Shown: positions 1 through 64,000 of the stretch, piece by piece | How positions within the stretch are numbered: position 1 is the first letter of the stretch | How the letters are laid out: every line of letters starts with the position of its first letter | Source of the DNA: a phage | Reading direction: 5' to 3' (one strand) | Assembly: GCA_037574385.1 (NCBI GenBank) | Contig: GCA_037574385.1_4529.1 | DNA: 64,000 nt | The notes under the pieces: generated by a model | The model's database searches: none | Seen by the model: the letters and a program-made list of their open reading frames with translations, nothing else | What the model was told of the DNA's origin: nothing | Program-made: the position numbers and the translations under genes

Positions 1-234
1 ACTAATACGACCATTGGTACCTCTGTTTCTAAATGTCCTGACAATACACCGATAAAAATTTGATCAGTGTGCTCAGGGTCACGAAAGTTTTTAAGAGGTT
101 CCATAGCAATATGGAATGCACCTGGGAATACTCGATTCAATTCGTCAATCACAGCTTCGTTAAAAACATCATCTGCCGGGATAACATCTTCAACTACTAG
201 TTCTTGACCATTAAAGCGAAGCATAGATTTCATA
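1..234 (-). CDS. Hypothetical protein, 5' part only (continues beyond window start)
   Basis: ATG near 234 preceded by SD GAGGAAA and an early-promoter module; open frame runs to position 1 (MKSMLRFNGQELVVEDVIPADD...). Not in ORF track because no stop in window. Confidence 0.5.
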
Positions 235-262
235 ACGTTTTCCTCATGTTGTTGATGGGATG

Positions 263-292
263 ATAGTATCACACATCCATGTGTTTGTAAAC
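263..292 (-). promoter_or_regulatory. Early promoter module (PeSL-like): -35 GTTTAC, 18-nt spacer, -10 TACTAT
   Basis: - strand reads GTTTACAAACACATGGATGTGTGATACTATCATCCCATCAACAACATGAGGAAAACGTTATG. Confidence 0.55.
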
Positions 293-2379
293 TATCCTTG
301 GACAAATTTAAACGGAACCGATTCCAAATCCATTAAAGATGCTAACAGTTTCAATCCTTTAGGTGCACTGTTTATTTCTACGAATGAGGCAAAAGATACC
401 GGCTCATCTGATTCGATTTCACCCGTCATAGCAACCACCTCGCCTGTTTCCATGAGAACATCACCGTCGTAAATGACTGCTTCATCCAACTGGTCAGAGG
501 ACATGACTTCGGCTTGAATAAATTTAAGGTTGGATTCTAAACCTGCACCAGTGTCAGATGACGCATCTGTAATTTTATTTATCTGCAAGAGAATGCCTCT
601 AGGCAAAATAATTTCTTGCTCATTAGGGTGATTACTCAACTGTCCTGGATAAATCACGTTAACTTTATGAGCACCATCAATAGCCCATCCAACGTTAACA
701 CGGATTTGTTCTGGTGCATGCATAGCTGTTCTTACTTGACTAGGAGAAATAGTAACACCTTCGTCATTATTGTCAATGTTAAGCTCTTTGCGAACTTCTT
801 CAGGAGCAAGTCCAAGGGCAACGTTTTCTTTAAACCCGCCAAAAATAATAGGAGCTAATGAAGTAGAAACATAGTTTCTGAAGTAGAATACCTTATTTTT
901 AACCATTGCTTCATAAATAGGCATTCTGATAGACTGAGCTCTATACAACGTTAGTCCTTCAGGTAAACGGTCTCCGTTTAAAAACGCTGAATCAAGACCA
1001 TCAATAGCGCGTTTAACTTCATCTTCATCTGCAACATCGTAAAAATCTGGTTTATAACGTCCTAACAACATATTATTGATATCGGTATACGCAGAAGAGG
1101 CATATTCACGAATAGCTCGTTTTTCAGCAACAGAGTATTGTTTAGGGTCCCGATTCATTGTTATATTAAAGGTGCCTCTAGCCGATTCTCGTGCATAAGT
1201 ATACATCACATTAGACAAGAACGCTGATTTACGTTGTTTCCAAGTTTTTTCAGATACTTCAGCTAAAACGTCGTCAGCCAGTTGGAAATTATCTCGTCTA
1301 AAATCTTCAAACCATTCGTCTTTAATAGAGTCTGCAATTTCGTTTGCAGCTTCAACAAAAGCAGCTAATGCTTTAACAGATGTTGTTTTTTCGGTTTTAA
1401 TTTTCTTAGCAAACTTTTCTAAAGTTGGCTTAATAACACTACCATAAGAAACTTCATCAGCAAATCTAAAGGATTCATCAATACGATTATAAATCTTATT
1501 TTCGATATCAGCAACTAAAGTGCCTTTTGCTGTGGATGATGCTTGGGCTAGTACGATTTCATATGCTTCAGGAAGTAATTCGGCTGTAGCTGGGCCACTA
1601 ACTTCTTTAGCAGAATTTTCGTATTTCTGGAATAACTCACCTTCTTGGCGGTCAGCTTCTAAAGATTGGCTTGCTGCAATAGCACGACGAGAAATTTTAG
1701 TATGAGCAATAACAGGCTTATCTTTACGTTTTTCTTCTACAGCAGCAATAGAACCAGCGATAGCAGTTTCTTTGGTGACCGTTTCGCCGGTCTTTTTACT
1801 CACATAAACTTCGCCAACATCAGAATCTACTTTCGTGTACAACTCTGTGTTAATGTTAGGGATGCCTTTAATATCTTCAATGTTGGCATTTTTACGAACC
1901 ATCATCACATAGGTGTGTTTACCTGTGAATTGATACATTGCAGACAATACTTTAAAACGACCACCAGTTTTAGTAGAAACTAAACGAGCAAGAAGAGTTT
2001 GAAGCTGCTGACCACGTCCTTTCAATTTCTTGGTAGGGAATCGGAACAGAACTGCATCCATACGAAGAGCTTTAACCTGTTCATATACTGTATTGAAAAT
2101 GGTGTTGATTGCATCAATAGGAGCAGGACCAAGGCCATTTTTCAATTCAGCGAGATTACCCTTTTCAGACAGACTCATAATAACAACATGAGCATATTTA
2201 TCGCCAAGTTTAACTTGTTTTACAGCGTCGCCTTCAGAAAGGTAAGAGAATAAGCGAACTACGATGTTTGTATCGATATCACCAATTTTCCAGACTTGTG
2301 GAACTTTAGCTTTAGGGTTCAAATTGACGACAGGAAGACTGCCTTCAGATTCAAACACTTCATTTAATTGTTCAGACAT
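292..2379 (-). CDS. alt: Alt-like ADP-ribosyltransferase (packaged internal head protein)
   Basis: 695 aa; size and sequence character match T4 Alt (682 aa); lies immediately downstream of DNA ligase as in T4. Confidence 0.8.
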   Translation of the reverse strand: MSEQLNEVFESEGSLPVVNLNPKAKVPQVWKIGDIDTNIVVRLFSYLSEGDAVKQVKLGDKYAHVVIMSLSEKGNLAELKNGLGPAPIDAINTIFNTVYEQVKALRMDAVLFRFPTKKLKGRGQQLQTLLARLVSTKTGGRFKVLSAMYQFTGKHTYVMMVRKNANIEDIKGIPNINTELYTKVDSDVGEVYVSKKTGETVTKETAIAGSIAAVEEKRKDKPVIAHTKISRRAIAASQSLEADRQEGELFQKYENSAKEVSGPATAELLPEAYEIVLAQASSTAKGTLVADIENKIYNRIDESFRFADEVSYGSVIKPTLEKFAKKIKTEKTTSVKALAAFVEAANEIADSIKDEWFEDFRRDNFQLADDVLAEVSEKTWKQRKSAFLSNVMYTYARESARGTFNITMNRDPKQYSVAEKRAIREYASSAYTDINNMLLGRYKPDFYDVADEDEVKRAIDGLDSAFLNGDRLPEGLTLYRAQSIRMPIYEAMVKNKVFYFRNYVSTSLAPIIFGGFKENVALGLAPEEVRKELNIDNNDEGVTISPSQVRTAMHAPEQIRVNVGWAIDGAHKVNVIYPGQLSNHPNEQEIILPRGILLQINKITDASSDTGAGLESNLKFIQAEVMSSDQLDEAVIYDGDVLMETGEVVAMTGEIESDEPVSFASFVEINSAPKGLKLLASLMDLESVPFKFVQG

Positions 2380-2419
2380 AGTGTTTTCCTTTTAGTAATA
2401 ATTTATATTTATGCCAAAA

Positions 2420-2435
2420 AGAGCCCGAAGGCTCT
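2420..2435 (-). terminator. UUCG-tetraloop hairpin (AGAGCC-UUCG-GGCUCU)
   Basis: Perfect 6-bp stem with UUCG loop on the - strand transcript, just after an ORF stop. Confidence 0.5.
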
Positions 2436-2644
2436 TAATCCACAATCGGGAGCAAAGTACGATAAACTTCAAAATTAGGGCCTTTTTCGTACCCATTAAC
2501 GTTATCTACGAAAACCCGATACGAATTTTCATTAGGAAAATCTAATATAATCTGAGAGCAAGAGGTGGAAACATCTCCACCATCCTTCTTAGCTACAATA
2601 ACTGTTTCTAAATAAGCTTTCATTATAAACCTGTCTGGGACCAC
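2435..2644 (-). CDS. Hypothetical small protein
   Basis: 69-aa ORF between ligase and alt; start probably an internal Met (MKAYLE) because the tracked start overlaps the ligase 3' end. Confidence 0.4.
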   Translation of the reverse strand: MVPDRFIMKAYLETVIVAKKDGGDVSTSCSQIILDFPNENSYRVFVDNVNGYEKGPNFEVYRTLLPIVD

Positions 2645-4116
2645 GGTCCAAATACGTCTTCAAACGAATCCGCTTCTGTTTTATCAAAACGGAACCCTTT
2701 AATAATTGGAAGGAAAATACCTACAGTACCTTCACGGCCTTTAGAATGAACCCAACCATTACATTCGCAATCAGCAATACGTCCGATCAATTTACCTTCA
2801 CGAGCTTCGGTCATTAATCGTTCACGGTCTAAATCATGACGCTCGTCTAAAGGAATAAGAACCTTTACACCGTCAACTGTTTTATGAGTTGTATCTTTAA
2901 AACCTGAACCACAATCGGTTGTAATACGACGACAACGTGATACGAGTTCGACACCGCCTAATTTGTTAGGGTCTTTAGAGTGTTCATAGTATCCTACAAC
3001 TTCTAAAGCGATATCAATAACTTCTTTAAATTTAATTAGGTTCTTAGAGCGTTTGTTTTCCCAATATGAATCACGGTTTTTAAGGATAATACCTTCAAGA
3101 CCTTGGTCAACATATTTTTTATAAACCACTTTAGCTTCATCAAGATTACGAACTAACTGGTTTTCGATAGGTTCAATTCGTTTAAAGCCTTCAGCCATAT
3201 TTTCAAGAGCAGCAAAACGAACATCGTATTTCTGACCTTTAATTTTGCCATCAGAATAGACTTCATCTAAAGGAACATAGTCCCAGGCTTGAAGAACCAT
3301 ACCTTCCGCTTCTTTAGGAGAAATAGTCCCTTGAAGAGATTTATTTGCTAAACCATTTGAAGTGCTACGGTCTGCAACTTGTACTTCTTCGGATTCTTCA
3401 TTATCACCAAATAAGAACGACAGGTCATTTCCTGAGCTCACAGCCTTTTTAATATCAAATGAATGATAAACTAATTCACCATCAATTAAAACCCCATTAG
3501 GGTGTCTTTCACGAGCTTCTTTAGTCATTTCCATTAGTTCATCTGCTAATAGGGTAAGACCATGGTATTCGTTACCGGCGCGAGAAAAGAATTGAACACC
3601 ATCATCGCGAACTTCAGCGAAACAACGAGCACCATCTGCTTTTAATTGGGCAAATGCGGGCCATTTAATATTTTTAGTAATCAATTTCTCATCATATGCA
3701 GATGCTAACATCTGTGGTTGCAATTGAATAAGACCAGGCCACACCTTATTCGCGATAGACACTGAAGCACCTACTTCAAGGTCGCGCATCATTACACGAC
3801 GAAGGACTTCTACATCATCAGGTTTACCATCAGCGATATAACCCATGAGCTCTTTAATTGCAGCATTACCAGTGAGTTTACGAGTGGCTAATGTGAACTC
3901 AATAAAATCCAACATGTCATCTAATTCAAGAAGACCATATGCTTGGGACCTTTCACCTGGTCCTGGCCATTTCTTAATATAATACTGGATACCACGTGCA
4001 TATGTTAAACGATACACACGTTCAAGTAATTTGTTGTCCTTATTTTTCTTAAGGATTTCCTGTTTTGTTTTAGTAGAACCGATCGCAGCTATTTGGTTTA
4101 AAATATCTAAAATCAT
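2623..4116 (-). CDS. 30: ATP-dependent DNA ligase
   Basis: 497 aa; adenylation motif KADGAR (KxDG); strong overall resemblance to T4 gp30 (487 aa). Confidence 0.85.
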   Translation of the reverse strand: MILDILNQIAAIGSTKTKQEILKKNKDNKLLERVYRLTYARGIQYYIKKWPGPGERSQAYGLLELDDMLDFIEFTLATRKLTGNAAIKELMGYIADGKPDDVEVLRRVMMRDLEVGASVSIANKVWPGLIQLQPQMLASAYDEKLITKNIKWPAFAQLKADGARCFAEVRDDGVQFFSRAGNEYHGLTLLADELMEMTKEARERHPNGVLIDGELVYHSFDIKKAVSSGNDLSFLFGDNEESEEVQVADRSTSNGLANKSLQGTISPKEAEGMVLQAWDYVPLDEVYSDGKIKGQKYDVRFAALENMAEGFKRIEPIENQLVRNLDEAKVVYKKYVDQGLEGIILKNRDSYWENKRSKNLIKFKEVIDIALEVVGYYEHSKDPNKLGGVELVSRCRRITTDCGSGFKDTTHKTVDGVKVLIPLDERHDLDRERLMTEAREGKLIGRIADCECNGWVHSKGREGTVGIFLPIIKGFRFDKTEADSFEDVFGPWSQTGL

Positions 4117-4382
4117 TTGATGTCCTCGATTTTGGTTACGGTTCTATTATAAGCCACTTCATCTAGAAGCGATTTCAGCGTTTTCTGATAAGTGGTAATC
4201 CGTTTACCGAGTCCTTCAACATAATATTCTGAAATGTAGATAAACCCTTGTTCAACACACTCTTTAAATATTTCTGCGTCTTTTACTGAACGAAACAACG
4301 GCCAGTCTCGAAAGAACATGTTAACGTGACCGTAGTCACGTATGGTATTTTTGCCATCTGTAATATCATGAACTACAAACAT
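4113..4382 (-). CDS. Hypothetical protein
   Basis: 89-aa ORF overlapping ligase start by 4 nt (translational coupling). Confidence 0.5.
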   Translation of the reverse strand: MFVVHDITDGKNTIRDYGHVNMFFRDWPLFRSVKDAEIFKECVEQGFIYISEYYVEGLGKRITTYQKTLKSLLDEVAYNRTVTKIEDIK

Positions 4383-4391
4383 AATTAACCC

Positions 4392-5210
4392 TTAACAATT
4401 TATAGTCCATTTAGACGAATCTAAAGGAAAGTTTTGAATCGTCCACCATGGCTGCATATCGGTTGGTCCTGGGGTTCGCCAGGTATATGGAGTACGTGTT
4501 GTCGAGGGGCCACCAATTTGATTAGGCCATGCACCTGGACTTGTTGCACCAGATTCTTTAAGCAAATCCGCCAATCGTTTTAAAAGGTCTTCACGATCTG
4601 AATCCGAATTATGCTCGGGTGGAACCAAACGAGATTCAATATCATCCCACGTGTGTACACGTTGTGCAGTACGAGGAATATCATCACGTTCACCACGGGC
4701 CAACCAATAAATCGGTACATTAAGAATTTCTGCCGCATGGTCACAATGATGAGCTAAATCGTCAACGTAACAAATTACGTTATATTTTGTTTTAGCTAGT
4801 TCGAATAATTGTTCCTTTGAAGAATCATGACCACACATCATTACTTCAGAGAAAGCGCCTGGGAACAAAGCATTCAAATTAAATTGTCTATTCAATCGAG
4901 CATCAATTGAATCACCTAACGCCGTTACGGCTACAAAATTATAGTCTTCTTTTAGTTTATTGATAACTCGAAGAGCATCCGAATAAGGCGCTAAGTAACG
5001 AATAAAATCAGAGCGATTATATTTTTCTATTAATTGTTTACCAAGGTTATCGTCGGTATTGAATAGTTTACCAGGAGAAATAAATTTTTCGTCCTGAATC
5101 ATTTTTAAAATATGTTCTAATGGAAGATTATATTTTTGGGCAAAATAAGGAAGTCCAGATTGCCAGCTTAAACATACACCATCAATATCAGTCAAAATAG
5201 TAGGCTTCAT
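4392..5210 (-). CDS. HAD-superfamily phosphatase-like protein with Pro/Trp/Thr-rich C-terminal tail
   Basis: 272 aa; HAD motif I ILTDIDGV near N-terminus and a DD motif (ICYVDDLAHH); 4-nt overlap with the downstream NADAR-like gene. Confidence 0.6.
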   Translation of the reverse strand: MKPTILTDIDGVCLSWQSGLPYFAQKYNLPLEHILKMIQDEKFISPGKLFNTDDNLGKQLIEKYNRSDFIRYLAPYSDALRVINKLKEDYNFVAVTALGDSIDARLNRQFNLNALFPGAFSEVMMCGHDSSKEQLFELAKTKYNVICYVDDLAHHCDHAAEILNVPIYWLARGERDDIPRTAQRVHTWDDIESRLVPPEHNSDSDREDLLKRLADLLKESGATSPGAWPNQIGGPSTTRTPYTWRTPGPTDMQPWWTIQNFPLDSSKWTINC

Positions 5211-5674
5211 AAAGAGTCTCTTAATAGGTTTAACACATCAATAAATTCAGCTTCAGTTAGTATTGTATCATCTTTTGTTAGGTGGCTGGCCATGCTATGC
5301 TTCAAAATTTTTCCTTTAGAGGCTTGTAAGGCATCGCGAAACCCCTTGTTTTGGATCGCTGCTTCAAAATATGCATTTGTGTATAATTCTTTCCACGCTT
5401 CAGAGTATCTTGAAAATGGAACTCCTAACCAGAAGAGAGTCCCATAGTCCTGAGCTCTTGCATAAGACCTTCCAGCTTGCTGTGCAGCCAATCCAGACAA
5501 CCCAAATATACGTCTTTGATGTTCAACATTTTTCACCTTACATCCTTGGAGAAATCCTTCAAGACCTCCGAATTGAATACCATCCATGACAAAAGGCCAT
5601 TGGGCGAAATTACTTAATGCACATGACGGCCATTTGAAATTACTTCTTATTTCTAATTCAGACATCTTTAACAC
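5207..5674 (-). CDS. NADAR / YbiA-like (DUF1768) domain protein
   Basis: 155 aa; LSNFAQWPFVMDGIQFGGLEGFLQGCKV aligns with E. coli YbiA FSNFAAWPIKVDGKTWPTSEHYFQAQKF; further matches downstream (RRIFGLSGLAAQQAGR). Confidence 0.65.
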   Translation of the reverse strand: MLKMSELEIRSNFKWPSCALSNFAQWPFVMDGIQFGGLEGFLQGCKVKNVEHQRRIFGLSGLAAQQAGRSYARAQDYGTLFWLGVPFSRYSEAWKELYTNAYFEAAIQNKGFRDALQASKGKILKHSMASHLTKDDTILTEAEFIDVLNLLRDSL

Positions 5675-5864
5675 TTATAATTTCAACATCAGCCCAATGA
5701 CCATAACCAGGTATACGGTCTTCGATAGATAAATTTCCGTCATTTTTAGGCATTTTAATTGACGTAATGTATGGTTCTAAACGGTTTTCTGCATAATATG
5801 GAAAAACGTCTGTTACACGATAAGTAACTTCAATCATTTCCGTACCAAACAATTTCTTAAGCAT
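5658..5864 (-). CDS. Hypothetical protein
   Basis: 68-aa ORF in gene-dense - strand array. Confidence 0.45.
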   Translation of the reverse strand: MLKKLFGTEMIEVTYRVTDVFPYYAENRLEPYITSIKMPKNDGNLSIEDRIPGYGHWADVEIISVKDV

Positions 5865-5868
5865 TTTA

Positions 5869-6156
5869 TTAGAACCTCATCTGAAAGCCATGTGATTTAA
5901 CATTACCGCCGCCAATATCAGAAATGTTAATTTCACTTGCAATCGAAGGATCGATGTCAATTTCACGATTAAGTTTAGTGATAGCTAAAGTATCATGCCC
6001 ATTTACTGTACGAAACTCCAAAGGACATACTACGTTGACATAGTGTTTAATTGACTCGCTAGTAGGTTGCAAATGGGCCGGAAGGTCTTTAGGTGCTTTA
6101 GAGAAAACAACTTCACAAAAGTTTTTGCGGGTATCAAAATAAGTGGTCATAAACAT
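5869..6156 (-). CDS. Hypothetical protein
   Basis: 95-aa ORF; SD GAGGAAA upstream; UUCG hairpin just upstream of its RBS. Confidence 0.5.
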   Translation of the reverse strand: MFMTTYFDTRKNFCEVVFSKAPKDLPAHLQPTSESIKHYVNVVCPLEFRTVNGHDTLAITKLNREIDIDPSIASEINISDIGGGNVKSHGFQMRF

Positions 6157-6173
6157 AATATTTTCCTCAATAG

Positions 6174-6189
6174 GGAGCCGAAGCTCCCA
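6174..6189 (-). terminator. UUCG-tetraloop hairpin (GGGAGC-UUCG-GCUCCC)
   Basis: Perfect 6-bp stem, immediately followed by the SD of the next gene. Confidence 0.5.
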
Positions 6190-6195
6190 GTTAAA

Positions 6196-6561
6196 TTAGA
6201 TATCGAATTCATTAAGAACTACATCAAAGATTGCTTCGAGATGTTCAGGTTTAGCTCGGTTACTCAGGATATGACGAATCCAAGTTTTAACCAAAAGTTT
6301 ACGATTGACACCGTTCCAGCAAGGATGAGTACCTAAATCACGCTGACGGAAATCATCATCTAATGCAATTTTGAAGTTGGAACCTTCCATCGTGATTGAA
6401 ACCGTGATGCCATTTTCAAATCGCATATAAACGTAATTAGGAGTCATGCACTGTTCGATTTCACAAACTGTACCGTTTTTGTGTTTCCATAAGCAAATAA
6501 CTTCAGAAGAACCAGCGATACCGTTAGAAACATATTTACGTTCGAAGTTGATGTAGTTCAT
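6196..6561 (-). CDS. Hypothetical protein
   Basis: 121-aa ORF with own PeSL-type early promoter and SD GGAGAATAAAATG. Confidence 0.55.
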   Translation of the reverse strand: MNYINFERKYVSNGIAGSSEVICLWKHKNGTVCEIEQCMTPNYVYMRFENGITVSITMEGSNFKIALDDDFRQRDLGTHPCWNGVNRKLLVKTWIRHILSNRAKPEHLEAIFDVVLNEFDI

Positions 6562-6602
6562 TTTATTCTCCAGATGTTTAAGTTGTTTGTTGGTACAGGT
6601 CT

Positions 6603-6631
6603 ATAATAACATAACCTGTACCAAAGTAAAC
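6603..6631 (-). promoter_or_regulatory. Early promoter module with 9-bp inverted repeat flanking -10
   Basis: GTTTAC-N17-TATTAT; arms GGTACAGGT / ACCTGTACC on either side of the -10; SD GGAGAATAAAATG downstream. Confidence 0.55.
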
Positions 6632-6635
6632 TGTT

Positions 6636-7004
6636 TTATGCAACTTTAATCCAATTGTCTAAATTTAAAACACCTTTGGCTTTCATTTTTTCGATAAGGT
6701 TATCTGCTGTAATGCGTCCATTTTGATACCATGTAACATCTTCAGAGTAACCAGTTTCTTCGTCAACATATGTTTCTGAACGAATTTTACCGGTAATAAT
6801 AGTTTTTAATTCGTATGTGTCACCTGTGAAAAAGTTTGCTAACACAATTTTCCAAGAGAAATCATTTGAAGGACCTTCAGGGGTCATACAACCTACGATC
6901 TCAAATTGCTCTTTGTATAACATCCATTGGAATTCTTTAATTTCGATAGCTTTATAACCGTCGTGGTCTTTACATTCGATGTATGAGTTCAGATTGATTT
7001 TCAT
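6636..7004 (-). CDS. Hypothetical protein
   Basis: 122-aa ORF with own PeSL-type promoter and SD GGAGAATAAAATG. Confidence 0.55.
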   Translation of the reverse strand: MKINLNSYIECKDHDGYKAIEIKEFQWMLYKEQFEIVGCMTPEGPSNDFSWKIVLANFFTGDTYELKTIITGKIRSETYVDEETGYSEDVTWYQNGRITADNLIEKMKAKGVLNLDNWIKVA

Positions 7005-7045
7005 TTTATTCTCCAGTTTGTTTTATTGATTAGGTGGTACAAGTC

Positions 7046-7075
7046 TATAGTAACACATCCTACAGGAGAGTAAAC
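7046..7075 (-). promoter_or_regulatory. Early promoter module (PeSL-like)
   Basis: GTTTAC-N18-TACTAT followed by AGAC and SD. Confidence 0.5.
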
Positions 7076-7110
7076 ATCTTTTTAAACTTTTTCTGCCCTA
7101 AACACACAAA

Positions 7111-7130
7111 AGGGAGACCGAAGTCTCCCT
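7111..7130 (-). terminator. UUCG-tetraloop hairpin (AGGGAGAC-UUCG-GUCUCCCU)
   Basis: Perfect 8-bp stem after the small basic protein gene. Confidence 0.5.
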
Positions 7131-7134
7131 AAAA

Positions 7135-7311
7135 TTATGCAACAACCTTTCCAAAACGAGAAGCATCATCTCGAAGAACTGCACGTGCTCTGCGCATGAT
7201 CTTCTCAACTGTTTGATTAATACGAGAGTTCGACCCACGCTTGTATCCAGCGCGTTTAGAATCACCGACTTTCTTTTCAACTGCTTTCTTTGCTTTAGTT
7301 TGTTTTGCCAT
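7135..7311 (-). CDS. Small lysine/arginine-rich basic protein (58 aa)
   Basis: Hand-called: MAKQTKAKKAVEKKVGDSKRAGYKRGSNSRINQTVEKIMRRARAVLRDDASRFGKVVA; followed by UUCG hairpin. Preferred over overlapping track ORFs 7098..7280(-) and 7213..7398(+). Confidence 0.5.
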   Translation of the reverse strand: MAKQTKAKKAVEKKVGDSKRAGYKRGSNSRINQTVEKIMRRARAVLRDDASRFGKVVA

Positions 7312-7683
7312 TATAAATTCTCTTTAAATGAAAATGCAGGACTTATTGACATTGCCTGCTCAAGCCCTCAAGGGGAACATAGGTTTTTGGATATTTAACG
7401 ACCAGGATAACCATAAACCCGTCATCATACCTTATAGCTCTTATCTGTTGCACACCGTTAGCTTAAAGGTTCCGGGTTCGATTTCTCGAGGATAAGATAT
7501 ATACTGATGGATATATAGGCCTTGAGGCGTACTCCCGATTAGCCATCACCTCGGGGTAGCATGCACTTACCGCTATAAGAACAACATTCAAGAGGTACAC
7601 CGTAAAATTGTCGGGGCGGTACTTCTAAAACATACCGATTCGCAAATCGATAATCAGACAATTCGACGGCTCCTCGATTTAAC

Positions 7684-7932
7684 TTACTTCAGGGTAATAA
7701 CAAAATGACGAACTGCTTTACGAGCTGCTGAAGCCAGAGGCTTAGCATATTTCAATTCATCTTTCTGAGCCAGGATATCACGAAGATCGGCCTGTGCTGG
7801 ATTCAGATGTTTGAAATATCGCAGGATTTCCAGTGCTTCGGCTTCAACATCAATTGACGCGCCGTAGTTTTCGTGGCCATTATTCCATGCATGGCGTTGC
7901 AGTTCAAGAGCGTGTTGTAATTGTTTAATCAT
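7684..7932 (-). CDS. rIII: rIII lysis-inhibition accessory protein
   Basis: 82 aa, same length as T4 rIII; adjacent to gene 31 as in T4. Confidence 0.7.
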   Translation of the reverse strand: MIKQLQHALELQRHAWNNGHENYGASIDVEAEALEILRYFKHLNPAQADLRDILAQKDELKYAKPLASAARKAVRHFVITLK

Positions 7933-8048
7933 TTTAAATTCTCAATTCGAGATAATATTTAGTAGCCACGTTCGTCTGAATTTCACCTTCTTTCGACAGG
8001 TCTCTCAGTTGTAGGCTACCGCTTAGAAGAGTGTTCTCTTCATATAGT

Positions 8049-8056
8049 TATTTATA
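8049..8056 (-). promoter_or_regulatory. Candidate late promoter (TATAAATA) upstream of rIII
   Basis: Exact TATAAATA on - strand, but about 115 nt from the rIII start. Confidence 0.3.
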
Positions 8057-8389
8057 TCACTTATAAAGACACGGAATAGCTTTATAGTGGCATGTTACGA
8101 ATTTCTGTTTAATTTCTTTAGGTTGTTTAAGACCTAAAGCCACAAATGGATGTGGAACATTTCGAATTTGTCCAACTGGTAGTGGAGTCAAATCACCGAC
8201 TTCAACAAAACCTTCAGGAACATCAGGACCTACAGAATGAACTACACATAGTTCAGGAACTTCACCTTGAACACGTTTACCAATCACAAGTCCTGATTCG
8301 GTAACTTCTTCATCACCTGCTTGAGCGGGTTCAGAAACCAGAATGACATATTCACCAACAGCACGAATTGGGAGTTGTACTTCAGACAT
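8057..8389 (-). CDS. 31: Gp31 co-chaperonin (GroES analogue) for capsid protein folding
   Basis: 110 aa; near-identical in character to T4 gp31 ([33 protein letters not shown]). Confidence 0.85.
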
Positions 8390-8399
8390 CTTATTTCCT

Positions 8400-8435
8400 T
8401 GTTGTTTGACGATAGATTAATAATACCATACTATT
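8400..8435 (-). promoter_or_regulatory. Candidate MotA-dependent middle promoter for gene 31
   Basis: - strand ATATGCTTTACAAATAGTATGGTATTAT: MotA-box-like TGCTTTA about 11 nt upstream of -10 TATTAT. Confidence 0.4.
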
Positions 8436-8446
8436 TGTAAAGCATA

Positions 8447-8743
8447 TTACATAAGAAGCAAACGTTCCACCGGAGTACCATCAACCGAAATTACTTTATC
8501 AAGGCGGAAAGAACGCCACTGACCTAACTTGGTATCGAATGCTCGAACTGATTCACGAGGTTCATAACGAACTTCTGTTGCCGGATTGTTATTTTCGTAT
8601 TTGACTTCAAGTTCGTCGCGCGAAGCAAACATCGTACGAACATCACCGTTAGCCTTTTCAAATACAACACAATGAACGCCTACAGACAGAATAGTTTTAA
8701 TACGTTCACGAAGAACCATAGTTTCTTGTTCAGTTAAAATCAT
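8447..8743 (-). CDS. Hypothetical protein
   Basis: Tracked ORF 8447..8755 starts with GTG; likely true start is ATG at about 8743 (MILTEQET), 2 nt after the cd stop. Confidence 0.45.
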   Translation of the reverse strand: MILTEQETMVLRERIKTILSVGVHCVVFEKANGDVRTMFASRDELEVKYENNNPATEVRYEPRESVRAFDTKLGQWRSFRLDKVISVDGTPVERLLLM

Positions 8744-8744
8744 A

Positions 8745-9326
8745 TTATTCACCACAAAAGTTTCGGATTTGTTCCCAATTCAGAGAACGAAGATTATTAC
8801 GAGAGTACTGAATTACTTCAATACCAGCTTGTTTTAGAATATCTGCCCAATTTTCAGGAGATCTGTCATATAATTCTGCGTATACAACCTTTTTAATACC
8901 TGACTGCGTAATAGCTTTAGTGCAATCAGGACACGGAGAAAGCGTCGTATATAACGTAGCACCTTCAATAGAATTACCTTTACGAGCGGCAAACAAAATT
9001 GCATTCAATTCTGCGTGGATTTCATTATTAGCAGACCATGCACTATGAGCAGCTCGATGTTCTTTAGCTAAAACAAAATTATCTACCCGTCCAAATGCTG
9101 TAGTGCCTTCTTTATGACCAGCAATGATGACAGGACTCGGCTTGTTCTTCAACCAACCTTGTTCAGTAGCATGGTCACAACAGTTTATACCACCTGCCGG
9201 GCTACCGTTATACCCAGTAGAAATGATACGTCCATCTTTTTCAATGACGGCACCTACTTTCCATGAACAACATTTTGATTCTTGAGAAATCAGATATGCA
9301 ATCTGAAGGTATGTGCTAGCTTTCAT
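8745..9326 (-). CDS. cd: dCMP deaminase
   Basis: 193 aa (T4 Cd 193 aa); zinc-binding motifs HAELNAI and SPCPDC. Confidence 0.85.
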   Translation of the reverse strand: MKASTYLQIAYLISQESKCCSWKVGAVIEKDGRIISTGYNGSPAGGINCCDHATEQGWLKNKPSPVIIAGHKEGTTAFGRVDNFVLAKEHRAAHSAWSANNEIHAELNAILFAARKGNSIEGATLYTTLSPCPDCTKAITQSGIKKVVYAELYDRSPENWADILKQAGIEVIQYSRNNLRSLNWEQIRNFCGE

Positions 9327-10318
9327 TATTGAACCTTATTAATATAAGTTAACAGCTCTTTAGTTTGTTCCCAACTGATGCACGCATCGGTAACGGAAAC
9401 GCCATAGGACATATTATCAGAAATTTTTTGATTTCCTTCATGTAGGAACGATTCTATCATAATTCCTTTGACCAAATCATTAGCTGCTAAATTTTTACCA
9501 ATACCAATTTGATTGCTATAATGCCCATCAGCGTTTGCATGGCTACAGTCAACCATCACATAATGATTCAGACCTACTGCCCTTGCTTTGTTAGAAGCTT
9601 CTTGAATATCAGAAGAATGATAGTTCGGGCCGTTGGTCCCGCCACGCAATACGATATGCGTATTCTGATTACCTTCAGCTTCAACAATGCCTACAGTACC
9701 ATCGACGTCCATACCCATATACCGATGAGGCCAGGCGGCACTATACATCGCGTCTGTAGCTACTTTAATAGAACCATTGGTTGCGTTCTTAAAGCCTACG
9801 CACATCGGTAGACCTGAAGCAATTTCACGATGTGTCTGACTTTCAGTCGTACGGGCGCCAATAGCAACCCATGAGAAAATACCAGAAAGATACTTAATCG
9901 TGAATGGGTCTAATACTTCAGTTGCTAATGGAAGTCCCATACGTAGAAGTTTACGACACAATGTTCGTGCAACTATAAGACCGTGGTTCATATCAAAACT
10001 TCCGTCAAGATATGGATCATTTACAAGACCTTTCCAACCTACGGTAGTTCGAGGCTTTTCAAAATAAACGCGCATCACTAACAGAACATTAGGAAGACGA
10101 GTTTGAAGTTCAGCCAGACGTTTGCCGTATTCAACAGCAGCAATAGGGTCATGAATTGAACAAGGACCTACAACAATAAGTTTGCGTGGGTCTTCACCGT
10201 TCATAATCGAATTAACTTGTTCGCGATGAGAAGCCACTTGTGATGCGTAAGCTTCCGACAAAGGAATAATCTCAGCCAGTTCTTTTGGAGAAATAAGTTT
10301 TCCGACGACAGGTAACAT
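9326..10318 (-). CDS. 3-deoxy-D-arabino-heptulosonate-7-phosphate (DAHP) synthase, class I AroG-like
   Basis: 330 aa; long colinear matches to E. coli AroG: VVGPCSIHDP, VMRVYFEKPRTTVGWKGLVNDP, IGARTTESQTHRE, GFKNATNGSIKVA, ESFLHEGNQ, ITDACI. Confidence 0.8.
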   Translation of the reverse strand: MLPVVGKLISPKELAEIIPLSEAYASQVASHREQVNSIMNGEDPRKLIVVGPCSIHDPIAAVEYGKRLAELQTRLPNVLLVMRVYFEKPRTTVGWKGLVNDPYLDGSFDMNHGLIVARTLCRKLLRMGLPLATEVLDPFTIKYLSGIFSWVAIGARTTESQTHREIASGLPMCVGFKNATNGSIKVATDAMYSAAWPHRYMGMDVDGTVGIVEAEGNQNTHIVLRGGTNGPNYHSSDIQEASNKARAVGLNHYVMVDCSHANADGHYSNQIGIGKNLAANDLVKGIMIESFLHEGNQKISDNMSYGVSVTDACISWEQTKELLTYINKVQ

Positions 10319-10438
10319 AACAATCCTTAGGAGATATAAACAGATTCTGATTCAACAATACCTTTAACCGGATTAGACAGGTTAAGTTGGTAGTGCTCAG
10401 ATTTATGACCATTCTCGATAGTAATGAGATAGCTCTCA

Positions 10439-10675
10439 TTATAGTGTTCCATATACTCGAGTTGCTTCAACAAGACCATCACTGCCTAATTTAAGATTAG
10501 TAATTTGGTCACCATCTTTAGGATTAACGATTATGAGAAAAGAACGTGGAGATTCTTGAATAACTCGTAATGTTGCATCCTGGAAACGTTCAGACACTTT
10601 ATTGATGAGTGCTTGAGCAAATTCTTTTACTTTAATCTGAAATTCGTGTACTGTAATTGGATTTTCACTTAGCAT
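10439..10675 (-). CDS. Hypothetical protein
   Basis: 78-aa ORF; SD GAGGAAATTGAAATG. Confidence 0.5.
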   Translation of the reverse strand: MLSENPITVHEFQIKVKEFAQALINKVSERFQDATLRVIQESPRSFLIIVNPKDGDQITNLKLGSDGLVEATRVYGTL

Positions 10676-10702
10676 TTCAATTTCCTCATTGTTGGTAGAG
10701 TC

Positions 10703-10732
10703 ATCATATCACAACTCTACGGTGTTGTAAAC
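10703..10732 (-). promoter_or_regulatory. Early promoter module with inverted repeat around -10
   Basis: GTTTAC-N18-TATGAT; arms GTAGAGT / ACTCTAC; leader CAACAATGAGGAAATTGAAATG. Confidence 0.5.
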
Positions 10733-11008
10733 TTAAATTGCAAAACATTTAATTTCTTGTGAATCGAAATCAACTTCACACTGAATTACTAGTTCAGCAT
10801 CAAGACCAAACACAACAATCACATGAGCCGAGCTGGGCAACAATGTAACAGACACAGAATCCACTTGGTCAGGCACTAGTGTATTCAAAACGTAGAGTAG
10901 TTCAGAGTGGACCTTAAGCTCGGTAGCAGTATCCAGCTTATCAAAGAAATGATTTGCGATAATCTGACTAAAAACGACCTTTACAATTTCAGAATATTTA
11001 GGGAACAT
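10733..11008 (-). CDS. Hypothetical protein
   Basis: 91-aa ORF in cd-pseT hyperplastic region. Confidence 0.45.
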   Translation of the reverse strand: MFPKYSEIVKVVFSQIIANHFFDKLDTATELKVHSELLYVLNTLVPDQVDSVSVTLLPSSAHVIVVFGLDAELVIQCEVDFDSQEIKCFAI

Positions 11009-11015
11009 AATTACC

Positions 11016-11240
11016 TCAGTGTACAGTATTTACTTTAACTCGAACAACAAATTGCTCGGTCGGTTCGCCTACAGGAACAAACTCTATATGATATTCGCCT
11101 TTGTAACGAGTATTCAGGTCGTTACGAATTTCGGTAAGCTTGTTGATTAATGTAGAACTCATATTAAGTCCTACTAGTTTACGAAGCATTTTGTATGCTT
11201 CATCTTCGATTTCATGATGTTTATCGTACATAATTTTCAT
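11016..11240 (-). CDS. Hypothetical protein
   Basis: 74-aa ORF. Confidence 0.45.
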   Translation of the reverse strand: MKIMYDKHHEIEDEAYKMLRKLVGLNMSSTLINKLTEIRNDLNTRYKGEYHIEFVPVGEPTEQFVVRVKVNTVH

Positions 11241-11411
11241 TTAACCATTCAATTGTCTGGTCGACGTTATCAAATATACCACCGTCCAAACGTTCTTCAT
11301 GCTCATAGTCCAGCACATCAATACCGAACTGTCCATTTACTAAAGGCCAGGCTACAAACAAATATTCTTTATGCTGTTCGATGGCCTCAATCACTTCATA
11401 TAATCGTTTCA

Positions 11412-11412
<1 letters not shown>
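11221..11412 (-). CDS. Hypothetical protein
   Basis: 63-aa ORF abutting pseT stop. Confidence 0.4.
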
Positions 11413-12498
<1,086 letters not shown>

Positions 12499-12499
<1 letters not shown>

Positions 12500-12798
12500 T
12501 ATTTTATTCCTAAGAAAGCTTCAAGAATACGAATGTTATGTTCGCGCCGGTCTTTATTAATTTCAGCAACGTTTTTATTAATTGACGTACTTCTAACGTT
12601 TGAAGAAATAAATTTAATCATATGACTTTTGAGTTGTTGCAAATCCAACCCTTTTTCTTTAGCAGCTTTACGAAGAGCTTTACCTGCTTCGTCTAGGGCC
12701 TTTGCTGCATCTTTATCATAATTGACAAGTGACATTCCACGGCAGATATCAATATACTCATCTGACCGTTTGATATAATTCTCTAGTAATGTTTTCAT
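12499..12798 (-). CDS. Hypothetical protein
   Basis: 99-aa ORF with PeSL-type early promoter (GTTTAC-N18-TATAAT) directly upstream. Confidence 0.5.
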
Positions 12799-12826
12799 TT
12801 AGATTTCCTCAATTATCCATAGGAGC

Positions 12827-12856
12827 ATTATACTCTGCTCCCGAGAGTTTGTAAAC
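12827..12856 (-). promoter_or_regulatory. Early promoter module
   Basis: GTTTACAAACTCTCGGGAGCAGAGTATAATGCTCC; near-identical to the module upstream of ndd. Confidence 0.55.
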
Positions 12857-13080
12857 TATTTTACTAAAGATTCAATATACTCATGAAGAGCTTTAGTCGC
12901 TACTGCCCACTTGTTCTGATATTCATTTTTCAGATTAGCACGAGACTGAACTAACAAGCGGTCGTTAGTCGGAGGCAAAGATTCTAATCGTTGAATCTGA
13001 CGGCCATAAATCATAGCCGCCATTTCAGAGTCATAGATAAGTCCTTTAAGGTATTCATGCTGTTCTTTAGTCATTGACAT
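12856..13080 (-). CDS. Hypothetical protein
   Basis: 74-aa ORF. Confidence 0.45.
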   Translation of the reverse strand: MSMTKEQHEYLKGLIYDSEMAAMIYGRQIQRLESLPPTNDRLLVQSRANLKNEYQNKWAVATKALHEYIESLVK

Positions 13081-13361
13081 TTTTCCTCTTTTAAACCACT
13101 ACGATAATAACATAACATAGTCTTCTGGTCATGTACATATCTTTTTACGTCGTTTAACCAGATACGAAATTCTTGAGAGTCTTCAAATGGCATTCCAACC
13201 CATGGATTACCATCAATAACCTTTACCTGCCATTTCTGGTTATATTCAACAATAGATTCAGGCCATTGCGGATGTAAAGTTTCTTTAGGGCTTAAGGGCA
13301 CATCTTGGGCACATCCAGCCAAAATGCCAATAGATAATACAACTGCGGTTAATTTAATCAT
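13071..13361 (-). CDS. Outer-membrane lipoprotein, o-spanin candidate (Rz1 equivalent)
   Basis: 96 aa; signal peptide with lipobox LAGC; immediately downstream of and 4-nt overlapping the i-spanin candidate; T4 spanins (pseT.3/pseT.2) map to this neighbourhood. Confidence 0.55.
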   Translation of the reverse strand: MIKLTAVVLSIGILAGCAQDVPLSPKETLHPQWPESIVEYNQKWQVKVIDGNPWVGMPFEDSQEFRIWLNDVKRYVHDQKTMLCYYRSGLKEEKCQ

Positions 13362-13714
13362 TCTGAGAGCTTCCTGAGGTCTTCTGCAAAGGAATCGAAG
13401 GACCTGTTGATTTGTTTTTCAACCAATCCTGGTTTACTTGCCACCACGTTCTTCTTCTTCGAATCCTTACGGAGCTTTTCATTTTCAGCCTTAAGTTGGT
13501 CAACTAAAACACGGTTCTTATAAGTCATTTCTTCGATTGACTGATATTGAACTTTGAAGTCGTCTAATACTTTAGCATTGTTTTTAGCAGTCTCTTTAAC
13601 AGAAGCCAATTCAGTATTCAACGAATCAACTTTGTTGTTTAAGACAACTATTGTTACAGTAGAAACTAGAGCAAAAGCTGCTACTATAGCATAAATCGGA
13701 TTTACTTTAAGCAT
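13358..13714 (-). CDS. Inner-membrane-anchored coiled-coil protein, i-spanin candidate (Rz equivalent)
   Basis: 118 aa; N-terminal TM segment (IYAIVAAFALVSTVTIVVL) followed by charged coiled-coil-like periplasmic region. Confidence 0.55.
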   Translation of the reverse strand: MLKVNPIYAIVAAFALVSTVTIVVLNNKVDSLNTELASVKETAKNNAKVLDDFKVQYQSIEEMTYKNRVLVDQLKAENEKLRKDSKKKNVVASKPGLVEKQINRSFDSFAEDLRKLSE

Positions 13715-14202
13715 GTTTTAATAATCTCAATGATTTCATCTCGGGATAATCCATTGATAAGAACGGTTTTCAAACCATCACACTGGATTTTGTACGATTC
13801 AAACAATACACACAACTCTTCTGCTGTATGATACGGGCTTGAAATTCCGAGGCGGTTGAATTTGTCGGTAAGAGGGTCGCAAATAATGTAGAATTTTATA
13901 CCTGCGATATGTACGTTTGGTTGACTAATATTAATGAACACATTAGCGTCATATTTAGTCAAATTGTTTTGAAGAAATTCTACCATGGCATTAACTGCTT
14001 CCGGCATCGCTTCGCGTTTCTCTTCGGCGTATCGAGTGGAATACTCTTTTTGTTTTACTTTCTTTTTAAGATTTTTGGCCAGTGTAACACGGAGGTCAGT
14101 AAGATAACCAACTGGACGTCCTTTCTTAAAGACTCGGATTCCGTCAGTTGTGTCTCCAAAAGCGGTTACGACCATATCGTTAGTAATCAATTGCATATTC
14201 AT
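13702..14202 (-). CDS. Hypothetical protein; positional candidate for Alc (host transcription terminator)
   Basis: Tracked ORF 13702..14265 runs through the gene 63-proximal promoter; probable start is MNMQL at about 14202 after SD GAGGAGAAAATT, giving 166 aa (T4 Alc 167 aa). Identity rests on size and position only. Confidence 0.4.
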   Translation of the reverse strand: MNMQLITNDMVVTAFGDTTDGIRVFKKGRPVGYLTDLRVTLAKNLKKKVKQKEYSTRYAEEKREAMPEAVNAMVEFLQNNLTKYDANVFINISQPNVHIAGIKFYIICDPLTDKFNRLGISSPYHTAEELCVLFESYKIQCDGLKTVLINGLSRDEIIEIIKTCLK

Positions 14203-14233
14203 AATTTTCTCCTCGTGTTGTTGATAAAAGCCA

Positions 14234-14262
14234 TAGTAACACCTTCCTTGGTGTTTGTAAAC
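14234..14262 (-). promoter_or_regulatory. Early promoter module
   Basis: GTTTAC-N17-TACTAT then ATCAACAACACGAGGAGAAAATTATG. Confidence 0.5.
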
Positions 14263-14264
14263 CA

Positions 14265-15398
<1,134 letters not shown>

Positions 15399-15399
15399 T

Positions 15400-15445
15400 C
15401 AGTTAGTTTTTTTAAATTGTACCACAATCCTTGTGGTATGTAAAC
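15400..15445 (-). promoter_or_regulatory. Early promoter module upstream of gene 63 (coordinates approximate)
   Basis: GTTTACATACCACAAGGATTGTGGTACAAT with palindrome CCACAAGGATTGTGG in the spacer. Confidence 0.5.
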
Positions 15446-15855
15446 TACTTTTTCTTATGTTGGATATTCCAAGGCGGGTTGAACTTTTTGATAAAAAGTG
15501 GTTCTTCAAGGTCCATTGTTGCGATGGTCATTGAACCAAGTTCATTGGTGACTGAAAGGTCAAAACATTGGCGGGCCCAGAATTCAACCTTTTTGCCTTG
15601 CATTAAGGCATCCAAAATCATAAGTGATTTTCTTGAATCTGAAGTCTGGTCTTTTCGATTTATGGCTGTTCGATAATAGTTAATGCGTTTCTTTAAATTC
15701 TTGGTTTTACCAATATACACAAGTTCGTCATCTATAGCAATAGCGTATATGACATTTTTCTTATTAGGGGCATCAATGGTTTTAATTGTTGCATCTTCTA
15801 ATAGCTCCAATTCTATATATTTAATAAAGGAATATTCGGCGGCAATATCTTTCAT
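15445..15855 (-). CDS. denA: Endonuclease II (GIY-YIG family)
   Basis: 136 aa, same as T4 EndoII; GIY-YIG-like motif YAIAIDDELVYIGKTKNLKKRINYY; located between gene 63 and nrdB as in T4. Confidence 0.8.
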   Translation of the reverse strand: MKDIAAEYSFIKYIELELLEDATIKTIDAPNKKNVIYAIAIDDELVYIGKTKNLKKRINYYRTAINRKDQTSDSRKSLMILDALMQGKKVEFWARQCFDLSVTNELGSMTIATMDLEEPLFIKKFNPPWNIQHKKK

Positions 15856-15863
15856 AATAAAGT

Positions 15864-15877
15864 GGGACCGAAGTCCC
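15864..15877 (-). terminator. UUCG-tetraloop hairpin between nrdB and denA
   Basis: GGGAC-UUCG-GUCCC. Confidence 0.45.
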
Positions 15878-15881
15878 GTCC

Positions 15882-17057
15882 TTAGAAATATTTTTTGTAT
15901 GAATTGATTACATTTTGGTCTACATCATTATCAATTTGTGCAACAAGATAAGAACTGATTTCAACTTCCTGAGGAGCTGCTTGAACTAAATCAGAGTTCA
16001 GATATTCACGAATCCAAGGATACGGATGTTTGGTCGGAGCATCAGTAATTGGACACGGCAAACCACACTGTTTCATACGAGACACAGTCAAGTAATCAAC
16101 AAAAGCACACATACTCTGTGTATTGATACCTGGACATGTACCGTCTTTAAAGAGGTGCGCAGCCCATTCCTTCTCTTGACTATTTACTTCCATAAAAATG
16201 TCAACTGCTTCTTGTTCACATTCTTTAGCAATTTGAACCCACTCATCGCCGTCAGTACCAGATTGAAGTTGACGGATAATGTACTGAGTACCCTTAAGGT
16301 GGAGTTGTTCGTCACGAGCAATGAACTTCATAATCTTTGCATTGCCTTCCATAATTTCCATATTTTTATGGAAGTTGAAAGTACATGCAAATGATACGTA
16401 AAAACGAATAGCTTCTAAGGCGTTGATAACGTGCAAACAGAGATAAAGAGATTTCATTAGCTCACGCTTGGCGTTAAACATTATTTCTTCGTACATCTCA
16501 ATATCATTCTGCTGGCATGAGCCTAGTGAATACTCATAATTTTCCTTAGCATTTTCCCAATGGCGAGTCTTGACTAGAACATCATCATAATATTTACCTA
16601 TTGATTCAGCTCGTTTCATGATTGCTTCGTCTAATACAATTTCATCAAATACCTTAGATGGATCGGTATAAAGATTTCGCATAATATGAGTATATGAACG
16701 AGAGTGAATAGTTTCACTGAATGTCCATGTTGCAACCCATGTATCTAATGAAGGGTCAGAAATAAGTGCCATAAGTACCGCAGATGGGGCCCTGCCTTGT
16801 ATAGAATCTAATAATGATTGATACTTAAGATTGTTTGTAAAGATGTCCTGTTGGAACTGAGGAAGCTTATTGAACTGCGCAGAGTCCAACATCAAGTTTA
16901 CCTCTTCTGGGCGCCAGAAAAACGACAATTGCTTTTCAATAAGTTCTTCGAAAACTTTATGACGCTGAATATCATACCGTGCGAGGCCAAGACCAGAACC
17001 AAAGAACATCGGTTCATTCAAAACATCGACTTGTTGCGTGTTAAAAACTGTACTCAT
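15882..17057 (-). CDS. nrdB: Ribonucleotide reductase class Ia beta subunit (uninterrupted)
   Basis: 391 aa; contiguous ORF with no intron; position and size match T4 NrdB. Confidence 0.85.
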   Translation of the reverse strand: MSTVFNTQQVDVLNEPMFFGSGLGLARYDIQRHKVFEELIEKQLSFFWRPEEVNLMLDSAQFNKLPQFQQDIFTNNLKYQSLLDSIQGRAPSAVLMALISDPSLDTWVATWTFSETIHSRSYTHIMRNLYTDPSKVFDEIVLDEAIMKRAESIGKYYDDVLVKTRHWENAKENYEYSLGSCQQNDIEMYEEIMFNAKRELMKSLYLCLHVINALEAIRFYVSFACTFNFHKNMEIMEGNAKIMKFIARDEQLHLKGTQYIIRQLQSGTDGDEWVQIAKECEQEAVDIFMEVNSQEKEWAAHLFKDGTCPGINTQSMCAFVDYLTVSRMKQCGLPCPITDAPTKHPYPWIREYLNSDLVQAAPQEVEISSYLVAQIDNDVDQNVINSYKKYF

Positions 17058-17112
17058 TATATTTTCTCACTTAGTTATTAACTCATCCATGAGTAAATTA
17101 TAATCAAAAGTC

Positions 17113-19368
17113 TTAAAGCTTACAAGCAGAGCAATCTTCGGCTTTAGGTGTTTCTAATTCATAGTCATCTGTACCTGACCCATCACGAGTGTTATGATAG
17201 TAGAGATTTTTTCCGCCAAAGTACCAGAAGTAAAGCAGATCGTCAAGCATTACTGACATTGGCACTTTACCTTTCTCAAATACTGTCGGGTCATAGTAAG
17301 TATTAGCAGAAGCAGATTGGCACACCCATTTCAACATGATAGCAACTTGGGTCAAATAAGGTTTATTACCTTTCTTAGCAAGTTTCCACGCGTAGTCGTA
17401 AAGACTCATGTTATGTTCGATATTAGGAACAACCTGACGGAAGTTGCCTTCTTTAGATTCTTTAATACTTACAGGTCCACGAGGTGGTTCTATACCGTTT
17501 GTGCTATTTGAGACTTGACTGCTTGATTCGCATGGCATGAGAGCACTAAGTGTACTGTTACGAATTCCATGTTCTTTGAGTTCAGCTCGAAGTTCTTCCC
17601 AGTCACAGACGTAGTTCGGGGCTGCGATTTGGTCAATCTTTTTATTGTACCAGTCGATAGGTAATTCGCCTCTAGACCATTTAGTGTCTGAATAATACTC
17701 ACAAGGTCCTTTTTCTTTGGCGAGTTTGATTGAAGCTTTGATAAGGCCATATTGCAATCTCTCAAACAATTCATGAGTCAAATCGTTAGCGTCTTCATAT
17801 GAAGCAAAGTTAGAAGCTAACCATGCAGCATAGTTCGTCACACCAACACCGAGATTTCGACGCTTTTTAGCTTTTAAAGCTTCTGGAACCGGATAATCTT
17901 GATAGTCTAACAGGTTATCAAGTGCACGTACTTGTACTTCAGCAAGTTCATTAATTTTATCTTGGTCTTGCCAATCAAATTTATCTAATACAAAAGCAGA
18001 TAACGTGCATAAACCAATTTCAGCATCAGGACCATTCACATCATTAGTTGGAATAGCGATTTCACAGCATAAGTTACTCTGACGAATTGGAGCTTTTTCA
18101 CGAATAAACGGAGTGTAGTTATTCGTGTTATCAACAAACTGTGGATAAATTCGAGCAGTACCAGAACGTTCAGTCATGAACAATTCAAAGAGTTCTAGTG
18201 CTTTGATTCTTTTCTTTCTGATTGTTGGGTCTTTTTCAGCTTTCTCATAAAGCTCACGGAATTTATCTTGATCTTCAAAGAATGAGTAATATAGTTCGCC
18301 TGACATTTCGTGAGGGCTAAATAAAGTAATATAATCATTTTTACCAAGGCGTTCCATCATAAGGTCATTAATCTGAATTCCGTAGTCCATATGTCGAATA
18401 CGGTTTTCATCCACACCTTTGTTATTTTTCAGAACCAACAGGTTCTCTACTTCTAAGTGCCACATCGGATAATACGCCGTAGCAGCACCACCACGAATAC
18501 CACCTTGAGAACAAGATTTTACTGCAGTTTGGAAATGTTTCCAGAACGGAATAACACCCGTATGTCGAACTTCACCCATACCGATCTTAGAACCTTCTGC
18601 ACGAAGCATACCAACGTTGATACCGATACCAGCTCGTTTAGAAATATATTCAATAATTGATGCTGAAGTTTTGTTAATAGATTTTAATGAATCACCGGCT
18701 TCAATAACTACGCAACTAGAGAACTGGCGAGTTGGAGTACGAGCACCTGCCATAATTGGGGTTGGCAATGAAACTTGATGAGTAGAAACAGCATCATAAA
18801 AACGAATAATATGTTTCAAACGGTCATGAGTTTCGTCTTGATGTAAGGCCATACCAATAGCCATGATAGCAAACTGTGGAGTTTCATAAATCTTCCCAGT
18901 TGTTTTATCTTTAACTAGGTATTTTTCTTTAAGCTGCATAGCACCAGCATAAGTCAGATCAAAATCTCGCTCATGTCTAATCCGAGAATCAAGATAAATG
19001 ATTTCTTCTGCAGAATATCTAGACAACAACTCAGGATCGTATTTGCCTTCATTAACACAATACGAGATATGGTCGATAAAAGCAGGAGGTTCAAACTGTC
19101 CGTATACATCTTTACGAAGCGCAAACATTAATCCTTTAGCGGCAACATATTGATAATCAGGTTCTTCAACAGAAATCGAGTTAGCTGCAACTTTAATACA
19201 AATCTTCTGGATATCTTTAGTGCTCATCCCATCAACCAGATGAGTCTTAATTTCTTCATATAATTCGTATGGGTCTATTTGTGTTCCTTCACATTGCCAA
19301 GTTAATACTTGAATAATTTTCTGTGCATCAAAATTTTGGGATACCCCACTGCTCTTAGTTACTTGCAT
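17113..19368 (-). CDS. nrdA: Ribonucleotide reductase class Ia alpha subunit
   Basis: 751 aa; ATP-cone N-terminus, conserved catalytic core; position matches T4 NrdA. Confidence 0.9.
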   Translation of the reverse strand: MQVTKSSGVSQNFDAQKIIQVLTWQCEGTQIDPYELYEEIKTHLVDGMSTKDIQKICIKVAANSISVEEPDYQYVAAKGLMFALRKDVYGQFEPPAFIDHISYCVNEGKYDPELLSRYSAEEIIYLDSRIRHERDFDLTYAGAMQLKEKYLVKDKTTGKIYETPQFAIMAIGMALHQDETHDRLKHIIRFYDAVSTHQVSLPTPIMAGARTPTRQFSSCVVIEAGDSLKSINKTSASIIEYISKRAGIGINVGMLRAEGSKIGMGEVRHTGVIPFWKHFQTAVKSCSQGGIRGGAATAYYPMWHLEVENLLVLKNNKGVDENRIRHMDYGIQINDLMMERLGKNDYITLFSPHEMSGELYYSFFEDQDKFRELYEKAEKDPTIRKKRIKALELFELFMTERSGTARIYPQFVDNTNNYTPFIREKAPIRQSNLCCEIAIPTNDVNGPDAEIGLCTLSAFVLDKFDWQDQDKINELAEVQVRALDNLLDYQDYPVPEALKAKKRRNLGVGVTNYAAWLASNFASYEDANDLTHELFERLQYGLIKASIKLAKEKGPCEYYSDTKWSRGELPIDWYNKKIDQIAAPNYVCDWEELRAELKEHGIRNSTLSALMPCESSSQVSNSTNGIEPPRGPVSIKESKEGNFRQVVPNIEHNMSLYDYAWKLAKKGNKPYLTQVAIMLKWVCQSASANTYYDPTVFEKGKVPMSVMLDDLLYFWYFGGKNLYYHNTRDGSGTDDYELETPKAEDCSACKL

Positions 19369-19394
19369 ATATTCCTCAGTATAGGTTGATAGAC

Positions 19395-19425
19395 ATTACT
19401 CCAAACGGGATAGTATTTATCCCGT
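19395..19425 (-). promoter_or_regulatory. 9-bp perfect inverted repeat in nrdA leader
   Basis: AACGGGATA-AATAC-TATCCCGTT between a TATAAT-like element and the nrdA SD. Confidence 0.4.
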
Positions 19426-19455
19426 TAATTTATTATACACTTTTAAACTGAAGCG

Positions 19456-19710
19456 TTAATTATTCTTAGCAATAATTTCTTTGTATTCTTTAGGTGTCAA
19501 GACCGTGATATTGAAATAAACCAACGGTTCTTTTTCCATACCGTAACCACCACAAAATTCACGATATTCATAAATTCGTTCATGTGAATAACAAACGAAT
19601 CGTTCACCTTTAACTGTGATTTCACTATTTGGTGAAGGGATATCCAGTTCACTTGGATTTTTCATTTCAAAAATTGTGGTGCCATATGAATTAATAAAAC
19701 GTAAAATCAT
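19456..19710 (-). CDS. Hypothetical protein
   Basis: 84-aa ORF between td and nrdA. Confidence 0.45.
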   Translation of the reverse strand: MILRFINSYGTTIFEMKNPSELDIPSPNSEITVKGERFVCYSHERIYEYREFCGGYGMEKEPLVYFNITVLTPKEYKEIIAKNN

Positions 19711-19711
19711 T

Positions 19712-20572
19712 TTATACCGCCATTTTAGCTTTGATAGCTGGATGTGATTCGTAATTTTTAAGAATAAAGTCTTTAGGACGAAGTTTTAATACGTATTCGA
19801 TTTGTTCTTCGGTTGATAGATGTCTAAATTTGTATGGTAATCCGTTAATAACTAATTCACACAACTCTTTAGGTTCACGACGTAAAACTTCTTTGCATTG
19901 CTCTACGTGGTTGCTGTAGATATGCGTATTGCCGCCTGAGAACACTAAATCACCCGGGATAAGGTTACACATCTTCGCTACAATATGCGTCAAGGCAGCG
20001 TACGAGGCAATGTTGAACGGCAAGCCCAAGAAAACATCAACACTTCTCTGGTACCATTGTAAATCAAGATAACCATTACGCACATTGAACTGATAGAACA
20101 TATGGCAAGGAGGAAGAGCCATTTGATTTATTTCGGCCGGATTCCAGGCAGAAACAATTTGACGACGATCAGTTGGTAATTTTTTAATACGGTCGATTGT
20201 TTCAACTAATTGGTCCACACCACCGAAATCACGCCATTGTTTACCATATATAGGACCAAGTTCACCACTATGATAACCAAGGTCTTTTGCCTGATTTTCG
20301 TAATTATCGTCCCAAATAGTTTTACCTTCAATTAGACTACCATGAGTACGAAGACGTAATTCATTAACATTAGTAGAACCTGACATGAACCACAGTAACT
20401 CGGCAATACAAGCTTTCCATGCTAATTTCTTAGTTGTTACTGCAGGGAATCCTTTAGTCAGATCCCAACGTAATTTAGTTCCGAACAGGGCAATTGTTCC
20501 TGTGCCTGTACGGTCGTCTGTTTCGTAGCCATTTTCTAGGATATCATTAATCAGGTATTGGTATTGTTTCAT
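19712..20572 (-). CDS. td: Thymidylate synthase (uninterrupted)
   Basis: 286 aa in one ORF (T4 td is split by a group I intron); ThyA-like motifs and close match to T4 Td. Confidence 0.9.
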   Translation of the reverse strand: MKQYQYLINDILENGYETDDRTGTGTIALFGTKLRWDLTKGFPAVTTKKLAWKACIAELLWFMSGSTNVNELRLRTHGSLIEGKTIWDDNYENQAKDLGYHSGELGPIYGKQWRDFGGVDQLVETIDRIKKLPTDRRQIVSAWNPAEINQMALPPCHMFYQFNVRNGYLDLQWYQRSVDVFLGLPFNIASYAALTHIVAKMCNLIPGDLVFSGGNTHIYSNHVEQCKEVLRREPKELCELVINGLPYKFRHLSTEEQIEYVLKLRPKDFILKNYESHPAIKAKMAV

Positions 20573-21156
20573 TTATATACGCTCTCAGTAATTTCGGTGA
20601 GTTCATCGATTCTGTAGTAATGAGATTCTACCATAGAACGTTGAAGCATAATATCTTGGATGAAATCTTTATCAAGTTGAACGTCTGAATTAACACGACA
20701 TTTCTTAATGATTTTAGTCATAACAATTTCATCAGCATAAGGCAATGCTTGTTTAAGTAGAGCAGGACCGCCGATAACCGAGACATCGACATGTTCAGTA
20801 GAAAGTTTAAACGGTACGTCGGTTGAAGGGCTTAACAAGTTAATTTCACTACCCATTACCAAGGTAATAAATTCTGCTTGGGTGATATAGAACCGTGCAA
20901 GTTCATCAGTTTTAGTCCTAGGCAGTTTTCTGGCCATATCAGTGACAACCACATGAGTACGATCTGGTAGTAGACGAGGTAATGATGCAAAAGTCTTAGC
21001 ACCCATAACCAATACAGTGTTTTTAGTGCGAGCAACAAAGTTACTCATATCTTGTTTGATATGCTTCCATGGAAGTCCATCACCTAATCCAAAAGCATAT
21101 TCCAGATTATCATCAACTGTTTTAGTCGGAGCACACGCGAATACTAATTTAAGCAT
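20569..21156 (-). CDS. frd: Dihydrofolate reductase
   Basis: 195 aa; 4-nt overlap with td; position as in T4. Confidence 0.8.
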   Translation of the reverse strand: MLKLVFACAPTKTVDDNLEYAFGLGDGLPWKHIKQDMSNFVARTKNTVLVMGAKTFASLPRLLPDRTHVVVTDMARKLPRTKTDELARFYITQAEFITLVMGSEINLLSPSTDVPFKLSTEHVDVSVIGGPALLKQALPYADEIVMTKIIKKCRVNSDVQLDKDFIQDIMLQRSMVESHYYRIDELTEITESVYK

Positions 21157-21158
21157 TT

Positions 21159-21407
21159 TTATTTCCTCAGATTTTTCTTAACAACTTTCCAATCAGCTTT
21201 AAACAATTCAACGTCAGAGTGGTGAATCCAGAATCCTGCACTTTCGCCGTCTTCGTAGAGTGGACATCCGTCACATTCTTCGTTCCAACCCATTTCACGT
21301 AAAGCTTCTTCAGCTTGTTCAAGGAGTTCAGCATCTTTACCAACGACGTTGAAGTACCATTTACCTTTAACTTCAGAATCTTTGATGCTCTGACGTTGTA
21401 ATCTCAT
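21159..21407 (-). CDS. Hypothetical protein
   Basis: Tracked ORF 21159..21470 starts with GTG and covers a promoter; probable ATG start (MRLQRQS) at about 21407 after SD GAAGGAGAA. Confidence 0.45.
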   Translation of the reverse strand: MRLQRQSIKDSEVKGKWYFNVVGKDAELLEQAEEALREMGWNEECDGCPLYEDGESAGFWIHHSDVELFKADWKVVKKNLRK

Positions 21408-21469
21408 TTTATTCTCCTTCACTTTTGATTTGATAGGGCTACTATAACATAACCCTATCTGATTATACA

Positions 21470-21862
21470 CTACTTTTTAAAAGTTTTTTGCAAAAGTTTG
21501 ATGATTTCGTCGACGTTGGTTTCATCTACGATACAATGGATTTTTGTTACACCTAAAGTTATACCTTCGTTAGTAGGTTGAGGCTTTACTAAATCTACCT
21601 CAGTAAAGTATTTGAACTCGTCAGGATAAATCTCAAAATAAGTTTCAATTTCACCACCGGCAGAACATACAGTACCATCTTCCATAGTTACACTTACTAC
21701 GTTTGGCGTATCATTATCATAATCAGGTTCCATTCCGTTTACAACAAAACTAGGCCCATGGAGTTCAATCAATTTTAACATCTTAGCGTTATTGTGTGGT
21801 GCTTCTTGAACAAAGTCGTCTTTAAATAAAGGGTTAATGATATAAGATTTTCCGATTTCCAT
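21470..21862 (-). CDS. Hypothetical protein
   Basis: 130-aa ORF with PeSL-type promoter and SD upstream. Confidence 0.5.
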   Translation of the reverse strand: MEIGKSYIINPLFKDDFVQEAPHNNAKMLKLIELHGPSFVVNGMEPDYDNDTPNVVSVTMEDGTVCSAGGEIETYFEIYPDEFKYFTEVDLVKPQPTNEGITLGVTKIHCIVDETNVDEIIKLLQKTFKK

Positions 21863-21890
21863 TTTGATTTCCTCATGTTGTTGATAAGTC

Positions 21891-21920
21891 TATACTAACA
21901 CATCCAGGGAAGAAGTAAAC
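21891..21920 (-). promoter_or_regulatory. Early promoter module
   Basis: GTTTAC-N17-TAGTAT-AGAC...CAACAACATGAGGAAATCAAAATG. Confidence 0.45.
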
Positions 21921-21951
21921 AACTTTTTCGGTAATTTACAGATACTCAAAA

Positions 21952-21969
21952 GGGAGACCGAAGTCTCCC
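21952..21969 (-). terminator. UUCG-tetraloop hairpin after gene 32
   Basis: GGGAGAC-UUCG-GUCUCCC directly after the gp32 stop. Confidence 0.55.
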
Positions 21970-21975
21970 GATTTA

Positions 21976-22878
21976 TTATAGACCGGCTAACAGGTCATCG
22001 AGGTCACCATCATCAGAGGATGAGGTAGAGCTCATGAAGTCATCTTCAGTTTTTGCAGAACTAAAGGCTTCCATGTCTTTATCAAAATCGTCAAGGTCAG
22101 AAGCAACTTTATCTGCAACAGAAGCTGCTGCGGCTGCTGCACCACCAAGAGCGGCAGTACCAAGAACCTTAGCGAAAGATTCATTTAATTTTTCAAAAGA
22201 TTTGAACTGGTCTTTAGCCGTCAAAGTAGTAAGGTCTACCATCTGGTCATACAGTTCTTTCTGGAATGCTTCGTCATTAATACGAGGAATTTCAGATTGA
22301 CCCAAGAATTTAGATTCGTCATAGTTGCTAAAACCGGAAACCTGCTTAGCTTTCAGAACGAAGTTAGCACCTTCAAACGGACAAGTAACATCAACTGGAG
22401 TTTCACCCATTTCGGTATCAACAGCAATCATTGCATTGATTTTGTCCCAAATCTTTTTACCGAAACGATATTTAAATACTTTACCTTCGTTATCTGGAGC
22501 TTGAGGGTCTTTAACAACCAGAATATTAGCCCAATAGGAAGTTTTACGTTTCAGTTGAGAATATTCAGTTTTGTTGGTATTGTACAGGTCATTTTTACTA
22601 ATGTACTGACATACAGGACAAGAGTCGTAATCACCATGTGTAGAAGAGCAATTTTCAATATACCATTTACCATTTTTCTTGAAACCGTGGTTAACAAGAA
22701 TTGCAAATGGTAGTGCATCATCAGTTTTTGCTGGCAAGAAACGAATTACCGCTTGACCATTACCTGATGCATCTAGCTTCAGCTTCCATTCGCCTTTATC
22801 TTCTGAAGAGAAACCTTTGTTACCGTTCAGTTTAGCCATTTGAGCAGCGAGGTCAGCAGTAGATTTACGTTTAAACAT
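21976..22878 (-). CDS. 32: Single-stranded DNA-binding protein gp32
   Basis: 300 aa; near-identity to T4 gp32 N-terminus ([35 protein letters not shown]) and acidic C-terminal tail. Confidence 0.95.
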
Positions 22879-22994
22879 TATATTTACCTTTATTTAGATT
22901 ATTTAATTTATTTACAGTTGGTTGCTACGACACTTATACCTCGTAGCTGGTATGATTTATTTATAAAGTAATTTTAACACACAAGAAATAAAGC
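22879..22994 (-). promoter_or_regulatory. Gene 32 leader/regulatory region: late promoter TATAAATA, hairpin and AU-rich unstructured leader
   Basis: - strand TATAAATA at about 22958..22965; inverted repeat GCTACGA/TCGTAGC; long A/U-rich tract before the start codon, consistent with the known gp32 translational autoregulation site. Confidence 0.45.
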
Positions 22995-23648
22995 TTAATA
23001 CTTACATGATTTGATTGTTTCTATGAACAATTTCTTAGCAGCATTTCCATCGATTTGAAGTATTTTTCGATATGCCTTTAATTTGGTAGAATAATTTTGC
23101 CAGACTAAATTGTCAGTAAGTTCGTCATGCTTATCTATAATATTCAAGAATGAATCCAACAACAAGAAGGTTTCAAACGAAATTATATTGCTTTGTAGCA
23201 ATTTAAATATGTAGCTCGACTGAACTTTATTATTATAATCAAATATCTCTTGAAGCGCACTAACTTCCACTTTCTTACTGAAATAGTAGATGTTACGTAC
23301 ATCTTCAGCAAACGTCTCCTTGGCCTGTTTGAGACGTCCAATATATTCCCTATAGAAAACTAATGCATCAGCGTCTGATATCTCACCAATCCATGCATCT
23401 TGGTTAGCAACTAAGTTACTGATGAATATCAAAGTGAGTTCCTTTAACTTATATTTCTCTGCTAGTTTCTCAAAGAAATATTTATCTCGGCGTTTTTGAT
23501 ACGCATTATCCGAAACACGCATGCACCAGTTATATTTGATTACGTCATACCGACCATTAAAATGTTGTTTGCACATCAAGTATAGTTTGTATACCGATTT
23601 TCCGTTAATATAACGTTCTCCATCAGGAGGCATGCGTATTTTAATCAT
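22995..23648 (-). CDS. 59: Helicase loader gp59
   Basis: 217 aa, same as T4 gp59; close match throughout (YKLYLM.KQH.NG.YDVIKYNWCMRVSD). Confidence 0.9.
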   Translation of the reverse strand: MIKIRMPPDGERYINGKSVYKLYLMCKQHFNGRYDVIKYNWCMRVSDNAYQKRRDKYFFEKLAEKYKLKELTLIFISNLVANQDAWIGEISDADALVFYREYIGRLKQAKETFAEDVRNIYYFSKKVEVSALQEIFDYNNKVQSSYIFKLLQSNIISFETFLLLDSFLNIIDKHDELTDNLVWQNYSTKLKAYRKILQIDGNAAKKLFIETIKSCKY

Positions 23649-23983
23649 AATAAGAAATCTAACGTATTAGTTTTTTCACCACGAGCAACTGATGGGCGAA
23701 GCATGTTTTCGTCAATTGCTTCACTTGTAATTTTTTCAACAATTCCTGTAGGAATAAATTTAGCAAATTGTGTTTCTGGAATAGAATTTTCTTCCAAGAA
23801 AGCAGTTGTTGCTTCTAAATAAGACATACCAAATTGTTCAACCATGGATTCGATAATGAATCCGTTTTCTTGACGGTCAAGCAATTTAGCGATATCATCT
23901 TTATCGTGTTTTACTGCTAATTCTTGTTCAGATAAACCGGCCTCATCAACCGGTTTAATATCACTTAGTGAAAACTGTGTCAT
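23645..23983 (-). CDS. 33: Late transcription co-activator gp33
   Basis: 112 aa, same as T4 gp33; position between 59 and dsbA. Confidence 0.6.
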   Translation of the reverse strand: MTQFSLSDIKPVDEAGLSEQELAVKHDKDDIAKLLDRQENGFIIESMVEQFGMSYLEATTAFLEENSIPETQFAKFIPTGIVEKITSEAIDENMLRPSVARGEKTNTLDFLL

Positions 23984-24248
23984 AAAGCTCGACTACCTCT
24001 TCGTTTTCAGCTTCAAATTGGTCACGAGCATCTTTATGATAAAGAGCTAACAAACGATTAAACATTTTTCCATCGACGCCAAGCTCTTCTTTAGCACGAG
24101 TACGAATGTCTTTAATCAGTTCATTATAACCAGAAATTTTAAGTTTGTTATCGGAAGCTTCCTTGACTAGTTTAGCCAGTTCTTCACCATGCACATCTTG
24201 ATTAAATTCAACTGCTTCTTTCTTAGCCATGTTTACCTCAGAATTCAT
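23961..24248 (-). CDS. dsbA: dsDNA-binding protein DsbA (late transcription enhancer)
   Basis: 95 aa; position between 33 and rnh as in T4. Confidence 0.5.
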   Translation of the reverse strand: MNSEVNMAKKEAVEFNQDVHGEELAKLVKEASDNKLKISGYNELIKDIRTRAKEELGVDGKMFNRLLALYHKDARDQFEAENEEVVELYDTVFTK

Positions 24249-25155
24249 TAATTACACTTGTTAATTTAGAAAGTCCAGATTTTACAAAGTACGAATAAAT
24301 CTTGCCTTTAGGTTGTGGTTTATATGAGTTATAATACTCTATAATGGTTGAAGCAATATTATCAGGGATATAATCAAAATCAATTAGAACCAAATTTTCT
24401 TGGTACCGTTTATATTCTTCTGCACTTAATAATACTTCAGCTTGAGAACGGTCATTAGCAATTGCTTCAATAATCGTTGTTTTCATGCTTGGAGTTCGTT
24501 CGCCTTCAACTCGAGTAAACCAGAAATCACCACGAACTCGAACAGACGCAACACCATCTTTACGGTCGCCTTTAAGAATTTTAGTCATGCAATCAATTTC
24601 GGCAGAACCATTCTTAATTTTAACCCATTTTTTCTGCGGTGGCGACCACTGTTTAACGTTAGGGTATTTGTGTAATTGTGTAAAGTCACCATCTGATGCA
24701 ACAATACACACCTTATGACCGGCTAATGACAAATATTTAGTTAATACACCGATATGGTCATCTGCTTCGTATTTGTCAATATCCATTACAACGTATGGCA
24801 TATATTTCTTAATCTCATCAACGACTTGATGGAGTGCAGTAAAATATCCTTCCCAATCCCACTTTGAAGCTTCACGATCGGTTTTACGATTTTTCTTATA
24901 ATAGTAAGCAAAGTCGCGTCGCCAATACCCAGAAGTAGCGTTATCCATGCACAATACAAATTTTGTATAACCTTGCTTACGGAACATCACTACGTTTTTA
25001 CGAATTGAATTCAAGATTACATGGCGAACCATCGGAACAGTAATTTTATCACCGTCTTCAAAGTTGTTTAATGCAGCTGCTAATGCAATGTTACTAAAGT
25101 CTGCAAGTGCAATACCTTCTTTGTAATCTTCATCCAACATCATTTCTAAATCCAT
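24238..25155 (-). CDS. rnh: RNase H / 5'-3' flap exonuclease
   Basis: 305 aa, same as T4 RNase H; divergently oriented from gene 34 as in T4. Confidence 0.8.
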   Translation of the reverse strand: MDLEMMLDEDYKEGIALADFSNIALAAALNNFEDGDKITVPMVRHVILNSIRKNVVMFRKQGYTKFVLCMDNATSGYWRRDFAYYYKKNRKTDREASKWDWEGYFTALHQVVDEIKKYMPYVVMDIDKYEADDHIGVLTKYLSLAGHKVCIVASDGDFTQLHKYPNVKQWSPPQKKWVKIKNGSAEIDCMTKILKGDRKDGVASVRVRGDFWFTRVEGERTPSMKTTIIEAIANDRSQAEVLLSAEEYKRYQENLVLIDFDYIPDNIASTIIEYYNSYKPQPKGKIYSYFVKSGLSKLTSVINEF

Positions 25156-25188
25156 ATGAACCTCTTGTTCAGTTAGTCAACTTGGACT

Positions 25189-25217
25189 ATAGTAACATAC
25201 TAGTTCGAAAGCGTAAA
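25189..25217 (-). promoter_or_regulatory. Early promoter for rnh (divergent from gene 34 late promoter)
   Basis: ATTTACG-N18-TACTAT-AGTCC on - strand in the rnh/34 divergent intergenic region. Confidence 0.4.
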
Positions 25218-25243
25218 TAGTCTTTTACTCATTTATAAATAGT

Positions 25244-25251
25244 AAAATAGA
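25244..25251 (+). promoter_or_regulatory. Late promoter (TATAAATA) for gene 34 operon
   Basis: Exact TATAAATA about 25 nt upstream of gene 34 ATG, followed by SD AAGAGGA. Confidence 0.6.
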
Positions 25252-25275
25252 ACACATAATGATAAGAGGACTACC

Positions 25276-28200
25276 ATGGTTGACATCAAACGTAAGTTCA
25301 GGGCCGAAGATGGTCTTGACGCAGGCGGTGATAAGATAGTTAACGTTGCGCTTGCTGACCGCACAGTTGGCACCGATGGCGTGAACGTTGACTTTTTGGT
25401 GCAAGAAAACACCGTACAGAATTATGACGAGACGCGCGCGTATACAAAAGATTTTATTGTTCTTTATGATAATCGTTTTTATCAAGCTTTAAACGATATT
25501 CCAGCTCCGGCAGGCCCTTTCTCTTTGGCTAAATGGAAGGCAACTCGTACAGATGCAGAATGGATTACAGTTCAAGGCGGAGATTTCCAATTATCAGTAG
25601 GTAACTCTATCGCGGTTGATACTTCAGCTGGCACTGATATTAATTTCACTTTGCCTCAAAATCCTTTAGATGGCGATACAGTTATTTTGTCTGATATTGG
25701 TGGTAGAGTAGGCTATGTAAAAGTTCAAATTACTGCAGAGGCTCAAAGTATTGTAAACTTTAGAGGACAACAGGTTCGTTCAGTTTTAATGACGCACCCA
25801 AAATCTAAAATGGTCTTCATTTTTAGCAACCGCCTATGGCAAATGTATGTTTCTGATTACGAACGTAATGCAGTCACAGTAACTCCTGCTAAGCCATATC
25901 AGGCGCAACCTAATGATTTTATCATTCGACGTTTTACATCAGCCGCTCCTATTAATATTACATTGCCTCGTAATGCTAATAATGGCGATATTATTAATTT
26001 AGTTGATTTAGACAAATTAAACCCATTATATCACACAATTGTCAAAACTTACGATGAAACAACTTCTATACGAGAAGCTGGTGTTCATGTAGCAGAAGGA
26101 CGTAATACTGCGGAAGCATTCTTTGTTTATGATTCTGCTAATAGCTTATGGCGTGTTTGGGAAGGTGACCAGAAATCTCGTTTACGTATAGTTCGTAATG
26201 ATACTGATTTACACCCTAATGAAGAAGTTCTTGTTTTTGGAACTAATAATGATACAATCTCGACGGTAAATCTTACTTTGCCTACAGATATTTTGTCTGG
26301 CGATACTGTTAAAATATCGTTGAATTATATGCGTAAAGGGCAAACTGTAAAAATTAAAGCTGCTGAAGGCGATACAATTGCTAGCAGTATTTCTTTATTA
26401 CAGTTCCCAAAACGTTCGGAGTATCCACCTGATGCACAATGGGTTTCTGTTAGTGAGCTGGAATTTAATGGTGATACTTCGTATGTACCTGTACTTGAGT
26501 TAGCTTATATAGAAGATTATTCATCTGAAACAAAATATTGGGTAGTTCAACAAAACACCGTAACCGTCGAACGAGTCGATGCATCGAGCAATACAACTAG
26601 AGCTCGTTTAGGTGTTATTGCGCTTGCTTCTCAAGCGCAAGCAAATGTTGATTTAGAAAATGCTCCTGGTAAAGAACTGGCTATTACTCCGGAAACATTA
26701 GCAAATCGTACAGCAACTGAAACTCGTCGTGGTATTGCTCGTATTGCAACAACTGCACAAGTTAACCAGAATACCGATTTTGCATTCCAAGACGACTTGA
26801 TTATTTCTCCTAAGAAATTGAACGAACGTACAGCAACTGAAACCCGTAGAGGTGTTGCTGAAGTTGCAACTCAGGCTGAAACTAATGCTGGCATAGATGA
26901 TACCACTATTATTACTCCTAAGAAATTGGATGCCCGTCAAGGTTCTGAAGTTTTATCTGGTATTGTAAAATACACATCTACGACTGGTACTACAGCTGCT
27001 ACTATTCGTGGTAATGCTGGGACTAACGTTTATAACAAAGCTGTAGATAATTTAACTATTTCTCCAAAGGCTCTTGACCAGTATAAAGCTACCCCTACTC
27101 AACAGGGCGCAGTAATTCTTGCTATTGAAAGTGAAGTTATCGCTGGCGAATCACAAGCTGGTTGGGCTAATGCTGTAGTGACCCCTGAAACTCTGCATAA
27201 GAAAACTTCTACTGATGGGCGTATTGGTTTAATTGAAATTGCTACGCAAGCAGAAACTAACACTGGAATTGATTATACTAGAGCAGTAACGCCTAAGACG
27301 TTAAATGATAGGAAAGCTACGGAAGGATTATCCGGCATAGCCGAAATTGCTACGCAAGTTGAATTTGATACTGGAACTGACGATACTCGTATCTCGTCTC
27401 CACTGAAAATTAAAACTCATTTTGATTCTTCTGACCGTACCAGTGTTAATTCTGATTCCGGACTTATTGAAGAAGGAACCTTGTGGAACCATTATACTCT
27501 TGATATTTCTAAAGCAAATGAAACACAACGTGGTACACTTCGCGTAGCAACCCAAGCAGAATCTAATGCAGGAACTTTAGATGATGTTCTTATTACTCCT
27601 AAAAAGCTTTTAGGGACTAAGTCCACTGAAACGTCTGAAGGCGTAATTAAGGTTGCTACTCAGGCTGAAACTGTAACAGGAACTTCTGCTAATACTGCTG
27701 TATCTCCTAAGAATTTAAAATGGATTGTCCAGAATGAACCAACATGGGCTGCTACTACTGCAATAAGAGGTTTTGTTAAAACTTCATCAGGTTCAATTAC
27801 ATTCGTTGGTAATGATACAGTTGGTTCAACACAACCTTTAGAATCATATGAAAAAAATAGCTATGCGGTGTCACCATATGAATTAAACCGTGTACTTGCT
27901 AACTATTTGCCATTGAAAGCTAAAGCCGTAGATAGTAATCTGTTAGATGGTCTAGATTCTCTTCAGTTCATCCGTAGAGACATCGACCAGACGGTTAATG
28001 GTTCTTTAAGTCTTACTAAGCAGACCAACCTGAGTGCTCCTTTAGTATCTACAAGCACTGCTTCTTTTGGGTCCGAAGCATCTGTTACTCGTAGATTAAC
28101 TCTTAACGACTCTAGCGGTTCTGAAATAGTTTTCACTAAAGGAACCCAATCTCTTAGTAATAAAGAGAATTTCGTTGTTAGAGCATGGGGTAATAGCGCT

Positions 28201-29109
28201 ACAGATGGTGCCCGTGATACAGTATTTGAAGCGGGTGACGAAACAGGATACCATTTCTATTCTCAGCGCGCTTCTGATAATAAAGTATCATTTAATATTA
28301 ATGGAACACTTTATTCAACAGGCATTGTTTCTACAAATGGATTAAATGTTACAGGTGTTTCTACCTTTACCGGGCCTATTAGTGCTACAGGCGAAATTGT
28401 TTCTAGTTCTCCTATTGCATTCAGAGCTATTAACGGTAACTATGGTGTTATGCTTTATAATGCTGGTGACAGTTCTTATATTGCATTAACTAACTCAGGT
28501 GACCAGACCGGGACGTTTAATAACTTACGCCCGATCACGATTAACAATGCCACAGGATTAGTTCGTCTTGACAATGGTGTTCAAATCACAAGTGGTGCAA
28601 CAATAACTACCGGTGGGTTAACTGTAAATAACAGAATTATTTCTAACGGCGTTAAAACTGCCACGGTTTATACCGATAAACCAACAGCTTCTACTGTAGG
28701 TTTTTGGTCTATTGACATTAACGATTCTGCTGTATATAGCCAATTCCCTGGATATTGGACGCGTGATAACAAAGGTAACCGTGACCAAGAAATTAAATAT
28801 CCTGGTACTTTGACTCAATTTGGTAATAGCTTAGATTCGCTTTATCAGGATTGGATTTGTTATCCTACTGGTGCAAATGGTGGTAGTATTCGATATACTC
28901 GTACCTGGCAGAAAAATAAAGATGCTTGGACCTCATTTGCAATGGTATTTGATAGTGGCAACCCACCTTCACCTAGCGATGTCGGTGCTATCCCATCCGA
29001 TAATGCTGTGATTGGAAACCTTACTGTTCGAGACTTCTTACAATTAGGAAATGTGAGAATTGTTCCAGACCCGGTTAACAAAACCGTTAAATTTATATGG
29101 GTTGAATAA
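25276..29109 (+). CDS. 34: Long tail fibre proximal subunit gp34
   Basis: 1277 aa; internal tandem about 40-aa repeats (TATETRRG-A-IAT-AQ/E..); first gene of the + strand fibre operon with late promoter TATAAATA upstream. Confidence 0.85.
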   Translation: MVDIKRKFRAEDGLDAGGDKIVNVALADRTVGTDGVNVDFLVQENTVQNYDETRAYTKDFIVLYDNRFYQALNDIPAPAGPFSLAKWKATRTDAEWITVQGGDFQLSVGNSIAVDTSAGTDINFTLPQNPLDGDTVILSDIGGRVGYVKVQITAEAQSIVNFRGQQVRSVLMTHPKSKMVFIFSNRLWQMYVSDYERNAVTVTPAKPYQAQPNDFIIRRFTSAAPINITLPRNANNGDIINLVDLDKLNPLYHTIVKTYDETTSIREAGVHVAEGRNTAEAFFVYDSANSLWRVWEGDQKSRLRIVRNDTDLHPNEEVLVFGTNNDTISTVNLTLPTDILSGDTVKISLNYMRKGQTVKIKAAEGDTIASSISLLQFPKRSEYPPDAQWVSVSELEFNGDTSYVPVLELAYIEDYSSETKYWVVQQNTVTVERVDASSNTTRARLGVIALASQAQANVDLENAPGKELAITPETLANRTATETRRGIARIATTAQVNQNTDFAFQDDLIISPKKLNERTATETRRGVAEVATQAETNAGIDDTTIITPKKLDARQGSEVLSGIVKYTSTTGTTAATIRGNAGTNVYNKAVDNLTISPKALDQYKATPTQQGAVILAIESEVIAGESQAGWANAVVTPETLHKKTSTDGRIGLIEIATQAETNTGIDYTRAVTPKTLNDRKATEGLSGIAEIATQVEFDTGTDDTRISSPLKIKTHFDSSDRTSVNSDSGLIEEGTLWNHYTLDISKANETQRGTLRVATQAESNAGTLDDVLITPKKLLGTKSTETSEGVIKVATQAETVTGTSANTAVSPKNLKWIVQNEPTWAATTAIRGFVKTSSGSITFVGNDTVGSTQPLESYEKNSYAVSPYELNRVLANYLPLKAKAVDSNLLDGLDSLQFIRRDIDQTVNGSLSLTKQTNLSAPLVSTSTASFGSEASVTRRLTLNDSSGSEIVFTKGTQSLSNKENFVVRAWGNSATDGARDTVFEAGDETGYHFYSQRASDNKVSFNINGTLYSTGIVSTNGLNVTGVSTFTGPISATGEIVSSSPIAFRAINGNYGVMLYNAGDSSYIALTNSGDQTGTFNNLRPITINNATGLVRLDNGVQITSGATITTGGLTVNNRIISNGVKTATVYTDKPTASTVGFWSIDINDSAVYSQFPGYWTRDNKGNRDQEIKYPGTLTQFGNSLDSLYQDWICYPTGANGGSIRYTRTWQKNKDAWTSFAMVFDSGNPPSPSDVGAIPSDNAVIGNLTVRDFLQLGNVRIVPDPVNKTVKFIWVE
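26690..27720 (+). repeat. In-frame tandem repeats (about 40 aa / 120 nt unit) inside gene 34
   Basis: Protein motif TATETRRG(I/V)A-(I/V)AT-A(Q/E)-N-(G/T)-D recurs at least six times with ITPKKL-type linkers. Confidence 0.6.
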
Positions 29110-29117
29110 GAGGTTAT

Positions 29118-30242
29118 ATGGAAAAATTTATGGCAAGGTTTGGACAGGGATACGTCCAAACGCCATTTTTATCGGAAAGCAATTCAGTTAGATTTAAACT
29201 AAGTATAGCGGGTTCATGCCCGCTTTCAACAACTAATCCGTATATTTTGTTCCAAAATGAGCCTTTAGGGTTGCAGTCTTTTGGTATTGGACTAAATGTT
29301 AGGGTAATAAATCCGGAAAATGGAACTATAGTTGATAGTAAATTATACAATTTTGCGCCTACAAATAATGCAACTTCAGCTGCATTTATTTCGTTTGTTA
29401 ATACATACGCAGATAATTTCATTTTCGCATTTATTTCTAATAACAAATTTAATTTGCCGCCAGAAATAATTGAATGGTTTAAAGCTGCTGGGAGTTCAGT
29501 TATACCGTCAATTGAAGTTGCTAGTCTTGTTGATATTTCATATTCAGCGTTTTATGTTTCAGGTAAAAATACTATTGCATTAGAACACATAAAATACAGT
29601 AATAAGAAAACAATTTCGGATTACTCAACTCCATTAGATATTGTATATGACTCTATTGCTGATATAGGTGCTACCGGCTATCCTAGACGTACATATGAAG
29701 CTCTAGAAACGTTTTTATCTCCTGTTGGAGGAACTAACAATGAAATAAAAAGGGTGCCTACATCATCCCTTGTTACTCCTATCGCAAACTATGGATTAAA
29801 GCCTACAGATTTTCTTTATTTGAAATTTCAATTAATGGCTGATGAAGCATTACTAGAGGAAGGAACCACAAGACTTTCAATTCGTTTCTTTAAGTCTCCA
29901 TCTAGCTCTCCTATATCGTCTAAAGATATAAACTTTGACGGAACTGCTGGTGAATGGAAGCTATATGAAGAATACGTTGAAATACCAGCTGAAGCCGATG
30001 GCTTTACAGTATATTGTTACCGTACGGCCCCAGTCGGTCAAGGTGGACTAAGAAATGTTATTTTTACTGAAGTATCATGTAACGGAAGTATAGCAAAACC
30101 TGCCGAGTTTGGCCTAAATGGTATTCGTGCTAATTACATCGATGAATCATTAACCGGTAATGATATAATGGACTTGCCTACTCAGTTATCTAACGACACA
30201 GGTAAGGTATTTGGGCAGGAATTTAAAGAGTACACAGAATAA
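29118..30242 (+). CDS. 35: Long tail fibre hinge protein gp35
   Basis: 374 aa; position and size as T4 gp35. Confidence 0.75.
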   Translation: MEKFMARFGQGYVQTPFLSESNSVRFKLSIAGSCPLSTTNPYILFQNEPLGLQSFGIGLNVRVINPENGTIVDSKLYNFAPTNNATSAAFISFVNTYADNFIFAFISNNKFNLPPEIIEWFKAAGSSVIPSIEVASLVDISYSAFYVSGKNTIALEHIKYSNKKTISDYSTPLDIVYDSIADIGATGYPRRTYEALETFLSPVGGTNNEIKRVPTSSLVTPIANYGLKPTDFLYLKFQLMADEALLEEGTTRLSIRFFKSPSSSPISSKDINFDGTAGEWKLYEEYVEIPAEADGFTVYCYRTAPVGQGGLRNVIFTEVSCNGSIAKPAEFGLNGIRANYIDESLTGNDIMDLPTQLSNDTGKVFGQEFKEYTE

Positions 30243-30265
30243 AGGAGGCTTCGGTCTCCTTTTCG
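30243..30265 (+). terminator. Intrinsic terminator-like hairpin after gene 35
   Basis: + strand GGAGGC-UUCG-GUCUCC followed by UUUUCG. Confidence 0.5.
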
Positions 30266-30267
30266 CG

Positions 30268-30275
30268 TATAAATA
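30268..30275 (+). promoter_or_regulatory. Late promoter (TATAAATA) for gene 36
   Basis: Exact TATAAATA about 27 nt upstream of gene 36 ATG, after the gene 35 terminator hairpin. Confidence 0.6.
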
Positions 30276-30301
30276 CTTTAATATTAATAAGGAGACACGA
30301 A

Positions 30302-30958
30302 ATGGCCGATTTAAAAGCCGGAAGTACAGTTGGTGGTTCCGTCATATGGCATCAAGGCAATTTTCCTTTAATGCCAGCTGGCGATGACATCCTATATAAA
30401 ACATTTAAATTATACACTGAATATAACAAGCCAAAAGCGGCTGATAACGATTTCGTATCTAAAGCAAACGGCGGGACATATCTCAAAAAGGTAATCTTTA
30501 ACGAAGGTGTTGCAGTCAAAACAGCTGATGACCAAACGAATGGTATTTTTTCTGGTGGTGGTGACGCCGCGACATTCGACCAAACAAACATGGATATTGT
30601 TTCGTGGTATGGTATTGGGTTTAAATCATCTCAAGGTACCGGTGAAAGAACTGTTGTAATTGATACTCGCACCGGTAATATAAGTTCTAAAGGCGTTATT
30701 GAAGCATCTCAATTCAGAGCCACAACGTTAGCACCTTTAAATAATTACGACCTTACTCGCAAAGATTATGTTGATAGTCAAATAAATACAGTTAATGCTA
30801 ATGCAAACAGTCGTGTACTCCGTTCAGGAGATACGATGACCGGCGCGCTAACAGCCCCAAACTTTTTCTCACAGAATCCTGCATCTCAACCCGCGCATGT
30901 TCCACGATTTGACCAAATTGTTATTAAGGATTCTGTTCAAGATTTCGGCTATTATTAA
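30302..30958 (+). CDS. 36: Long tail fibre distal connector gp36
   Basis: 218 aa; preceded by TATAAATA late promoter and SD AAGGAGA. Confidence 0.75.
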   Translation: MADLKAGSTVGGSVIWHQGNFPLMPAGDDILYKTFKLYTEYNKPKAADNDFVSKANGGTYLKKVIFNEGVAVKTADDQTNGIFSGGGDAATFDQTNMDIVSWYGIGFKSSQGTGERTVVIDTRTGNISSKGVIEASQFRATTLAPLNNYDLTRKDYVDSQINTVNANANSRVLRSGDTMTGALTAPNFFSQNPASQPAHVPRFDQIVIKDSVQDFGYY

Positions 30959-30966
30959 GAGGACTT

Positions 30967-33900
30967 ATGGCTACTTTAAAACAAATACAATTTAAAAGAA
31001 GCAAAACTGCAGGAGCACGTCCTGCCGCTTCAGTATTAGCCGAAGGTGAATTGGCTATAAACTTAAAAGACCGTGTACTTTTTACCAAAGATGACCAAGG
31101 AAATATTATTGATCTAGGTTTTGCTAAAGGCGGTAGTATTGACGGGAATGTTATTCATACAGGCAATTATAACCAAACCGGCGATTATACTTTAAATGGC
31201 GTCTTCACTCAGACTGGTAATTTTAATTTAACTGGTATTGCTCGAGTAACTCGTGATATTATCGCCGCTGGGCAGATTATGACTGAAGGCGGAGAACTTA
31301 TTACAAAAAGTTCAGGTACAGCACATGTTCGTTTTTTCGATAACAATAGCCGCGAACGTGGAATCATTTATGCCCCGGCTAATGATGGTTTAACTACACA
31401 AGTACTTAATATCAGGGTTCAAGACTACGCCGCTGGTGATGAAAGCACCTATGCATTTTCGGGCAGTGGACTATTTACTTCACCTGAAGTATCAGCATGG
31501 AAATCTATTTCGTCTCCACAAATTCTGACCGACAAAGTTATTACAAATGGGAAGAAGACAGGCGATTATGACATCTATTCATTATCAAATAACACTCCAT
31601 TGGCAGAAAGCGAAACGGCTATTAACCACCTCCGTGTTATGCGAAATGCTGTAGGAGCAGGTATTTTCCACGAAGTTAATGTTAATGACGGAATAACCTG
31701 GTATTCCGGAGATGGCTTAGACACTTATCTTTGGTCGTTTACCTGGTCCGGTGGATTGAAAGCCGGTCATTCTATCGCTGTAGGTCTTCCAGGCGGTCCA
31801 AAAGGATATTCTGAATTAGGAACGGCCTCAATTGTTCTTGGTGATAATGATACCGGATTTAAGTGGCATCAGGATGGATATTTCCATACAGTAAACAACG
31901 GAACAAAAACTTTCATTTACGGTCCTGCGGAAACACAAAGCCTTAGAAAAATGGTTATGGGTTATTCTCCAGATGGGCTTCTTATGACAACGCCACCGAC
32001 AGAAAACTATGCTTTGGCCACTGTTGTTACTTACCATGATAATAACGCATACGGCGACGGTCAAACTCTTTTAGGTTATTACCAAGGTGGTAATTATCAT
32101 CATTATTTCCGCGGTAAGGGTACTACAAACATTAATACTCACGGCGGTTTGTTGGTTACTCCTGGTAATATTGACGTTATTGGCGGTTCTGTTAATATAG
32201 ATGGTAGAAATAATTCTTCTACACTAATGTTTAGAGGCAACACAACAGGATACAGCTCGGTTGATAATATGGATATTAAAGTTTGGGGTAATACGTTTGT
32301 TGATCCAAGCGGAGGTACCCGTAAAAACATTATGGAAATTTCTGATGCAACTAGCTGGATGAGCTATATTCAAAGACTTACTACTGGCGAAGTAGAAATG
32401 AACGTTAATGGTTCATTTGAATCATCTGGTGTTACTGCTGGAGATAGAGGAGTTCACACAACAGGTGAAATTTCATCTGGAGCAGTGAATGCTCTTCGTA
32501 TTTGGAACGCAGATTATGGAGCCATTTTTAGACGTTCAGAAGGCAGTCTTCATATTATTCCAACTGCTTATGGTGAAGGTAAACACGGTGATATCGGTCC
32601 ACTTCGCCCGTTTAGTATGGCTTTAGATACTGGTAAAGTTACTATTCCAGATTTACAATCAAGTTACAATACGTTTGCTGCGAATGGCTATATTAAATTT
32701 GTTGGTCATGGAGCAGGCGCTGGTGGTTATGATATTCAATATGTTCAAGCAGCTCCTATTTTCCAGGAAATTGACGATGATGCTATAAACAAATATTATC
32801 CTATTGTTAAACAGAAGTTTTTAAACAGTAAAGCTGTTTGGTCTTTAGGTACTGAAATTAATTCGGGTACATTTGTTTTACACCATATCAAAGAAGATGG
32901 TTCACAAGGCCATACATCAAGATTTAACGCTGACGGTACAGTTAACTTCCCGGATAACGTTCAAGTCGGTGGCGGTGAAGCTACTATTGCTCGCAATGGT
33001 AATATCTGGTCTGATATCTGGAAAACGTTTACTTCTGCCGGTGATACTACAAATATTCGCGATGCTATTGCGACTCGTGTTTCGAAAGAAGGCGACACGA
33101 TGACCGGCAAATTGACTTTATCTGCAGGTAACGATGCCCTTGTTTTAACTGCAGGTGCTGGTGCTTCATCACATATCCGTAGTGATGTAGGTGGTACAGG
33201 TAATTGGTATATAGGCAAAGGCGGTGCCGACAATGGTCTAGGTTTTTACAGTTACATTACACAAGGCGGTGTATACATAACAAATACCGGTGAAATATCG
33301 CTTTCTCCTCAAGGACAAGGAACATTTAATTTTAATAGAGACCGCCTTTATATAAATGCTAGTCAATGGGTTGCACATAAATCTGGCGCTTGGGGCGACC
33401 AATGGGGCTTAGAAGCTCCTGTATTTGTGGATTTTGGCTACGTCGGTAATGATAGTTATTATCCTATTATCAAAGGAAAATCAGTTATTACTAATGAAGG
33501 ATTTGTATCAGGCGTTGATTTTGGTATGCGCCGTACCCCTAATATGTGGGCACAAGGTATTATCCGTGTAGGCAACCAGGAAAACGGTTCAGACCCACAA
33601 GCCATCTATGAATTCCACAGTAACGGTACTTTTTATGCCCCTAGCCTACTTAAGAGCAATAGAGTATCAGCAGGTGGCGGTGACCCCGTATGGGCCGGGC
33701 CATGTATTGTTCTTGGCGATAATGACACAGGTCTAGTTTGGGAAGCAGATGGTATTTTCAACGCATACGCAAACGGACAAGGCGTGTTTAGTTTTAGAGC
33801 TGGTCTCGCACAAACATTTGGTAACGTATCTTTAAACGTTAACGCAGGTATGTATGTTCGTGATAACATTGATGTTAACGACGTTTATATCCGTTCTGAT

Positions 33901-34215
33901 ATTCGCTGTAAGTCAGAAATTAAGCTTATTAAGAACGCTCAAGAGAAATCTAAACTCTTAGGCGGCTATACTTATCTGCTTAAAAACTCTGTTACAGACG
34001 AAGTTAAACCATCTGCAGGTTTAATTGCTCAGGAAGTTCAAGAAGTATTGCCTGAACTTGTTTCTGAAGATAAAGAGACCGGACTGCTTCGTTTGAACTA
34101 TAACGGTATTATTGGTTTAAATACTGCCACTATCAACGAGCATACTGACGAAATCAAGGAATTGAAATCTGAAATTGCTGAGTTGAAAGCATTAATTAAA
34201 TCATTGATAAAATAA
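30967..34215 (+). CDS. 37: Long tail fibre distal subunit gp37 with C-terminal intramolecular chaperone domain
   Basis: 1082 aa; C-terminus carries the SD-R-K auto-cleaving chaperone-type motif (SDIRCKSEIK ... GLIAQEVQEVLPELV ... coiled-coil tail). Confidence 0.8.
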   Translation: MATLKQIQFKRSKTAGARPAASVLAEGELAINLKDRVLFTKDDQGNIIDLGFAKGGSIDGNVIHTGNYNQTGDYTLNGVFTQTGNFNLTGIARVTRDIIAAGQIMTEGGELITKSSGTAHVRFFDNNSRERGIIYAPANDGLTTQVLNIRVQDYAAGDESTYAFSGSGLFTSPEVSAWKSISSPQILTDKVITNGKKTGDYDIYSLSNNTPLAESETAINHLRVMRNAVGAGIFHEVNVNDGITWYSGDGLDTYLWSFTWSGGLKAGHSIAVGLPGGPKGYSELGTASIVLGDNDTGFKWHQDGYFHTVNNGTKTFIYGPAETQSLRKMVMGYSPDGLLMTTPPTENYALATVVTYHDNNAYGDGQTLLGYYQGGNYHHYFRGKGTTNINTHGGLLVTPGNIDVIGGSVNIDGRNNSSTLMFRGNTTGYSSVDNMDIKVWGNTFVDPSGGTRKNIMEISDATSWMSYIQRLTTGEVEMNVNGSFESSGVTAGDRGVHTTGEISSGAVNALRIWNADYGAIFRRSEGSLHIIPTAYGEGKHGDIGPLRPFSMALDTGKVTIPDLQSSYNTFAANGYIKFVGHGAGAGGYDIQYVQAAPIFQEIDDDAINKYYPIVKQKFLNSKAVWSLGTEINSGTFVLHHIKEDGSQGHTSRFNADGTVNFPDNVQVGGGEATIARNGNIWSDIWKTFTSAGDTTNIRDAIATRVSKEGDTMTGKLTLSAGNDALVLTAGAGASSHIRSDVGGTGNWYIGKGGADNGLGFYSYITQGGVYITNTGEISLSPQGQGTFNFNRDRLYINASQWVAHKSGAWGDQWGLEAPVFVDFGYVGNDSYYPIIKGKSVITNEGFVSGVDFGMRRTPNMWAQGIIRVGNQENGSDPQAIYEFHSNGTFYAPSLLKSNRVSAGGGDPVWAGPCIVLGDNDTGLVWEADGIFNAYANGQGVFSFRAGLAQTFGNVSLNVNAGMYVRDNIDVNDVYIRSDIRCKSEIKLIKNAQEKSKLLGGYTYLLKNSVTDEVKPSAGLIAQEVQEVLPELVSEDKETGLLRLNYNGIIGLNTATINEHTDEIKELKSEIAELKALIKSLIK

Positions 34216-34220
34216 TAAAA

Positions 34221-34240
34221 GGGCCTTCGGGCCCTGGAGG
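34221..34240 (+). terminator. UUCG-tetraloop hairpin after gene 37
   Basis: + strand GGGCC-UUCG-GGCCC, followed by SD GGAGG of gene 38. Confidence 0.5.
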
Positions 34241-34245
34241 TTTTT

Positions 34246-35025
34246 ATGGCAGTAGTAGGAATACCTGGTTGGATTGGAACATCAGCAGTGGCTGAAACAG
34301 GTCAACGTTGGATGTCAGCAGCTTCTAGAGAATTACGTCTAGGGAACCCATCTTGGATGTCACAATTCGCTGGACGTTCAAGAGAAATTATTCACACTCT
34401 TGGAGCAGACCATAACTTTAATGGTCAATGGTTCCGTGACCGCTGTTTTGAAGCCGGTGGCGCTCCTATAGTGTTTAATATCACAGGCAACTTAGTATCA
34501 TATTCTAAAGACGTTCCTTTATTCTTCATGTATGGTGATACTCCTAACGAATATGTTACTTTGAATATTCATGGTGGTGTTCATATGTGGGGCCGAGGTG
34601 GTAATGGTAGCGTAAATGGAAGCCCAGGCACTAATGGCGGCGACGTAATCCAAAATGATATTGGTGGACGACTTCGCATTTGGAACTATGGCGTTATTGC
34701 ATCAGGTGGCGGTGGCGGGGGTGCAGTGTCGTTAAAGAATAGCTGGGATGCGTATGCTACAGCTGGTGGTGGCGGTGGCAGGCCATTTGGTCTTGGCGGC
34801 GGCGGTGTTAATTGGCCTGGTGGCAATGCTAGTTATGACGGTCCAGGTGGTGGCGGTAATACAAGTCAATTTGGTGGCGGCAATGGCGGTGATGCTGGGG
34901 GTGCTGGTGGTGACGGATGGGGCAGTCACTTATCTAGATCTGGGGGTGGTGCTCCTGGTAGAGCAGTATTCGGAAGTTCACCTTCATGGGGTGCTACAGG
35001 CACAATCTACGGCTCCTGGATTTAA
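34246..35025 (+). CDS. 38: Tail fibre tip adhesin gp38 (T2-type, glycine-rich motifs)
   Basis: 259 aa; multiple poly-Gly blocks (GGGGGG, GGGGG, GGGG) separating short variable segments, as in T2-family gp38 adhesins. Confidence 0.75.
34660..34960 (+). repeat. Glycine-codon-rich low-complexity segments in gene 38 (GGTGGCGG-type repeats)
   Basis: Poly-Gly runs encoded by repeated GGT/GGC; this also explains the spurious overlapping ORFs on both strands here. Confidence 0.6.
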
Positions 35026-35044
35026 ACGATAATACCTCTCAATT

Positions 35045-35052
35045 ATAAATAT
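35045..35052 (+). promoter_or_regulatory. Late promoter (TATAAATA) for holin t
   Basis: Exact TATAAATA immediately upstream of SD GGGAGG and the t start codon. Confidence 0.6.
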
Positions 35053-35058
35053 TGATAA

Positions 35059-35730
35059 ATGGGAGGTAATATGGCAGCACCAAAAGTATCATTTTCGCCT
35101 AGTGATATTTTATTTGGGTTGCTAGACCGCATTTTCAAAGATAACGCCTCTGGAAATATTCTTATTTCCAGAGTTGCTGTTGTAGTTCTTTTGTTCCTAA
35201 TGGCACTAATATGGTACAAAGGGAGTATTTTTATGGATTATTACGTGAGGTCGAAATATGATACTTACACAGAAGTAATTCAAAAAGAAAGAAATACACG
35301 ATTTGAATCTGCGGCTTTAGAACAACTACAAATAGTCCACGTCACATCAAGGGCGGATTTTAGTTCGGTGTATTCTTTCAGACCTAAAAATCTAAATTAT
35401 TTCGTCGACCTTATTGCGTATGAAGGTAAGTTACCTAGCACAGTAACTGAAAAATCTATGGGAGGATTTCCTGTCGATAAAACTACAGCAGAATATTCGG
35501 TCCATTTAAGTGGACTTCACTTTACTTCTAAAACAGATTTTGCTTTCTTACCTACCAAATCAAAAACTCCGGAACTGGCATATATGTATAGTTGTCCTTA
35601 CTTCAATTTGGATAACATATATGCTGGAACTGTTTCTATGTATTGGTATAAGGGGTCGGATGTGTTAAATGAAGAACGCTTGGCAGCAATATGCAACCAA
35701 GCAGCAAGGATATTAGGGCGGGCTAAATAA
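35059..35730 (+). CDS. t: Holin T
   Basis: 223 aa; close match to T4 T holin (SFSPSDILFG.LDR.FKDNA.G, YMYSCPYFNLDNIYAGT, AARILGRAK). Confidence 0.9.
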   Translation: MGGNMAAPKVSFSPSDILFGLLDRIFKDNASGNILISRVAVVVLLFLMALIWYKGSIFMDYYVRSKYDTYTEVIQKERNTRFESAALEQLQIVHVTSRADFSSVYSFRPKNLNYFVDLIAYEGKLPSTVTEKSMGGFPVDKTTAEYSVHLSGLHFTSKTDFAFLPTKSKTPELAYMYSCPYFNLDNIYAGTVSMYWYKGSDVLNEERLAAICNQAARILGRAK

Positions 35731-36003
35731 TTAGTTGTTAGAATACATCGTCAAATGGCGATAAATATTTTCAAAACCTTCATTGAATTCACTAATCAGT
35801 GTTTTCTTTTCTTCGGCAGTTAAATTTGTAATTAGTTTTCTGAACGAATTCTGATTTAGCTGCCGACCATCTTTTTTAATTCCAATCTCATTCAAGAATC
35901 CGATGAAATTTGCTCGGTCTTCAACAATATCTTCCCTAGAGAATTTAATCAAAATAGAAGCAATAGTAATAATTTCACGTACGATTTCAATGTCTTTATT
36001 CAT
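35731..36003 (-). CDS. asiA: Anti-sigma-70 factor AsiA
   Basis: 90 aa, same as T4 AsiA; near-identical sequence (VREIIT.ASILIKFSREDIVE.RANFI.FLNEIG). Confidence 0.9.
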   Translation of the reverse strand: MNKDIEIVREIITIASILIKFSREDIVEDRANFIGFLNEIGIKKDGRQLNQNSFRKLITNLTAEEKKTLISEFNEGFENIYRHLTMYSNN

Positions 36004-36009
36004 AACGTT

Positions 36010-36065
36010 TTATTCATTCCATTTGGTTGATACGAGTATAGTACCATTATCAGTGTTGATTGTAA
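36010..36065 (-). promoter_or_regulatory. Early promoter module upstream of asiA
   Basis: GTTTACAATCAACACTGATAATGGTACTATACTCGTATCAACC...ATG. Confidence 0.5.
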
Positions 36066-36250
36066 ACAGCTTTTTCTACACTTTTAACGTAATCAATGTA
36101 GTCTTCCTGTTCATACGAGTGTAAGGCCAAGAACGTGGCTAATAGTTCATTATAGACTAAAGCCTCACGCTCACGTTCTGCCTCTACTACGTTCTGAAGA
36201 TTATGGCTCATATCATTCCTTATAACTATCAATGTAGTCCTGTATGTCAA
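36050..36250 (-). CDS. Hypothetical protein
   Basis: 66-aa ORF between asiA and the arn candidate. Confidence 0.4.
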   Translation of the reverse strand: MTYRTTLIVIRNDMSHNLQNVVEAEREREALVYNELLATFLALHSYEQEDYIDYVKSVEKAVYNQH

Positions 36251-36500
36251 AGAATGACATTTCGTATTCTAGGACATTAAGAGCCCGTTCTTCAGTATAG
36301 TCAGAACCAAAGACGATAGTGATTTCACCAGGCTTCATATGATTGAAATCGACACTAAAAGGAATACGAGAACATACTTCGTCTGCCATATCTGCAACAA
36401 CACTACGATATACTTCTCGGTTAACCTGATAAAGCTCTGCAAGTTCTTCACAACGAATAACAAGTTCAGTGGCAGGATTTTCTTTGATTTTAGTAAGCAT
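36213..36500 (-). CDS. Acidic small protein; positional candidate for Arn (anti-restriction, McrBC inhibitor)
   Basis: 95 aa (T4 Arn 92 aa), strongly acidic; lies between asiA and motA as arn does in T4. Identity unverified. Confidence 0.4.
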   Translation of the reverse strand: MLTKIKENPATELVIRCEELAELYQVNREVYRSVVADMADEVCSRIPFSVDFNHMKPGEITIVFGSDYTEERALNVLEYEMSFFDIQDYIDSYKE

Positions 36501-36574
36501 AGTCTTTACCCTTATGTTTTTGTTTGCGTTTAGATTGAAGTTCTGATTTCTTCTTGTCCTTATGGACAGAAGCC

Positions 36575-36802
36575 TTATTGAAATCGTGTTTTGCTACAAG
36601 ATTGTTCATAATGATTTATAACCTCATTTAAACATTTATCGGTAAAAGAAAACTTTTTAGCCACAGAACATTCGATAATGTGCTCTTTCAAATCTTTAGG
36701 GTCGGTATAACCCATCTCAGTAATAAAGTGGCGAATTAAAGCTTTATTCTTATCATTAACAGAATTAAAATAATCTGCTTTAGAATCAATTATTCTCATC
36801 AT
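36575..36802 (-). CDS. Hypothetical protein
   Basis: 75-aa ORF. Confidence 0.45.
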   Translation of the reverse strand: MMRIIDSKADYFNSVNDKNKALIRHFITEMGYTDPKDLKEHIIECSVAKKFSFTDKCLNEVINHYEQSCSKTRFQ

Positions 36803-37067
36803 CTAATTTCCTTAATTGATATTGCAGCGAGCTAATAATTTCTTCGTTCATTTTAATATACATGTCACGCAAGAAAGGTTTTAACCCTTCACGAATAATT
36901 GCTAATGTGTCACCTTTACATAGATTGACCAAATAAGGGTGATCTAAAGCGTCCCAACCAGGCTGATTAGCATACATGCCATAGTTTTCTTCCATCATAT
37001 GATTAAGACGTTTGATATCTTGGATACGTGATTCAATAGCATCTTTCTGGAGTTGTTTAATATTCAT
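36786..37067 (-). CDS. Hypothetical protein
   Basis: 93-aa ORF. Confidence 0.45.
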   Translation of the reverse strand: MNIKQLQKDAIESRIQDIKRLNHMMEENYGMYANQPGWDALDHPYLVNLCKGDTLAIIREGLKPFLRDMYIKMNEEIISSLQYQLRKLDDENN

Positions 37068-37528
37068 TAATAAAGGTCCTCTGAATAAAGTTCTTTCTCA
37101 CTTCCACCACGTTCAATACGTACCTGTCCAGCATACGTTGCAATAATCATTGCTTCTTCACGAGTCCAGTAATTAGAGTATTGGTCAATAAAGCCTTGGT
37201 CGTCGCCACAAACTTGTTGCGAGACTAATTGAGGACCAACTATATCAAGTACTTCAGCCATATCTTTAGAGTAATGACGAACTCCAGGAATAACCAGAGT
37301 TCCACCACTCTTCAATTTAAACCTATTAGCTGCACATACTATAACACGTTGAACTTTTTGGTCATTGTTCCAATAGCACGTTTGCCAACAGATTTCAGGA
37401 ACTTCATTCATTATATCATCAGCAGAATAATTATAACCGTAGGACTGGAATTTTTCTGCTAGACTTTCAGGAGTCTCACGAGACAAGGCTAAATCTAATA
37501 GCTCTAAGCGTTCTTTAAATGATTTCAT
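37067..37528 (-). CDS. Hypothetical protein
   Basis: 153-aa ORF, Cys-containing (CWQTCYWNN ... VCAAN ... VCGDD). Confidence 0.5.
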
Positions 37529-37854
37529 TTAAACCATTCCTTAATACGTTGCCAAATAGATTTTTGTGCTTGTTTATTTACACCAATCGAACGAATAACC
37601 GGTTGTGACTGCTGATATTCTTTATAATCTTCTTTATAGATTTCGTAAGCTGCATCAACAAATGAACTGATCGCTGCCATGTAGTTTTTACGAAGGCCAA
37701 ATGGCGCATCATTATTTTCACGAATAACCATATATTGGCCTGCTTTAATCTTTACAATTGTCCCTAAATAAGCCCCGTGGTACCAAATATCCCATCCTTC
37801 CTGAGTAGGTTCTGCACATTTACGAAGTTCGTTAATAATATTCAGCTTATTCAT
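37525..37854 (-). CDS. Hypothetical protein
   Basis: 109-aa ORF, 4-nt overlap with downstream gene. Confidence 0.5.
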
Positions 37855-37864
37855 TATGTATTCC

Positions 37865-38497
37865 TCACAGTACGTTAGTTACAAGGGTAATGATTTCTTT
37901 GGACACATTAGGGAAGTCAATGTAAGTATATTTACCACCGATCTTAATCTTAACATCATTTTCAAGAGAAGTAAACAGCTTTGATTCAGCTTCTGACATG
38001 TTGTATGCAAAGATTCTAAGAGCGCCATCTCGTCGAATTTCAATTTGGCGAATACCTAGAACTCGTTTTGCAAATCGAACTTCCAAGTTACTACGGTTTT
38101 CACCAATTTCTTTAACTTCAACTTTATCTTTAATATTTTCAAAAACAAAGTTTGCTAATTCATGCATTTCAGGAGTAACTCCACGTGCTTTTCTAGTGTT
38201 ACGTTTCTGAAGAAGTTCTGGAGCATTTTCTTGAGCAAATAGGTCTGCAGCTTTTTGGATAATATCCATTGCTTCGCCGGTTGCCACAAGTCCATCACCG
38301 GATTTTTCGACTAAACCTTTCTTAATCAATACACCAATGTTAGAGTTAACAACTGATGCGTTGTATTCTGCTTCCAGAGCTTCACGGACATTGGCAGCAG
38401 TGGTGAAGTTGTTCTTAATGATATAAACCATTATTGCCGCAGTTTTTTCATTCAGAGCGTTTTCAGAAGCTTTGATGATGTAAGTAACTTTAGACAT
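37865..38497 (-). CDS. motA: Middle-transcription activator MotA
   Basis: 210 aa (T4 MotA 211 aa); N-terminus MSKVTYIIKAS..LNEKTA and NSNIGVLIKKGLVEKSGDGL match T4 MotA. Confidence 0.8.
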   Translation of the reverse strand: MSKVTYIIKASENALNEKTAAIMVYIIKNNFTTAANVREALEAEYNASVVNSNIGVLIKKGLVEKSGDGLVATGEAMDIIQKAADLFAQENAPELLQKRNTRKARGVTPEMHELANFVFENIKDKVEVKEIGENRSNLEVRFAKRVLGIRQIEIRRDGALRIFAYNMSEAESKLFTSLENDVKIKIGGKYTYIDFPNVSKEIITLVTNVL

Positions 38498-38536
38498 TTT
38501 ATTTCTCCAATTTGGTTGTTTTGTTTTGATAGGTCT

Positions 38537-38565
38537 ATAATATCACGTTTGAAGCACGTGTAAAC
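38537..38565 (-). promoter_or_regulatory. Early promoter module upstream of motA
   Basis: GTTTACACGTGCTTCAAACGTGATATTATAGACCTATC; inverted repeat CACGTG..ACGTG in spacer. Confidence 0.5.
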
Positions 38566-38574
38566 TGTTTTATG

Positions 38575-38609
38575 AGAAAAAAAAATGCACAAAAGGGAGC
38601 TTCGGCTCC
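38575..38609 (-). terminator. Intrinsic terminator after gene 52 (hairpin plus U-tract)
   Basis: - strand GGGAGC-CGAA-GCUCCC followed by UUUUGUGCAUUUUUUUUUUCUC. Confidence 0.55.
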
Positions 38610-38686
38610 CTAATCGTGATTGTCCAACCAATACAGCCAAATCACTAGTGCAGCTATTGCACCGAGAAATCCTAAGGCTAAGGCAC

Positions 38687-40012
38687 TCAAAGTGCCTCCA
38701 AGTCTTTAGTGTACTCTGTCACAACATCGGTAGACTTCCAATACTCATTTTCTTCTTTCTTAGCTTTAGCTTCTTCTGCTAGTTTACGTGCTTCATCGGA
38801 AGTGATATGGAAGATGTTAAGACCTACCAGTTTATCAACATGTTCTTTATACATTTCGATTTGTGCTAGCTCTTCAGTCAAAGCTTTACGAGTCTTGCCC
38901 TGAATCACAATTTCACCACTGATAACTTTTTTGATGAAGTGTGCCTTAGCAAAAGCAAGTTTAAATGCTTTTTCAGATTCAAGGATTTTGTTGTCAATAC
39001 GTTTCTGAACGTAAGTCTTACGGACTTCAACAAAATCTTTGATTAAGTCTACTACATTATCGTAGACCGCTAATTTACCTTTTTCATTAATCACTGTGAT
39101 GTTTTGTGAACGACGTTCGATGAGACTAAAATCTTTCATGATTTTTTCATGACGTAGCTCTTCATCGTCTGGAAGCGAGTACTCTTTACGGAACTTCACC
39201 TTAAACCCAAATCCATGTTCACCACAATCATCTTCCCATGAGATTAGACCTTTATCTTCTAATGGGTCAAGAACCTTACTCACATACGTTTCACGGTCGA
39301 ATTTATATGGGATTTCAGTTATCTGCATTTGAGTACGAGATGTGAACTTATATGTTCCGTGAATCTCATAACGCCCATCAACTTCATGTACTTCACCACG
39401 GAATTCCGGGAATTCAACTTTTGGCTTAGTGACATTTTTACCTTGAAGAGCTTGTAATACAGCCTTTTTGACTGATTTAAAACTATGAGGCAGAATATTT
39501 GTTGCATAACCGGTTGCAATACCGGAGACACCATTCAAAAGAACTGTCGGAATAATAGGAAGATAGAATTTTGGTGGAATATGTTCTTTATCTTCATGAG
39601 TTGGAGCATATTCGGTATCTTTATAGACATTATAGAAATTTTTGCTTACACGAGCAAAAATATAACGAGATGCCGCAGCTTTTTGGACTGTTCTAGAACC
39701 AAAGTTGCCTTGGCCATCTAACAGTGGATAGTTGTTGTTCCATGTGTTAGCCATTAATGCACCTGCATCTTGTGCAGAAGATTCACCATGGTGATAACCT
39801 AAATCTGCAACACCACCCGCAATTGACGCAAGTTTATGAAATTTTTCTTTATTACCACGAGCCAAATCTAACGCACGATGGACCACAAAACGTTGAACCG
39901 GCTTAAATCCATCAATCATGTTTGGGATTGCACGGTTTTCAACGGTGTACATCGCATATGCTAAGGCTTCGTTATCAATAATACTTTTTAGATTACGAGA
40001 ATTCAATTGCAT
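38687..40012 (-). CDS. 52: DNA topoisomerase II medium subunit gp52 (GyrA-like)
   Basis: 441 aa (T4 gp52 442 aa); GyrA-like N-terminal region; position next to motA. Confidence 0.8.
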   Translation of the reverse strand: MQLNSRNLKSIIDNEALAYAMYTVENRAIPNMIDGFKPVQRFVVHRALDLARGNKEKFHKLASIAGGVADLGYHHGESSAQDAGALMANTWNNNYPLLDGQGNFGSRTVQKAAASRYIFARVSKNFYNVYKDTEYAPTHEDKEHIPPKFYLPIIPTVLLNGVSGIATGYATNILPHSFKSVKKAVLQALQGKNVTKPKVEFPEFRGEVHEVDGRYEIHGTYKFTSRTQMQITEIPYKFDRETYVSKVLDPLEDKGLISWEDDCGEHGFGFKVKFRKEYSLPDDEELRHEKIMKDFSLIERRSQNITVINEKGKLAVYDNVVDLIKDFVEVRKTYVQKRIDNKILESEKAFKLAFAKAHFIKKVISGEIVIQGKTRKALTEELAQIEMYKEHVDKLVGLNIFHITSDEARKLAEEAKAKKEENEYWKSTDVVTEYTKDLEAL

Positions 40013-40016
40013 ATTT

Positions 40017-40157
40017 TCACCATATTAATGAACGAATAACCATTATAACATCTGAAATGAAAAGCACTACTTGGATTAGTCCAAACATCACACCGTAGTA
40101 CAGAACCGTAAGCAACAACAAGAGCCCGAAGGCTCCTGTTAAGATTTTCTTAATCAT
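40017..40157 (-). CDS. Small hydrophobic membrane peptide (46 aa)
   Basis: Hand-called: MIKKILTGAFGLLLLLTVLYYGVMFGLIQVVLFISDVIMVIRSLIW; start overlaps stop of the upstream small ORF (TAATG). It contains a UUCG hairpin in its coding sequence, so it may instead be non-coding. Confidence 0.35.
   Translation of the reverse strand: MIKKILTGAFGLLLLLTVLYYGVMFGLIQVVLFISDVIMVIRSLIW
40122..40135 (-). terminator. UUCG-tetraloop hairpin (lies within candidate small ORF)
   Basis: GAGCC-UUCG-GGCUC on - strand. Confidence 0.35.
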
Positions 40158-40303
40158 TACTCGCCTTTTAATACGTTAAGAAGAGCTAAGACTGCTAAGG
40201 TACCTTGTGATACGGCCTGTTGAAATACTGTTGTTTCGCCCGTAACTAAAGTGTTAACGAATAAAAACGACCAACACAGCAATGCAATAATCCATGCTAC
40301 CAT
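40157..40303 (-). CDS. Small hydrophobic membrane protein (48 aa), ac-like by size and position
   Basis: Hand-called: MVAWIIALLCWSFLFVNTLVTGETTVFQQAVSQGTLAVLALLNVLKGE; SD GAGGT upstream; T4 has the small membrane gene ac between ndd and 52. Confidence 0.45.
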   Translation of the reverse strand: MVAWIIALLCWSFLFVNTLVTGETTVFQQAVSQGTLAVLALLNVLKGE

Positions 40304-40355
40304 TTTAATTACCTCAAAAATAAATTAAAGGCCTAACTTAATAGGTCCGTATAAA

Positions 40356-40802
40356 TTAGTAACTCTGCAGAATGAATTTGAAATTATCAGCCAGAAGACG
40401 GTTCATTTCAGTGAGTGTTTGATATTCTGACGTATGGTTGCGAGTGAATGCCAGAGCCAATTGACCTTTACCATAACCAGTGGTCAGTGGTTTCATGTTC
40501 TTAGCTGCAACAAAGATTACATCATATTCAATATTGTTAGTGCCCATGGTACGGGCTAGTTGCGAACGGCCTTGACGAATGTGAGAAAGAATTGCATCCA
40601 ACCCTTGTTTAGAACGTTGACGTCCTACAAAGAATCGTGCTGCTACTTGACGCCAATCAGATGAACCTTTAACAAAGAAGTAAAAACCTTCACGAGAACG
40701 AAACTCTTTAGAAACTTCAGAACCATATTCACCATTACGAACTACTGCAACAACTTCACCGCCAACTGCCAGAAGGTCTTTACGAGTTAAATATTTGGTC
40801 AT
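40356..40802 (-). CDS. ndd: Nucleoid disruption protein Ndd
   Basis: 148 aa (T4 Ndd about 151 aa); C-terminal region ([28 protein letters not shown]) matches recollection of T4 Ndd; position near gene 52. Confidence 0.65.
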
Positions 40803-40846
40803 GCTAATTTCCTCAATTGATTAATGTTTTTGTAATCCATGAGAGC

Positions 40847-40876
40847 ATTATACTCTGCTCTCAAGAGTTTGTACAA
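40847..40876 (-). promoter_or_regulatory. Early promoter module upstream of ndd
   Basis: TTGTACAAACTCTTGAGAGCAGAGTATAATGCTCTC; GAGAGC/GCTCTC flank the -10. Confidence 0.55.
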
Positions 40877-40878
40877 TT

Positions 40879-41078
40879 TTATTCGGTCATATCAGAACGT
40901 TCAAAAAGCTCTTCAACAGTTAAACATTCGGTGTCATCCTCAATAAAGAATCGGGTCCAACACGTTGGGGCGATGCAGTTATGAGTTTGTCCAGCTATAG
41001 AAGCTACACGAATAAGCTGCTGACCATTATTCAGGACAAATTTTTCACCAATTTCAACATCTTTAAAAAGCTTAGCCA
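40879..41078 (-). CDS. Hypothetical protein
   Basis: Tracked ORF 40879..41139 uses a TTG start through the promoter; probable start MAKLFKDVEIG after SD GAGGAA (about 66 aa). Confidence 0.4.
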
Positions 41079-41139
41079 TTTTGTATTCCTCATGTTTAAG
41101 TAGGACTACTATACCATAATCATACCGTGATGTAAACAA

Positions 41140-41250
41140 TTAAATTACATTAAAATATGTTAAAGCCAACCATGTTCCAGTGAACGAACATGCAATGTAA
41201 AAAACCGTATCACAAATTGTTTTTAGTACAATAAGAAGTGCATTTTTCAT
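41140..41250 (-). CDS. Small hydrophobic peptide (36 aa)
   Basis: Hand-called: MKNALLIVLKTICDTVFYIACSFTGTWLALTYFNVI; start overlaps upstream stop (ATGA coupling). Confidence 0.4.
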   Translation of the reverse strand: MKNALLIVLKTICDTVFYIACSFTGTWLALTYFNVI

Positions 41251-41333
41251 AAGTACCTCAATGCAATTGAAAATATTATACAAATCATAGGGATACTAAG
41301 CAACCATATTCCGATCCACATTTTAGAGCTCAT
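41247..41333 (-). CDS. Small hydrophobic peptide (28 aa)
   Basis: Hand-called: MSSKMWIGIWLLSIPMICIIFSIALRYL; ATG overlaps stop of 41330..41593 (ATGA coupling). Confidence 0.4.
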   Translation of the reverse strand: MSSKMWIGIWLLSIPMICIIFSIALRYL

Positions 41334-41593
41334 ATCTCAACTTCCGCGAGTTCCATATATCCTTTGCTGATAACCTCTTTAAGGTCTTTAGAAAGAATAA
41401 CATCAAAATGGTCGTTCATATGTCCATTAACCAGACGAGTTATTTCGGCTTCAGATGACATATAAGGCACGTCTGAGTCCCAATGAGATAGACCTAAATG
41501 GGTATAAATCATCCCTTCGTCGTCTGCGGTGTTGTACATTGAAACAAACTCACCTGTCACTTTATGTTTTGCGTAGAAAAATTTAAATTTCAT
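41330..41593 (-). CDS. Hypothetical protein
   Basis: 87-aa ORF. Confidence 0.5.
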   Translation of the reverse strand: MKFKFFYAKHKVTGEFVSMYNTADDEGMIYTHLGLSHWDSDVPYMSSEAEITRLVNGHMNDHFDVILSKDLKEVISKGYMELAEVEI

Positions 41594-41661
41594 GATGTTA
41601 TCCTCTTTTAGATAGGACTACTGTATCATAGTCCTACTTAGTTGTAAACACTTTTATGAAA

Positions 41662-42282
41662 TTAAAGTTGAAGATACCACCCGTTGTAGTTGCTCTTGCG
41701 GACGATTTTCTTTAGGTCTTCATGGTCTCCCACGAACTTTATAGAATAAGAGAAGACGTCAGGTGAGGTTTCTTTGACATTCAATATAATAATACAGTCT
41801 GCAACTCGATGATTCAGGAATGGCCCTATGTTGATTCCGTTGCCACCCGGATAATCACCACTGTATCCTGTGGTAACAGAAATCCATTTAGAATCCATCT
41901 GATGTGTCTTGACTTCTACACGAATTCCACAATATTTAGGATGGGCTAACACGTCCCATGCATATGTGTACGGGTCTTCTACGTCTTCATTACCTTTATT
42001 AACATATCCGTCTAGCCAATTTGCTACTACATACTCTGCAAAGACTGCAACCTTACAACGTCGAACTACATCTTCTTTGTTTTGGTCTGGATTTTGGCTC
42101 AATGAATATCGAGCAGTGTCAGCAATCTTCACCTTCATTTCACTAGTCAAAAACTCATTCGACAGGATAAATGTCGGAAGATTCTTCAGTCTCAATAGTC
42201 CCAAGTTCGTCTTTACCATAGATACCTCTGATGTGTAGTTCGCCAAAATAAATGCGGTCTCCTTCTTCAAGATAGTTAGCAT
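41662..42282 (-). CDS. Putative PD-(D/E)xK-type nuclease; positional candidate for endonuclease IV (denB)
   Basis: Contains D...EVK (AWDVLAHPKYCGIRVEVKTH); sits between ndd and rIIB where T4 has denB. Start uncertain: the tracked start overlaps the upstream gene and internal Mets are possible. Confidence 0.4.
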   Translation of the reverse strand: MLTILKKETAFILANYTSEVSMVKTNLGLLRLKNLPTFILSNEFLTSEMKVKIADTARYSLSQNPDQNKEDVVRRCKVAVFAEYVVANWLDGYVNKGNEDVEDPYTYAWDVLAHPKYCGIRVEVKTHQMDSKWISVTTGYSGDYPGGNGINIGPFLNHRVADCIIILNVKETSPDVFSYSIKFVGDHEDLKKIVRKSNYNGWYLQL

Positions 42283-42442
42283 CTACCGGCGGGATTTCAA
42301 TAACAACTTCGTCGCATTCTAACCAGCCGTAGTGTGCATCACCAGGATGTTTTACCAATTTAGCACAATAAACTGATTTACACTTATGATGACCACGAAG
42401 ATTAGCAATTTTGGATTCTGATACGTCAAATGGATGAATCAT
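42155..42442 (-). CDS. Hypothetical protein
   Basis: Tracked ORF 42155..42493 probably starts at internal ATG (MIHPFDV) just after the rIIB terminator hairpin. Confidence 0.45.
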   Translation of the reverse strand: MIHPFDVSESKIANLRGHHKCKSVYCAKLVKHPGDAHYGWLECDEVVIEIPPVDANYLEEGDRIYFGELHIRGIYGKDELGTIETEESSDIYPVE

Positions 42443-42461
42443 AATTACCCCTAAAGAAAAA

Positions 42462-42477
42462 GGGGACCGAAGTCCCC
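42462..42477 (-). terminator. UUCG-tetraloop hairpin after rIIB
   Basis: GGGGAC-UUCG-GUCCCC just after the rIIB stop. Confidence 0.55.
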
Positions 42478-42482
42478 AATTA

Positions 42483-43418
42483 TTATTCTGCAAACAATTC
42501 AGTAACGTCTGAAATTACTTCATAACGACAAGTACGCATCTTAGCATCACCATAGTCAACTGGGATGGATACAACATCACGTGGATGAACTTTAACCTTA
42601 ACAACTTTATCTGAGCTTGAACCAAAGTGGCGAATATAAGATTTAGCACAAACGTGGAGACCACGAGAACAGGTTTGAGTATCATCGTCGTTAACTCGAG
42701 TACGAGGCATTGAAACAACTTTACCTGGGGAGTTATCAAATGTACCACTATAGCAGTCTAAATAGTCCTTACGAACTACTTTCCACGCGTAGAAATGCCC
42801 ATCTTCAGTGATTTCAATATCATTTGCAACCAAGAAGTCGAATAAACGTTGTACAGCTTTTTCGCTCGGGTTTTCTAACAGGTTTTCAAGGAACGGCAGA
42901 TAGAATTTAAAGTCTTCGCCTTTTTCCATGGAATCAATAATACGATTAACCAGACCTGAACGAATTTCTATACCTTGATAAAATAAACTACCACCTTCAA
43001 TAGTAACATTACCGTCAACAAACTTAGTAATAGCTTTCTTGACGTTAATAAGTTCAACAGCTTTACTAAGGTTTCCTGCGACCAGATTAGCTTTAATTTC
43101 TTCAAAATTTGCATGACTTGATGGGGTCGCATTGTATGCTACGCGTCCTTCAATGATTGAAATAAATTTAGATGACGCGTTCCATACGATTTCTGGACGA
43201 TGTCCGCCGATAATAGGTTCATCATTTTCTGGGATCTGTTCTTCGTCTTCAAATTCAGCTGCTTTCTCTTCAGCTTTAAAATTCTTAACAATCTTACGAA
43301 GAGTATCTGTTGAAATGTCGAAGTAATCGGCAATTTCTTTACGAGTCCATTTGCCCGATTCAACCAGGCCGTAAGCTTCTAACTGTTCTTCTTGGGACAA
43401 GCATTTAATATTGTACAT
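42483..43418 (-). CDS. rIIB: rIIB membrane-associated protein
   Basis: 311 aa (T4 rIIB 312 aa); N-terminus MYNIKCL as in T4; followed by rIIA. Confidence 0.85.
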   Translation of the reverse strand: MYNIKCLSQEEQLEAYGLVESGKWTRKEIADYFDISTDTLRKIVKNFKAEEKAAEFEDEEQIPENDEPIIGGHRPEIVWNASSKFISIIEGRVAYNATPSSHANFEEIKANLVAGNLSKAVELINVKKAITKFVDGNVTIEGGSLFYQGIEIRSGLVNRIIDSMEKGEDFKFYLPFLENLLENPSEKAVQRLFDFLVANDIEITEDGHFYAWKVVRKDYLDCYSGTFDNSPGKVVSMPRTRVNDDDTQTCSRGLHVCAKSYIRHFGSSSDKVVKVKVHPRDVVSIPVDYGDAKMRTCRYEVISDVTELFAE

Positions 43419-43427
43419 AATGTTTCC

Positions 43428-45641
43428 TTATTTGGCCGCTTCCACGGCCTTCATGAATTTAACGATTTGAGCGACTTGTTCTTTAGAAAGAGTACCACGT
43501 CGTCCCATGTATTCTGACACAATATGATAATTGGTTTCGAATTCAATAACCATTTTATCATCATTATCGTAAGCATTATCTTTAAGCTTATCGAAAATTT
43601 TAGCACACAATTCTAACTTTTTATTCAGTTCTCTGTTAGTAGCACCTGAGAATCGATTCCATCCCCAACGATTATTTACCGTTGAGAGTTTTGCAAAATC
43701 TTTACTGATTTCTTTGTTTTTAGAGCTAAAATACTTACTAAGGAAGTTAAGCTCTTCGTTACGAGTAATATGATTCAAATAAGGCTGTGCTCTACGACTT
43801 GGTGATACATACTCATCATAATCCACTTTATCAATTAGCGTAATATAGTCATTAATTGATTTTTCGAACAAGCATTCTACTTCGCCAAGTTTACGAACTT
43901 TCTTAGCAATCTGTGGACGAACTACAGTGAACTCTTTAATACCTGACAAATCAGCAATACGGGTCAAGAAATTGGAGTCATAGTTCAACCAACCTTTATC
44001 TGCGTCAAGACATTCAGCATTAGAACGATTACGAACTATAGCATAACCTTGGATTTCATCTGCTTCACTTGCTGGAATAAAGAGGTCTTCTGATACCCAA
44101 ACATCGTTTTCATTCTTAAAGAATCGATGAGCACTTGGCGATTTAGGACGAGGCTCATTAGTCCGTTTCCTGACTTCAATCCATGGCTTAACGATTTGTA
44201 AAAGCTCTGAAGTCTTGTACATGTTAATGTTGTCGCCGTCAAAGATAACTTTAAGGCGTTCCAGAAGTTTCATTGCATCTTCGTCTGTAGGGTCAACGAA
44301 TAGTACGCTTTTACCAAAACCGCGTGGAACTTTACCGGTTAATTTAACCTCGTCTTTAGACATTTCAATTGAATTAAGAGCTCGCATTAATGGAACGCGT
44401 CCCTTAACGTCGTCAATAACAATTTCAACGTTTTTAATGTTAATGCCAATCAGGCTGTTAATTGAAATAGTTGATGATGAGCTACCACTTTCACGAATAC
44501 GACGAAGACGAGGGGATTCAACGATATCGTATACGACGCCAAGATTACACCACTCAGGCCCCATTTTAAAACGTTTATACAACTCAGAATAAGTTAGTTG
44601 TTCTTTAGAGTATTTCAGTGATTCAATATTAGACCCAGCCTTTTCCATGTATTTACGAGCGGTATAGCCAAGAGAATCAATTTCACGGAACACATGACGT
44701 GGGTATTTACAATCAATCCATTTCTTAGAATCTTCAGCGAACAATTTAGCATCGATTTCTGCAACGCGTTTATGGATATTTGCTACTGTACGTTTATCAA
44801 ACGACAATGCTTCACGAGACGGAGCTACATCTAGTTCACCCATAGGGAATTTAATATAAGCTGTAGTGCATCGTGTCATCATCCATGTTTGTTCTTTAAT
44901 AACACTTCCGATTGGATAAACAATACCACCATAAACAGCCATGATATTACCACGTTCACCCCGTGGAGCTTCCTTGGCCAAATATACATCGTCAAATTCT
45001 GGGAAGTATTTAATATCTTTAACACCACGAACTTCTGCTATATCACCTAAAGGACGCATAACATATGCAATTTCAGATGCGAACTTTTCAAAATCTTCTG
45101 GGTTAACCGGTACGACTACTTCTACACCCGTACGGTCATCAGGACCCATCTTATCTACAAAGGTTGGCTTAATTTGAGGACCCGTGTCATCTTGGTAGAT
45201 TACGTAACCACGAACTTCACCGTTGTGATAAGACGTAAGGTTAAACGTATCGGTATATGCTAGCGGAGCTTTAGAGCCGAGCCCGAATCCACCAATGAAA
45301 TCGTTGCTCGATGTTTTAGTTGAAGCAAAATATGAGTTATAGATTCCTGGCTCTTCGTCATTACCTCGAATAGTGAAATCACTCATACCAGGACCAAAGT
45401 CTCGAACTACAAAACGTGGGTCTAAACGACCTGGAGCCTGAACAATAAACTTATCAGTGCAACCGTTAAGAATTTGTCCATCAATACAGTTTGTGATTAA
45501 TTCACGTACACAAGCCAATTCTTTGTTTGTATAAAGGTCATTAGACAAAATCTTATAAACTTTGCTATTGCCTTGAATAGTGAATGCTGTACTCTTACCG
45601 CCTGAACCAATAATCGTTTCTTTAGCCGTTTCAATAATCAT
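43428..45641 (-). CDS. rIIA: rIIA protein (GHKL ATPase-like)
   Basis: 737 aa (T4 rIIA 725 aa); adjacent to rIIB. Confidence 0.85.
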   Translation of the reverse strand: MIIETAKETIIGSGGKSTAFTIQGNSKVYKILSNDLYTNKELACVRELITNCIDGQILNGCTDKFIVQAPGRLDPRFVVRDFGPGMSDFTIRGNDEEPGIYNSYFASTKTSSNDFIGGFGLGSKAPLAYTDTFNLTSYHNGEVRGYVIYQDDTGPQIKPTFVDKMGPDDRTGVEVVVPVNPEDFEKFASEIAYVMRPLGDIAEVRGVKDIKYFPEFDDVYLAKEAPRGERGNIMAVYGGIVYPIGSVIKEQTWMMTRCTTAYIKFPMGELDVAPSREALSFDKRTVANIHKRVAEIDAKLFAEDSKKWIDCKYPRHVFREIDSLGYTARKYMEKAGSNIESLKYSKEQLTYSELYKRFKMGPEWCNLGVVYDIVESPRLRRIRESGSSSSTISINSLIGINIKNVEIVIDDVKGRVPLMRALNSIEMSKDEVKLTGKVPRGFGKSVLFVDPTDEDAMKLLERLKVIFDGDNINMYKTSELLQIVKPWIEVRKRTNEPRPKSPSAHRFFKNENDVWVSEDLFIPASEADEIQGYAIVRNRSNAECLDADKGWLNYDSNFLTRIADLSGIKEFTVVRPQIAKKVRKLGEVECLFEKSINDYITLIDKVDYDEYVSPSRRAQPYLNHITRNEELNFLSKYFSSKNKEISKDFAKLSTVNNRWGWNRFSGATNRELNKKLELCAKIFDKLKDNAYDNDDKMVIEFETNYHIVSEYMGRRGTLSKEQVAQIVKFMKAVEAAK

Positions 45642-45653
45642 ATTTTTCTCTCA

Positions 45654-45854
45654 TCACAAGTTACGTTTAAAAATTTCTGCTACTTCAAGAAGTTCTTCTT
45701 TAGTAGCTGTATCGGTTTGTATTTTATATCGAATTTCTTTAAAGCGTTCTTTAAAGGACTCTGCTGACTCGATATCAAAAAATCTTTGGATAAGCCGGAA
45801 TTCCCGGAGCACTGCTTTATCAAAAAGTTCCAAGTCCACGTTATATGTTCTCAT
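45654..45854 (-). CDS. Hypothetical protein (rIIA.1 position)
   Basis: 66-aa ORF immediately upstream of rIIA. Confidence 0.5.
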   Translation of the reverse strand: MRTYNVDLELFDKAVLREFRLIQRFFDIESAESFKERFKEIRYKIQTDTATKEELLEVAEIFKRNL

Positions 45855-45879
45855 AATATTCTCTTCAGTAGATTCCTAG

Positions 45880-45930
45880 GGCACTATTACTAAAGACCAT
45901 ATAATCTATCATCTTATGTGTAATAGTGCC
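45880..45930 (-). other. 11-bp perfect inverted repeat (GGCACTATTAC / GTAATAGTGCC) separated by about 29 nt
   Basis: Lies between the glycosyltransferase stop and the rIIA.1 start; loop contains a TATAAT-like element. Confidence 0.45.
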
Positions 45931-45946
45931 TCAGGCGATTCAGGAT

Positions 45947-47047
45947 TTACGCTGTGAAGATTTTATCCCACATTGCAACAACTGCATCTCGGTTATACTT
46001 CTTCCATACTGCTTCAGCACGTTTAACTCGAGCTTCGTATGTGTCAGTGAATTCTAATACAGCTTTTGTGTAAAGCGCAACTACTTCTTTCTTAGGAGTA
46101 GAGGAATCAATTTCTACACGCACAGTATCTGGGTCATATTCGAATGTCGCATGCGGATAATCCTTAAAAACTAACTGAATTACAGGGACACCTTTAGAAA
46201 TGGCTTCAATAGAACTATTCTCTACCGTACCTGTGTCAGGACACGTATTAATAAGTGCTTTAGCTGTTTTAAGACGTTCCATAATTTCACTGTGTGGAGC
46301 ATCAATAATAACAGGATACTTAGCCGGTGGTGCCCATTTACTAGGACAGTATCCTGCGCCATTTTCGCCTAGTGCTTTAATCGCTTCAAGAGCAACATCA
46401 GTACGACGCATTTTAGTGTCATAACGTTGTGCACTAATAATCAGATCAGTCGCCGGAAGAACTTCAGGTTTCTCATTCAAACAAATAACCGGATAATCTT
46501 CGGCTTCAAACAACGGATTTGCTCGCCAATAATCATAATCAATTTTGTCAGTCAGACCTGAAGTCATATAACAATATTTGCGTTCAAATTCACGGAAGGC
46601 TTTAGTAGGAGCATAACTCTTACCACCGTTCTTATGAATTTGAATAGTCTGGTCCCAAATTTGAACAATGCCACGAGATACCGGCTCAAACGGTGTTGCC
46701 ATAAAATTCTTATGAACTTTAGAGAGACCTGCGTCTTTAATTGCCTGAACGGTTAGTTTAGTCGGTTCCATTGTAACAACGAAATCGTACTCATTAATGC
46801 CGGCTAGTTCAACAATCTTACGAGCCATAGTATAACTCATACCTAGACTGAATTTAGTCAGATGACCAACAGGATGATGATTAACCTTCCAATCACCAAA
46901 CGTGTCATTATCAAAGCCGATATAATCAATATCAGCACCGATGGACACAAGATATTTCAACACATTTAAATGTACTGCTTCAAGACCACCTTGTACACGT
47001 TCTGGGTTAAACGGGACTGCGCGAGATGGGATAAACATAACTTTCAT
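45947..47047 (-). CDS. GT-B fold glycosyltransferase (GT4-like); candidate DNA hypermodification enzyme
   Basis: 366 aa; N-terminal MKVMFIPSRAVPFNPERVQGGLE and C-terminal TCPDTGTVENSSIEAISKGVPVI resemble GT4 donor-binding motifs; sits where T4 carries gene 60/mobA. Confidence 0.6.
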   Translation of the reverse strand: MKVMFIPSRAVPFNPERVQGGLEAVHLNVLKYLVSIGADIDYIGFDNDTFGDWKVNHHPVGHLTKFSLGMSYTMARKIVELAGINEYDFVVTMEPTKLTVQAIKDAGLSKVHKNFMATPFEPVSRGIVQIWDQTIQIHKNGGKSYAPTKAFREFERKYCYMTSGLTDKIDYDYWRANPLFEAEDYPVICLNEKPEVLPATDLIISAQRYDTKMRRTDVALEAIKALGENGAGYCPSKWAPPAKYPVIIDAPHSEIMERLKTAKALINTCPDTGTVENSSIEAISKGVPVIQLVFKDYPHATFEYDPDTVRVEIDSSTPKKEVVALYTKAVLEFTDTYEARVKRAEAVWKKYNRDAVVAMWDKIFTA

Positions 47048-47074
47048 AATTAAGCCTTATTAAAATTAAAATGA

Positions 47075-47090
47075 AGCTCCCGAAGGAGCT
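47075..47090 (-). terminator. UUCG-tetraloop hairpin after gene 39
   Basis: AGCUCC-UUCG-GGAGCU overlapping the gp39 stop. Confidence 0.5.
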
Positions 47091-48907
47091 TAGGACATCC
47101 ATTCTTTACGAAGTTCTGAATCATCACCCAACAACATTTCAAAGAGTTCTTTCCAATTTTCAGGAAGTTTAACTACGTCGTACACAGGGTTTTGAATCAT
47201 TTCACGATATTCTGACTTTTCAAGGGAGCCCAATCCCTTGATGTATCGAATACTATGCTTAGGCAGTGTATCTTTAGCTTCTTCATACTCAGCTACAGTA
47301 TAAAACCATTTTTGAGTTTTGCCGATTTGTGCAATAATTACAGGTGTTTTAACAAAGCGAATACGTCCTTGTTCAAACAATTCAGGCCAATTACTAAAGA
47401 AAGCAAGCAAAGCCGGATAGATACTTCCAAGACCGTCATGATCGGCATCGGTCATAATTGCAATATTACGATAGTTCGTATTCTCTGCCTTTTCACCAAG
47501 AATAAGACCTGTGATAGCACAGATATCAAAGAGCTCTTTGTTCTTCATCATATCGGCATATGACATACCCCAGCTATTCATCACCTTACCACGTAATGGG
47601 AATCCGCCGTGTAGTTCACGGTCACGAACATCAATGAGATATCCAATTGCCGAATCACCTTCTGTTAAAAACAATGTCGTATCTGCATCTTTACCGCATT
47701 GGTTAGCTTTAATATGCTTATGAACCTTAGCTTTAGTTGCCTTTTTAGCTGCTTTAGTTTCTGCAGCCTTTTCTGCTGCCAATTTACGAGCTAATGCTGC
47801 TTCAACAATAGGCATAATCAAGGCTTCGTTTTTAAGAAGTGCCTGAGCAATTTTCTTAGCATCTAATTGGATATGATTACGAATATCACCATACGTTGAC
47901 GTTAAACGTTCTTTAGTCTGAGAATCAAAACGCATGTTGCTCATGTCTCTAATAAACATCAACATTGTGAGACATTCTTTAACACGAGCTTTAGTGACTT
48001 CAATACCCTTATATTTCTTTTTAATACCCGGCAAAAGATGTTCGCAAATATCATCCATTACACATTCAACATGATGACCACCATTTTTAGTATGGATGTT
48101 ATTCACATAAGTTAAATGACGGAAGCCATCCGGTGATGTTGTGAATGCTATAGAGACTTTATCATTTTCTTGAATGATGTTATCTTCACCAAATTGTTTA
48201 GCAAATCGTTTAAAATTGCCATCAACCTTTTTACCATTAAATGTGAACTTGATATCAGGATAAACGACTGCCAATGTTTGAAGTCGGTCTAAAGTAATAT
48301 CTAAATAAATTTGAGATAAATTATGCTCTTCAAATGAAGTGAAATCAGGAGTGAAGATTACTTTAGTGCCTTTACCTTTAGATTTCTTAGAAGACCATGA
48401 TTTGTTTTCCATTCCGTTTGAACAGTTAACAGTGATTTCATTTTCGCCATCTGACGTGATGCCTGTAAACAACGTAGAGAAGATATTAGTTAAACTACTC
48501 CCGACGCCGTTCATACCACCTGTCTTGCGTTCAGAGTCGTCACCAAAGTTACCACCGGCCTTTGGAATAGTCCAGGCTGCTACAGGCCCAGGAATTTGTT
48601 CACCCGTTTGGTCGGTAACTAAACCTTGAGGAATACCACGTCCGTTATCTTCCACTGAAACTTGATTATTTTTAATTTGCACATCAATTTTATTTGCAAA
48701 CTTAAATGATGTACGAATAGCTTCATCAACCGAGTTGTCAATAATCTCATCGATTAATTTAACCAGACCAGGAACATATTCAACTTGTTGATATTTACCA
48801 AACAAAAAACGCTCATGTGCTTCTTTAGCTGAAGAACCAATATACATACCACTACGTTTCTTAATATGTTCTACATCTGACAGTACCTTAATTTCATTTT
48901 TAATCAT
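47090..48907 (-). CDS. 39: DNA topoisomerase II large subunit, fused gp39+gp60 (GyrB-like)
   Basis: 605 aa in one ORF; GHKL ATPase N-terminus (DNSVDEA, GRGIP) plus Toprim region; T4 splits this into 39 (516 aa) and 60 with a translational bypass. Confidence 0.85.
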   Translation of the reverse strand: MIKNEIKVLSDVEHIKKRSGMYIGSSAKEAHERFLFGKYQQVEYVPGLVKLIDEIIDNSVDEAIRTSFKFANKIDVQIKNNQVSVEDNGRGIPQGLVTDQTGEQIPGPVAAWTIPKAGGNFGDDSERKTGGMNGVGSSLTNIFSTLFTGITSDGENEITVNCSNGMENKSWSSKKSKGKGTKVIFTPDFTSFEEHNLSQIYLDITLDRLQTLAVVYPDIKFTFNGKKVDGNFKRFAKQFGEDNIIQENDKVSIAFTTSPDGFRHLTYVNNIHTKNGGHHVECVMDDICEHLLPGIKKKYKGIEVTKARVKECLTMLMFIRDMSNMRFDSQTKERLTSTYGDIRNHIQLDAKKIAQALLKNEALIMPIVEAALARKLAAEKAAETKAAKKATKAKVHKHIKANQCGKDADTTLFLTEGDSAIGYLIDVRDRELHGGFPLRGKVMNSWGMSYADMMKNKELFDICAITGLILGEKAENTNYRNIAIMTDADHDGLGSIYPALLAFFSNWPELFEQGRIRFVKTPVIIAQIGKTQKWFYTVAEYEEAKDTLPKHSIRYIKGLGSLEKSEYREMIQNPVYDVVKLPENWKELFEMLLGDDSELRKEWMS

Positions 48908-48956
48908 GTTGTCTCCTCGTTATGAAGGTATTCTATCATCCGAAATCTAAAGCAAA

Positions 48957-48972
48957 AAGGGCCGAAGCCCTT
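48957..48972 (-). terminator. UUCG-tetraloop hairpin
   Basis: AAGGGC-UUCG-GCCCUU. Confidence 0.45.
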
Positions 48973-49396
48973 ATTTAAATTTAATTTTCTGAAGTGCATC
49001 AATTGCAGCCAAACGCCCTTGTTCACTTTTAACTGTAATGACCACATCGCCTGATACGATCACCGAACCATCAACAAATTCTATAGAGTCTTTTTTGAAA
49101 TCGACAGCTGTATCTGGTTCCGGAACTTCTTCAAAGAATTTAAATTCTGCACCATAAATCAGAATATCACCTTGCATACTATGAATAGTTCGGCCATAAT
49201 CGCCTACGGCTTCTACAGCAATCATTGAAACACCGTAACCAATCATCTCTTCCACAATAAAATCTTTAGACAATAAAGTAGTATGCAGATTAGTATTAAG
49301 ACGTTTACCAGTCGTATTAAGAATTCTCAAGAAATTATCTTCCTGTCCTTTGATAATACGGTATTTCTTGCCAATTTCAAAACCTTTAAAAGCCAT
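48971..49396 (-). CDS. Hypothetical protein
   Basis: 141-aa ORF. Confidence 0.5.
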   Translation of the reverse strand: MAFKGFEIGKKYRIIKGQEDNFLRILNTTGKRLNTNLHTTLLSKDFIVEEMIGYGVSMIAVEAVGDYGRTIHSMQGDILIYGAEFKFFEEVPEPDTAVDFKKDSIEFVDGSVIVSGDVVITVKSEQGRLAAIDALQKIKFK

Positions 49397-49401
49397 AATT
49401 A

Positions 49402-49578
49402 TCCCTTCTTAAGTAAGTCGTAAAAACCACCGTTCACATGTTTAGGAGCAGAAACCCGACGAGTAGACAGACGATGACATTCAGGGCAAACATCGTTTTC
49501 TCGTTCAGAAATCCTTTTAATTTTTTCATATTCATGACCACAATCTTCAGATTGACATTTATAGTCGTATAACGGCAT
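49402..49578 (-). CDS. FmdB-family zinc-ribbon protein (58 aa)
   Basis: Hand-called: MPLYDYKCQSEDCGHEYEKIKRISERENDVCPECHRLSTRRVSAPKHVNGGFYDLLKKG; CxxxC...CxxC pattern; SD AGGAAT upstream. Confidence 0.55.
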
Positions 49579-49580
49579 TA

Positions 49581-50009
49581 TTATTCCTTAAAATGTGTTT
49601 TCAACATTTGATACAAAGACCATGCCTGGTCGTTATTTTCGATAGTAATCGTCATCACCGGAAATTCGGTCAATTCATCAAGTTCTTCAGAGTCTTGCTC
49701 TTCAGACGCTTGATATGGATTTCCAACTTCATCAAAAAACTCTGCTTCACTAGTAGAGAGCCAGATAAAGTTTTCATCAAGAATATCACCACCAGTTGCG
49801 TATCCAACCATGCCAGTAGATGTCACAATTTTAGTAGGTCGACCAAGATGGTCAACATCTAATACTTTAAATGGTTCCATGCCAAGACGTCGTGCATAAA
49901 TCCCATTATCAGTGTGGTTTTTAATAAACTCTTCTTGGACACGTTTATCTTTAAATTGGTACCATGAGTTAACGCGGAATTTATTAGCCATTAGTAAGTT
50001 TCCTTCCAA
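49581..50009 (-). CDS. Hypothetical protein
   Basis: 142-aa ORF. Confidence 0.5.
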
Positions 50010-50263
50010 TAAGTTGTACCATTTTCAGTGATTTCACGGAAGATACCATAGATAGGCATTTCATCACCGAGTTTTTCGTAAACGTAAACCACTTCAGTGT
50101 AGCATAAAAATTCAGTCCAGTTTTTCTGTACAACAACTAAATCAGGATTAAACAGAACATCTTCAAACTCATCGATGTTTGAATCAGTAGTTACGTTTTT
50201 AATGATTTGACGTTTCATAATATTCTCCTCTTGTTTTGATAGGTCTATAGTATCATAGACCAT
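49991..50263 (-). CDS. Hypothetical protein
   Basis: 90-aa ORF with PeSL-type promoter upstream. Confidence 0.5.
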
Positions 50264-50275
50264 AGTTGTTGTACA

Positions 50276-50800
50276 TCATTTTAGCAAAATAAAATCAACT
50301 TGTTCTGCCAATGAACGTCTGAACATTAATTGACAACTTCCGAGGATGAAATCAGGTGCTTCATAGACCGCGATGTAGTATCCTTTAGCTTTCAAGAGTT
50401 CAACATCTACCTGGTCATCAAACCATGCATAAACCGCGTCAACACTTTCAAATCCAAAATAGAACCCTTGAGCCCAATCTTCACTCAATTCAAATGTGTG
50501 CTCAATTCTATAGTATCTTAAGATATTTTGTTCAAGGAGTTTATCTTCATTTACTGTAGGACGATTAGGGACATTATAGTTGTCGCCGTGATGGTAGAAA
50601 TTACCTGAGAGTATTCCATGTTTATCAAGGAACTCCCATGTTTCTTCAGAGTTGTCGGTGCCCGACCAACCGTAAGGTGAGCGAGGTTCTTTATTCCAAG
50701 AGGTTTCCCAAATTCTGACGGCTTTACCGTCTTCGATGGCAATTCCTGGTAATGATTCACGTTGAGTACAAAAACTACGTTCTACGCGGTAAACTAACAT
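50276..50800 (-). CDS. Hypothetical protein
   Basis: 174-aa ORF with PeSL-type promoter upstream. Confidence 0.5.
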   Translation of the reverse strand: MLVYRVERSFCTQRESLPGIAIEDGKAVRIWETSWNKEPRSPYGWSGTDNSEETWEFLDKHGILSGNFYHHGDNYNVPNRPTVNEDKLLEQNILRYYRIEHTFELSEDWAQGFYFGFESVDAVYAWFDDQVDVELLKAKGYYIAVYEAPDFILGSCQLMFRRSLAEQVDFILLK

Positions 50801-50859
50801 ATTATTCTCCTCTGGTTGATACGGTTATAATATCAAAACCAGAGGAGAAGTAAACAACT
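50801..50859 (-). promoter_or_regulatory. Early promoter module with 11-bp inverted repeat pairing spacer to SD region
   Basis: GTTTACTTCTCCTCTGGTTTTGATATTATAACCGTATCAACCAGAGGAGAATATAATG; arms CTCCTCTGGTT / AACCAGAGGAG. Confidence 0.5.
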
Positions 50860-51279
50860 TTATGCGAAAGCAGCCGGGCTATATTTTTTAATTTGGAATT
50901 CAGGAACTACCATGAACTGACCAGCGAAAACGATGTTATAAAGCTTAACACCATCTTCTACCCAACGGTCGCTAATAAATCCGGCGATTTGCTTAGTTTT
51001 CCATGGCGTTCCATCGGTTGCCGCAGCAATAGTGAATTCGTGGTCTTTTTCAACAGAAACTGATCTGCATAGTCCCCATTTGAACGCTTTTTCTTCTGGT
51101 TCAATGAATTGGCTTGAGACGTAGCCAATGTTGCCATCAGCATCACGAACTTTAACTTGATGTGGACTAAAGAGTCCACAACTTACAGAAAGAACTTCAA
51201 CCAACTTCCCAGCAACTTTAGAGCGAGAAGCAACAGATACATATACGTAATCACCAATAGAGAGATTTGCAATATTCAT
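50860..51279 (-). CDS. Hypothetical protein, paralog family member 1
   Basis: 139 aa; shares N-terminal SRSKVAGKLVEV and C-terminal GFISDRWVEDGVKLYNIVFAGQFMVVPE with the next two genes. Confidence 0.55.
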   Translation of the reverse strand: MNIANLSIGDYVYVSVASRSKVAGKLVEVLSVSCGLFSPHQVKVRDADGNIGYVSSQFIEPEEKAFKWGLCRSVSVEKDHEFTIAAATDGTPWKTKQIAGFISDRWVEDGVKLYNIVFAGQFMVVPEFQIKKYSPAAFA

Positions 51280-51288
51280 AATAATTCC

Positions 51289-51774
51289 TTAAGCTTTACG
51301 AGGAGACACATAACGAGTGATTTCGGATTCTTTAACAACTCTGAAGTCACCTAAGAATACGATATTGTATAACTTTTCACCATCTTCAACCCATTGGTCA
51401 CTAATGAAGCCACACATAGTATCAGTTTTGCTTGGATAACCGTATTCATCGATGAAGTCAAATTCTTTATCAGTCTGGAATTCAACGCCTTTGCAAAGGG
51501 CCCATTTGAACTGTACATTATGCTCTGTGGATTCAACTTTTTCTCTTGAAGCAAAAGCACTACTCACAGGCGTTTCCAAGAACTTTGCACGAACATAAGC
51601 AAATTTGGTTTCCTGTGTCCCAAAACTAGGAATAATACGAACCTTTACCTCAGAATCTTCATCTTTAACGCCTTCTTTAAGTTGAATACTTACAACTTCG
51701 ACCAATTTTCCTGCGGCTTTAGAACGAGATTTGTTAGATACGCGAACGATTTCACCAATAATACCAAGATTCAT
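51289..51774 (-). CDS. Hypothetical protein, paralog family member 2
   Basis: Tracked ORF 51289..51837 over-extended; probable start MNLGIIGE at about 51774; shares SRSKAAGKLVEV and GFISDQWVEDGEKLYNIVFLGDFRVVKE. Confidence 0.5.
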   Translation of the reverse strand: MNLGIIGEIVRVSNKSRSKAAGKLVEVVSIQLKEGVKDEDSEVKVRIIPSFGTQETKFAYVRAKFLETPVSSAFASREKVESTEHNVQFKWALCKGVEFQTDKEFDFIDEYGYPSKTDTMCGFISDQWVEDGEKLYNIVFLGDFRVVKESEITRYVSPRKA

Positions 51775-51836
51775 AATTTCTCTCTCTTTGTTTAAATTGA
51801 ATTCATTATACTCCATCCATCCTTGGATGTACAACA

Positions 51837-52331
51837 TTAATTAAGGATATTAACCACAGCACTACGTGGAACTACACTAAAATCACCTGCATGAACAACG
51901 TTCAGAAGTTCAACACCGTCTTCAATCCACTGGTCAGTTACCCATCCATTTACTGGACCTGCGAAAGGACGTCGAATTGAAACATATTTACACAGCAAAT
52001 CAGTAGGCTCAATAGGCTTAATCAGAGTACCGTACATACAAGCGATATCCATATCAATACAGATGTCTTTAACGGGTTCTACTTCTTCAATCAACAGTTC
52101 AAAGTCTGTGCTTGGAAGGGCGGTAGTGGAAATTGTACCATATGAATTTTTAATTTCTAAGAATAACCAAGGGCCTTCAGCTTGTTTGATGAAGTTAACA
52201 ATAGTGAAACTATTGCCTTGAGTGGCACCTAAAATTTCACAAAACTTTTCGTAAGCTCGCACTGAAGCACTGTACCAGTTGATTTGTTTTTCGTCTTTCA
52301 GGATGTAAGTAGCCGTAGTATTGATATTCAT
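51837..52331 (-). CDS. Hypothetical protein, paralog family member 3 (divergent)
   Basis: 164 aa; C-terminal GWVTDQWIEDGVELLNVVHAGDFSVVPR aligns with members 1 and 2. Confidence 0.5.
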   Translation of the reverse strand: MNINTTATYILKDEKQINWYSASVRAYEKFCEILGATQGNSFTIVNFIKQAEGPWLFLEIKNSYGTISTTALPSTDFELLIEEVEPVKDICIDMDIACMYGTLIKPIEPTDLLCKYVSIRRPFAGPVNGWVTDQWIEDGVELLNVVHAGDFSVVPRSAVVNILN

Positions 52332-52397
52332 AATGTTTTTCCTGTTTGGTTAAGATAGAAAGATTATACTCCAACCATCCTTGGTTGTAAACTGATT

Positions 52398-53075
52398 TTA
52401 TCGCTGTTTTACACTTAACGGGTCAGGATTCTCAGGGACATCTTCAAGGCCAAGCGCATAACGCTGAGCATATTTTAACATCAAAATATCTTTAGCACAA
52501 TCATGAATACTATCATGGGCAATGAATCCTTTTAGCGTACCCATAGGTAATGGACACATACTTAATCCTCGCGTCAACGAGTAAGCTTCGATTGCCGTAC
52601 GAATATCGCGTTGAGCCCAGAATTTAACCGGTTCTAATTTATCAGTATCAATATCTGGTTCAAGAACACCTTCATCACGATAGAGGTCACGAATCAAATC
52701 GACCAAGATCGGGAAGTCAAAGCTCATACCACGGCACCACATCTGTGATTTCCATTGGTCAACTTTATTAGCTCGACAATAATCTAAAAAGATTTTAATG
52801 CCTTCAAGCGTAGTGACATCGTCTTCAGACGGAGCCAGGTTTTTACGTGCTTCTGCTGATTGTTCTTTCCACCATTTCATAGTGGATTTAGCGAAAACTC
52901 GCTTCCCTTTTTGAGAAGCTAAATTAAATTTAATTCGCTTACCTCGTTGAACAAGTTCTTCAAATGTTTCAACAACTTCAGGGTCCGAATTATATGCAAT
53001 AACCGCAAGGTCAATAACAGCCGCTTTTGATGTATTGCCGAATGTTTCAAAATCTATAATAACATCAGTGCTCAT
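52398..53075 (-). CDS. dexA: Exonuclease A (DEDD 3'-5' exonuclease)
   Basis: 225 aa (T4 DexA 227 aa); Exo I motif VIIDFETFG; immediately upstream of dda as in T4. Confidence 0.7.
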   Translation of the reverse strand: MSTDVIIDFETFGNTSKAAVIDLAVIAYNSDPEVVETFEELVQRGKRIKFNLASQKGKRVFAKSTMKWWKEQSAEARKNLAPSEDDVTTLEGIKIFLDYCRANKVDQWKSQMWCRGMSFDFPILVDLIRDLYRDEGVLEPDIDTDKLEPVKFWAQRDIRTAIEAYSLTRGLSMCPLPMGTLKGFIAHDSIHDCAKDILMLKYAQRYALGLEDVPENPDPLSVKQR

Positions 53076-53084
53076 AATTTTCTC

Positions 53085-54398
53085 TCAAATAAAATGGACG
53101 TCAAAACGACCACGAGTCGTGCCGACATACAATAACTGTTTAGCTAATTCTGAATCGGCATAATGGATACAAGGTGTATAAACAAAGGCTGTGTCAACAG
53201 ACATACCCTGAGCCTTATGGAAGGTTGATACTGGTAGTGCCTTCACCTTAGTGAACATACGTTTAGCATCCCAGAATTCGCTCCATGGAGCTTTACCACC
53301 TTTATTCCAGAATTTGTATGTTTCTGCAGTCTTAGCCAAAAACAAATTGAATTTATAAAGCTCTTCTTCAGAAGAAATAACCTTTATATCTTCGCGGATG
53401 TATTCTTCATCATCCCCATATGTTTCTACTGTAAGATTCCAGTATCGTATCATATACTCGCCAGAAACACCACGTGCTTTAACGAATGTAGACGTTTCTA
53501 CAGCATCTCGAATACGAACGAATTGCCCGTTATTGAAAAGCATTTCGGTCATATTTTTGCCATCTAGCTTATATGTCTTAGTAAATGGCTCTTGTAGAAC
53601 AATGACCTCGTCTTTAATAAATGGCTTTTCTGTTTCAAGAAGTTTTCGGCGAATAATTGAATTCAACTTATCCACCGACTTATTTGTGAATGCCATCATT
53701 CGATTTTCGAAAAGGTCTTCAGGAGTTTTAACGACGTTAAAATAGTTCATCATATACGATTTAAGGTCTGTATATCCATGAACACCGTGCCCATCAACTA
53801 CTTTATCATAAATCCATTTGCCATTACGAATATCGGTCGCAACATCAATAATTGGTGCATTGCTACGTTTAACTTCTGTAAGGTTGCATTGCACGAAGTC
53901 TTTGTGAGTGAAGAAAGGACTTAGATACGCAGTTGATTCGCCGGGGTCCACTGGACGAATCTGACATCGGTCACCAATTCCAATTACTGTACACCATTTA
54001 GGGATACTAGCTAACATTATTTTAAACAGAGAACGGTCACACATTGACGCTTCATCAAATAACAGTACACGACACAAGGCTAAGTCGGGAACCTTTTTCT
54101 GTTCAAATAATACGTTTTCTTCGTATGTAGTTGGGTTGATTTTAAGAATGCTATGAATAGTCGATGCTTCTTGTCCAGCAAGTTTGCTTAGAACCTTTTT
54201 AGCAGCGTGTGTTGGTGCTGCTAAAATAATACCTGATTCTCCAGAAGAAATAAGGGCTTCAACGATGAATCTAGTAAGGGTTGTTTTACCTGTACCCGCA
54301 GGTCCATTAATAGTTACGTGATGTTTCTTTTCTTTAATAGCTTTCATAACAACGTTGAAGGCGTTTTTCTGGCCTTCAGTCAAGTCATCAAATGTCAT
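53085..54398 (-). CDS. dda: Dda DNA helicase (SF1B)
   Basis: 437 aa (T4 Dda 439 aa); Walker A GPAGTGKTT; near-identical N-terminus MTFDDLTEGQKNAFN.VMKAIKEKKHHVTINGPAGTGKTTLT. Confidence 0.9.
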   Translation of the reverse strand: MTFDDLTEGQKNAFNVVMKAIKEKKHHVTINGPAGTGKTTLTRFIVEALISSGESGIILAAPTHAAKKVLSKLAGQEASTIHSILKINPTTYEENVLFEQKKVPDLALCRVLLFDEASMCDRSLFKIMLASIPKWCTVIGIGDRCQIRPVDPGESTAYLSPFFTHKDFVQCNLTEVKRSNAPIIDVATDIRNGKWIYDKVVDGHGVHGYTDLKSYMMNYFNVVKTPEDLFENRMMAFTNKSVDKLNSIIRRKLLETEKPFIKDEVIVLQEPFTKTYKLDGKNMTEMLFNNGQFVRIRDAVETSTFVKARGVSGEYMIRYWNLTVETYGDDEEYIREDIKVISSEEELYKFNLFLAKTAETYKFWNKGGKAPWSEFWDAKRMFTKVKALPVSTFHKAQGMSVDTAFVYTPCIHYADSELAKQLLYVGTTRGRFDVHFI

Positions 54399-54706
54399 CG
54401 TAAAGTCCCTGCAATTGGAATACTAACAATACGGCCAGTATCTAGAATTCGTTGATACAATCTTTGCGTCTCTGCATCTAGTTTAACGTGTTTCATTTCA
54501 AGCTTATTAAACCAGAACTTACGCGGAGTTTCGACCATTCTTAGAACTCCCATTTTTAAATCTGTTTTATACTGTGTTTTCAAAGTATCGAAAACTTTAT
54601 CTGCAATATCCTTTCTAAAAAATACTGCAGGACGATATTCATCAAGAGGAACCGGGACAGTAAATCCTTCCATATCTCGATAAACTATTGCATATACATA
54701 AACCAT
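54395..54706 (-). CDS. Hypothetical protein (dda.1 position)
   Basis: 103-aa ORF, 4-nt overlap with dda. Confidence 0.5.
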   Translation of the reverse strand: MVYVYAIVYRDMEGFTVPVPLDEYRPAVFFRKDIADKVFDTLKTQYKTDLKMGVLRMVETPRKFWFNKLEMKHVKLDAETQRLYQRILDTGRIVSIPIAGTLR

Positions 54707-54708
54707 AA

Positions 54709-55455
54709 TTAACCTTTAACCAATTGGAATAATGATGCGCTAAGTGGTAAGCCACGTTTCAATTTTAATTTACCAATGAAACCAATCTTTTCAAAACGTT
54801 GCAAACCTTGGATAACTTTATCATATGTATCGAAAAGCGATTCAGCGTCAGTTAATTTAGTTTTAGTTTTCCAGTCAGAGCCTTTAAGAAGAACGTTGAG
54901 TTTAGTAAGTTCATGGCCTTCTGCTTGGTGTGAACCATTAATGCGTGCTTTCAAAGCAACAATTCTAAGTTTAGATTCGTTAGATAAAGGTTGATTTTTC
55001 ATCATGTTCGCCATATGCTTAACACGATTTTCACGTTTTGCTCGGATTTTTAAAATAGTACCATAAACCTTTTTAATTTGGGCCCATTTCTTCTCGTCGA
55101 GATTAAGTTTCTCTACTTTACGGACAGAAGGATTAGCGATACGTCTTGCAATGGCATCACGTTTCTCAATAAGTTCTTCTAATGTTAAATCAGAACGAGC
55201 CGTGTTATATTTTTTCTTAACTGGGATAACATTACCTTTAATGTAGCCGATATCGTTATCAAAACGTTCTAAGGATAATTTCTCACCTTCAACAGAGTTA
55301 TTGAAAGATTCACCTGAGTAAGCGCAGACCTTTTGATCAAGAATGTTTTTAAGGTAATTAAAGTCTAAGTTAAAATCCTTAGAGCGTCTCTTCGCAGAAG
55401 CTCTGGTGTGGTCAAGACGACGATTGATTTTGTTAATTTTATTATTTGATAACAT
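54709..55455 (-). CDS. Hypothetical basic protein; positional candidate for Srd
   Basis: 248 aa; lies between dda and the Mod ADP-ribosyltransferase where T4 has srd; contains a Cys/His-bearing segment (CAYSGESF ... ERFDNDIGYIKGNV). Identity by position only. Confidence 0.35.
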   Translation of the reverse strand: MLSNNKINKINRRLDHTRASAKRRSKDFNLDFNYLKNILDQKVCAYSGESFNNSVEGEKLSLERFDNDIGYIKGNVIPVKKKYNTARSDLTLEELIEKRDAIARRIANPSVRKVEKLNLDEKKWAQIKKVYGTILKIRAKRENRVKHMANMMKNQPLSNESKLRIVALKARINGSHQAEGHELTKLNVLLKGSDWKTKTKLTDAESLFDTYDKVIQGLQRFEKIGFIGKLKLKRGLPLSASLFQLVKG

Positions 55456-55608
55456 AATATTTTCCTCTGTCTTACGGACGTTAGGTCATTTAGCTGATAA
55501 GCTTATAATATCATGCCCTCAGGTAGTGTACACTCTTTTTTTCGTAAAATGCTTTAATTTTTTATGTGTTATAATGGTTCTGAGTTCCATCCGGTTATTC
55601 CAATCCAG

Positions 55609-56217
55609 TCAGTAACTGACAATAGTCAGATTCCAGATTGTATAATTTCCATCTTGAATAATAGAATCTACACGCAGTGTAGTCCCTATAGGGAGCATAA
55701 ATTCACATTCGTCAGATATAAGTCTAGCATTAGACCGTCTTGTCGCTTCAGGGAAAGCTCCATTGAACTCACAAGACGGCGCAGCCAGAATCATATTAAG
55801 CATATGTTCACGGAAGTTGAAAGCAAATGGTGCATCTTTGATGCAGAACATATTAAATGTTCCATAAAAATTATATGAAGCAAAGTTACGTGCTACACCG
55901 AACACCGGGCTGAAGCTCATTACTCTGTCAAATTTAATAATACTACCAACGCCTTTATCATCAAGTGTGGCCATAGTTTTCTTAGAGATTCCACGATACA
56001 TTGTCTCAGGAACAGAAGACGACCAATTTCTACGAACAATTGCACTTAAATCTTGTTGGATGCTATCAGGCTTGTTTTCCATACACTGCCACAGTATACT
56101 TTGTTCAATGTCGCTGAATTGACTATCAATTTCGTACTGCAATACATCTTGATATTCGGGGTTTTGAGCACGACGAACCATTTCTTCAATTTCACACTCG
56201 TTATACGGCATAAACAT
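55609..56217 (-). CDS. Mod-type ADP-ribosyltransferase (ModA/ModB family)
   Basis: 202 aa (T4 ModA 200 aa, ModB 207 aa); ART R-S-E signature: YRGIS, SFSPVFG, and E-x-E (DECEF). Only one copy is present. Confidence 0.7.
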   Translation of the reverse strand: MFMPYNECEIEEMVRRAQNPEYQDVLQYEIDSQFSDIEQSILWQCMENKPDSIQQDLSAIVRRNWSSSVPETMYRGISKKTMATLDDKGVGSIIKFDRVMSFSPVFGVARNFASYNFYGTFNMFCIKDAPFAFNFREHMLNMILAAPSCEFNGAFPEATRRSNARLISDECEFMLPIGTTLRVDSIIQDGNYTIWNLTIVSY

Positions 56218-56274
56218 TTAGGTTTCTCCTGTGGTTGATAAAGGTATAGTATCATCGTCGGTAGAGTTTGTACA

Positions 56275-56409
56275 CTAAAAATTCAACATTTTCAAATGAA
56301 TGATTTTGTATAATCGAGATAAAGGGTCATATTCTAAGTCTTCAATTTCCACAATCTCAAATCTAGAGATACTTGAGACCATGTACTCTTGTTCAGATTG
56401 ACATGTCAT
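56275..56409 (-). CDS. Small protein (44 aa)
   Basis: Hand-called: MTCQSEQEYMVSSISRFEIVEIEDLEYDPLSRLYKIIHLKMLNF; strong SD TGGAGGT and PeSL-type promoter (GTTTAC-N17-TATGAT) directly upstream. Confidence 0.45.
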   Translation of the reverse strand: MTCQSEQEYMVSSISRFEIVEIEDLEYDPLSRLYKIIHLKMLNF

Positions 56410-56419
56410 GATAGACCTC

Positions 56420-56466
56420 CATTTAAAGATAAGCCTATCATAACACGAGAGGAGGGAATGTAAACT
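56420..56466 (-). promoter_or_regulatory. Early promoter module upstream of 44-aa ORF
   Basis: GTTTACATTCCCTCCTCTCGTGTTATGATAGGC...GGAGGTCTATCATG. Confidence 0.45.
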
Positions 56467-56629
56467 ACTTTTTAAGCTTTCCGACTAAAGGTCCATCAGG
56501 GCCAGGTTGTTCTAACATGAATGGTGATGCTTTAAGAAGCAATGCCAACCCTTTCACCATTCGATACCATATCTCAAAGTCCTTTTTCTTGGTTTCCACT
56601 AAGAATTGCTCTTTCAAATGCTCTTTCAT
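56462..56629 (-). CDS. Small protein (55 aa)
   Basis: Hand-called: MKEHLKEQFLVETKKKDFEIWYRMVKGLALLLKASPFMLEQPGPDGPLVGKLKK; ATGA overlap with upstream ORF stop; SD GGAG. Confidence 0.4.
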
Positions 56630-56817
56630 TTCCAAGGACTCCACGGTGGTGGGTCGTCATAATAAGAGGCAAGGTCTTTCAGGGCTTCAACAGGTAAACT
56701 AAAGCCATGTCGTTGTATAATACTATCTAGTTCATCAACAAGTTCACTACGATGCACTTTAGGAGCCTCAACTTCAGGCTCATCAAACATACTCATCAAG
56801 TCCATATTATTCACCAA
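56626..56817 (-). CDS. Hypothetical protein
   Basis: 63-aa acidic ORF. Confidence 0.45.
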   Translation of the reverse strand: MVNNMDLMSMFDEPEVEAPKVHRSELVDELDSIIQRHGFSLPVEALKDLASYYDDPPPWSPWK

Positions 56818-57271
56818 GATAAAAACTAGCCGGTTCAGAGAATGTTTCTAGTGCTACACCTTTTGTCTTAAAAAATTTCCAAATAGCTCGTTGCAAATGG
56901 GTTAAATCTGCTAATGATGTAATAAAGTATTTTTTGGCAAAATACTTATGGTCTCGCTTTTCAAACAGGTCTAAACGCTTTTCAGGATTCACATAAACGG
57001 CATTTTCTGTAGATTCATACCCTAAATCCTTTATGCCTTCTTCAAGACTAAACGGAGAATTTTTAGAATGAGTAATAGCTCCAACTCGCTCTACACGAAT
57101 TTTGTAACCTTTAGGAATCTGCAATTTGCAGAATTCTTCTACGATATATTGCGGATTATTTAGACTTTTGTTAATGAGAATAGCTATTTCTAGCGGAGTC
57201 TTATCTTCTACTGGTATATGTTTAAACGACTTGGCTTCAAGCAAATACATTTTAAATAGCATAGCATCCAT
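56807..57271 (-). CDS. Hypothetical protein
   Basis: 154-aa ORF in the mod-soc interval. Confidence 0.5.
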   Translation of the reverse strand: MDAMLFKMYLLEAKSFKHIPVEDKTPLEIAILINKSLNNPQYIVEEFCKLQIPKGYKIRVERVGAITHSKNSPFSLEEGIKDLGYESTENAVYVNPEKRLDLFEKRDHKYFAKKYFITSLADLTHLQRAIWKFFKTKGVALETFSEPASFYLGE

Positions 57272-57477
57272 TATAATTTCCTCAATGGTTCACCCATATA
57301 AAGTTTTACAATACGTTCGCCTTCATCTTCGACGAGCTTTTCTTCATGTTTCTGGAATTCTTTAGCCATATTCTCTTCAAGAACATCCAGCCAATCTTCT
57401 GGACCGACTCCATCATTCAAGCTTTTAAACCATTTTACTATTCTGTTCATTCGCAGCTCCCTGAGCTTGAACCACAA
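57271..57477 (-). CDS. Hypothetical protein
   Basis: 68-aa tracked ORF; true start may be internal Met (MNRIVKWF) at about 57450. Confidence 0.4.
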   Translation of the reverse strand: MWFKLRELRMNRIVKWFKSLNDGVGPEDWLDVLEENMAKEFQKHEEKLVEDEGERIVKLYMGEPLRKL

Positions 57478-57770
57478 TCAGAATAACTTGACCCAGAATC
57501 ACCAGGCCAAGACGATACGTATGAATGATTATAACTTGAAGAGCTTGAAGCATTAACCTGTTTTGTTTTTGGACGAATAACTTCTTCCATCATTCCGTCA
57601 CCGATATATTCCCAACTTTTTTCGTGTGTATCAGGAATAGGCATCATACCTTCGCCTGGTTTAACAGCAAATAACTTCTTCAGTATCGTAAGCATTAATT
57701 GTTCCTCGAACAAAACGAACACCACCATCATCCCAACGGATTTCGGCATTAAATTTGACGTCTTCACCAT
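57447..57770 (-). CDS. Hypothetical Ser-rich protein
   Basis: Tracked 107-aa ORF overlaps 57661..57888; likely starts at an internal Met (about 57647). C-terminus is Ser-rich (SSSSSYNHSYVSSWPGDSGSSYSDCGSSSGSCE). Confidence 0.35.
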   Translation of the reverse strand: MVKTSNLMPKSVGMMVVFVLFEEQLMLTILKKLFAVKPGEGMMPIPDTHEKSWEYIGDGMMEEVIRPKTKQVNASSSSSYNHSYVSSWPGDSGSSYSDCGSSSGSCE

Positions 57771-57888
57771 CCATCATGAATGAGTGTACGACTACATCAT
57801 CGTAATATCCAAGACCGTATTTCAACGAAACTTCTTGAGCAATCAAAGCACCTAATGTGTTATTAGGTTTAATCCAACGATTTAACAT
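57661..57888 (-). CDS. Hypothetical protein
   Basis: 75-aa ORF with PeSL-type promoter and SD AGAGGAGAA upstream. Confidence 0.5.
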   Translation of the reverse strand: MLNRWIKPNNTLGALIAQEVSLKYGLGYYDDVVVHSFMMDGEDVKFNAEIRWDDGGVRFVRGTINAYDTEEVICC

Positions 57889-57954
57889 ATTGTTCTCCTC
57901 TTGAGTAGGTAAGAATATCTTAACACAGTTTTTAGTGGTTGTAAACTCTAGAAA

Positions 57955-57985
57955 CGAAAAAAAAAAGGAATCCCGAAGGATTCCT
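57955..57985 (-). terminator. Strong intrinsic terminator after soc
   Basis: AGGAAUCC-UUCG-GGAUUCCU (8-bp stem) followed by a 10-nt U-tract. Confidence 0.7.
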
Positions 57986-57993
57986 TAAATTAT

Positions 57994-58230
57994 TTAACCG
58001 CTTACTGGTGTAGGGGTAAACATTGCGGCGTTCTTAGTTTTCCAAGTTGCTGCATCAGAAACGACATCAGAATAAGCTGCCTTTTCTGATGGAAAGATTT
58101 GGTAATGAGAATCTGCAATCCGATGTTCGTTTGAATAAATCTCAAACGGAACAGAAACTTCCATACCTTTAACTTCTTTACCTTCACCAGCTGGATGCGT
58201 GAAGGTTTTGATATTAACGAAACCACCCAT
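57994..58230 (-). CDS. soc: Small outer capsid protein Soc
   Basis: 78 aa (T4 Soc 80 aa); GFVNIKTF, HYQ.FPSEKAAYS match T4 Soc; followed by strong intrinsic terminator. Confidence 0.75.
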   Translation of the reverse strand: MGGFVNIKTFTHPAGEGKEVKGMEVSVPFEIYSNEHRIADSHYQIFPSEKAAYSDVVSDAATWKTKNAAMFTPTPVSG

Positions 58231-58271
58231 AATAAACTCCTTTGTTGTTTAATTACAGGTGTATTTATAAC

Positions 58272-58553
58272 TTACAATTTAGCAGCTTGGACTGCTTTAT
58301 TGGCTTCAGTCATTTTAGCTAGATTTTCAGCAGTAGGATTAGCAATGTATTCGGCTGTAGCTTGAGCAAAAACATTATGAGTTTCGATTACATTTTTAGC
58401 ATTTTCAGTATTCATATCAATTTCTTGTTTAGATAAATTTTTTAGTTGATTGGCTAAGAGTTCTACAAAGATTTCAACATTAGCGTTTTCAATTATAGCA
58501 TTAATATGCTTCTTACGAGCTTTCTTAAGCTGACGTTTATTTAAACGAGACAT
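58272..58553 (-). CDS. Hypothetical basic/alpha-helical protein
   Basis: 93-aa ORF abutting gene 56. Confidence 0.45.
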   Translation of the reverse strand: MSRLNKRQLKKARKKHINAIIENANVEIFVELLANQLKNLSKQEIDMNTENAKNVIETHNVFAQATAEYIANPTAENLAKMTEANKAVQAAKL

Positions 58554-59089
58554 TAATAACCTCGGTCCTGACGAGCAAAGTTCTCGGCGTTTTTCAGGTA
58601 ATACAGTTTAAAGATTTCTTCTGCAGTCAGTCCAAGGCCATGGAACATATTCAGAACAAAGTGGAGGATATCAATCATTTCGAATTTAATTTCGAGCTGG
58701 TCTTCAGGAGACAACTCATCAATACGACGATTACGGAATTCAGCATGTTGTACTTTCCAAGGCTTCCATACACTGCTGGCAGCTTTTTCACCATTGCTCA
58801 TACCACCAAGTGAAGTCAGCAGTTCACGGAATTCATCATCAATATAATCTTTCTGATTACGCAGCCAATCAACAACATCGCCAGCAGTGGCCAATTCATC
58901 AGGATGTTTGTTATGTTCAGGCTTGTCATTTGCCAGACGAACCTGTAAAGATTTCTGCATATCAAGCATAACTTGCAGTGGGTCTTTATCTTCGTGAATC
59001 AGAGCATTAAAATAAGCTTCTTCTGCTTTATCAACACCAGAAATAAGTTGTGAACATTCGTTAAAGTGTGCCATTATTTTTCCTTTCAA
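58553..59089 (-). CDS. 56: dCTPase/dUTPase gp56 (MazG-like nucleotide pyrophosphohydrolase)
   Basis: 178 aa (T4 gp56 171 aa); MAHFNEC, DPLQVMLDMQ, DELATAGDVV, SPEDQLEIKFE, IFKLYYLKN, NFARQDRGY match T4 gp56. Confidence 0.85.
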   Translation of the reverse strand: MKGKIMAHFNECSQLISGVDKAEEAYFNALIHEDKDPLQVMLDMQKSLQVRLANDKPEHNKHPDELATAGDVVDWLRNQKDYIDDEFRELLTSLGGMSNGEKAASSVWKPWKVQHAEFRNRRIDELSPEDQLEIKFEMIDILHFVLNMFHGLGLTAEEIFKLYYLKNAENFARQDRGY

Positions 59090-59163
59090 TTCAGTAATAA
59101 GTGAGTTAATTCTAACATTAATTTTATAAAGCGTAATAAATAATAGGTAACTAAGGAGATATT

Positions 59164-59361
59164 ATGTTTAAACTTCCATCGTTAATCAACGCTATTAAAG
59201 GCAATAAAAAGAAAACTGCTATCGCTGCAATAGTTGTAGGCGGCATTATTTCATGGAACTTCGGGATTGCACCATTGTTAGTTGCCCATGGTGTTATAGT
59301 TCCTTCTGTTCCATTGGATACTGTAGTTGATTTGGCCTTTGCTATTATAGGGCTTGTTTAA
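59164..59361 (+). CDS. Small membrane protein (65 aa), + strand
   Basis: Strong SD AAGGAGAT 5 nt before ATG; two hydrophobic segments; convergent with and 4-nt overlapping the gene 61 stop; occupies the 56-61 interval where T-even phages carry dam. Confidence 0.5.
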   Translation: MFKLPSLINAIKGNKKKTAIAAIVVGGIISWNFGIAPLLVAHGVIVPSVPLDTVVDLAFAIIGLV

Positions 59362-60380
59362 ATCTTCGAATAACGAGATAATCTCATTTTAGCATGCAAC
59401 CCACTTGAAATATTCTGTTTCATATATTCTAAAATTTCTTGTGGTGTTGCATTTTCTTTCATTACCATATCATTCACATCCTTTGATCTCCATGGAGCTC
59501 TATCCCAGAACATAACACGTTCGCCTGCATCTACTAATCGCTTCATACGAGCTATAGTATCCGGATGCCTAGGTTCATTATCCATTACCCATACCCGACG
59601 TTCTTTAAATGGTACCACATCTAAATCTATTGAGCCGCCTGTAATAGCGATTGCATTGGGTATGAATAAACTATCAATAGGGCCTTCCATTACCCAGACG
59701 TCTCCTTCCTTAACACGTTCAACACCATAAATTTTTGTTGCAGACTCAAACGCTTTAATAGTGATATATTTCTGAGGAGCATCTTTACGAAGTGCACGTC
59801 CTTGGAATGACTCGGCCTTCCCGTCTTTATTAAAAATAGGAATCACTAAACGTGGTTCAGGAATCTCTTTCTTATACGTACCAGGTTGAATTTTGTTAAC
59901 CAATTTAGGCCATTCTAATGTGAACCATAATCTGTTCCACGATTCTTTAGGAATACACCGAGACTTAACATATTTCACAATAGGATGCTCTTCAGGCAGC
60001 TTGTCCAGACGAGAACAAGACGGCAAAGAATTTATAGTCTTTTTCTCCGGTTCTGGTTTATGTTCAGGAACCTTTTCAATCTTTGGTTCCATTCTAGCTT
60101 TTTCTTTACGAACTTCCATTAGATATTCACGATAAAGATCTTCGTCATACTCTTTTAAGTATCCGGAAATTGTATTATGATATTGACAGTTATAGCAATG
60201 CACATTACCTGGAGTACCGCCATAATACCATCCGCGAGCTTTCATTGCATCTGTCTGAGAGTCGCCACAAACTGGACAACGAAACGTTAATTTAAATGTG
60301 CTTGAATTATTGATTTGTCTAAAACGAGGTAGGTGAGAAAACGCACGATAAGCAAATTCATTATCTATCCATTCAGCCAT
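59358..60380 (-). CDS. 61: DNA primase gp61
   Basis: 340 aa (T4 gp61 342 aa); N-terminal zinc ribbon CPVCGDS...CYNCQYH; Toprim-like core. Confidence 0.85.
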   Translation of the reverse strand: MAEWIDNEFAYRAFSHLPRFRQINNSSTFKLTFRCPVCGDSQTDAMKARGWYYGGTPGNVHCYNCQYHNTISGYLKEYDEDLYREYLMEVRKEKARMEPKIEKVPEHKPEPEKKTINSLPSCSRLDKLPEEHPIVKYVKSRCIPKESWNRLWFTLEWPKLVNKIQPGTYKKEIPEPRLVIPIFNKDGKAESFQGRALRKDAPQKYITIKAFESATKIYGVERVKEGDVWVMEGPIDSLFIPNAIAITGGSIDLDVVPFKERRVWVMDNEPRHPDTIARMKRLVDAGERVMFWDRAPWRSKDVNDMVMKENATPQEILEYMKQNISSGLHAKMRLSRYSKI

Positions 60381-60419
60381 AGTATTCTCCAGAGGCCTTA
60401 AATTAATAAGGCCATCATA

Positions 60420-60914
60420 TCACAACTTATTGATATTTACTTTAATTCGCTTTCTTTTCTTGGAAGGAATTTGTTCTGGACCTTTATTTACGACTGCACC
60501 TGTAGTTGTTCCTGATGCAATAGCTTGAGGACTGCCACCTGAATCACCAGCCACCATATCCTCAAATAAAGGGAGTTCTTTAAATATTTCTTTCTGCTGT
60601 TCTTCTGTAATGTTATAGCGGGATGCTACAGCACTCCAGGCAGACATCATTGAGGCCATTCCATTAAGACCCGGAACAGTGCTCATCATTCGCTTCATTG
60701 AACGAACTGAAGCATGAAAAGGTGTATAAGCCGCTTTCTCTTCAGGAGTGGAAGGACGTTTAAGAACACTTCCACGTTCGTCGATGATTTTGGCTTCATA
60801 CGCTTTCCATTCGGTAAAAGGTTTTTGCATTAGACGAATAAACTTATATGCATAAACTGAATCTATTGCAGTGTTAATAATACCCATAGGTACCTCCTGA
60901 GTATATTTAATCAA
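60420..60914 (-). CDS. Hypothetical protein (61.1 position)
   Basis: 164-aa ORF downstream of primase. Confidence 0.5.
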   Translation of the reverse strand: MIKYTQEVPMGIINTAIDSVYAYKFIRLMQKPFTEWKAYEAKIIDERGSVLKRPSTPEEKAAYTPFHASVRSMKRMMSTVPGLNGMASMMSAWSAVASRYNITEEQQKEIFKELPLFEDMVAGDSGGSPQAIASGTTTGAVVNKGPEQIPSKKRKRIKVNINKL

Positions 60915-61104
60915 TCACAAAGATCGCTTTATCACCGTTCGCATCTGTGACTTCATATGTAGTGTCTTCATAGTGTGGAATATTCCAAATTACACCGTCA
61001 TTAGCTTTTACGCTAATATGACATTGGTGTTTTGAAACAACTTCATAATCTTCAAAACTTGTAAAAACACTAATTTTAGAACCAGTGCAAATTGCAGTAG
61101 TCAT
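60907..61104 (-). CDS. Hypothetical protein
   Basis: 65-aa ORF. Confidence 0.4.
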   Translation of the reverse strand: MTTAICTGSKISVFTSFEDYEVVSKHQCHISVKANDGVIWNIPHYEDTTYEVTDANGDKAIFVID

Positions 61105-61105
61105 T

Positions 61106-61765
61106 TTAACCTCGATTCATAAATGCATTAAATATTTGGTCATCAACAGAAATTTCTAATTCGACTTCAATTGCTTCAGCCTTTTCTTCAGGTGGTAATT
61201 CGTATCCACACACTACAATTTTTTCATCGATATCAAAATATACAGAAGCAATATGATTAATGTTATTTTCAGTTAAGTCTAAATCAACATCAACATCTTT
61301 TTGACCTACACTTAAAGGATAACTAATACGGGTTATTTTATTATCTTTAACAAAGAGTCCACCAACATACTCTGTACTACGTTTGAAGTTTACACGTTTC
61401 CGAATTGAAAGATATGATGCATCTTTACCGTGAGCTCGGCTCATAGGACATAATGAATAACTAGAATAAGAGATATCAAATCCTACGCCTTCAACATGTG
61501 CCAGAGTATCATGAGTAAACCAATTATAGTCGTATGCCAAATCCATTAAATTATAATATGTGAACGGAACTGGATTAACGTCATACGTTGTACCTTTAAA
61601 ATCTGCCCAGGCAACGATTTCGTTATCTTTAACAATTACAAAAATTACACCAATATGGTATCCGTTATTATTTTCATTCGGCGTTATATTATAACATTGT
61701 GCATTAGGAAATTTACCATATTTAAATGGCGCGTTTTTGTGCATATAATAAATCATATTATTCAC
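61106..61765 (-). CDS. Hypothetical protein
   Basis: 219-aa ORF. Confidence 0.5.
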   Translation of the reverse strand: MNNMIYYMHKNAPFKYGKFPNAQCYNITPNENNNGYHIGVIFVIVKDNEIVAWADFKGTTYDVNPVPFTYYNLMDLAYDYNWFTHDTLAHVEGVGFDISYSSYSLCPMSRAHGKDASYLSIRKRVNFKRSTEYVGGLFVKDNKITRISYPLSVGQKDVDVDLDLTENNINHIASVYFDIDEKIVVCGYELPPEEKAEAIEVELEISVDDQIFNAFMNRG

Positions 61766-62051
61766 CTGTGATTTCGGTTACGATATCTTTGTTATCGAAA
61801 TTAGGGTCACAATACAAAACATAGTTGTACTGCATGATACCGCCAGACTTAAGTTGTTCAACAACTTTATTAACCATATTAGGACGGTCTCGTTTAGTGA
61901 TGTTCATGATATCAGAGAAGATTTGTTGTTCAACATCTTCTTGATTTGCAGTCATTGACCACTCACAGAGGTCTTTATCATAACCTGCTGTAACTGGAGC
62001 TGGTGCACATGATACTGCAAGTAAGATTGCTGCCAATGATAACTTTTTCAT
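61758..62051 (-). CDS. sp: Spackle periplasmic protein (gp5 lysozyme inhibitor, superinfection exclusion)
   Basis: 97 aa, same as T4 Sp; signal peptide; AGYDKDLCEWSMTA, DIMNI.KRDRP, LKSGG.MQYNYVLYCD match T4 Sp. Confidence 0.7.
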   Translation of the reverse strand: MKKLSLAAILLAVSCAPAPVTAGYDKDLCEWSMTANQEDVEQQIFSDIMNITKRDRPNMVNKVVEQLKSGGIMQYNYVLYCDPNFDNKDIVTEITGE

Positions 62052-62114
62052 TTTAACTCCTTAGTTGATTTGATAGGACTACTATACTATAGTCCATCTA
62101 TAATGTAAACAAGT

Positions 62115-62363
62115 TTATTCTTTTTCGCGAATAATAATTACTTGTTGAGGCTGCTGAGCAGATTTCTTTTCGGCAACGATAGACCAAATTAAAGTTCCAA
62201 TCCAACCAACCATCGTCCAGTTAAAGAGCAAAGATACAAAGAAGATTGCTGTTGTGCTTTTTGTGCCACGAATAAGTGCGATTACCCAAGGCAACATGTA
62301 AATGATGATTGAACCAATACCTGCGATTAAAACTGCTACTGAACTAGCTACGAATAATTCCAT
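62115..62363 (-). CDS. Two-TM inner-membrane protein
   Basis: 82 aa with two long hydrophobic segments and charged C-terminus; directly next to sp. Confidence 0.5.
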   Translation of the reverse strand: MELFVASSVAVLIAGIGSIIIYMLPWVIALIRGTKSTTAIFFVSLLFNWTMVGWIGTLIWSIVAEKKSAQQPQQVIIIREKE

Positions 62364-62424
62364 GTTAATTTCCTCTTGATTTGTTATGTTTATAGTATCT
62401 TGTTTTAACTTTGGCGTAAACCAA

Positions 62425-62793
62425 TTAATTAAATTTGTTTAAACGTTCAATACACTGGACGTAGTTATTCGCGATTTGTTTCTGGGTAGGCTCTTTACCA
62501 GTTGTTTCAATATAGCGAATGAATGCGATTTCAGTAGCCTGTAAGCAATGTTCTTTAACGCGTTGTTCTTTTGTCAATGCTACAGTATCAGAATCACGAT
62601 AACGTTGAGCATGGGCATCAGCTTGAATCATTCGATTACCTACAGTAACCGGGTCTTCCACTTCAACTTTAGGTTGGTTGTACTGTTTAACATTCGGGTT
62701 ATAAATCAATTGGCCAACATTATTAGGGATAAAGCCGTGAGCACCACATCCAGTTAATCCGAATACCATTGCTAAAGCGATTAATTTTTTCAT
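62425..62793 (-). CDS. Putative lipoprotein
   Basis: 122 aa; signal peptide with lipobox LTGC. Confidence 0.55.
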   Translation of the reverse strand: MKKLIALAMVFGLTGCGAHGFIPNNVGQLIYNPNVKQYNQPKVEVEDPVTVGNRMIQADAHAQRYRDSDTVALTKEQRVKEHCLQATEIAFIRYIETTGKEPTQKQIANNYVQCIERLNKFN

Positions 62794-62864
62794 TTCAATT
62801 TCCTCTGTAGTTGATAAAAAGATAGTAACACAGTATGTGGTGCTTGTAAACAGTTATTTTAAAA

Positions 62865-63074
62865 TTATCGAAAATCAGCTTCAAAAACTTTCTCGTCATT
62901 AATAAATGCTTTAACAAGTGCACTGTTCACTTCGGCGAGTTGTACCGCAACCCACTCGATTTCTTCACGATCACCTGATAACATGATATCTTTAGTGAAC
63001 ATCTCACCACTTTTAAACCAGCCAATAAAAGTAATTTTAGTTAATTTGCTCATATTTCCTCGCAAAATGCCCAT
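62865..63074 (-). CDS. Hypothetical small protein; weak positional candidate for Dmd (RnlA/LsoA antitoxin)
   Basis: 69-aa tracked ORF (about 62 aa from internal Met MSKLTKITFIGWF); size near T4 Dmd (60 aa) and in the 61-41 interval; identity unverified. Confidence 0.3.
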   Translation of the reverse strand: MGILRGNMSKLTKITFIGWFKSGEMFTKDIMLSGDREEIEWVAVQLAEVNSALVKAFINDEKVFEADFR

Positions 63075-63367
63075 TCAGCGTGATAAACTGTAGCACCTTT
63101 AGTATCGTTCATTTGAACTACGTCTACCGGAGAAATTACTCGATAGAGACGTGGTTCACCTCCATAAGAGCGTGCTGCTCGTCCTGCATAAATCTTTGCT
63201 AAACCGATATCTTCAGTAAAGAATACACGATTCAAGTTTTTCTTACGTCCAGTTTCAGACAGAACTCCTGTTTCTTCAGGAGGACAAAGCATGTTTTCGA
63301 TGTTAGCTGAACTACTTGAACCGTGATAAAAAATCTTAAATTCTGCTTTACAATCGATGGTTTTCAT
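63050..63367 (-). CDS. Hypothetical protein with H-G-S / Y / E pattern
   Basis: 105 aa; FYHGSSS, KIYAG and YHAEW elements occur in the order seen in H-Y-E class ADP-ribosyltransferase folds, but the protein is short; tentative. Confidence 0.4.
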   Translation of the reverse strand: MKTIDCKAEFKIFYHGSSSSANIENMLCPPEETGVLSETGRKKNLNRVFFTEDIGLAKIYAGRAARSYGGEPRLYRVISPVDVVQMNDTKGATVYHAEWAFCEEI

Positions 63368-63422
63368 TTTGTTCTCCAGTAGTTGATAGGTCTATAATAA
63401 CACAACTACTGGAGAAGTAAAC
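63368..63422 (-). promoter_or_regulatory. Early promoter module with 14-bp inverted repeat pairing spacer to SD region
   Basis: GTTTACTTCTCCAGTAGTTGTGTTATTATAGACCTATCAACTACTGGAGAACAAAATG; arms TTCTCCAGTAGTTG / CAACTACTGGAGAA. Confidence 0.5.
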
Positions 63423-63797
63423 TTAAAAACGTAATTTAGATATATCTGCGTTGATTTCGTTTTGGTTTGCGTCGTATGCAATTAAACGAACCGCTTTAGA
63501 TGGGTCATTCAATGCATAGAAATGATGGAACATTGCTCGAACGATATCACCATTTACGAGTTCTACCTGGATAGGAGAACCTTTTTCTAGTTGGAAATGT
63601 TCATAAGCTTTGATGGTTCGCAGATAATCAAGTTTTTGATTTCCGGCTCCAACAATTTGTACGATACGTTTGCCCATGTTTTCCATACGAGATACAATAG
63701 TTTTAGGAGCAAGAATAACGTAGGTTGCCAACGGAGAAACTACTTCAACAGTTGTGTTTTCGGTGATTGCAGTAAAAATTGCTTGAGACATATTCAT
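63423..63797 (-). CDS. Hypothetical protein
   Basis: 124-aa ORF with PeSL-type promoter upstream and UUCG hairpin after the gene 41 stop. Confidence 0.5.
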   Translation of the reverse strand: MNMSQAIFTAITENTTVEVVSPLATYVILAPKTIVSRMENMGKRIVQIVGAGNQKLDYLRTIKAYEHFQLEKGSPIQVELVNGDIVRAMFHHFYALNDPSKAVRLIAYDANQNEINADISKLRF

Positions 63798-63862
63798 AAT
63801 GTTTTCCTCTTGGTTGGTGTAAGTACATCATATCATGCCTAGAGGAAGATGTAAACCCCGAA

Positions 63863-63880
63863 AGGAGACCGAAGTCTCCT
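63863..63880 (-). terminator. UUCG-tetraloop hairpin after gene 41
   Basis: AGGAGAC-UUCG-GUCUCCU just after the candidate gp41 stop. Confidence 0.5.
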
Positions 63881-63893
63881 TTTTATTAAAATT

Positions 63894-64000
63894 TTAACTC
63901 ATTGGCTAAGCTATCTAGGTCAGCACGTGTTGCTTTGGCTTTACCTACGCGTTCCGTACGATTCACCTCTGCCTGACGCATCTGAGCACCTGCGTTTTCA
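63894..64000 (-). CDS. 41: Replicative DNA helicase gp41, 3' end only (continues beyond window)
   Basis: Open frame ending ...RADLDSLANELKF-stop at about 63894; identity inferred from synteny (61 cluster then 41). Confidence 0.45.

What the first reader, a model, noticed from the sequence alone, without database searches (positions are those of the whole stretch)
50860..52331. Tandem triplication of a small protein family between gene 39 and dexA
Three consecutive genes share conserved N-terminal (SRSK-AGKLVEV) and C-terminal (GFISDxWVEDG-KLYNIVF-G-F-VV-E) blocks with divergent middles, and each has its own promoter cassette. Tandem diversifying paralogs in a phage accessory region are typical of host-interaction or anti-defence genes.
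Basis: seen in the sequence. Interest (0 to 1): 0.55.

Follow-up and report, generated by a model that had tools for sequence, protein, structure and literature searches.

The report
Known motB.1–motB–motB-like gene trio
The three adjacent genes are the already described motB.1, motB and second motB copy of RB69-like T-even phages: small early proteins, the best-studied of which (T4 MotB) coats DNA and loosens the host silencer H-NS, so the finding is real but ordinary.

Summary
The window is an RB69-like (Mosigvirus) T-even phage. On the minus strand, 50860-52331 holds three early genes. They are motB.1 (51837-52331, 164 aa), motB (true start 51774, 161 aa) and a short motB paralog equal to RB69 ORF010c (50860-51279, 139 aa).

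The C-terminal block is shared by all three (BLASTP E 1e-10 to 2e-30; profile comparison 99.8%). The N-terminal SRSK-AGKLVEV block is in only two. MotB.1 has an unrelated N-terminal domain. Only two genes have their own promoter, a duplicated cassette. The short paralog starts 9 nt after the motB stop codon.

Patterson-West et al. 2021 (PMC7827196) already reported that MotB and MotB.1 share a C-terminal domain. They also reported that RB69 has two motB copies plus motB.1.

AlphaFold models show two small SH3/KOW/Tudor-like beta-barrels joined by a disordered linker. dN/dS is 0.12-0.29, so selection is purifying. The extra variability comes from mosaic allele exchange.

The most likely function is host takeover by DNA binding and H-NS remodelling, as shown for T4 MotB. 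This is inferred for motB here. The roles of the other two genes are unknown.

Novelty: already known. Interest is low.

The parts
52363..52391 (-). Early sigma70-type promoter of motB.1 (TTTACA-17-TATAAT). It is copy 1 of a duplicated promoter cassette with a 6-4-6 inverted repeat, CAACCA-AGGA-TGGTTG, in the spacer.
   Evidence: Promoter scan 11/12. The 22-nt core occurs only twice in 64 kb, with 0 expected. Direct repeat D2. Conserved in related phages.
51837..52331 (-). motB.1 (ORF C, 164 aa). It has an LSm/SH3-like N-terminal domain (about residues 1-85), a disordered linker (86-108) and a MotB-type C-terminal barrel (109-164).
51840..51953 (-). C-terminal core block of MotB.1 (residues 127-164, GWVTDQWIEDGVELLNVVHAGDFSVVPRSAVVNILN).
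   Evidence: tblastn and BLASTP matches to A and B.
51805..51833 (-). Early promoter of motB (TGTACA-17-TATAAT). It is copy 2 of the cassette (CATCCA-AGGA-TGGATG). It lies inside the spurious 5' extension of the 182-aa ORF.
51289..51774 (-). motB ortholog (ORF B, 161 aa from Met22). It has a KOW-like N-terminal barrel with SRSKAAGKLVEV, a disordered linker (residues 70-85) and a C-terminal barrel.
50860..51279 (-). Second, short motB paralog (ORF A, 139 aa; equals RB69 ORF010c). It has the same two domains and lacks most of the linker. It has no promoter of its own. Its ribosome-binding site AAGGA overlaps the motB stop codon.
   Evidence: Pfam PF17613 78.9 bits. phrog_1671 E 9.5e-51. 44% identity to B. 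Annotated 'similar to RB69ORF010c; similar to motB' in Shf125875. Orthologs at over 80% identity in about 208 of 778 phage records. dN/dS 0.17-0.24.
50863..50988 (-). C-terminal core block of A (residues 98-139).
51292..51411 (-). C-terminal core block of B (residues 122-161).
51193..51259 (-). N-terminal KOW block of A (IGDYVYVSVASRSKVAGKLVEV). Its partner in B is at 51694-51760.
   Evidence: Direct repeat D1, 70% nt identity over 67 nt. Alignment.
50806..50854 (-). Downstream boundary of the trio: a promoter-plus-stem-loop (PeSL-type) element of the next gene, motB.2. The -10 box is in the loop and the motB.2 ribosome-binding site is in the 3' arm.
   Evidence: Promoter scan. RNA fold -24.4 kcal/mol, z -5.45. 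Annotated as a rho-independent terminator in phage SA35RD. T4 has the same architecture with a different sequence.

Best explanation
The region is the motB.1 - motB - motB-like early gene cluster of an RB69-like T-even phage. Host RNA polymerase transcribes it immediately after infection from two near-identical early promoters. One lies in front of motB.1 and one in front of motB. The short paralog is read from the motB transcript and is probably translationally coupled to motB.

Each protein is two small beta-barrels joined by a flexible linker. MotB and the short paralog carry a KOW-like N-terminal barrel with a basic SRSK-AGKLVEV motif. MotB.1 instead carries an LSm/SH3-like barrel of the GoF/Frd.2 family. 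All three end in the same roughly 55-70 residue MotB C-terminal barrel.

By orthology with T4 MotB (58% identity), the motB product most likely acts as an abundant, sequence-nonspecific DNA-coating protein. Such a protein restructures the nucleoid and changes how H-NS sits on DNA, which makes the host more favourable and raises burst size.

The short paralog is an old, selectively maintained duplicate. It probably does a variant of the same job with its two barrels held close together. MotB.1 couples the shared C-terminal module to a different, possibly RNA-directed, N-terminal module.

Shown here: gene identities, domain layout, promoters, conservation and selection regime. Inferred: the biochemical activity of this phage's MotB, and any activity of the other two proteins.
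For: Family assignment rests on (Pfam PF17613, PHROGs; identity to T4 MotB and MotB.1).

The gene order is the same in Shf125875, RB69 and other Mosigvirus, and in the Tequatroviruses RB68 and Shigella phage A2.

Promoters and the 9-nt B-A junction.

The two-barrel fold with a disordered linker.

Purifying selection on all three genes, dN/dS 0.12-0.29. Synonymous sites between paralogs are saturated (pS 0.55-0.80), so the shared blocks are kept by selection on the protein and not by recent gene conversion.

Published function of T4 MotB: toxicity, tight nonspecific DNA binding, co-purification with H-NS/StpA and a 2-fold burst effect (PMC6070864). An altered H-NS footprint and up-regulation of H-NS-repressed genes (PMC7827196).

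The published statement that MotB and MotB.1 share the C-terminal domain and that RB69 has two motB plus one motB.1.

The MotB.1 N-terminal domain as an LSm-like fold shared with GoF and Frd.2 (PMC12152347).
Against: No experiment exists for this phage's proteins, or for the short paralog in any phage.

T4 MotB is basic (pI 9.2). This window's MotB is acidic (pI 5.6), A is neutral (6.7) and MotB.1 acidic (4.5). Across orthologs pI ranges from 4.7 to 9.6. Nonspecific DNA coating may therefore not be uniform across the family.

T4 motB.1 deletion has no laboratory phenotype, and MotB.1 had no effect in the published RNA reporter assay.

Which domain binds DNA is not known. The most conserved C-terminal motif (DQWVEDG) is acidic.

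Confidence: 0.8

Rival explanations
1. The trio is an anti-defence (counter-immunity) locus. On this view the paralogs diversify to inhibit variable host defence systems, and each copy neutralises a different target.
For: The location is a dispensable, hyperplastic early region bounded by promoter/stem-loop cassettes. A is polymorphic for presence: about 208 of 778 records carry it, and 155 of 770 carry the full array. A and B vary more than the flanking genes. Alleles are exchanged across genera: Shigella phage A2 MotB.1 is 96% identical while its dexA is 68%. H-NS, the known MotB-associated host factor, is a xenogeneic silencer.
Against: Gene-wide dN/dS is 0.12-0.29, with dS raised in parallel. 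No evidence links the family to a defence system. The published T4 MotB phenotype is general DNA and nucleoid binding. The family is small and uniform: only 25 clusters at 50% identity in 1.84 billion proteins, none longer than 251 aa. An arms-race family would be expected to radiate widely.
Confidence: 0.12
2. The proteins act mainly on RNA or on the transcription-translation machinery rather than on DNA. KOW and LSm-like barrels are typical of NusG/Spt5, ribosomal proteins and Hfq.
Confidence: 0.15
3. The short paralog A is a redundant or decaying duplicate with no function of its own.
For: It is absent from T4 and most Tequatrovirus. It has no promoter of its own. It is the most divergent MotB-type sequence.
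Against: It is intact at exactly 139 aa in every genome examined. dN/dS is 0.17-0.24 over dS up to 0.6. It keeps both conserved blocks and a good ribosome-binding site. It is kept next to motB in two genera.
Confidence: 0.05

Closest known systems
T4 MotB (Pfam PF17613, 'modifier of transcription'; Patterson-West 2018 and 2021; Son 2021)
   Same: ORF B is its ortholog: 58% identity, the same length, the same KOW-like N-terminal motif, the same C-terminal block, the same position between dexA and cef, and early promoter control. ORF A is a full-length paralog at 38% identity to T4 MotB.
   Different: The window's MotB is acidic (pI 5.6 against 9.2). It is a recombinant of a T4-like N-terminal part and an RB69-like C-terminal part. 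ORF A lacks most of the inter-domain linker, and T4 has no counterpart of it.
T4 MotB.1 and the GoF/Frd.2/MotB.1 LSm-like fold family (Kim et al. 2025, PMC12152347)
   Same: ORF C is the MotB.1 ortholog. It has an N-terminal five-stranded barrel plus helix, a flexible linker, and a C-terminal domain related to that of MotB. It lies immediately upstream of motB.
   Different: It is 164 aa, against 119 aa annotated in the T4 reference. The T4 reference form is cut short by a 1-nt insertion, and the usual T4-type protein is 143 aa. The window's copy also has a roughly 20-residue insertion (DICIDMDIACMYGTLIKPIE) in the linker.
RB69 arrangement: two motB, one motB.1 and a 29-aa peptide (Patterson-West 2021, section 3.2)
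   Same: It has the same genes in the same order, and 80-99% of the sequence is identical. This is the published description of exactly this locus type.
   Different: In the window motB.1 is one intact 164-aa ORF. In the RB69 reference record two 1-nt insertions split it into 132-aa and 29-aa ORFs.
PeSL promoter/stem-loop cassettes of T4-type phages (Arbiol 2010, PMC2839356; Comeau 2014, PMC4122927)
   Same: These are early promoters of the TTTACW-N17-TAYWAT type combined with stem-loops. They sit at gene boundaries in a hyperplastic region, are repeated, and could serve as recombination sites.
   Different: For the motB.1 and motB cassettes the inverted repeat is only 6-4-6 and lies wholly within the spacer. 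I did not test terminator function or recombination.

Membership tests
MotB family (Pfam PF17613) | Whole-protein score above the Pfam gathering threshold (25 bits) | tested here: met
   A 78.9 bits, B 181.6 bits, C 35.3 bits. C matches only model positions 78-153.
MotB family (Pfam PF17613) | N-terminal KOW-like barrel with the SRSKxAGKLVEV motif | tested here: met
   Met for A and B. Not met for C, which has a different N-terminal domain.
MotB family (Pfam PF17613) | C-terminal core motif G[WFY][IV][ST]DQW[IV]EDG..L.N[IV]V | tested here: met
   Present in A, B and C. These columns are invariant or nearly invariant in 64 MotB and 53 MotB.1 sequences. hhalign 99.8%.
MotB family (Pfam PF17613) | Position in the early dexA-cef region of Tevenvirinae, minus-strand early transcription unit | tested here: met
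   Synteny with T4, RB69, RB68 and others. Early-type promoters.
MotB family (Pfam PF17613) | Tight nonspecific DNA binding, association with H-NS/StpA, toxicity in E. coli | not testable with these tools
   Known only for T4 MotB (PMC6070864, PMC7827196). The pI differs strongly here.
MotB.1 / LSm-like fold family (GoF, Frd.2, MotB.1) | Sequence orthology to T4 MotB.1 across the N-terminal domain | tested here: met
   C versus T4 MotB.1: 37% over 134 columns, E 2e-26. phrog_2333 E 1.3e-82. Foldseek hit to T4 P39415, E 7e-10.
MotB.1 / LSm-like fold family (GoF, Frd.2, MotB.1) | N-terminal bent five-stranded antiparallel beta-sheet | tested here: inconclusive
PeSL (promoter-early stem-loop) cassettes | Early promoter consensus combined with a stem-loop at a gene boundary, repeated in the genome | tested here: met
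   Element at 50806-50854: promoter plus a -24.4 kcal/mol hairpin, z -5.45. The motB.1 and motB cassettes are duplicated, with a 6-4-6 inverted repeat and compensatory differences.
PeSL (promoter-early stem-loop) cassettes | Mediates insertion, deletion or shuffling of the flanked genes | not tested
   Only circumstantial. motB.2 lies on opposite sides of the trio in T4/RB68 and in the window. Phage F2 lacks motB.2.
Phage anti-defence proteins | Demonstrated or homology-inferred inhibition of a host defence system | not tested
   No anti-defence library was available. No gene-wide signal of positive selection.

The most novel reading that the evidence does not exclude
The shared C-terminal barrel may be a common partner-binding or oligomerisation module, recombined with interchangeable nucleic-acid-binding N-terminal barrels (KOW, LSm-like and others). 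On this reading the three co-expressed paralogs form mixed assemblies on DNA. The linker-less short copy would then tune or cap MotB filaments and so set how strongly the phage remodels H-NS chromatin in different hosts. My evidence allows this reading but gives it no direct support. Family members do combine one C-terminal domain with at least four N-terminal arrangements, including KOW plus a MotB.1-type C-terminal domain in Klebsiella and Enterobacter phages.
Probability: 0.15. Interest if true: 0.4.

Novelty: already known. Interest (0 to 1): 0.15.

Why it matters
It matters little as a discovery. The paralogy, the shared C-terminal domain and the RB69-type copy number are in the literature and in database annotation.

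The work has two uses. First, it gives a clean annotation for this window: the correct motB start, the operon structure, and the fact that the short paralog has no promoter. Second, it offers a few corrections and leads for people working on MotB and MotB.1.

- The 119-aa T4 reference MotB.1 used as the type sequence lacks the last 24 residues of its conserved C-terminal domain, because of a single extra base in the reference record.
- RB69's '29-aa peptide' is the detached tail of MotB.1.
- motB alleles are domain-level mosaics.
- The uncharacterised short paralog is under clear purifying selection, so it deserves a test alongside MotB.

Tried and rejected
1. Fourth copy, or the RB69 '29-aa peptide', in the window. 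tblastn of all three proteins and of T4 MotB and MotB.1 found only the three genes. The peptide turned out to be an artefact of a split motB.1 in the RB69 record.

2. Solved structure by sequence: none for MotB.

3. Informative domain fusions of the C-terminal domain. A profile search of 1.84 billion representatives gave only 25 clusters, all 251 aa or shorter. There is no guilt-by-fusion clue.

4. Subfunctionalisation by charge, that is, basic MotB where A is absent and acidic MotB where it is present. Rejected: pI varies from 4.7 to 9.6 with no such pattern. RB69-type MotB is basic even though A is present.

5. Recent gene conversion as the cause of the conserved blocks. Rejected: synonymous sites are saturated.

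6. Gene-wide positive selection. Rejected: dN/dS is 0.12-0.29. Site-level tests were not done.

7. Sequence link between the MotB.1 N-terminal domain and the window's GoF by hhalign: nothing found. This agrees with the paper's remark that only deep searches and structure show the link.

9. The NAR 2021 MotB paper (PMC8450097) is not held in the library. I cite it only through the reference list of PMC12152347.

Full report
**What the sequence is.** The 2.9-kb stretch around the finding is 98% identical to Escherichia phage phiE142 and to Shigella phage Shf125875, a Mosigvirus (RB69-like T-even phage). Several hundred T4-like phages match it.

All genes here run on the minus strand. In transcription order they are:
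- dda (53085-54398)
- dexA (52398-53075)
- ORF C (51837-52331)
- ORF B (51289-51837 as an open frame)
- ORF A (50860-51279)
- motB.2 (50276-50800)
- cef, goF, 39.2 and RB69 ORF005c
- the fused 60+39 topoisomerase gene (47090-48907)

**Checking the observation.**
- A and B align over their whole length: 44% identity, E 2e-30.
- C shares only the last 30-36 residues with A and B at BLASTP level (E 1e-10 and 4e-10). The similarity reaches about 75-105 residues at profile level. Pfam motB model positions 78-153 score 35.3 bits. T4 MotB aligns with C over 105 columns. hhalign of the two families gives 99.8% probability.
- The N-terminal block SRSK-AGKLVEV is present in A and B only.
- The window holds no further copy.

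The promoter claim is two-thirds right. Strong early-type promoters precede C (52391..52363) and B (51833..51805). A begins 9 nt after the B stop codon, with its ribosome-binding site AAGGA overlapping that stop, so A must be read from the B transcript. The third promoter-like cassette (50854..50827) is downstream of A and belongs to motB.2.

The B promoter sits inside the first 21 codons of the 182-aa ORF. Homologs start at the equivalent of Met22 (T4 MIINIGE..., RB69 MITIGE...). B is therefore 161 aa, starting at 51774.

**Identity of the genes.**
- B is the motB ortholog: Pfam PF17613 E 1.3e-53, phrog_1671, and 58% identity to T4 MotB.
- A is a second, shorter MotB-family gene: PF17613 78.9 bits, phrog_1671 E 9.5e-51. 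It equals RB69 ORF010c and is annotated in Shf125875 as 'similar to motB'.
- C is motB.1: phrog_2333 E 1.3e-82 and 37% identity to T4 MotB.1.

T4 itself has dexA-motB.2-motB.1-motB-cef and lacks A. RB68 and Shigella phage A2 (Tequatrovirus) have motB.2-motB.1-motB-A. The window and RB69 have motB.1-motB-A-motB.2. A distant Klebsiella phage has one single gene of this family.

About 208 of 778 phage records with a motB-family gene carry an A ortholog at more than 80% identity. 155 of 770 carry the whole three-gene array.

**Already published.** Patterson-West et al. 2021 (PMC7827196, section 3.2) aligned 102 MotB homologs and reported three things. [quoted passage not shown] One gene probably arose by duplication of the other. 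[quoted passage not shown] Kim et al. 2025 (PMC12152347) placed the MotB.1 N-terminal domain in an LSm-like fold family with GoF and Frd.2. The finding is therefore a rediscovery.

**Structure.** AlphaFold2 models built on family alignments gave mean pLDDT 81 for B and 79 for C. In each case two confidently predicted all-beta domains are separated by a low-confidence linker: B residues 70-85 and C residues 86-108.

This agrees with the published KOW assignment of the MotB N-terminal domain. The published HHpred call for the C-terminal domain was OB-fold, and I could not settle that point. The roughly 22 residues that A lacks relative to B fall in the disordered linker and in N-terminal-domain loops. 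A is therefore a 'linker-less' MotB.

No solved structure of the family exists. A profile search of 1.84 billion representative proteins found only 25 clusters, all 251 aa or shorter. In the viral structure library the significant matches (14 at E <= 0.001) are almost all proteins of T4-like phages, led by MotB.1 and MotB homologs including T4 MotB.1; a Serratia phage KOW-domain protein and a borderline Streptomyces phage protein also fall under that cut-off.

**Evolution.** Within Mosigvirus the flanking proteins are 97-100% identical to the window's (dexA, dda, cef, motB.2). By contrast A is 85-94% identical, and B falls into two allele classes of 96-99% and 77-80%.

Nei-Gojobori estimates give dN/dS of 0.17-0.24 for A, 0.12-0.28 for B and 0.00-0.29 for C. 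For A and B, dS reaches 0.2-0.7, against 0.05-0.19 in the flanks. The extra variation therefore comes from imported divergent alleles under purifying selection, not from gene-wide positive selection.

The window's motB is itself a mosaic.
- Codons 11-50 are 82-90% identical at nucleotide level to T4 motB, and 50-70% to RB69.
- Codons 81-161 are 85-98% identical to RB69 motB, and 45-78% to T4.

Exchange crosses genera. Shigella phage A2 has a MotB.1 that is 96% identical to the window's, next to a dexA that is 68% identical.

Between the paralogs, synonymous sites are saturated even in the conserved blocks (pS 0.55-0.80). The duplications are therefore old, and the blocks are held by selection on the protein.

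Family members combine the same C-terminal domain with several N-terminal arrangements. Enterobacter and Klebsiella phages even have a KOW N-terminal domain with a MotB.1-type C-terminal domain.

**How it most likely works.**

*Shown here.* There are three early-promoter-driven genes, two transcription units, two-barrel proteins and purifying selection.

*Taken from the T4 literature.* MotB is abundant early and toxic when expressed alone. [quoted passage not shown] It up-regulates 75 host genes, about a third of them in the H-NS regulon, and doubles burst size. A later paper reports that MotB compacts host and phage DNA. I know that paper only from its title in a reference list, because it is not held.

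*Inferred.* The window's MotB does the same. The short paralog does a variant of it. MotB.1 couples the shared C-terminal module to a different N-terminal module. T4 motB.1 deletion has no laboratory phenotype.

*Caveat.* T4 MotB has pI 9.2. The window's MotB has 5.6, A 6.7 and MotB.1 4.5, and the family spans 4.7 to 9.6 with no link to the presence of A.

**Rivals.**
- An anti-defence role is not excluded, but nothing specific supports it.
- An RNA- or transcription-machinery role is suggested only by fold resemblance.
- Decay of A is contradicted by its conservation.

**Verdict.** The finding is real and partly mis-described. It is a known family in a known arrangement, and of low interest.

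**Side observations.**
- The T4 reference record has one extra G in motB.1. This truncates the protein to 119 aa, whereas T4 strain 147 and most relatives encode 143 aa.
- The RB69 reference has two 1-nt insertions that split motB.1. This explains the published '29-aa peptide'.
- The motB.1 and motB promoters are a duplicated cassette with a compensated inverted repeat in the spacer.
- The hairpin upstream of motB.2 sequesters that gene's ribosome-binding site. T4 has the same design with a different sequence.

Noticed in passing
L001 (T4 NC_000866) 3643-3880; L012 (T4 strain 147): The T4 reference motB.1 has one extra G (TGGATTGGAAGATGG against TGGATTGAAGATGG in T4 strain 147). It therefore ends ...WVTDQWIGRWR* at 119 aa. 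The next frame still encodes EDGVELLNVVHAGEYSVVPRSAVVAILN. The unshifted 143-aa form (P0131) was seen on 256 contigs. The '13.8 kDa' MotB.1 used as the type sequence probably lacks the end of its conserved C-terminal domain, through a record error or a laboratory allele.
   Followed up: partly
L011 (RB69 NC_004928) 3177-3673: The RB69 reference motB.1 carries two 1-nt insertions relative to the window. These split it into RB69p013 (132 aa) and RB69p012 (29 aa). The 29-aa 'Category 3' peptide of Patterson-West 2021 is therefore the detached C-terminal tail of MotB.1, not a separate gene.
   Followed up: yes
window 51289-51774: The window's motB is an intragenic mosaic. Codons 11-50 are 82-90% nt-identical to T4 motB and 50-70% to RB69. 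Codons 81-161 are 85-98% identical to RB69 motB and 45-78% to T4. The breakpoint is near codons 45-60, between the two domains.
   Followed up: yes
window 50806-50854 (minus strand): A strong hairpin (-24.4 kcal/mol, z -5.45) has the -10 box of the motB.2 promoter in its loop and the motB.2 ribosome-binding site (GAGGAG) in its 3' arm. Read-through transcripts from motB and A could therefore hide the motB.2 start, while transcripts from the local promoter would not. T4 has the same design upstream of its motB.2 with a different sequence. The element is annotated as a terminator in phage SA35RD. It fits the PeSL class.
   Followed up: partly
window 51805-51833 and 52363-52391 (minus strand): The motB and motB.1 promoters are a duplicated cassette whose 22-nt core has one mismatch and is unique in the window. 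The spacer holds a 6-4-6 inverted repeat, CATCCA-AGGA-TGGATG against CAACCA-AGGA-TGGTTG. The two differences between the copies are compensatory. Phage mogra carries the motB.1-type version at both sites.
   Followed up: partly
window 48971-49396 (minus strand): RB69 ORF005c (141 aa) falls in the same PHROG as goF (phrog_622). It also aligns to the N-terminal domain of the MotB.1 family by profile comparison (63% probability, E 7e-5). It may be a further member of the GoF/Frd.2/MotB.1 LSm-like family. If so, the 3.4 kb from 48.9 to 52.3 kb would hold three such N-terminal domains and three MotB-type C-terminal domains.
   Followed up: partly
window 49991-50263 and 49581-50009 (minus strand): The mechanical ORFs for cef (90 aa) and goF (142 aa, TTG start) are over-extended at the 5' end. 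Homologs start at MKRQ (50218, 75 aa) and MANKF (49991, 136 aa).
   Followed up: partly
L010 (Shigella phage A2), L009 (phage F2): The trio moves between genera. In the Tequatrovirus A2, MotB.1 is 96% identical and A 84% identical to the window's proteins, but dexA is 68% and motB.2 36%. Phage F2 is classified as Tequatrovirus but carries Mosigvirus-like flanks, and it lacks motB.2 altogether.
   Followed up: partly
P0001-P0120 (MotB family): Net charge is not conserved in the MotB family. pI ranges from 4.7 to 9.6: T4-type 9.2-9.4, RB69-type about 8.5, the window type 4.9-5.6 and JS98-type 5.2-6.4. Extending T4's nonspecific DNA coating to all orthologs is therefore uncertain.
   Followed up: partly

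Follow-up and report, generated by a model that had tools for sequence, protein, structure and literature searches.

What is encoded upstream of the mod gene of a T-even phage when the track of open reading frames (ORFs) leaves a gap of about 400 bp there? In the window, by which the whole 64-kb stretch of phage DNA analysed here is meant, such a gap covers 56275–56629. The first-pass annotation placed in it two unannotated small ORFs with a promoter cassette of their own. The gene expected near this position in T4 and RB69 is modB. ModB of these two phages is a mono-ADP-ribosyltransferase of the R-S-EXE type that also RNAylates the ribosomal proteins S1 and L2; T4 ModB has been noted as an enzyme attaching RNA chains to ribosomal proteins. 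The present analysis indicates that what looks like a gap in the ORF track holds the ordinary early-region genes of a T-even phage. The best explanation, which is held with high confidence, is that this is the modA.2-to-modA stretch of the early cluster, composed of a ModA.4-like gene, the modB promoter, and the remnant of a deleted modB.

Results

Identity and gene order of the locus

A megablast search with 56150–56850 matched 155 phage records. All of them are Mosigvirus RB69-like T-even phages with identities of 90–97%, and the 64-kb window itself is from an RB69-like T-even phage of this genus. The gene order was read from the annotated genomes of O157 typing phage 3 (O157tp3), phiC120, ESh15, and RB69 together with T4, and it runs soc, several small ORFs, mrh, modA.2, RB69ORF020c, modB, modA, srd, dda.1, and dda. 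Every relevant gene in the neighbourhood of 56275–56629 is carried by the minus strand. The coordinates of the features are given in Table 1.

PHROG profile matches were found for every ORF of the locus. The 154-aa ORF is Mrh. The modA.2 homologue, which has the name modA.2 in the RB69 annotation, matched phrog_1647 with an E-value of 9.8e-27, and its C-terminus ...LASYYDDPPPWSPWK matches ...LASYHLDPPPWAPWAK of T4 ModA.2. The 202-aa product at the modA position matched phrog_832, 'RNA polymerase ADP-ribosylase' (E 3.6e-38). It aligns with both T4 ModA and ModB, and the YRG, SFS, and ECE motifs are present. Pfam gave no match for any of the five locus proteins tested, the intact ADP-ribosyltransferases included.

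Table 1. Coordinates of the features at the modA.2-to-modA locus in the window
Feature	Position	Strand	Remarks
Nearest upstream early promoter (predicted), GTTTAC-N18-TAAGAT	~57944-57915		Just after the soc terminator; corresponds to RB69 Pe:14950
modA.2 homologue, 59 aa	56626..56805	-	ATG 56805; alternative TTG start 56817
GGAG Shine-Dalgarno-like element	56639..56642	-	9 nt 5' of the 54-aa ORF ATG, within the modA.2 CDS
ATGA stop/start overlap, modA.2 / 54-aa ORF	56626..56629	-	modA.2 TGA within the ATGA
54-aa ORF	56465..56629	-	ATG 56629 to TAG 56465; 165 nt (54 codons + stop)
Predicted T4-type early promoter of modB	56437..56476	-	UP-like element, -35, 17-nt spacer, -10
GGAGG ribosome-binding site of modB	56416..56420	-	6 nt 5' of the remnant ATG
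44-aa ORF (modB remnant)	56275..56409	-	ATG 56409 to TAG 56275; 135 nt
Deletion junction, single copy of the 9-bp direct repeat AATCTGAAC	56391..56399	-	Repeat flanks the 447-nt gap
Weaker early-type promoter (predicted) upstream of modA, GTGTAC-N18-TACTAT	56246..56275	-	Corresponds to predicted RB69 Pe:12829
modA-position ADP-ribosyltransferase gene, intact, 202 aa	55609..56217	-	AGGAG just upstream

An in-frame deletion within modB

The 44-aa ORF was aligned with the 582-nt modB genes of O157tp3 and RB69, and a single clean gap of 447 nt appeared in the window. In most relatives, the match of the 701-nt query extended over 1148 nt in two pieces. The junction in the window carries one copy of the repeat listed in Table 1, while each of the seven intact modB genes that were checked has two copies exactly 447 bp apart (offsets 82 and 529). 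The deletion may have come about between these repeats by replication slippage or by microhomology-mediated illegitimate recombination. Because 447 nt corresponds to 149 codons, the reading frame was preserved, and so were the ATG start and the TAG stop of the intact gene. The opposite history, an insertion into an ancestral 44-aa gene that produced the 193-aa form, conflicts with the fact that full-length ModB is homologous to T4 ModB over the 'inserted' part as well.

Of the 193 codons of modB, the remnant retains approximately codons 1–6 and the final 38, and its protein consists of MTCQSE joined to QEYMVS...KMLNF. By tblastn, it was 95% identical to residues 153–193 of RB69 ModB, and it matched the C-terminal part of the phrog_26695 profile with an E-value of 2.7e-21. 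The GGAGG before modB is conserved in the relatives and in T4. The 44-aa ORF had been taken as unannotated. It is in fact annotated as a 135-nt CDS in phiC120, ESh15, and ESh27, and it is modB with the 447-bp in-frame deletion.

The effect of the deletion on the catalytic motifs was read from the protein alignment with T4 and RB69 ModB. The catalytic arginine motif LYRG and the Ser-x-Thr motif SFTT both fall inside the gap. The ExE motif is retained within SEQEYMV (remnant residues 5–11), which is aligned with EQE of the T4 and RB69 proteins. The arginine of LYRG corresponds to R73 of T4 ModB, where the R73A substitution abolishes both ADP-ribosylation and RNAylation (PMC10468400). Since LYRG, SFTT, and most of the NAD-binding fold are missing, the remnant cannot be an ADP-ribosyltransferase or an RNAylating enzyme. 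A tblastn search for a second modB in the 64-kb window using RB69 ModB found modA (33% identity) and the remnant and nothing else, and no modB at another position was found among the T-even phages examined. As read from the sequence, the phage would amount to a natural modB-null with modA retained, as far as the 64-kb window extends. Early in infection, the remnant probably still yields a 44-aa peptide, because the promoter, the ribosome-binding site, and the start and stop codons survive.

Repeated loss of modB in Mosigvirus

The same 447-bp deletion was detected with a junction-specific 37-mer in seven records, which correspond to five phages of different laboratories (phiE142, phiC120, ESh15, ESh27, and G2285). 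The carriers were counted with short junction queries (37 and 43 nt) under a stringent E-value cut-off; a 59-nt query also scored intact genes at 100% coverage. An origin of the deletion in faulty assembly or sequencing of the window has a practically negligible probability. Mis-assembly is possible at short direct repeats. However, modern assembly would not collapse a repeat of as little as 9 bp, and the identical junction recurs in five phages whose sequencing was independent and whose origins include Mexico, the USA, and Germany.

The carriers of the 447-bp deletion differ from each other in the flanking promoter spacer, in the sequence of the remnant, and in which allele of the 54-aa ORF they have. 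The deletion is present on at least two flanking haplotypes. Either the 447-bp allele is old and was moved by recombination, or it arose more than once at the same repeat.

A second deletion was found at the same gene. It removes 508 bp between ACAAA microhomologies and is out of frame; 18 codons remain. This deletion occurs in 15 records, which represent 12 phages including SSE1, p000v, F2, and PHB12. With both deletions summed, modB is not intact in about 22 of the 155 Mosigvirus records (about 14%). The modB gene has been lost at least twice independently in the genus, once through the 447-bp in-frame deletion and once through the 508-bp out-of-frame deletion.

These data bear on the idea that selection maintains the 44-aa ORF as a small gene with a function of its own, for example one for a micro-protein, built from the ExE loop and the C-terminal strands left of ModB, that binds the targets of ModB or ModA or modulates ModA. 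The deletion is exactly in frame and leaves the promoter, the GGAGG, the ATG, and the native stop intact. Of the five other carriers, four have the 44-codon frame intact, as does the window. The carriers come from different countries with different flanking haplotypes, which implies that the allele persists and spreads. However, in G2285, which shares the junction, an additional 1-nt insertion puts the remnant out of frame, which argues that the 44-aa peptide itself is not under selection. In addition, the 508-bp deletion removes nearly all of the peptide in 12 other phages, 44 residues taken from two ends of the ADP-ribosyltransferase (ART) fold are unlikely to fold alone, and an in-frame outcome has a prior of one in three anyway. 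A selected function of the 44-aa ORF is thus considered very unlikely. The recurrent outcome is the loss of ModB and not the keeping of a particular peptide.

The predicted early promoter between the two ORFs

The GTTTAC-N17-TATGAT module pointed out in the first-pass annotation is present on the minus strand at 56465–56437. It is composed of an A-rich, UP-like cttaaaaagta (56476–56466), GTTTAC (56465–56460), and TATGAT (56442–56437), and its 17-nt spacer ends in TGt, that is, TGn directly before the -10 hexamer. The modB ATG is located 27 nt downstream of the -10 hexamer. Among the 15 Mosigvirus sequences compared, neither hexamer varies, and the distance of 17 nt between them is constant.

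When the region was scanned with a generic sigma-70 pattern, no enrichment was seen (9 sites against 7.3 ± 2.5 expected). The motif of T4 early promoters was then defined as GTTTAC-N16-18-TAnnnT with a match of at least 5/6 to TATAAT, and 200 dinucleotide-preserving shuffles served as the control. In the window, the minus strand has 12 such motifs and the plus strand none; the shuffles gave 0.23 ± 0.49. All 12 sites are placed approximately 20–45 nt 5' of a Shine-Dalgarno sequence followed by an ATG.

In the early consensus of T4, GTTTAC occupies -36 to -31, sequence rich in A lies near -40, and the -10 element is conserved (PMC1524935; PMC2988021). In RB69, the promoter Pe:13466 was predicted by Nolan et al. 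(2006) at 13417–13466, just upstream of modB at 12815–13396 (PMC1524935, Additional File 3), and it was recorded there as one base short of their model (PMC1524935). The module in the window corresponds to this predicted RB69 promoter. The sequence upstream of T4 modB, which was read directly from the T4 sequence, shows GTTTAC-N18-TATGAT followed by GGAGG and ATG. GTTTAC-N17-TATGAT is hence a predicted sigma-70-dependent early promoter of the T4 type belonging to modB. It would now serve the remnant and possibly modA downstream too.

The same promoter had been proposed as a cassette shared by both ORFs. This assignment fails for the 54-aa ORF, because the promoter sits 3' of it and the G of GTTTAC is at the same time the final base of its TAG stop (56465). 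It follows that the modB promoter cannot drive the 54-aa ORF, which needs transcription from further upstream together with modA.2. At the 3' end of the remnant, the first G of the GTGTAC upstream of modA is the last base of the remnant TAG. Early transcription of the region would start from three promoters, located after soc, before modB, and before modA.

The 54-aa ORF

Both of the small ORFs with a preceding Shine-Dalgarno sequence exist as first described, and the length of 44 aa was correct. The second ORF encodes 54 aa, however, and not 55 aa. According to the ORF listing, an alternative GTG start at 56644 would give 59 aa. The reported coupling overlap with the upstream gene is also real, and it lies between modA.2 and the 54-aa ORF at 56629–56626. 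The same 4-nt overlap is seen in RB69, with the end of modA.2 at locus position 1299 and the start of ORF020c at 1296. The GGAG before the 54-aa ORF is kept in all aligned relatives.

The 54-aa ORF is the homologue of RB69ORF020c. Its residues 1–54 matched positions 1–62 of the 63 positions of the phrog_5790 profile with an E-value of 7.2e-23. It can hardly be called unannotated, since RB69ORF020c has been annotated since 2003 and the annotated CDS of phiC120 encodes a protein with 100% identity. A tblastn search found the ORF in 154 phage records, each with at least 80% query coverage and an open frame. Frame conservation across related phages, which had been named as the check on both ORFs, was found for the 54-aa ORF and holds in part for the remnant, which is frameshifted in G2285.

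Selection on the ORF was measured by the Nei-Gojobori method with 14 sequences. The pN/pS value was 0.41 in its own frame, and 0.90 and 1.00 in the two other frames. The values of the neighbours were 0.13 for modA.2, 0.16 for modA, and 0.09 for mrh. The 54-aa ORF is under moderate purifying selection, clearly weaker than that on the neighbours (0.09–0.16). The variation is concentrated in the N-terminal third, and the variable sites are distributed as 13, 8, and 15 over codon positions 1, 2, and 3. ESh27 and phiEC1 share a 12-nt in-frame deletion at the 5' end of the ORF between repeated GAAAGAGCA. It is the sole indel in the ORF body among the reliable records, and the ESh27 annotation retains the ATGA overlap despite the loss of 12 nt just after it. 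ECCR664 was left out of the frame arguments, as its gaps of 1–2 nt across several genes resemble sequencing error.

Two allele classes of the ORF were recognised. The window belongs to the phiC120 / LF82 class with 100% protein identity. The RB69 class is approximately 81–85% identical to the protein of the window; about 9 of the 54 residues differ, mostly in the N-terminal third. The AlphaFold model of the 54-aa protein is a single long helix (residues 2–34) with a Pro/Gly-rich tail of low confidence (mean pLDDT 74.6, pTM 0.40). The conserved PGPDGPLVGKLKK tail follows the predicted helix.

Relatives of the 54-aa protein

A word-indexed protein search with the 54-aa protein returned three clusters, all from Mosigvirus. 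Diverged relatives, which share a similar helix and a PDGPL(V/A)GK tail, came from an exhaustive profile search over 1.84 billion representative proteins. Among these relatives, P0004 has the tail ...DFEVWYRCMKAIALVLKAAPKMLEQPGPDGPLVGKLKK, and P0005 and P0007 have ...EIFERMVNATALLTKAGSAMIED...PCPDGPLAGKLK. The protein gp23 of the Citrobacter phage Merlin (Moonvirus), which is encoded upstream of mrh, is a member of phrog_5790 (E 3.6e-34). A scan of IMG/VR for relatives gave one locus, identical to phage phiE142. The ORF of JS98 in the same slot (L016:918-1151) was rejected as a homologue, since no BLASTP alignment was obtained and it belongs to a different PHROG.

T4 ModA.4 (54 aa) and JS98 ModA.4 share ...LLLKIGSKMMEE...PDGPLVGK, and the PDGPLVGK motif is common to T4 ModA.4 and the 54-aa protein. 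T4 ModA.4 matched phrog_5790 with an E-value of 2.5e-8 and the protein of the window with a BLASTP E-value of 1e-6. In the other direction, the 54-aa protein stayed below the cut-off against phrog_2681, the ModA.4 profile, where E ≤ 0.01 was not reached. The similarity suggests that the 54-aa protein is best described as a remote homologue of T4 ModA.4 that stands outside the PHROG of ModA.4.

An alternative is that the ORF is no gene at all and owes its conservation to non-coding signals, such as the UP element of the promoter or a structured RNA in the stretch from modA.2 to modB. The constraint is relatively weak, as seen from the pN/pS value and the spread of variable sites over the codon positions. 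The 3' end of the ORF overlaps the promoter, T4 has no ORF at that position, and the ORF is unannotated in ATK47 and some other records. The conservation of the 3' end could in part stem from the overlapping UP and -35 elements. However, the frame is open in all 154 records, pN/pS is lower in the annotated frame than in either of the other two, and the one indel in the body has a length of 12 nt and is in frame. The protein motifs are common to the homologues from Merlin, from metagenomes, and to ModA.4 of T4 and JS98 despite low DNA similarity, and no Rfam family was matched in 56100–56900. The non-gene explanation is accordingly regarded as highly improbable. By its sequence conservation, the 54-aa ORF appears to be a real conserved early gene of a small T-even protein family, and it is probably translated.

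The gene may be transcribed with mrh and modA.2 from the early promoter just 3' of soc, and its translation may be coupled to that of modA.2 through the ATGA overlap. The protein would most likely act as a small dispensable host-takeover protein that binds a host or phage partner. The grounds for this role are its small size, its helical nature, its position in the early cluster, and the general pattern of T4 early genes.

Discussion

The content of the locus is already known. RB69ORF020c, modB, and the RB69 promoters Pe:13466 and Pe:12829 are its annotated or published counterparts. A small new point is the repeated loss of modB in natural isolates via two different microhomology deletions, and a literature search found no paper describing modB deletions in Mosigvirus. 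A secondary new point is the link between the RB69ORF020c family and T4 ModA.4, which would give a slightly larger family of uncharacterised early proteins. No paper mentioning RB69ORF020c was found in the literature search.

A catalytically dead modB mutant of T4 gave a phage yield that was 4- to 12-fold lower (PMC10468400). With the modB-deleted isolates, naturally occurring modB-null phages are at hand for asking under which conditions ModB can be dispensed with. It is conceivable, but rather unlikely, that the loss of modB is adaptive because ModB activity, through ADP-ribosylation or RNAylation of ribosomal proteins, is costly on some hosts or is sensed by a host defence; the remnant or the ModA.4-like protein could then have a role of its own. 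If this were true, modB-null phages would win on hosts where ModB is costly or sensed.

The locus can be compared with four known systems. The first is modB of T4 and RB69. The remnant resembles it in its position between modA.2 and modA, in the early promoter, in the ribosome-binding site, and in the first codons (MTCQSE). It differs in its product, which has 44 aa instead of the 193 aa of the intact protein, as 149 internal codons are absent. The second is the class of T4-type early promoters (Pe). The predicted promoter in the window shares the A-rich stretch, GTTTAC, TGn with TATGAT, and the site 5' of an early gene, and no difference was found.

The third is T4 ModA.4. Like the 54-aa protein, ModA.4 has 54 aa, a similar helix (...LLLK..S.M.E...), the PDGPLVGK(L/R)K tail, and a location in the early cluster from soc to modB. 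On the other hand, the identity is about 37%, and the gene of T4 sits between srh and modA.3 rather than between modA.2 and modB. ModA.4 also lacks the WYR motif of the ORF020c group and has a longer linker before the tail. The last is RB69ORF020c. The length, the slot from modA.2 to the modB promoter, and the ATGA overlap are the same, and the identity to the annotated CDSs at the protein level is 81–100%. Nothing essential separates RB69ORF020c from the 54-aa ORF of the window, and the two differ in allele class.

Results and discussion

The coordinates of the features are collected in the table. The stop codon of the 44-aa modB remnant is overlapped by the early-type promoter GTGTAC-N18-TACTAT. 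Since this predicted promoter lies directly 5' of modA, expression of modA would require no read-through from the modB promoter. Further upstream, GTTTAC-N18-TAAGAT directly follows the soc terminator and precedes a Shine-Dalgarno sequence and ATG. It is the counterpart of the predicted RB69 promoter Pe:14950 and probably drives a transcript of mrh, modA.2 and the 54-aa ORF.

Positions of features in the window and in related phages
Feature	Record	Position	Strand	Remarks
Early-type promoter GTGTAC-N18-TACTAT	window	56246-56275	minus	immediately 5' of modA; counterpart of predicted RB69 Pe:12829
soc terminator and early promoter	window	57905-57990	minus	hairpin aaggaatcc-ttcg-ggattcctt and T run, then GTTTAC-N18-TAAGAT
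ATG after this promoter	window	57888	minus
modB with 508-bp deletion	SSE1 (L006)	1201-1274
mrh-like gene	RB69 (L007, AY303349)	653-1118		split into 'mrh' (653-862) and RB69ORF022c (933-1118)
modA.2 homologue	LF82-1 (L009)	1301-1504		204 nt
Duplication of ~12 nt	ATK47 (L010)	about 1655-1735		5' of modB promoter
77-aa ORF	JS98 (L016)	918-1151		phrog_14077; without annotation

The modB gene of Shigella phage SSE1 has lost 508 bp out of frame, with ACAAA microhomologies at both ends. The same deletion is present in vB_VIPECOMC06, and a junction search recovered it from 15 records that belong to 12 phages. Only 74 nt (18 codons) of modB are left, without annotation. This deletion is a second event, independent of the 447-bp deletion that produced the remnant. 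In the ESh15 and ESh27 records, the remnant carries the label 'ribosyltransferase'.

The window has the mrh-like gene (465 nt) in unbroken form, as do 12 of 14 relatives examined. In the RB69 record it is split by a 1-nt indel; this may reflect either a true frameshift or a long-standing sequencing error. The gene likewise has gaps in the low-quality ECCR664 record. The modA.2 homologue of LF82-1 contains a 24-nt in-frame insertion compared with the 180-nt gene in the window, another sign that small in-frame indels are frequent in the early cluster. The 59-aa modA.2 homologue is named 'molybdenum ABC transporter, periplasmic molybdenum-binding protein' by RAST-type annotations (ESh15, ESh27, AV117, moskry and others). 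This label is a propagated misannotation, apparently a name collision with bacterial modA.

In ATK47, the duplication creates a tandem GTTTAC immediately 5' of the modB promoter. It also alters the C-terminus of the 54-aa ORF (...KLKNS), the native stop being lost. Both modA.2 and this ORF are without annotation in the ATK47 RefSeq record.

In T4, no ORF lies between modA.2 and the early promoter of modB. In the Dhakavirus JS98, this interval holds the 77-aa ORF, which overlaps modA.2 by TAATG and has GTTTAC adjoining its stop codon. It occupies the same slot as the Mosigvirus 54-aa ORF but has no sequence relationship with it. The slot seems to be occupied by differing small genes, genus by genus.

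Follow-up and report, generated by a model that had tools for sequence, protein, structure and literature searches.

The 65-codon ORF that lies between genes 56 and 61 of the window (the whole 64-kb stretch of phage DNA that was analysed) is, judged from sequence comparison, the Mosigvirus ortholog of RB69ORF029w, a hypothetical family already catalogued without characterisation. The data as a whole are best explained, with a probability that we put at about 0.7, by a conserved RB69ORF029w gene expressed as a weak late unit, whose product would be a bitopic membrane protein with a role at the envelope. As an annotated hypothetical family the gene is already known, and the new points are minor ones: its absence from the T4 reference, a conserved late-type box in front of it, and a hairpin embedded in the primase gene that tracks with the ORF.

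Genomic context of the ORF

The features of the locus that are needed to follow the analysis are these:

59164..59361, + strand: 65-aa ORF, ortholog of RB69ORF029w (PHROG 2024), with its ATG at 59164 and its TAA at 59359-59361
59152..59159, + strand: Shine-Dalgarno sequence (SD) TAAGGAGA, with 5 nt from GGAG to the ATG of the 65-aa ORF
59358..60380, - strand: gene 61, DNA primase of 340 aa (PHROG 47, E 1e-101; ORF list; annotation in relatives)
58553..59074, - strand: gene 56, dCTPase/dUTPase of 173 aa from the ATG at 59074 (start codon per RB69 annotation)

The translation of the 65 codons is MFKLPSLINAIKGNKKKTAIAAIVVGGIISWNFGIAPLLVAHGVIVPSVPLDTVVDLAFAIIGLV. The ORF is convergent with gene 61, the two stop codons overlapping by 4 nt (TTAA) within the palindrome TTTAAA, and divergent from gene 56, with 89 nt between the two starts. 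The first-pass annotation of this DNA had described a solitary + strand gene, with a good SD, that encodes a small hydrophobic protein and overlaps the end of the primase gene by 4 nt, and this description was borne out. The annotated neighbours of the ORF in close relatives are all on the - strand, and in the complete RB69 annotation it is the sole + strand CDS among the first 162 genes (80.6 kb). The overlap follows from the coordinates (59361 against 59358). Concerning the SD, AGGAG or GGAGG is found at an unchanged distance from the ATG in all 11 T4-like lineages compared.

Phage affiliation and family identity

The 2.1-kb query 58400-60500 was 98.3% identical to Shigella phage ESh27 (Mosigvirus) and 96-97% identical to many other Mosigvirus genomes, and the 64-kb window aligns to positions 125018-167560 and 1-21101 of RB69 at ~94-98% identity. 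These identities place the window in Mosigvirus, as an RB69-like phage. One tail-fibre segment of the window diverges from RB69 (78%).

The ORF product is 96.9% identical to RB69ORF029w (NP_861719.1). Against PHROG 2024, to which no function is assigned, the match has an E-value of 2.1e-27 and pairs residues 1-65 with all 65 profile positions, and the score against our own HMM of the family is 98 bits. Mosigvirus records carry the protein under the labels 'hypothetical protein', 'putative transmembrane protein' or RB69ORF029w. Nolan et al. 2006 (PMC1524935) listed RB69ORF029w among the 'novel ORFs' without a T4 match, and a literature search with the names RB69ORF029w and ORF030w found no paper besides one table entry in that work. 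A further literature search on T4 Ribo-seq, unannotated ORFs and small membrane proteins found nothing relevant.

The window ORF shares its strand, its position, the 4-nt overlap with gene 61 and the full-length profile match with RB69ORF029w, RB32ORF030w and the T2 protein AYD82629.1. Between RB69ORF029w and the window ORF there is no difference of substance, and the family has no assigned function.

A fixed gene beside the primase gene and its relation to dam

A tblastn search with the 65-aa protein matched 859 phage records. The orthologs of T2 and T4 are ~55% identical to the ORF, lie on the + strand and overlap the end of the primase gene. In T2 the annotated order is 56-dam-T2_31-ORF(+)-61, and the ORF is labelled 'similar to RB69ORF029w; RB32030w'. 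In the T4 record NC_000866.4, dam (16846-17625) and gene 61 (17935-18963) are separated by a gap of 310 nt without an annotated feature. This gap encodes MVQKLMALVNAIKGNKKRIAFTISTMVGILLWNFILSPVAIAHGVNIPVVTLDTFVDLAFALVGLI at 17738-17938 on the + strand, with a 4-nt stop overlap with gene 61, and this T4 member of the family lacks annotation in both NC_000866.4 and KJ477684.

The arrangement extends beyond the closest relatives. A small + strand ORF is located just 3' of the primase gene in Gaprivervirus (SP18, UPEC07, TH15), Moonvirus (KM16) and Jiaodavirus (KpV477, KP1079), and the same tail-to-tail placement was found in three T4-like metagenomic contigs. Five named genera (Mosigvirus, Tequatrovirus, Gaprivervirus, Moonvirus and Jiaodavirus) thus keep the ORF beside the 3' end of the primase gene, and the 4-nt stop overlap is retained in Tequatrovirus, Mosigvirus, Moonvirus and the three metagenomic contigs. 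The family HMM detected a single copy each in the window and in the complete RB69 genome; in Gaprivervirus, where ~110 nt separate the primase gene from the first copy, it detected a tandem second one, intact in TH15 and truncated in SP18. No match to this HMM was found in the 4-kb primase loci of Karamvirus, Slopekvirus, Krischvirus, an Acinetobacter T4-like phage and the Aeromonas Biquartavirus.

The far side of the ORF varies, and can be occupied by gene 56 directly, dam, T2_31, HNH or other homing endonucleases, or other ORFs. In KpV477 two hypothetical ORFs are followed by a DNA methyltransferase, and in the metagenomic contigs small unnamed ORFs are found at this position.

Regarding dam, the first-pass annotation had stated that the 56-61 interval contains none, which is right for the window: the 89 nt between the start of gene 56 and the start of the ORF hold no methyltransferase, and tblastn with T4 Dam against the 64-kb window found no homolog (best E 0.64). 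It had also allowed for a simple relocation of dam to another place. This is not what was found, since T4 Dam likewise has no homolog in the complete RB69 genome (best E 0.16), the only Mosigvirus genome searched in full for dam, and the RB69 annotation lists no methyltransferase over the whole genome.

That annotation had the ORF inserted where T-even phages carry dam, a proposal that can be read as a foreign small gene having entered the dam locus of a T-even genome and replaced dam. The lack of dam between genes 56 and 61 and anywhere in RB69 is in agreement with this proposal, and so is the orientation of the ORF, opposite to all its neighbours. However, the gene order of T2 and T4 refutes it, as both phages carry the ortholog alongside dam and the ORF is consequently no replacement for it. 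When the 56-61 interval is compared among T2, T4 and RB69, the absence of dam from RB69 stands, but the ORF is not limited to phages without dam. T4 Dam, which shares the interval with the ORF in T4 and T2, is moreover an unrelated 259-aa cytoplasmic enzyme encoded on the - strand.

The fixed position of the ORF in five genera also speaks against replacement, as does the lower number of records with dam. T4-type Dam was found at an identity of at least 90% in ~180 records, versus ~690 with a near-full-length match to the ORF, which is a rough comparison given the differing E-value cut-offs of the two tblastn searches. These numbers make dam look like the variable element. A replacement of dam is very improbable; being wrong in this respect, the finding as originally posed does not matter. 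Judged from the gene orders compared, it is the ORF that stays in place, with dam and other cassettes as movable cargo between it and gene 56 in some lineages.

Selection on the coding sequence

Synonymous and nonsynonymous changes were counted by the Nei-Gojobori method on a codon alignment of 11 ORF sequences. Within genera, dN/dS was between 0.09 and 0.33 in six of the seven comparisons, and 0.57 in the remaining one (UPEC07 vs SP18). Between genera the synonymous sites are saturated (pS ~0.7), with pN of 0.33-0.5.

Across 22 members of the family, a length of 57-70 aa, the start, the SD and the motif are retained down to 22-35% identity. P37 is invariant in these members, and W31, N32, G43 and P47 are each conserved in at least 90% of them. 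The family motif, W-N-[FY]..x3-P..x5-G..x3-P, is present in the window ORF as W31, N32, P37, G43 and P47. Moreover, a profile search of 1.84 billion representative proteins returned only 13 clusters, all of them of 45-70 aa.

AT-rich phage DNA yields many spurious ORFs of this size, and the spacer contains a predicted middle promoter, so that the ORF could have been a chance reading frame in a regulatory spacer that holds nothing more than the promoter of gene 56 and the 3' end of the primase gene. Against a chance ORF stand the dN/dS values well below 1 with saturated synonymous sites, the preservation of length, start, SD and motif between such distant members, and a profile search that returns only proteins of similar size; the probability left to it is practically negligible. 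The substitution pattern identifies the ORF family as a real small protein-coding gene under purifying selection. A conserved, selected and oddly oriented small gene is absent from the T4 reference annotation, which argues for adding it to the T4 records.

Predicted membrane protein

The structure predicted by AlphaFold2 with the family alignment (mean pLDDT 78.5) has helices at residues 4-13, 15-41 and 51-62 and a loop at 42-50. The transmembrane (TM) segment covers about residues 18-41 and contains W31-N32 and P37; it is followed by a loop (H42-G43...P47) and by the short C-terminal helix 51-62. Among family members the charge of the N-terminal flank is +2 to +5 and that of the C-terminal flank 0 to -2, the last 24 aa being hydrophobic with a net charge of 0 to -2. 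For RB69ORF029w, a TM segment at 21-41 and no signal peptide had been predicted (Nolan 2006, Additional file 2; PMC1524935). The claim that the gene encodes a small membrane protein, for which a TM prediction was the proposed check, is hence upheld at the level of prediction, with a single TM segment at ~18-41 according to AlphaFold2, the published 21-41 segment and the charge and hydropathy profile.

From these models the family very probably consists of bitopic inner-membrane proteins of 57-70 aa, with a basic N-terminus in the cytoplasm, one TM segment, and a C-terminus on the outside with ~24 periplasmic residues. The TM helix would carry the near-invariant Trp-Asn pair with the invariant Pro five residues further on, and the periplasmic tail would follow with the pattern G-x3-P-x3-(L)-(D/E) and a small hydrophobic helix. 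Residues such as Asn and Pro within a TM helix can mediate association between helices.

Predicted promoters and probable expression

Two promoter-like elements lie in the spacer between gene 56 and the ORF:

59135..59142, + strand: late-promoter-like box AATAAATA, a 7/8 match to T4 TATAAATA, 21 nt upstream of the ATG, with a predicted transcription start near 59148
59109..59133, - strand: MotA-type middle promoter for gene 56, read from the sequence as CGCTTTA (59133..59127), a 12-nt spacer and TAGAAT (59114..59109)

The two elements are placed back-to-back. The middle promoter corresponds to Pm:16038, predicted for RB69 with a score of 21.6 (Nolan et al. 2006, PMC1524935). In front of the ORF, no sigma-70-like promoter was predicted on the + strand, and no early or middle promoter was found on that strand either.

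Ten of the 11 T4-like lineages have (A/C/G)ATAAATA at a distance of 12-21 nt from the ATG, though their upstream flanks are non-homologous. The box is GATAAATA in T4 and T2, CATAAATA in Gaprivervirus, KP1079 and the three metagenomic contigs, AATAAATA in Mosigvirus and KpV477, and ATTAAATA in KM16; its first position is never T in any lineage. The box of KP1079 is at the short end, 12 nt, which would put the start of the predicted leader within the SD. Sequences of the form VATAAATA are depleted in the window, with 9 found versus 20 +/- 4.3 expected. By coordinate mapping, perfect TATAAATA-type boxes lie in front of the ORFs assigned as soc, t and genes 34 and 36, and CATAAATA in front of the one assigned as alt, which is a late gene.

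For RB69 and other phages, Nolan et al. (PMC1524935) describe the -13 position as 'either A or T', and AATAAATA accounts for 4 of their 31 RB69 late sites; the published list of RB69 late promoters has no site at the position of the ORF. For T4, a dRNA-seq preprint (10.1101/2024.04.04.588121) gives 150 phage start sites.

The ORF would be transcribed as its own unit from a weak late promoter of the gp55 type, (A/C/G)ATAAATA, and translated from a strong SD. Late expression with its own promoter and a strong SD, from an mRNA ended or stabilised at a hairpin just inside or before the primase gene, is on balance likely from these motifs. Other T4 late units embedded in early regions offer a parallel, for example soc, with TATAAATA upstream at 58262-58269 of the window (- strand), which like the ORF is a short late-type unit with its own box and SD among early genes. 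The two differ in that soc has a perfect box and the same direction as its neighbours, whereas the ORF has a 7/8 box and is the only opposite-strand gene in the region.

Possible functions at the envelope

Searches for a known function gave little. The ORF had no match in Pfam, NCBIfam or PADLOC, the PDB profile search returned only generic TM-helix matches to acetylcholine-receptor M4, and Foldseek against BFVD returned family members only. Rfam over 58400-60500 gave only a chance miRNA match inside gene 56.

Outside the T4-like phages, three family members occupy accessory positions. The first lies between tail-tip/endonuclease VII genes and an integrase, the second at a prophage end, and the third precedes, by 17 nt, a RelA/SpoT-like gene with a match to the PADLOC defence candidate PDC-S33. 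Two of these members were compared with PHROG 2024, and both match it (E ~6e-11).

The TM helix with its Asn and Pro would mediate association of the protein with itself or with a partner late in infection, and would in this way modulate an envelope process, e.g. lysis timing or the exclusion of incoming DNA. In view of the late-type box, a late role at the envelope or in lysis is favoured. That a late-made bitopic inner-membrane protein would act by TM-mediated association at the envelope is nevertheless a guess, offered tentatively, as the family resembles no characterised one. T4 biology would gain one further candidate late membrane protein, of which few are listed, and the experimental handle is clear and cheap: one late-type box, one SD and 65 codons.

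An exclusion-type role may be kept under consideration because of the accessory contexts described above and the nearby sp/imm/imm.1 cluster (61758-62793 in the window), 2.4 kb from the ORF. The protein would then be a superinfection-exclusion or defence membrane protein like Imm or the prophage Sie proteins, blocking the entry of DNA from a secondary phage. The members at prophage ends, the one near the RelA/SpoT-like gene, and the tandem paralog in Gaprivervirus TH15 are consistent with this role. The gene of T4 Imm itself (62115-62363 in the window, - strand) lies a few kb away; its product is a small protein of the inner membrane, and the Imm motif LPxxIxxI[KR]GxK is shared with the N-terminus of the Mosigvirus ORF in a local similarity of 20 aa. 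By our reading of the Imm sequence it would, unlike the ORF product, have two TM segments, and it would be expressed from an early promoter on the - strand.

Homology with Imm was rejected: the pairwise similarity is gone at the profile level, where hhalign of the family against the Imm of the window gave a probability of 0.1% and none of the 22 members matched PF14373. Exclusion in T4 is, furthermore, an early function, and the + strand upstream of the ORF has no early or middle promoter that we could find. As the family itself also has no PADLOC match, a superinfection-exclusion or defence function seems unlikely.

A holin, an antiholin or another lysis-timing protein would also be made late, oligomerise through a polar TM residue and alter permeability or the triggering of holin T. 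The ORF resembles the holins and antiholins (T4 T, RI and the small class II/III proteins) as a small membrane protein with probable late expression in which a polar TM residue could drive oligomerisation; it has the late-promoter-like box and the near-invariant Asn in the TM helix of a small bitopic protein. Homologs are named 'holin' or 'putative holin' in two database records, but these names are unsupported annotations, and a weak match to GTA_holin_3TM (E 0.03, 2 of 22 members) is far below the Pfam threshold.

In addition, holins typically end in a charged tail, whereas the C-terminus of the ORF product is hydrophobic and neutral to acidic, and the ORF does not adjoin endolysin e, holin t or the spanins. 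The position in RB69 is 16 kb for the ORF, versus 65.2 kb for e, 137 kb for pseT.2/pseT.3 and 159 kb for t, and in the window t is at 35059-35730; rI, rIII and the spanins are likewise elsewhere in the phage, with no lysis cassette around the ORF. A function in this class is therefore doubtful.

A type I toxin-antitoxin system was also considered and rejected. Ldr_toxin was matched at E 0.1 in only one of 22 members, no Rfam family was found in 58400-60500, and the overlapping partner is the protein-coding primase gene.

A predicted hairpin in the 3' region of gene 61

Downstream of the ORF, the + strand of the primase gene holds two further elements:

59394-59452, + strand: RNA hairpin with arms UGCAACCCAC and GUGGUGUUGCA, in the 3' coding region of the primase gene, ~35 nt downstream of the ORF stop
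59452-59460, + strand: U-rich stretch UUUUCUUUC, into which the hairpin runs

The 131-nt stretch of the + strand that contains the hairpin has a fold z of -2.97. The arms correspond to the codons for ATPQ and SGLH near the C-terminus of gp61, and hairpins formed from the same two codon blocks were found in T4, SP18, UPEC07, TH15 and the metagenomic contigs meta21 and meta22, and in weakened form in T2. KM16 has a hairpin in the same area in a different register. In Jiaodavirus there is no hairpin in the coding region, and an intergenic GC hairpin, AGGGGCUUUGGCCCCU, lies between the two stops. The hairpin is absent in Karamvirus, Slopekvirus, Krischvirus and the Acinetobacter and Aeromonas phages, all of which lack the ORF; the primase peptide is conserved despite this absence, e.g. 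GATPEQIMDYINNNIESGLMA in Karamvirus.

The fold was compared with those of synonymous recodings drawn from each phage's own primase codons. Nine of the lineages have the ORF or its tandem copy directly against the primase gene, and in eight of these the + strand fold was stabler than at least 95% of the recodings, with z of -1.9 to -3.3. For the six controls z was between +2.0 and -1.7. Several pairs of the hairpin are G-U on the + strand and hence A-C on the primase mRNA, and the + strand fold was stabler than that of the primase mRNA in six of eight lineages, the two stabilities being nearly equal in several. Covariation is weak and gives no proof of the hairpin, with 79% of cells paired in the T4 register and only 2 double changes, and RNAalifold found no consensus for the hairpin region, where the pairing register shifts between lineages. 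A simple terminator scan of 58400-60600 reported no terminator, the hairpin included. The hairpin loop is large and the U-tracts are poor outside Mosigvirus. These results are suggestive of a candidate 3' end or terminator of the + strand transcript.

The first-pass annotation had deduced antisense transcription across the 3' end of the primase gene from the convergent overlap. Such transcription is plausible and its extent is probably limited, as the antisense RNA into gene 61 would be short if the mRNA ends or is stabilised at the hairpin. The small transcript would end there, with the antisense reach into gene 61 confined to ~100 nt.

It could be argued that the main role of the locus is regulatory, with late antisense transcription into gene 61 shutting down primase expression and the peptide being secondary. 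The convergent 4-nt overlap, kept in several genera, and the lack of a canonical intrinsic terminator in the simple scan are compatible with such regulation. However, the protein sequence itself is under purifying selection, the two genes are separated by the GC hairpin in Jiaodavirus and by ~110 nt for the first copy of Gaprivervirus, and, in lineages with the ORF or its copy directly against the primase gene, a hairpin ~35 nt past the stop would limit read-through. A primarily regulatory role is thus improbable.

A more far-reaching version of the preferred reading would see a hidden late gene of the T4 group, encoding a new envelope-acting membrane protein for lysis timing or exclusion, in which the transcript stops at the hairpin and the ORF, the box and the hairpin form one conserved convergent module that also tunes late primase expression. 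We regard this version as quite speculative and unlikely to hold in full. The hairpin in the primase coding sequence, tracking with the presence of the ORF, is in any case a structural oddity that can be tested.

The small ORF family in T4 and beyond

The 310-nt gap between dam and gene 61 carries no feature of any kind in the T4 reference genome annotation. An ortholog of the small ORF, the predicted membrane protein gene that converges with gene 61 (DNA primase) in the window, was found there:

NC_000866.4 17738-17938 (2739-2939 in the T4 locus L006), also KJ477684.1 17733-17921; + strand; T4 ortholog of the small ORF

It encodes 66 aa and is preceded by GATAAATA 21 nt upstream, together with a strong SD. 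The gene is conserved, and the T4 reference annotation omits it.

In Gaprivervirus, a second, tandem paralog separates the first copy from the primase gene; it was undetected in UPEC07 of the same genus:

L029 (Escherichia virus TH15) about 2523-2941; - strand in the locus; tandem paralog, intact, 66 aa, with its own SD
L007 (SP18) 2185-2307; tandem paralog, truncated

The family is also represented beyond the T4-like phages (L018 129-308, L019 4001-4210 and L023 5001-5213). One of these members is followed after 17 nt by a RelA/SpoT-like gene matching PDC-S33, a candidate in PADLOC. Another has tail-tip/endonuclease VII genes on one side and an integrase on the other, and the third is at a prophage end, adjoining host genes.

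Regarding Imm, the N-terminus of the small ORF (window 59164-59223) shares a local 20-aa similarity with Imm residues 21-40 (62244-62303), with 9 of 20 positions identical, the Imm segment being LPxxIxxIRGxK; this likeness found no support at the profile level.

A hairpin inside gene 61

Within the coding region for the primase C-terminus, a hairpin was located:

59394-59460; + strand; hairpin inside gene 61

It was found in lineages whose primase gene directly adjoins the small ORF or a tandem copy of it, and it is missing from those lacking the small ORF, despite the conserved primase peptide there. In eight of the nine lineages with the ORF or tandem copy next to the primase gene, the hairpin is more stable than synonymous recodings.

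Promoters and late-type boxes

Gene 56 (dCTPase) has a near-consensus middle promoter, which stands back-to-back with the + strand late-promoter-like box of the small ORF:

59109-59133; - strand; MotA-type middle promoter of gene 56, CGCTTTA-12-TAGAAT

This is the published RB69 site Pm:16038 (PMC1524935). In T4, the corresponding place is occupied by P(E)17.40, the early promoter of dam.

Across the whole 64-kb window, VATAAATA is strongly depleted (9 observed against 20 +/- 4.3 expected; all 100 of 100 shuffles reached or exceeded the window count), and this scarcity suggests that stray late-promoter-like boxes are selected against. TATAAATA is at chance level (6 vs 7.3). Furthermore, another box was noted:

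2406-2413; - strand; CATAAATA box with SD, followed 26 nt downstream by a long ORF on the same strand

By coordinate mapping this ORF corresponds to alt in RB69, a late gene; a late gene is thus preceded by a box with a non-T first position.

Segments diverging from RB69

Between soc and gene 56 lies an ORF named soc.2 in some records:

58272-58553; - strand; 93-aa ORF, PHROG 5782 'virion structural protein'

The interval 58270-58550 does not align to RB69, where 193 nt of other sequence take its place; a small segment has been replaced here. Stretches 33108-34087 and 9329-10424 are also divergent: they comprise the tail-fibre tip/adhesin region, which can be aligned to RB69 only partially, at 78%, and about 1.1 kb, close to RB69 position 134.25 kb, for which RB69 has nothing equivalent.

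Follow-up and report, generated by a model that had tools for sequence, protein, structure and literature searches.

Three ORFs of envelope type lie one after another on the minus strand of the window (the whole stretch of phage DNA analysed here, 64,000 nucleotides in length): sp (61758..62051, 97 aa), imm (62115..62363, 82 aa) and imm.1 (62425..62793, 122 aa), each with a Shine-Dalgarno motif, AAGGAG or GAGG, located 6–8 nt 5' of its ATG. A preliminary description of this DNA had listed them as spackle, a two-TM membrane protein and a lipoprotein, and all three were found where it had placed them. The 3-kb block in which they are located (61000–64000) has 97.6–98.7% DNA identity to RB69-like phages (Mosigvirus); at least 80% of the block is covered in each of 151 phage records, 156 matches stand at 95–99% DNA identity, and the three genes themselves are 96–100% identical to annotated genes in RB69-like phages. 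Judged by this DNA identity of about 98%, the phage of the window is an RB69-like Mosigvirus. The RefSeq annotation of RB69 already names sp, imm and imm.1, in the same order. By homology, the cluster consists of T4 sp, imm and imm.1 in their RB69-type form, all of them genes described long ago. In our Pfam searches the matches were judged against the curated gathering cut-offs, and all three proteins score above them; NCBIfam gave no match for Sp, Imm or Imm.1, and an Rfam scan of 60000–64000 gave no match either.

Sp matches the Pfam family T4_Spackle (PF25676) with 145 bits (cut-off 27, 1.1e-42) over residues 1–96 of the 96 profile positions, matches phrog_1586 of PHROGs at 2.9e-42, and is 66% identical to T4 Sp across all 97 residues, which supports the original identification as sp. 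A signal peptide is present in the 97-aa protein, as had been expected, with an MKK start, a hydrophobic core at residues 3–20 and a cleavage site (VTA followed by G) at 22/23. We infer from these features that removal of the 22-residue signal peptide leaves a mature Sp of 75 aa, which acts in the periplasm and inhibits the gp5 tail lysozyme; gene 5 itself is absent from the 64-kb window. In T4 Sp, residues 1–22 are cleaved, as experimentally shown by N-terminal sequencing (PMC7650644), and the protein binds the gp5 lysozyme domain at a 1:1 ratio, inhibiting it by an allosteric mechanism (PMC7650644, PMC7677548). The window Sp keeps Gly23, Cys29, Cys81 and the gp5-contact residues S32, M33, T34, A35, Q37 and N76 (the contact list is taken from PMC7677548). 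Over the Sp proteins of four genera, C29, S32, M33, T34, A35, N76 and C81 are invariant, and Q37 is replaced in Jiaodavirus. The likeness to T4 Spackle (gp61.3) therefore extends from the length of 97 aa, the A-x-A/G site at 22/23 and the Cys29-Cys81 pair to the gp5-contact residues and to the position of the gene downstream of 61.2 in both T4 and the window; the two proteins differ in 34% of residues, mostly in helices 2–3. The S14-C15 pair of a lipobox-like motif is also invariant in Sp of the four genera. A reading of Sp as a lipoprotein was set aside because T4 Sp is cleaved after residue 22 according to N-terminal sequencing (PMC7650644). A functional analogy for Sp is offered by the bacterial lysozyme inhibitors MliC, PliC and Ivy, which are periplasmic proteins or lipoproteins directed against peptidoglycan hydrolases; Sp is, however, evolutionarily unrelated to them and binds away from the active site (PMC7677548, PMC7650644). 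When T4 Sp alone was overexpressed, the T4 titre was unchanged, and the authors propose the neutralisation of stray gp5 as its main role (PMC7650644).

The two-TM protein, which the preliminary description did not recognise as a T4 gene product, is by family match and alignment Imm, the classical T4 immunity-to-superinfection protein of the inner membrane. It scores 56.9 bits against Pfam Imm_superinfect (PF14373; cut-off 27.9, 1.8e-15), matches phrog_1039, "immunity to superinfection", at 1.2e-30, and is 64% identical to T4 Imm over the full length (83 columns). Its hydrophobic stretches at approximately residues 1–34 and 40–59, with RGTKS between them, agree with the two TMs first proposed for the 82-aa protein, and an alignment covering seven genera shows that the two hydrophobic segments, the basic loop and a QVIIIREKE tail are conserved. 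These two segments, an RG-KS loop and the same tail are what the window protein shares with T4 Imm. The differences concern the setting of the gene: imm of the window adjoins sp and has a promoter-like element of its own, whereas T4 imm lies between 43 and 42 and is read through from imm.1. Lu and Henning reportedly obtained exclusion in 1989 from plasmid-borne T4 imm alone. Imm is a plasma-membrane protein that blocks the genome translocation of the secondary phage but not its adsorption (PMC6832632), and imm and sp are given as T4's two exclusion functions in reviews (PMC6832632, PMC9952470). In the part of PMC9952470 that refers to Lu, Stierhof and Henning (1993), Imm alone is described as insufficient for immunity, so that it must act with another membrane protein. 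The initial reading of the cluster as a superinfection-exclusion module is thus upheld for two of the three genes, sp and imm, which are T4 exclusion genes.

The 122-aa protein scores 38.8 bits against Pfam DUF5481 (PF17578; cut-off 27, 1.4e-9), matches phrog_1754 of PHROGs at 2e-29 and is 33% identical to T4 Imm.1. No protein of the neighbourhood has diverged further between T4 and the window: its neighbours are at 54–74% (gp61, 74%; AdfA (61.2), 66%; Sp, 66%; Imm, 64%; Dmd, 54%). The lipobox is canonical (LTGC, Cys16), as the preliminary description had noted without recognising imm.1, and Gly rather than Asp occupies the +2 position. The Lol sorting rule of E. coli assigns lipoproteins that lack Asp at +2 to the outer membrane, and outer-membrane sorting is therefore predicted for Imm.1. 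Throughout the family, Asp is missing from the +2 position and an N-terminal segment is conserved. The lipobox Cys is found in eight of nine aligned sequences of the family, in which Cys83 and Cys114 are both invariant; in a larger alignment of 20 sequences, Cys114 stays invariant and Cys83 nearly so. Between the lipobox and a C-terminal helical hairpin that carries Cys83 and Cys114 there is an unstructured tether of about 30 residues with an invariant YNPNVK-Y motif. T4 Imm.1 has the lipobox, the YNPNVK-Y motif and the two C-terminal cysteines in common with the window protein, and in both phages the gene is located immediately upstream of imm; the window protein, however, has neither the extra Cys pair nor the 8-residue insert of T4 Imm.1.

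An AlphaFold model of Imm.1 consists of a disordered tether (residues 1–46) and helices at 48–70, 75–98 and 104–120. Please note that the models are poor, with a mean pLDDT of 60.6 (4-sequence alignment) or 61.3 (20-sequence alignment), and that confidence is confined to the C-terminal helical hairpin. Fold searches with these models returned its own family or generic helical matches only. MliC, PliC and Ivy are also a conceivable analogy for a lipoprotein such as Imm.1, whose model, however, is helical and matches no solved structure significantly. Six clusters were found with Imm.1 when 1.8 billion representatives were searched exhaustively with a profile, and word-index plus profile searches for homologs found a handful of T-even-type clusters only. 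A profile built from nine members found about 15 further matches, apparently all phage lipoproteins. The same profile also gave one marginal Xanthomonas match (E=3e-4). The family phrog_1754 unites lipoproteins from eight Tevenvirinae genera. As judged by these searches, the Imm.1 family is narrow and confined to phages. Within one genus it is strongly conserved: Imm.1 is at least 95% identical to that of T4 in all 502 Tequatrovirus records, including T2, AR1 and Yersinia, Salmonella and Citrobacter phages. Our literature search for imm.1 found no experimental record, and the term was met only in a comparative-genomics study. This study listed Imm.1 as T4-specific and absent from the RB69 group (PMC5885020). 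On homology, the RB69 group does have a divergent Imm.1 ortholog, which corrects this gene-content comparison. An assignment of Imm.1 as an o-spanin was rejected in view of its early-type promoter and its pairing with imm rather than with an i-spanin gene. Elsewhere in the window, at 13071–13714, there is a separate pair of a lipoprotein and an N-terminal-TM protein that resembles spanin genes.

Each of the three genes is preceded on the minus strand by an early-type promoter-like element. Those upstream of sp (62081..62109, TTTACA-N17-TATAGT, in which the preceding G gives GTTTAC) and of imm.1 (62822..62850, TTTACA-N17-TACTAT, with an extended TG) came from the promoter scan; the one upstream of imm (62392..62420, TTTACG-N17-TACTAT) was read by eye and from the alignment of upstream regions, and is missing from the scan list because it scores only 8/12 against the sigma-70 consensus. 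Over the upstream regions of five successive genes, in which GTTTAC-N17-TAnnnT is combined with an RBS, the GTTTAC and the TAnnnT hexamer are invariant. GTTTAC-N17-TAnnnT is the shape of T4 early promoters. With an early-type promoter for each gene, the three proteins are therefore probably made within minutes of infection, and such immediate-early expression fits an exclusion function. In T4, sp has the same GTTTAC...TACTAT arrangement upstream, and imm, which starts 11 nt after imm.1, has no promoter of its own; in the window, the imm.1-imm spacer is 61 nt. The sequence 5' of imm.1 is closely similar in the window and in T4 (AACTGTTTACAAG...TACTAT...TATCAACTAC), and it therefore appears that the imm.1-imm cassette has moved together with its promoter.

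The cluster had been described as larger than its T4 equivalent, which is not the case because T4 carries all three genes. The imm.1-imm pair of T4 is located between 43 and 42 at 26373–27013, the two genes being 11 nt apart under one promoter, and sp (61.3) is located at 19758–20051, between 61.2 and 61.4 and approximately 6.3 kb from imm.1-imm. The difference from T4 is one of location and not of gene content: the same gene set is brought together in RB69-like phages. The contiguity of the three genes comes from the position of the imm.1-imm cassette, which adjoins sp in the Mosigvirus lineage, and this arrangement is fixed across about 155 Mosigvirus genomes. In seven other Tevenvirinae genera examined, the cassette is in the 43-42 interval; in T4, Dhakavirus and Jiaodavirus, sp and imm are at separate loci. 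In RB69, the 43-42 interval is occupied by several genes, among them two with the annotations arabinose-5-phosphate isomerase and phosphoheptose isomerase. It also contains a small ORF, described in the annotation as "similar to T4 42-imm intercistronic region", that has the appearance of a scar left where imm once stood. The lipoprotein gene immediately precedes imm in T4, the window, Merlin, JD18 and S16 (Tequatrovirus, Mosigvirus, Moonvirus, Jiaodavirus and Gelderlandvirus) and immediately follows it in fDHCT2 (Dhakavirus) and RZ (Gaprivervirus), i.e., an imm.1-type lipoprotein adjoins imm in seven Tevenvirinae genera. The exception is Karamvirus CC31, in which the lipoprotein is kept between 43 and 42 and imm was not detected in the first 50 kb, the part scanned. 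On a metagenomic contig, the imm/lipoprotein pair is found in a third setting, where it follows a Frd3-like gene.

We consider it probable, with good confidence, that the locus is an RB69-type (Mosigvirus) arrangement of three named T-even early genes in which Sp and Imm have T4-like roles. Sp would be exported, cut after residue 22 and bound in the periplasm to the gp5 lysozyme domain, either that of incoming T-even tails or that of stray gp5 from the phage's own assembly; gp5 in this complex would bring about no cell-wall digestion, no lysis from without and no tail-tube penetration. This step has been shown for T4 and is carried over to the window phage by the 66% identity and the conserved contact residues. 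Imm in the inner membrane would halt the crossing of secondary phage DNA and leave it stranded in the periplasm, a step that was genetically shown for T4 and is carried over by the 64% identity. Imm.1 would undergo lipoprotein processing and would probably end up in the outer membrane, on its inner leaflet. Our best guess for its role, a tentative one, is that Imm.1 helps Imm or provides the same barrier with a third layer, further out. In 1993 it was proposed that full exclusion by Imm requires a second phage protein; Imm.1 may be that protein, for which it seems a reasonable candidate, if still a doubtful one. In a fuller reading, which we regard as rather unlikely to hold in all its parts, Imm.1 in the outer membrane, with its flexible tether and disulfide-stapled hairpin, and Imm would together close the DNA-injection route, and with Sp the three proteins would form a three-layer barrier.

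The link between imm and imm.1 on which this guess depends could also be purely transcriptional, since the two T4 genes stand 11 nt apart under one promoter. Imm.1 might be unrelated to exclusion, tied to imm only as one small transcription cassette, and have a separate role in the envelope, for example in envelope stabilising, in lysis timing or lysis inhibition, or in inhibiting a host periplasmic enzyme. CC31, in which the lipoprotein is kept and no imm was detected nearby or in the first 50 kb, indicates that the lipoprotein and Imm are separable and speaks against an obligate tie, and no fold or family clue connects Imm.1 to any exclusion protein. The exclusion reported for plasmid-borne T4 imm alone also counts against a helper role of Imm.1. 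However, the adjacency of the two genes survives the inverted order in Dhakavirus and Gaprivervirus, the relocation in Mosigvirus and the different context in the metagenomic contig; in the window the two genes have separate promoters and are still neighbours, a persistence that exceeds what a shared transcript requires. Survival of inversion and relocation suggests a functional tie between imm and imm.1, as far as gene order can tell, and we put the chance that Imm.1 has nothing to do with exclusion at a substantial level, somewhat short of even. Another role in the envelope would be that of a receptor-masking lipoprotein like T5 Llp or phi80 Cor, i.e., Imm.1 would bind the receptor from the periplasmic side, block adsorption and keep the progeny from being lost on cell debris. 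T5 Llp and phi80 Cor are likewise small early phage lipoproteins that act in the envelope against secondary phage, and Imm.1, as a small, early-expressed, predicted outer-membrane lipoprotein of a virulent phage, resembles Llp in general make-up (PMC9586334). T4-infected cells, however, still adsorb the secondary phage, and exclusion is a post-adsorption event (PMC6832632). Among the Pfam and PHROG matches no Llp/Cor family was found, nor was one found in the fold searches, and unlike these proteins, to which it has no sequence or fold similarity, Imm.1 shows no co-variation with receptor type. Tequatrovirus phages such as T2, AR1 and the Yersinia, Salmonella and Citrobacter phages use different receptors. 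Since Imm.1 is at least 95% identical over the 502 Tequatrovirus records in spite of these diverse hosts and receptors, it does not track receptor specificity, and receptor masking appears to us very improbable.

The position of sp beside imm.1-imm is a separate question, and here a reading with no functional meaning has about an even chance, perhaps slightly better: the neighbourhood could be a by-product of early-promoter cassette shuffling when the Mosigvirus 43-42 interval was refilled. The near-identical GTTTAC...TAnnnT promoter and RBS cassettes could serve as recombination sites for such events. The content of the 61-41 interval varies, both from genus to genus and inside a genus (RB69 has 61.4, the window lacks it, and there are extra ORFs), the old imm slot of RB69 holds sugar-metabolism genes, and in T4 and the other genera checked sp and imm are kilobases apart. 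Three envelope genes in a row are also not uncommon by chance. A crude hydropathy flag marks 13 of the 98 ORFs in the window as hydrophobic, and a run of at least three such ORFs occurs in about 15% of shuffles; the adjacency of the three envelope genes is for this reason statistically unremarkable, and the co-location with sp need not be selected. The fixation of the arrangement in about 155 Mosigvirus genomes argues against mere shuffling, though it may reflect just common descent. The significance of the cluster is in the identity and conservation of its genes, not in the clustering statistic.

As a finding on the window itself, the cluster carries little weight, with near-identical annotated genes known and two of the three having textbook T4 functions; what is unusual is limited to the three genes standing side by side in Mosigvirus and to the lipoprotein Imm.1. 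Exclusion genes determine the winner of a co-infection and are for this reason relevant to therapeutic T-even phage cocktails. If the tentative role of Imm.1 in exclusion is true, its conservation within genera (at least 95% identity) as against 33% identity between them could contribute to genus-specific exclusion, e.g., the exclusion of T4 by RB69. A lipoprotein linked to imm in seven genera offers a concrete and cheap-to-test candidate for the partner of Imm that was postulated about 30 years ago.

The signal peptide of Sp, the spackle protein that inhibits the gp5 tail lysozyme, occupies 62007-62051, and we compared it across four genera (window, the T4 locus L002, and loci L010 and L011). 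Ser14-Cys15 is invariant in all four and lies within a lipobox-like motif, [LAV][AVS]SC, which reads LASC in T4 Sp; an A-x-A site at residues 20-22 is also kept. Soluble periplasmic T4 Sp is cleaved after residue 22, as determined by N-terminal sequencing (PMC7650644), and this cleavage does not account for the conserved Cys15; there may be a lipidated sub-population of Sp.

T4 Imm.1 (L002:9637-10014, NP_049661.1), a 125-aa lipoprotein, carries the RefSeq name "iduronate sulfatase", which has been copied into other records (fPS-2, HP3). Since DUF5481 is the only Pfam match in the 125 residues, this name looks like an annotation error. The RB69 group has been listed as being without Imm.1 (PMC5885020); contrary to that listing, an Imm.1 ortholog does occur in the group, at 33% identity.

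The Imm.1 family extends to Enterobacter phage CC31 (Karamvirus), where the lipoprotein gene lies between genes 43 and 42 (L009:1462-1902). Over positions 1-50000 of CC31 (L012), with a further 115 kb of genome beyond them, no imm homolog was found by HMM, the top match reaching only E=0.022, while the same HMM recovered the window imm at 2e-38. On a metagenomic contig (L013:718-1351, Logan SRR30535852), an Imm.1 variant, P0002 (~46% identity), reads LAGF, i.e., Phe replaces the lipobox Cys, and P0002 is therefore probably a soluble periplasmic form of Imm.1, judging from this motif. Its gene is still directly upstream of an Imm homolog and lies downstream of a Frd3-like gene, which is a third genomic context of the Imm.1-imm pair.

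Other T-even phages keep imm in the gene 43 to gene 42 interval, whereas the annotation of the corresponding RB69 interval (L007:3857-8199, at the RB69 locus) lists an arabinose-5-phosphate isomerase, a phosphoheptose isomerase and a gene similar to mannose-1-P guanylyltransferase. A 36-aa ORF in the same interval (L007:7424-7534, corresponding to RB69 29823-29933) is annotated as similar to the T4 42-imm intercistronic region, and it looks like a remnant scar of the displaced imm locus.

Within the primase-to-helicase interval, exclusion genes are mixed among other small early accessory genes such as adfA and dmd. Gene 61.2 (61106-61765), which encodes the anti-DarT factor AdfA (PF23813, 6.4e-120), is directly downstream of sp, with an 8-nt overlap between the two, and dmd, annotated in the RB69 record as a regulator of mRNA stability, is found near sp, imm and imm.1. 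The mechanical ORF call places dmd at 62865-63074 (69 aa), but this start is set 7 codons too early, the likely true ATG being at 63053-63051; GAGGAAAT precedes this ATG, which shares an ATGA overlap with the stop of the upstream ORF, and the same overlap between dmd start and upstream stop is present in RB69. The upstream ORF (63050-63367; 105 aa, phrog_2110, RB69ORF040c) shows a weak match, below threshold, to the Arr-ms rifampin ADP-ribosyltransferase family (E=0.083). At the gp61.1 position, the window has a single 164-aa ORF (60420-60914), with phrog_2086 over residues 10-162 and 75% identity to T4 gp61.1 in the C-terminal 40 residues, whereas in RB69 the same stretch is annotated as gp61.1 (92 aa) plus a separate ORF032c (63 aa). 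The discrepancy points either to a frameshift difference or to a split made by the RB69 annotation.

Elsewhere in the window, a minus-strand pair at 13071-13714 encodes a 96-aa lipoprotein (ILAGC lipobox) and a 118-aa protein whose membrane segment is N-terminal, the two genes overlapping by 4 nt. This looks like the o-spanin/i-spanin pair, which in T4 is pseT.2/pseT.3. Two tiny neighbouring membrane ORFs lie at 40017-40303.

Gene 61.4 is present in T4 and, in RB69 (213 bp), sits between imm.1 and dmd; it is absent from the window, where the imm.1-dmd spacer (62794-62864) is only 71 nt long and contains the imm.1 promoter. Among the Mosigvirus matches listed, the block occurs in two forms, 3001 bp without 61.4 and ~3206 bp with it, and 61.4 is therefore, as judged from these matches, a presence/absence polymorphism inside the genus.
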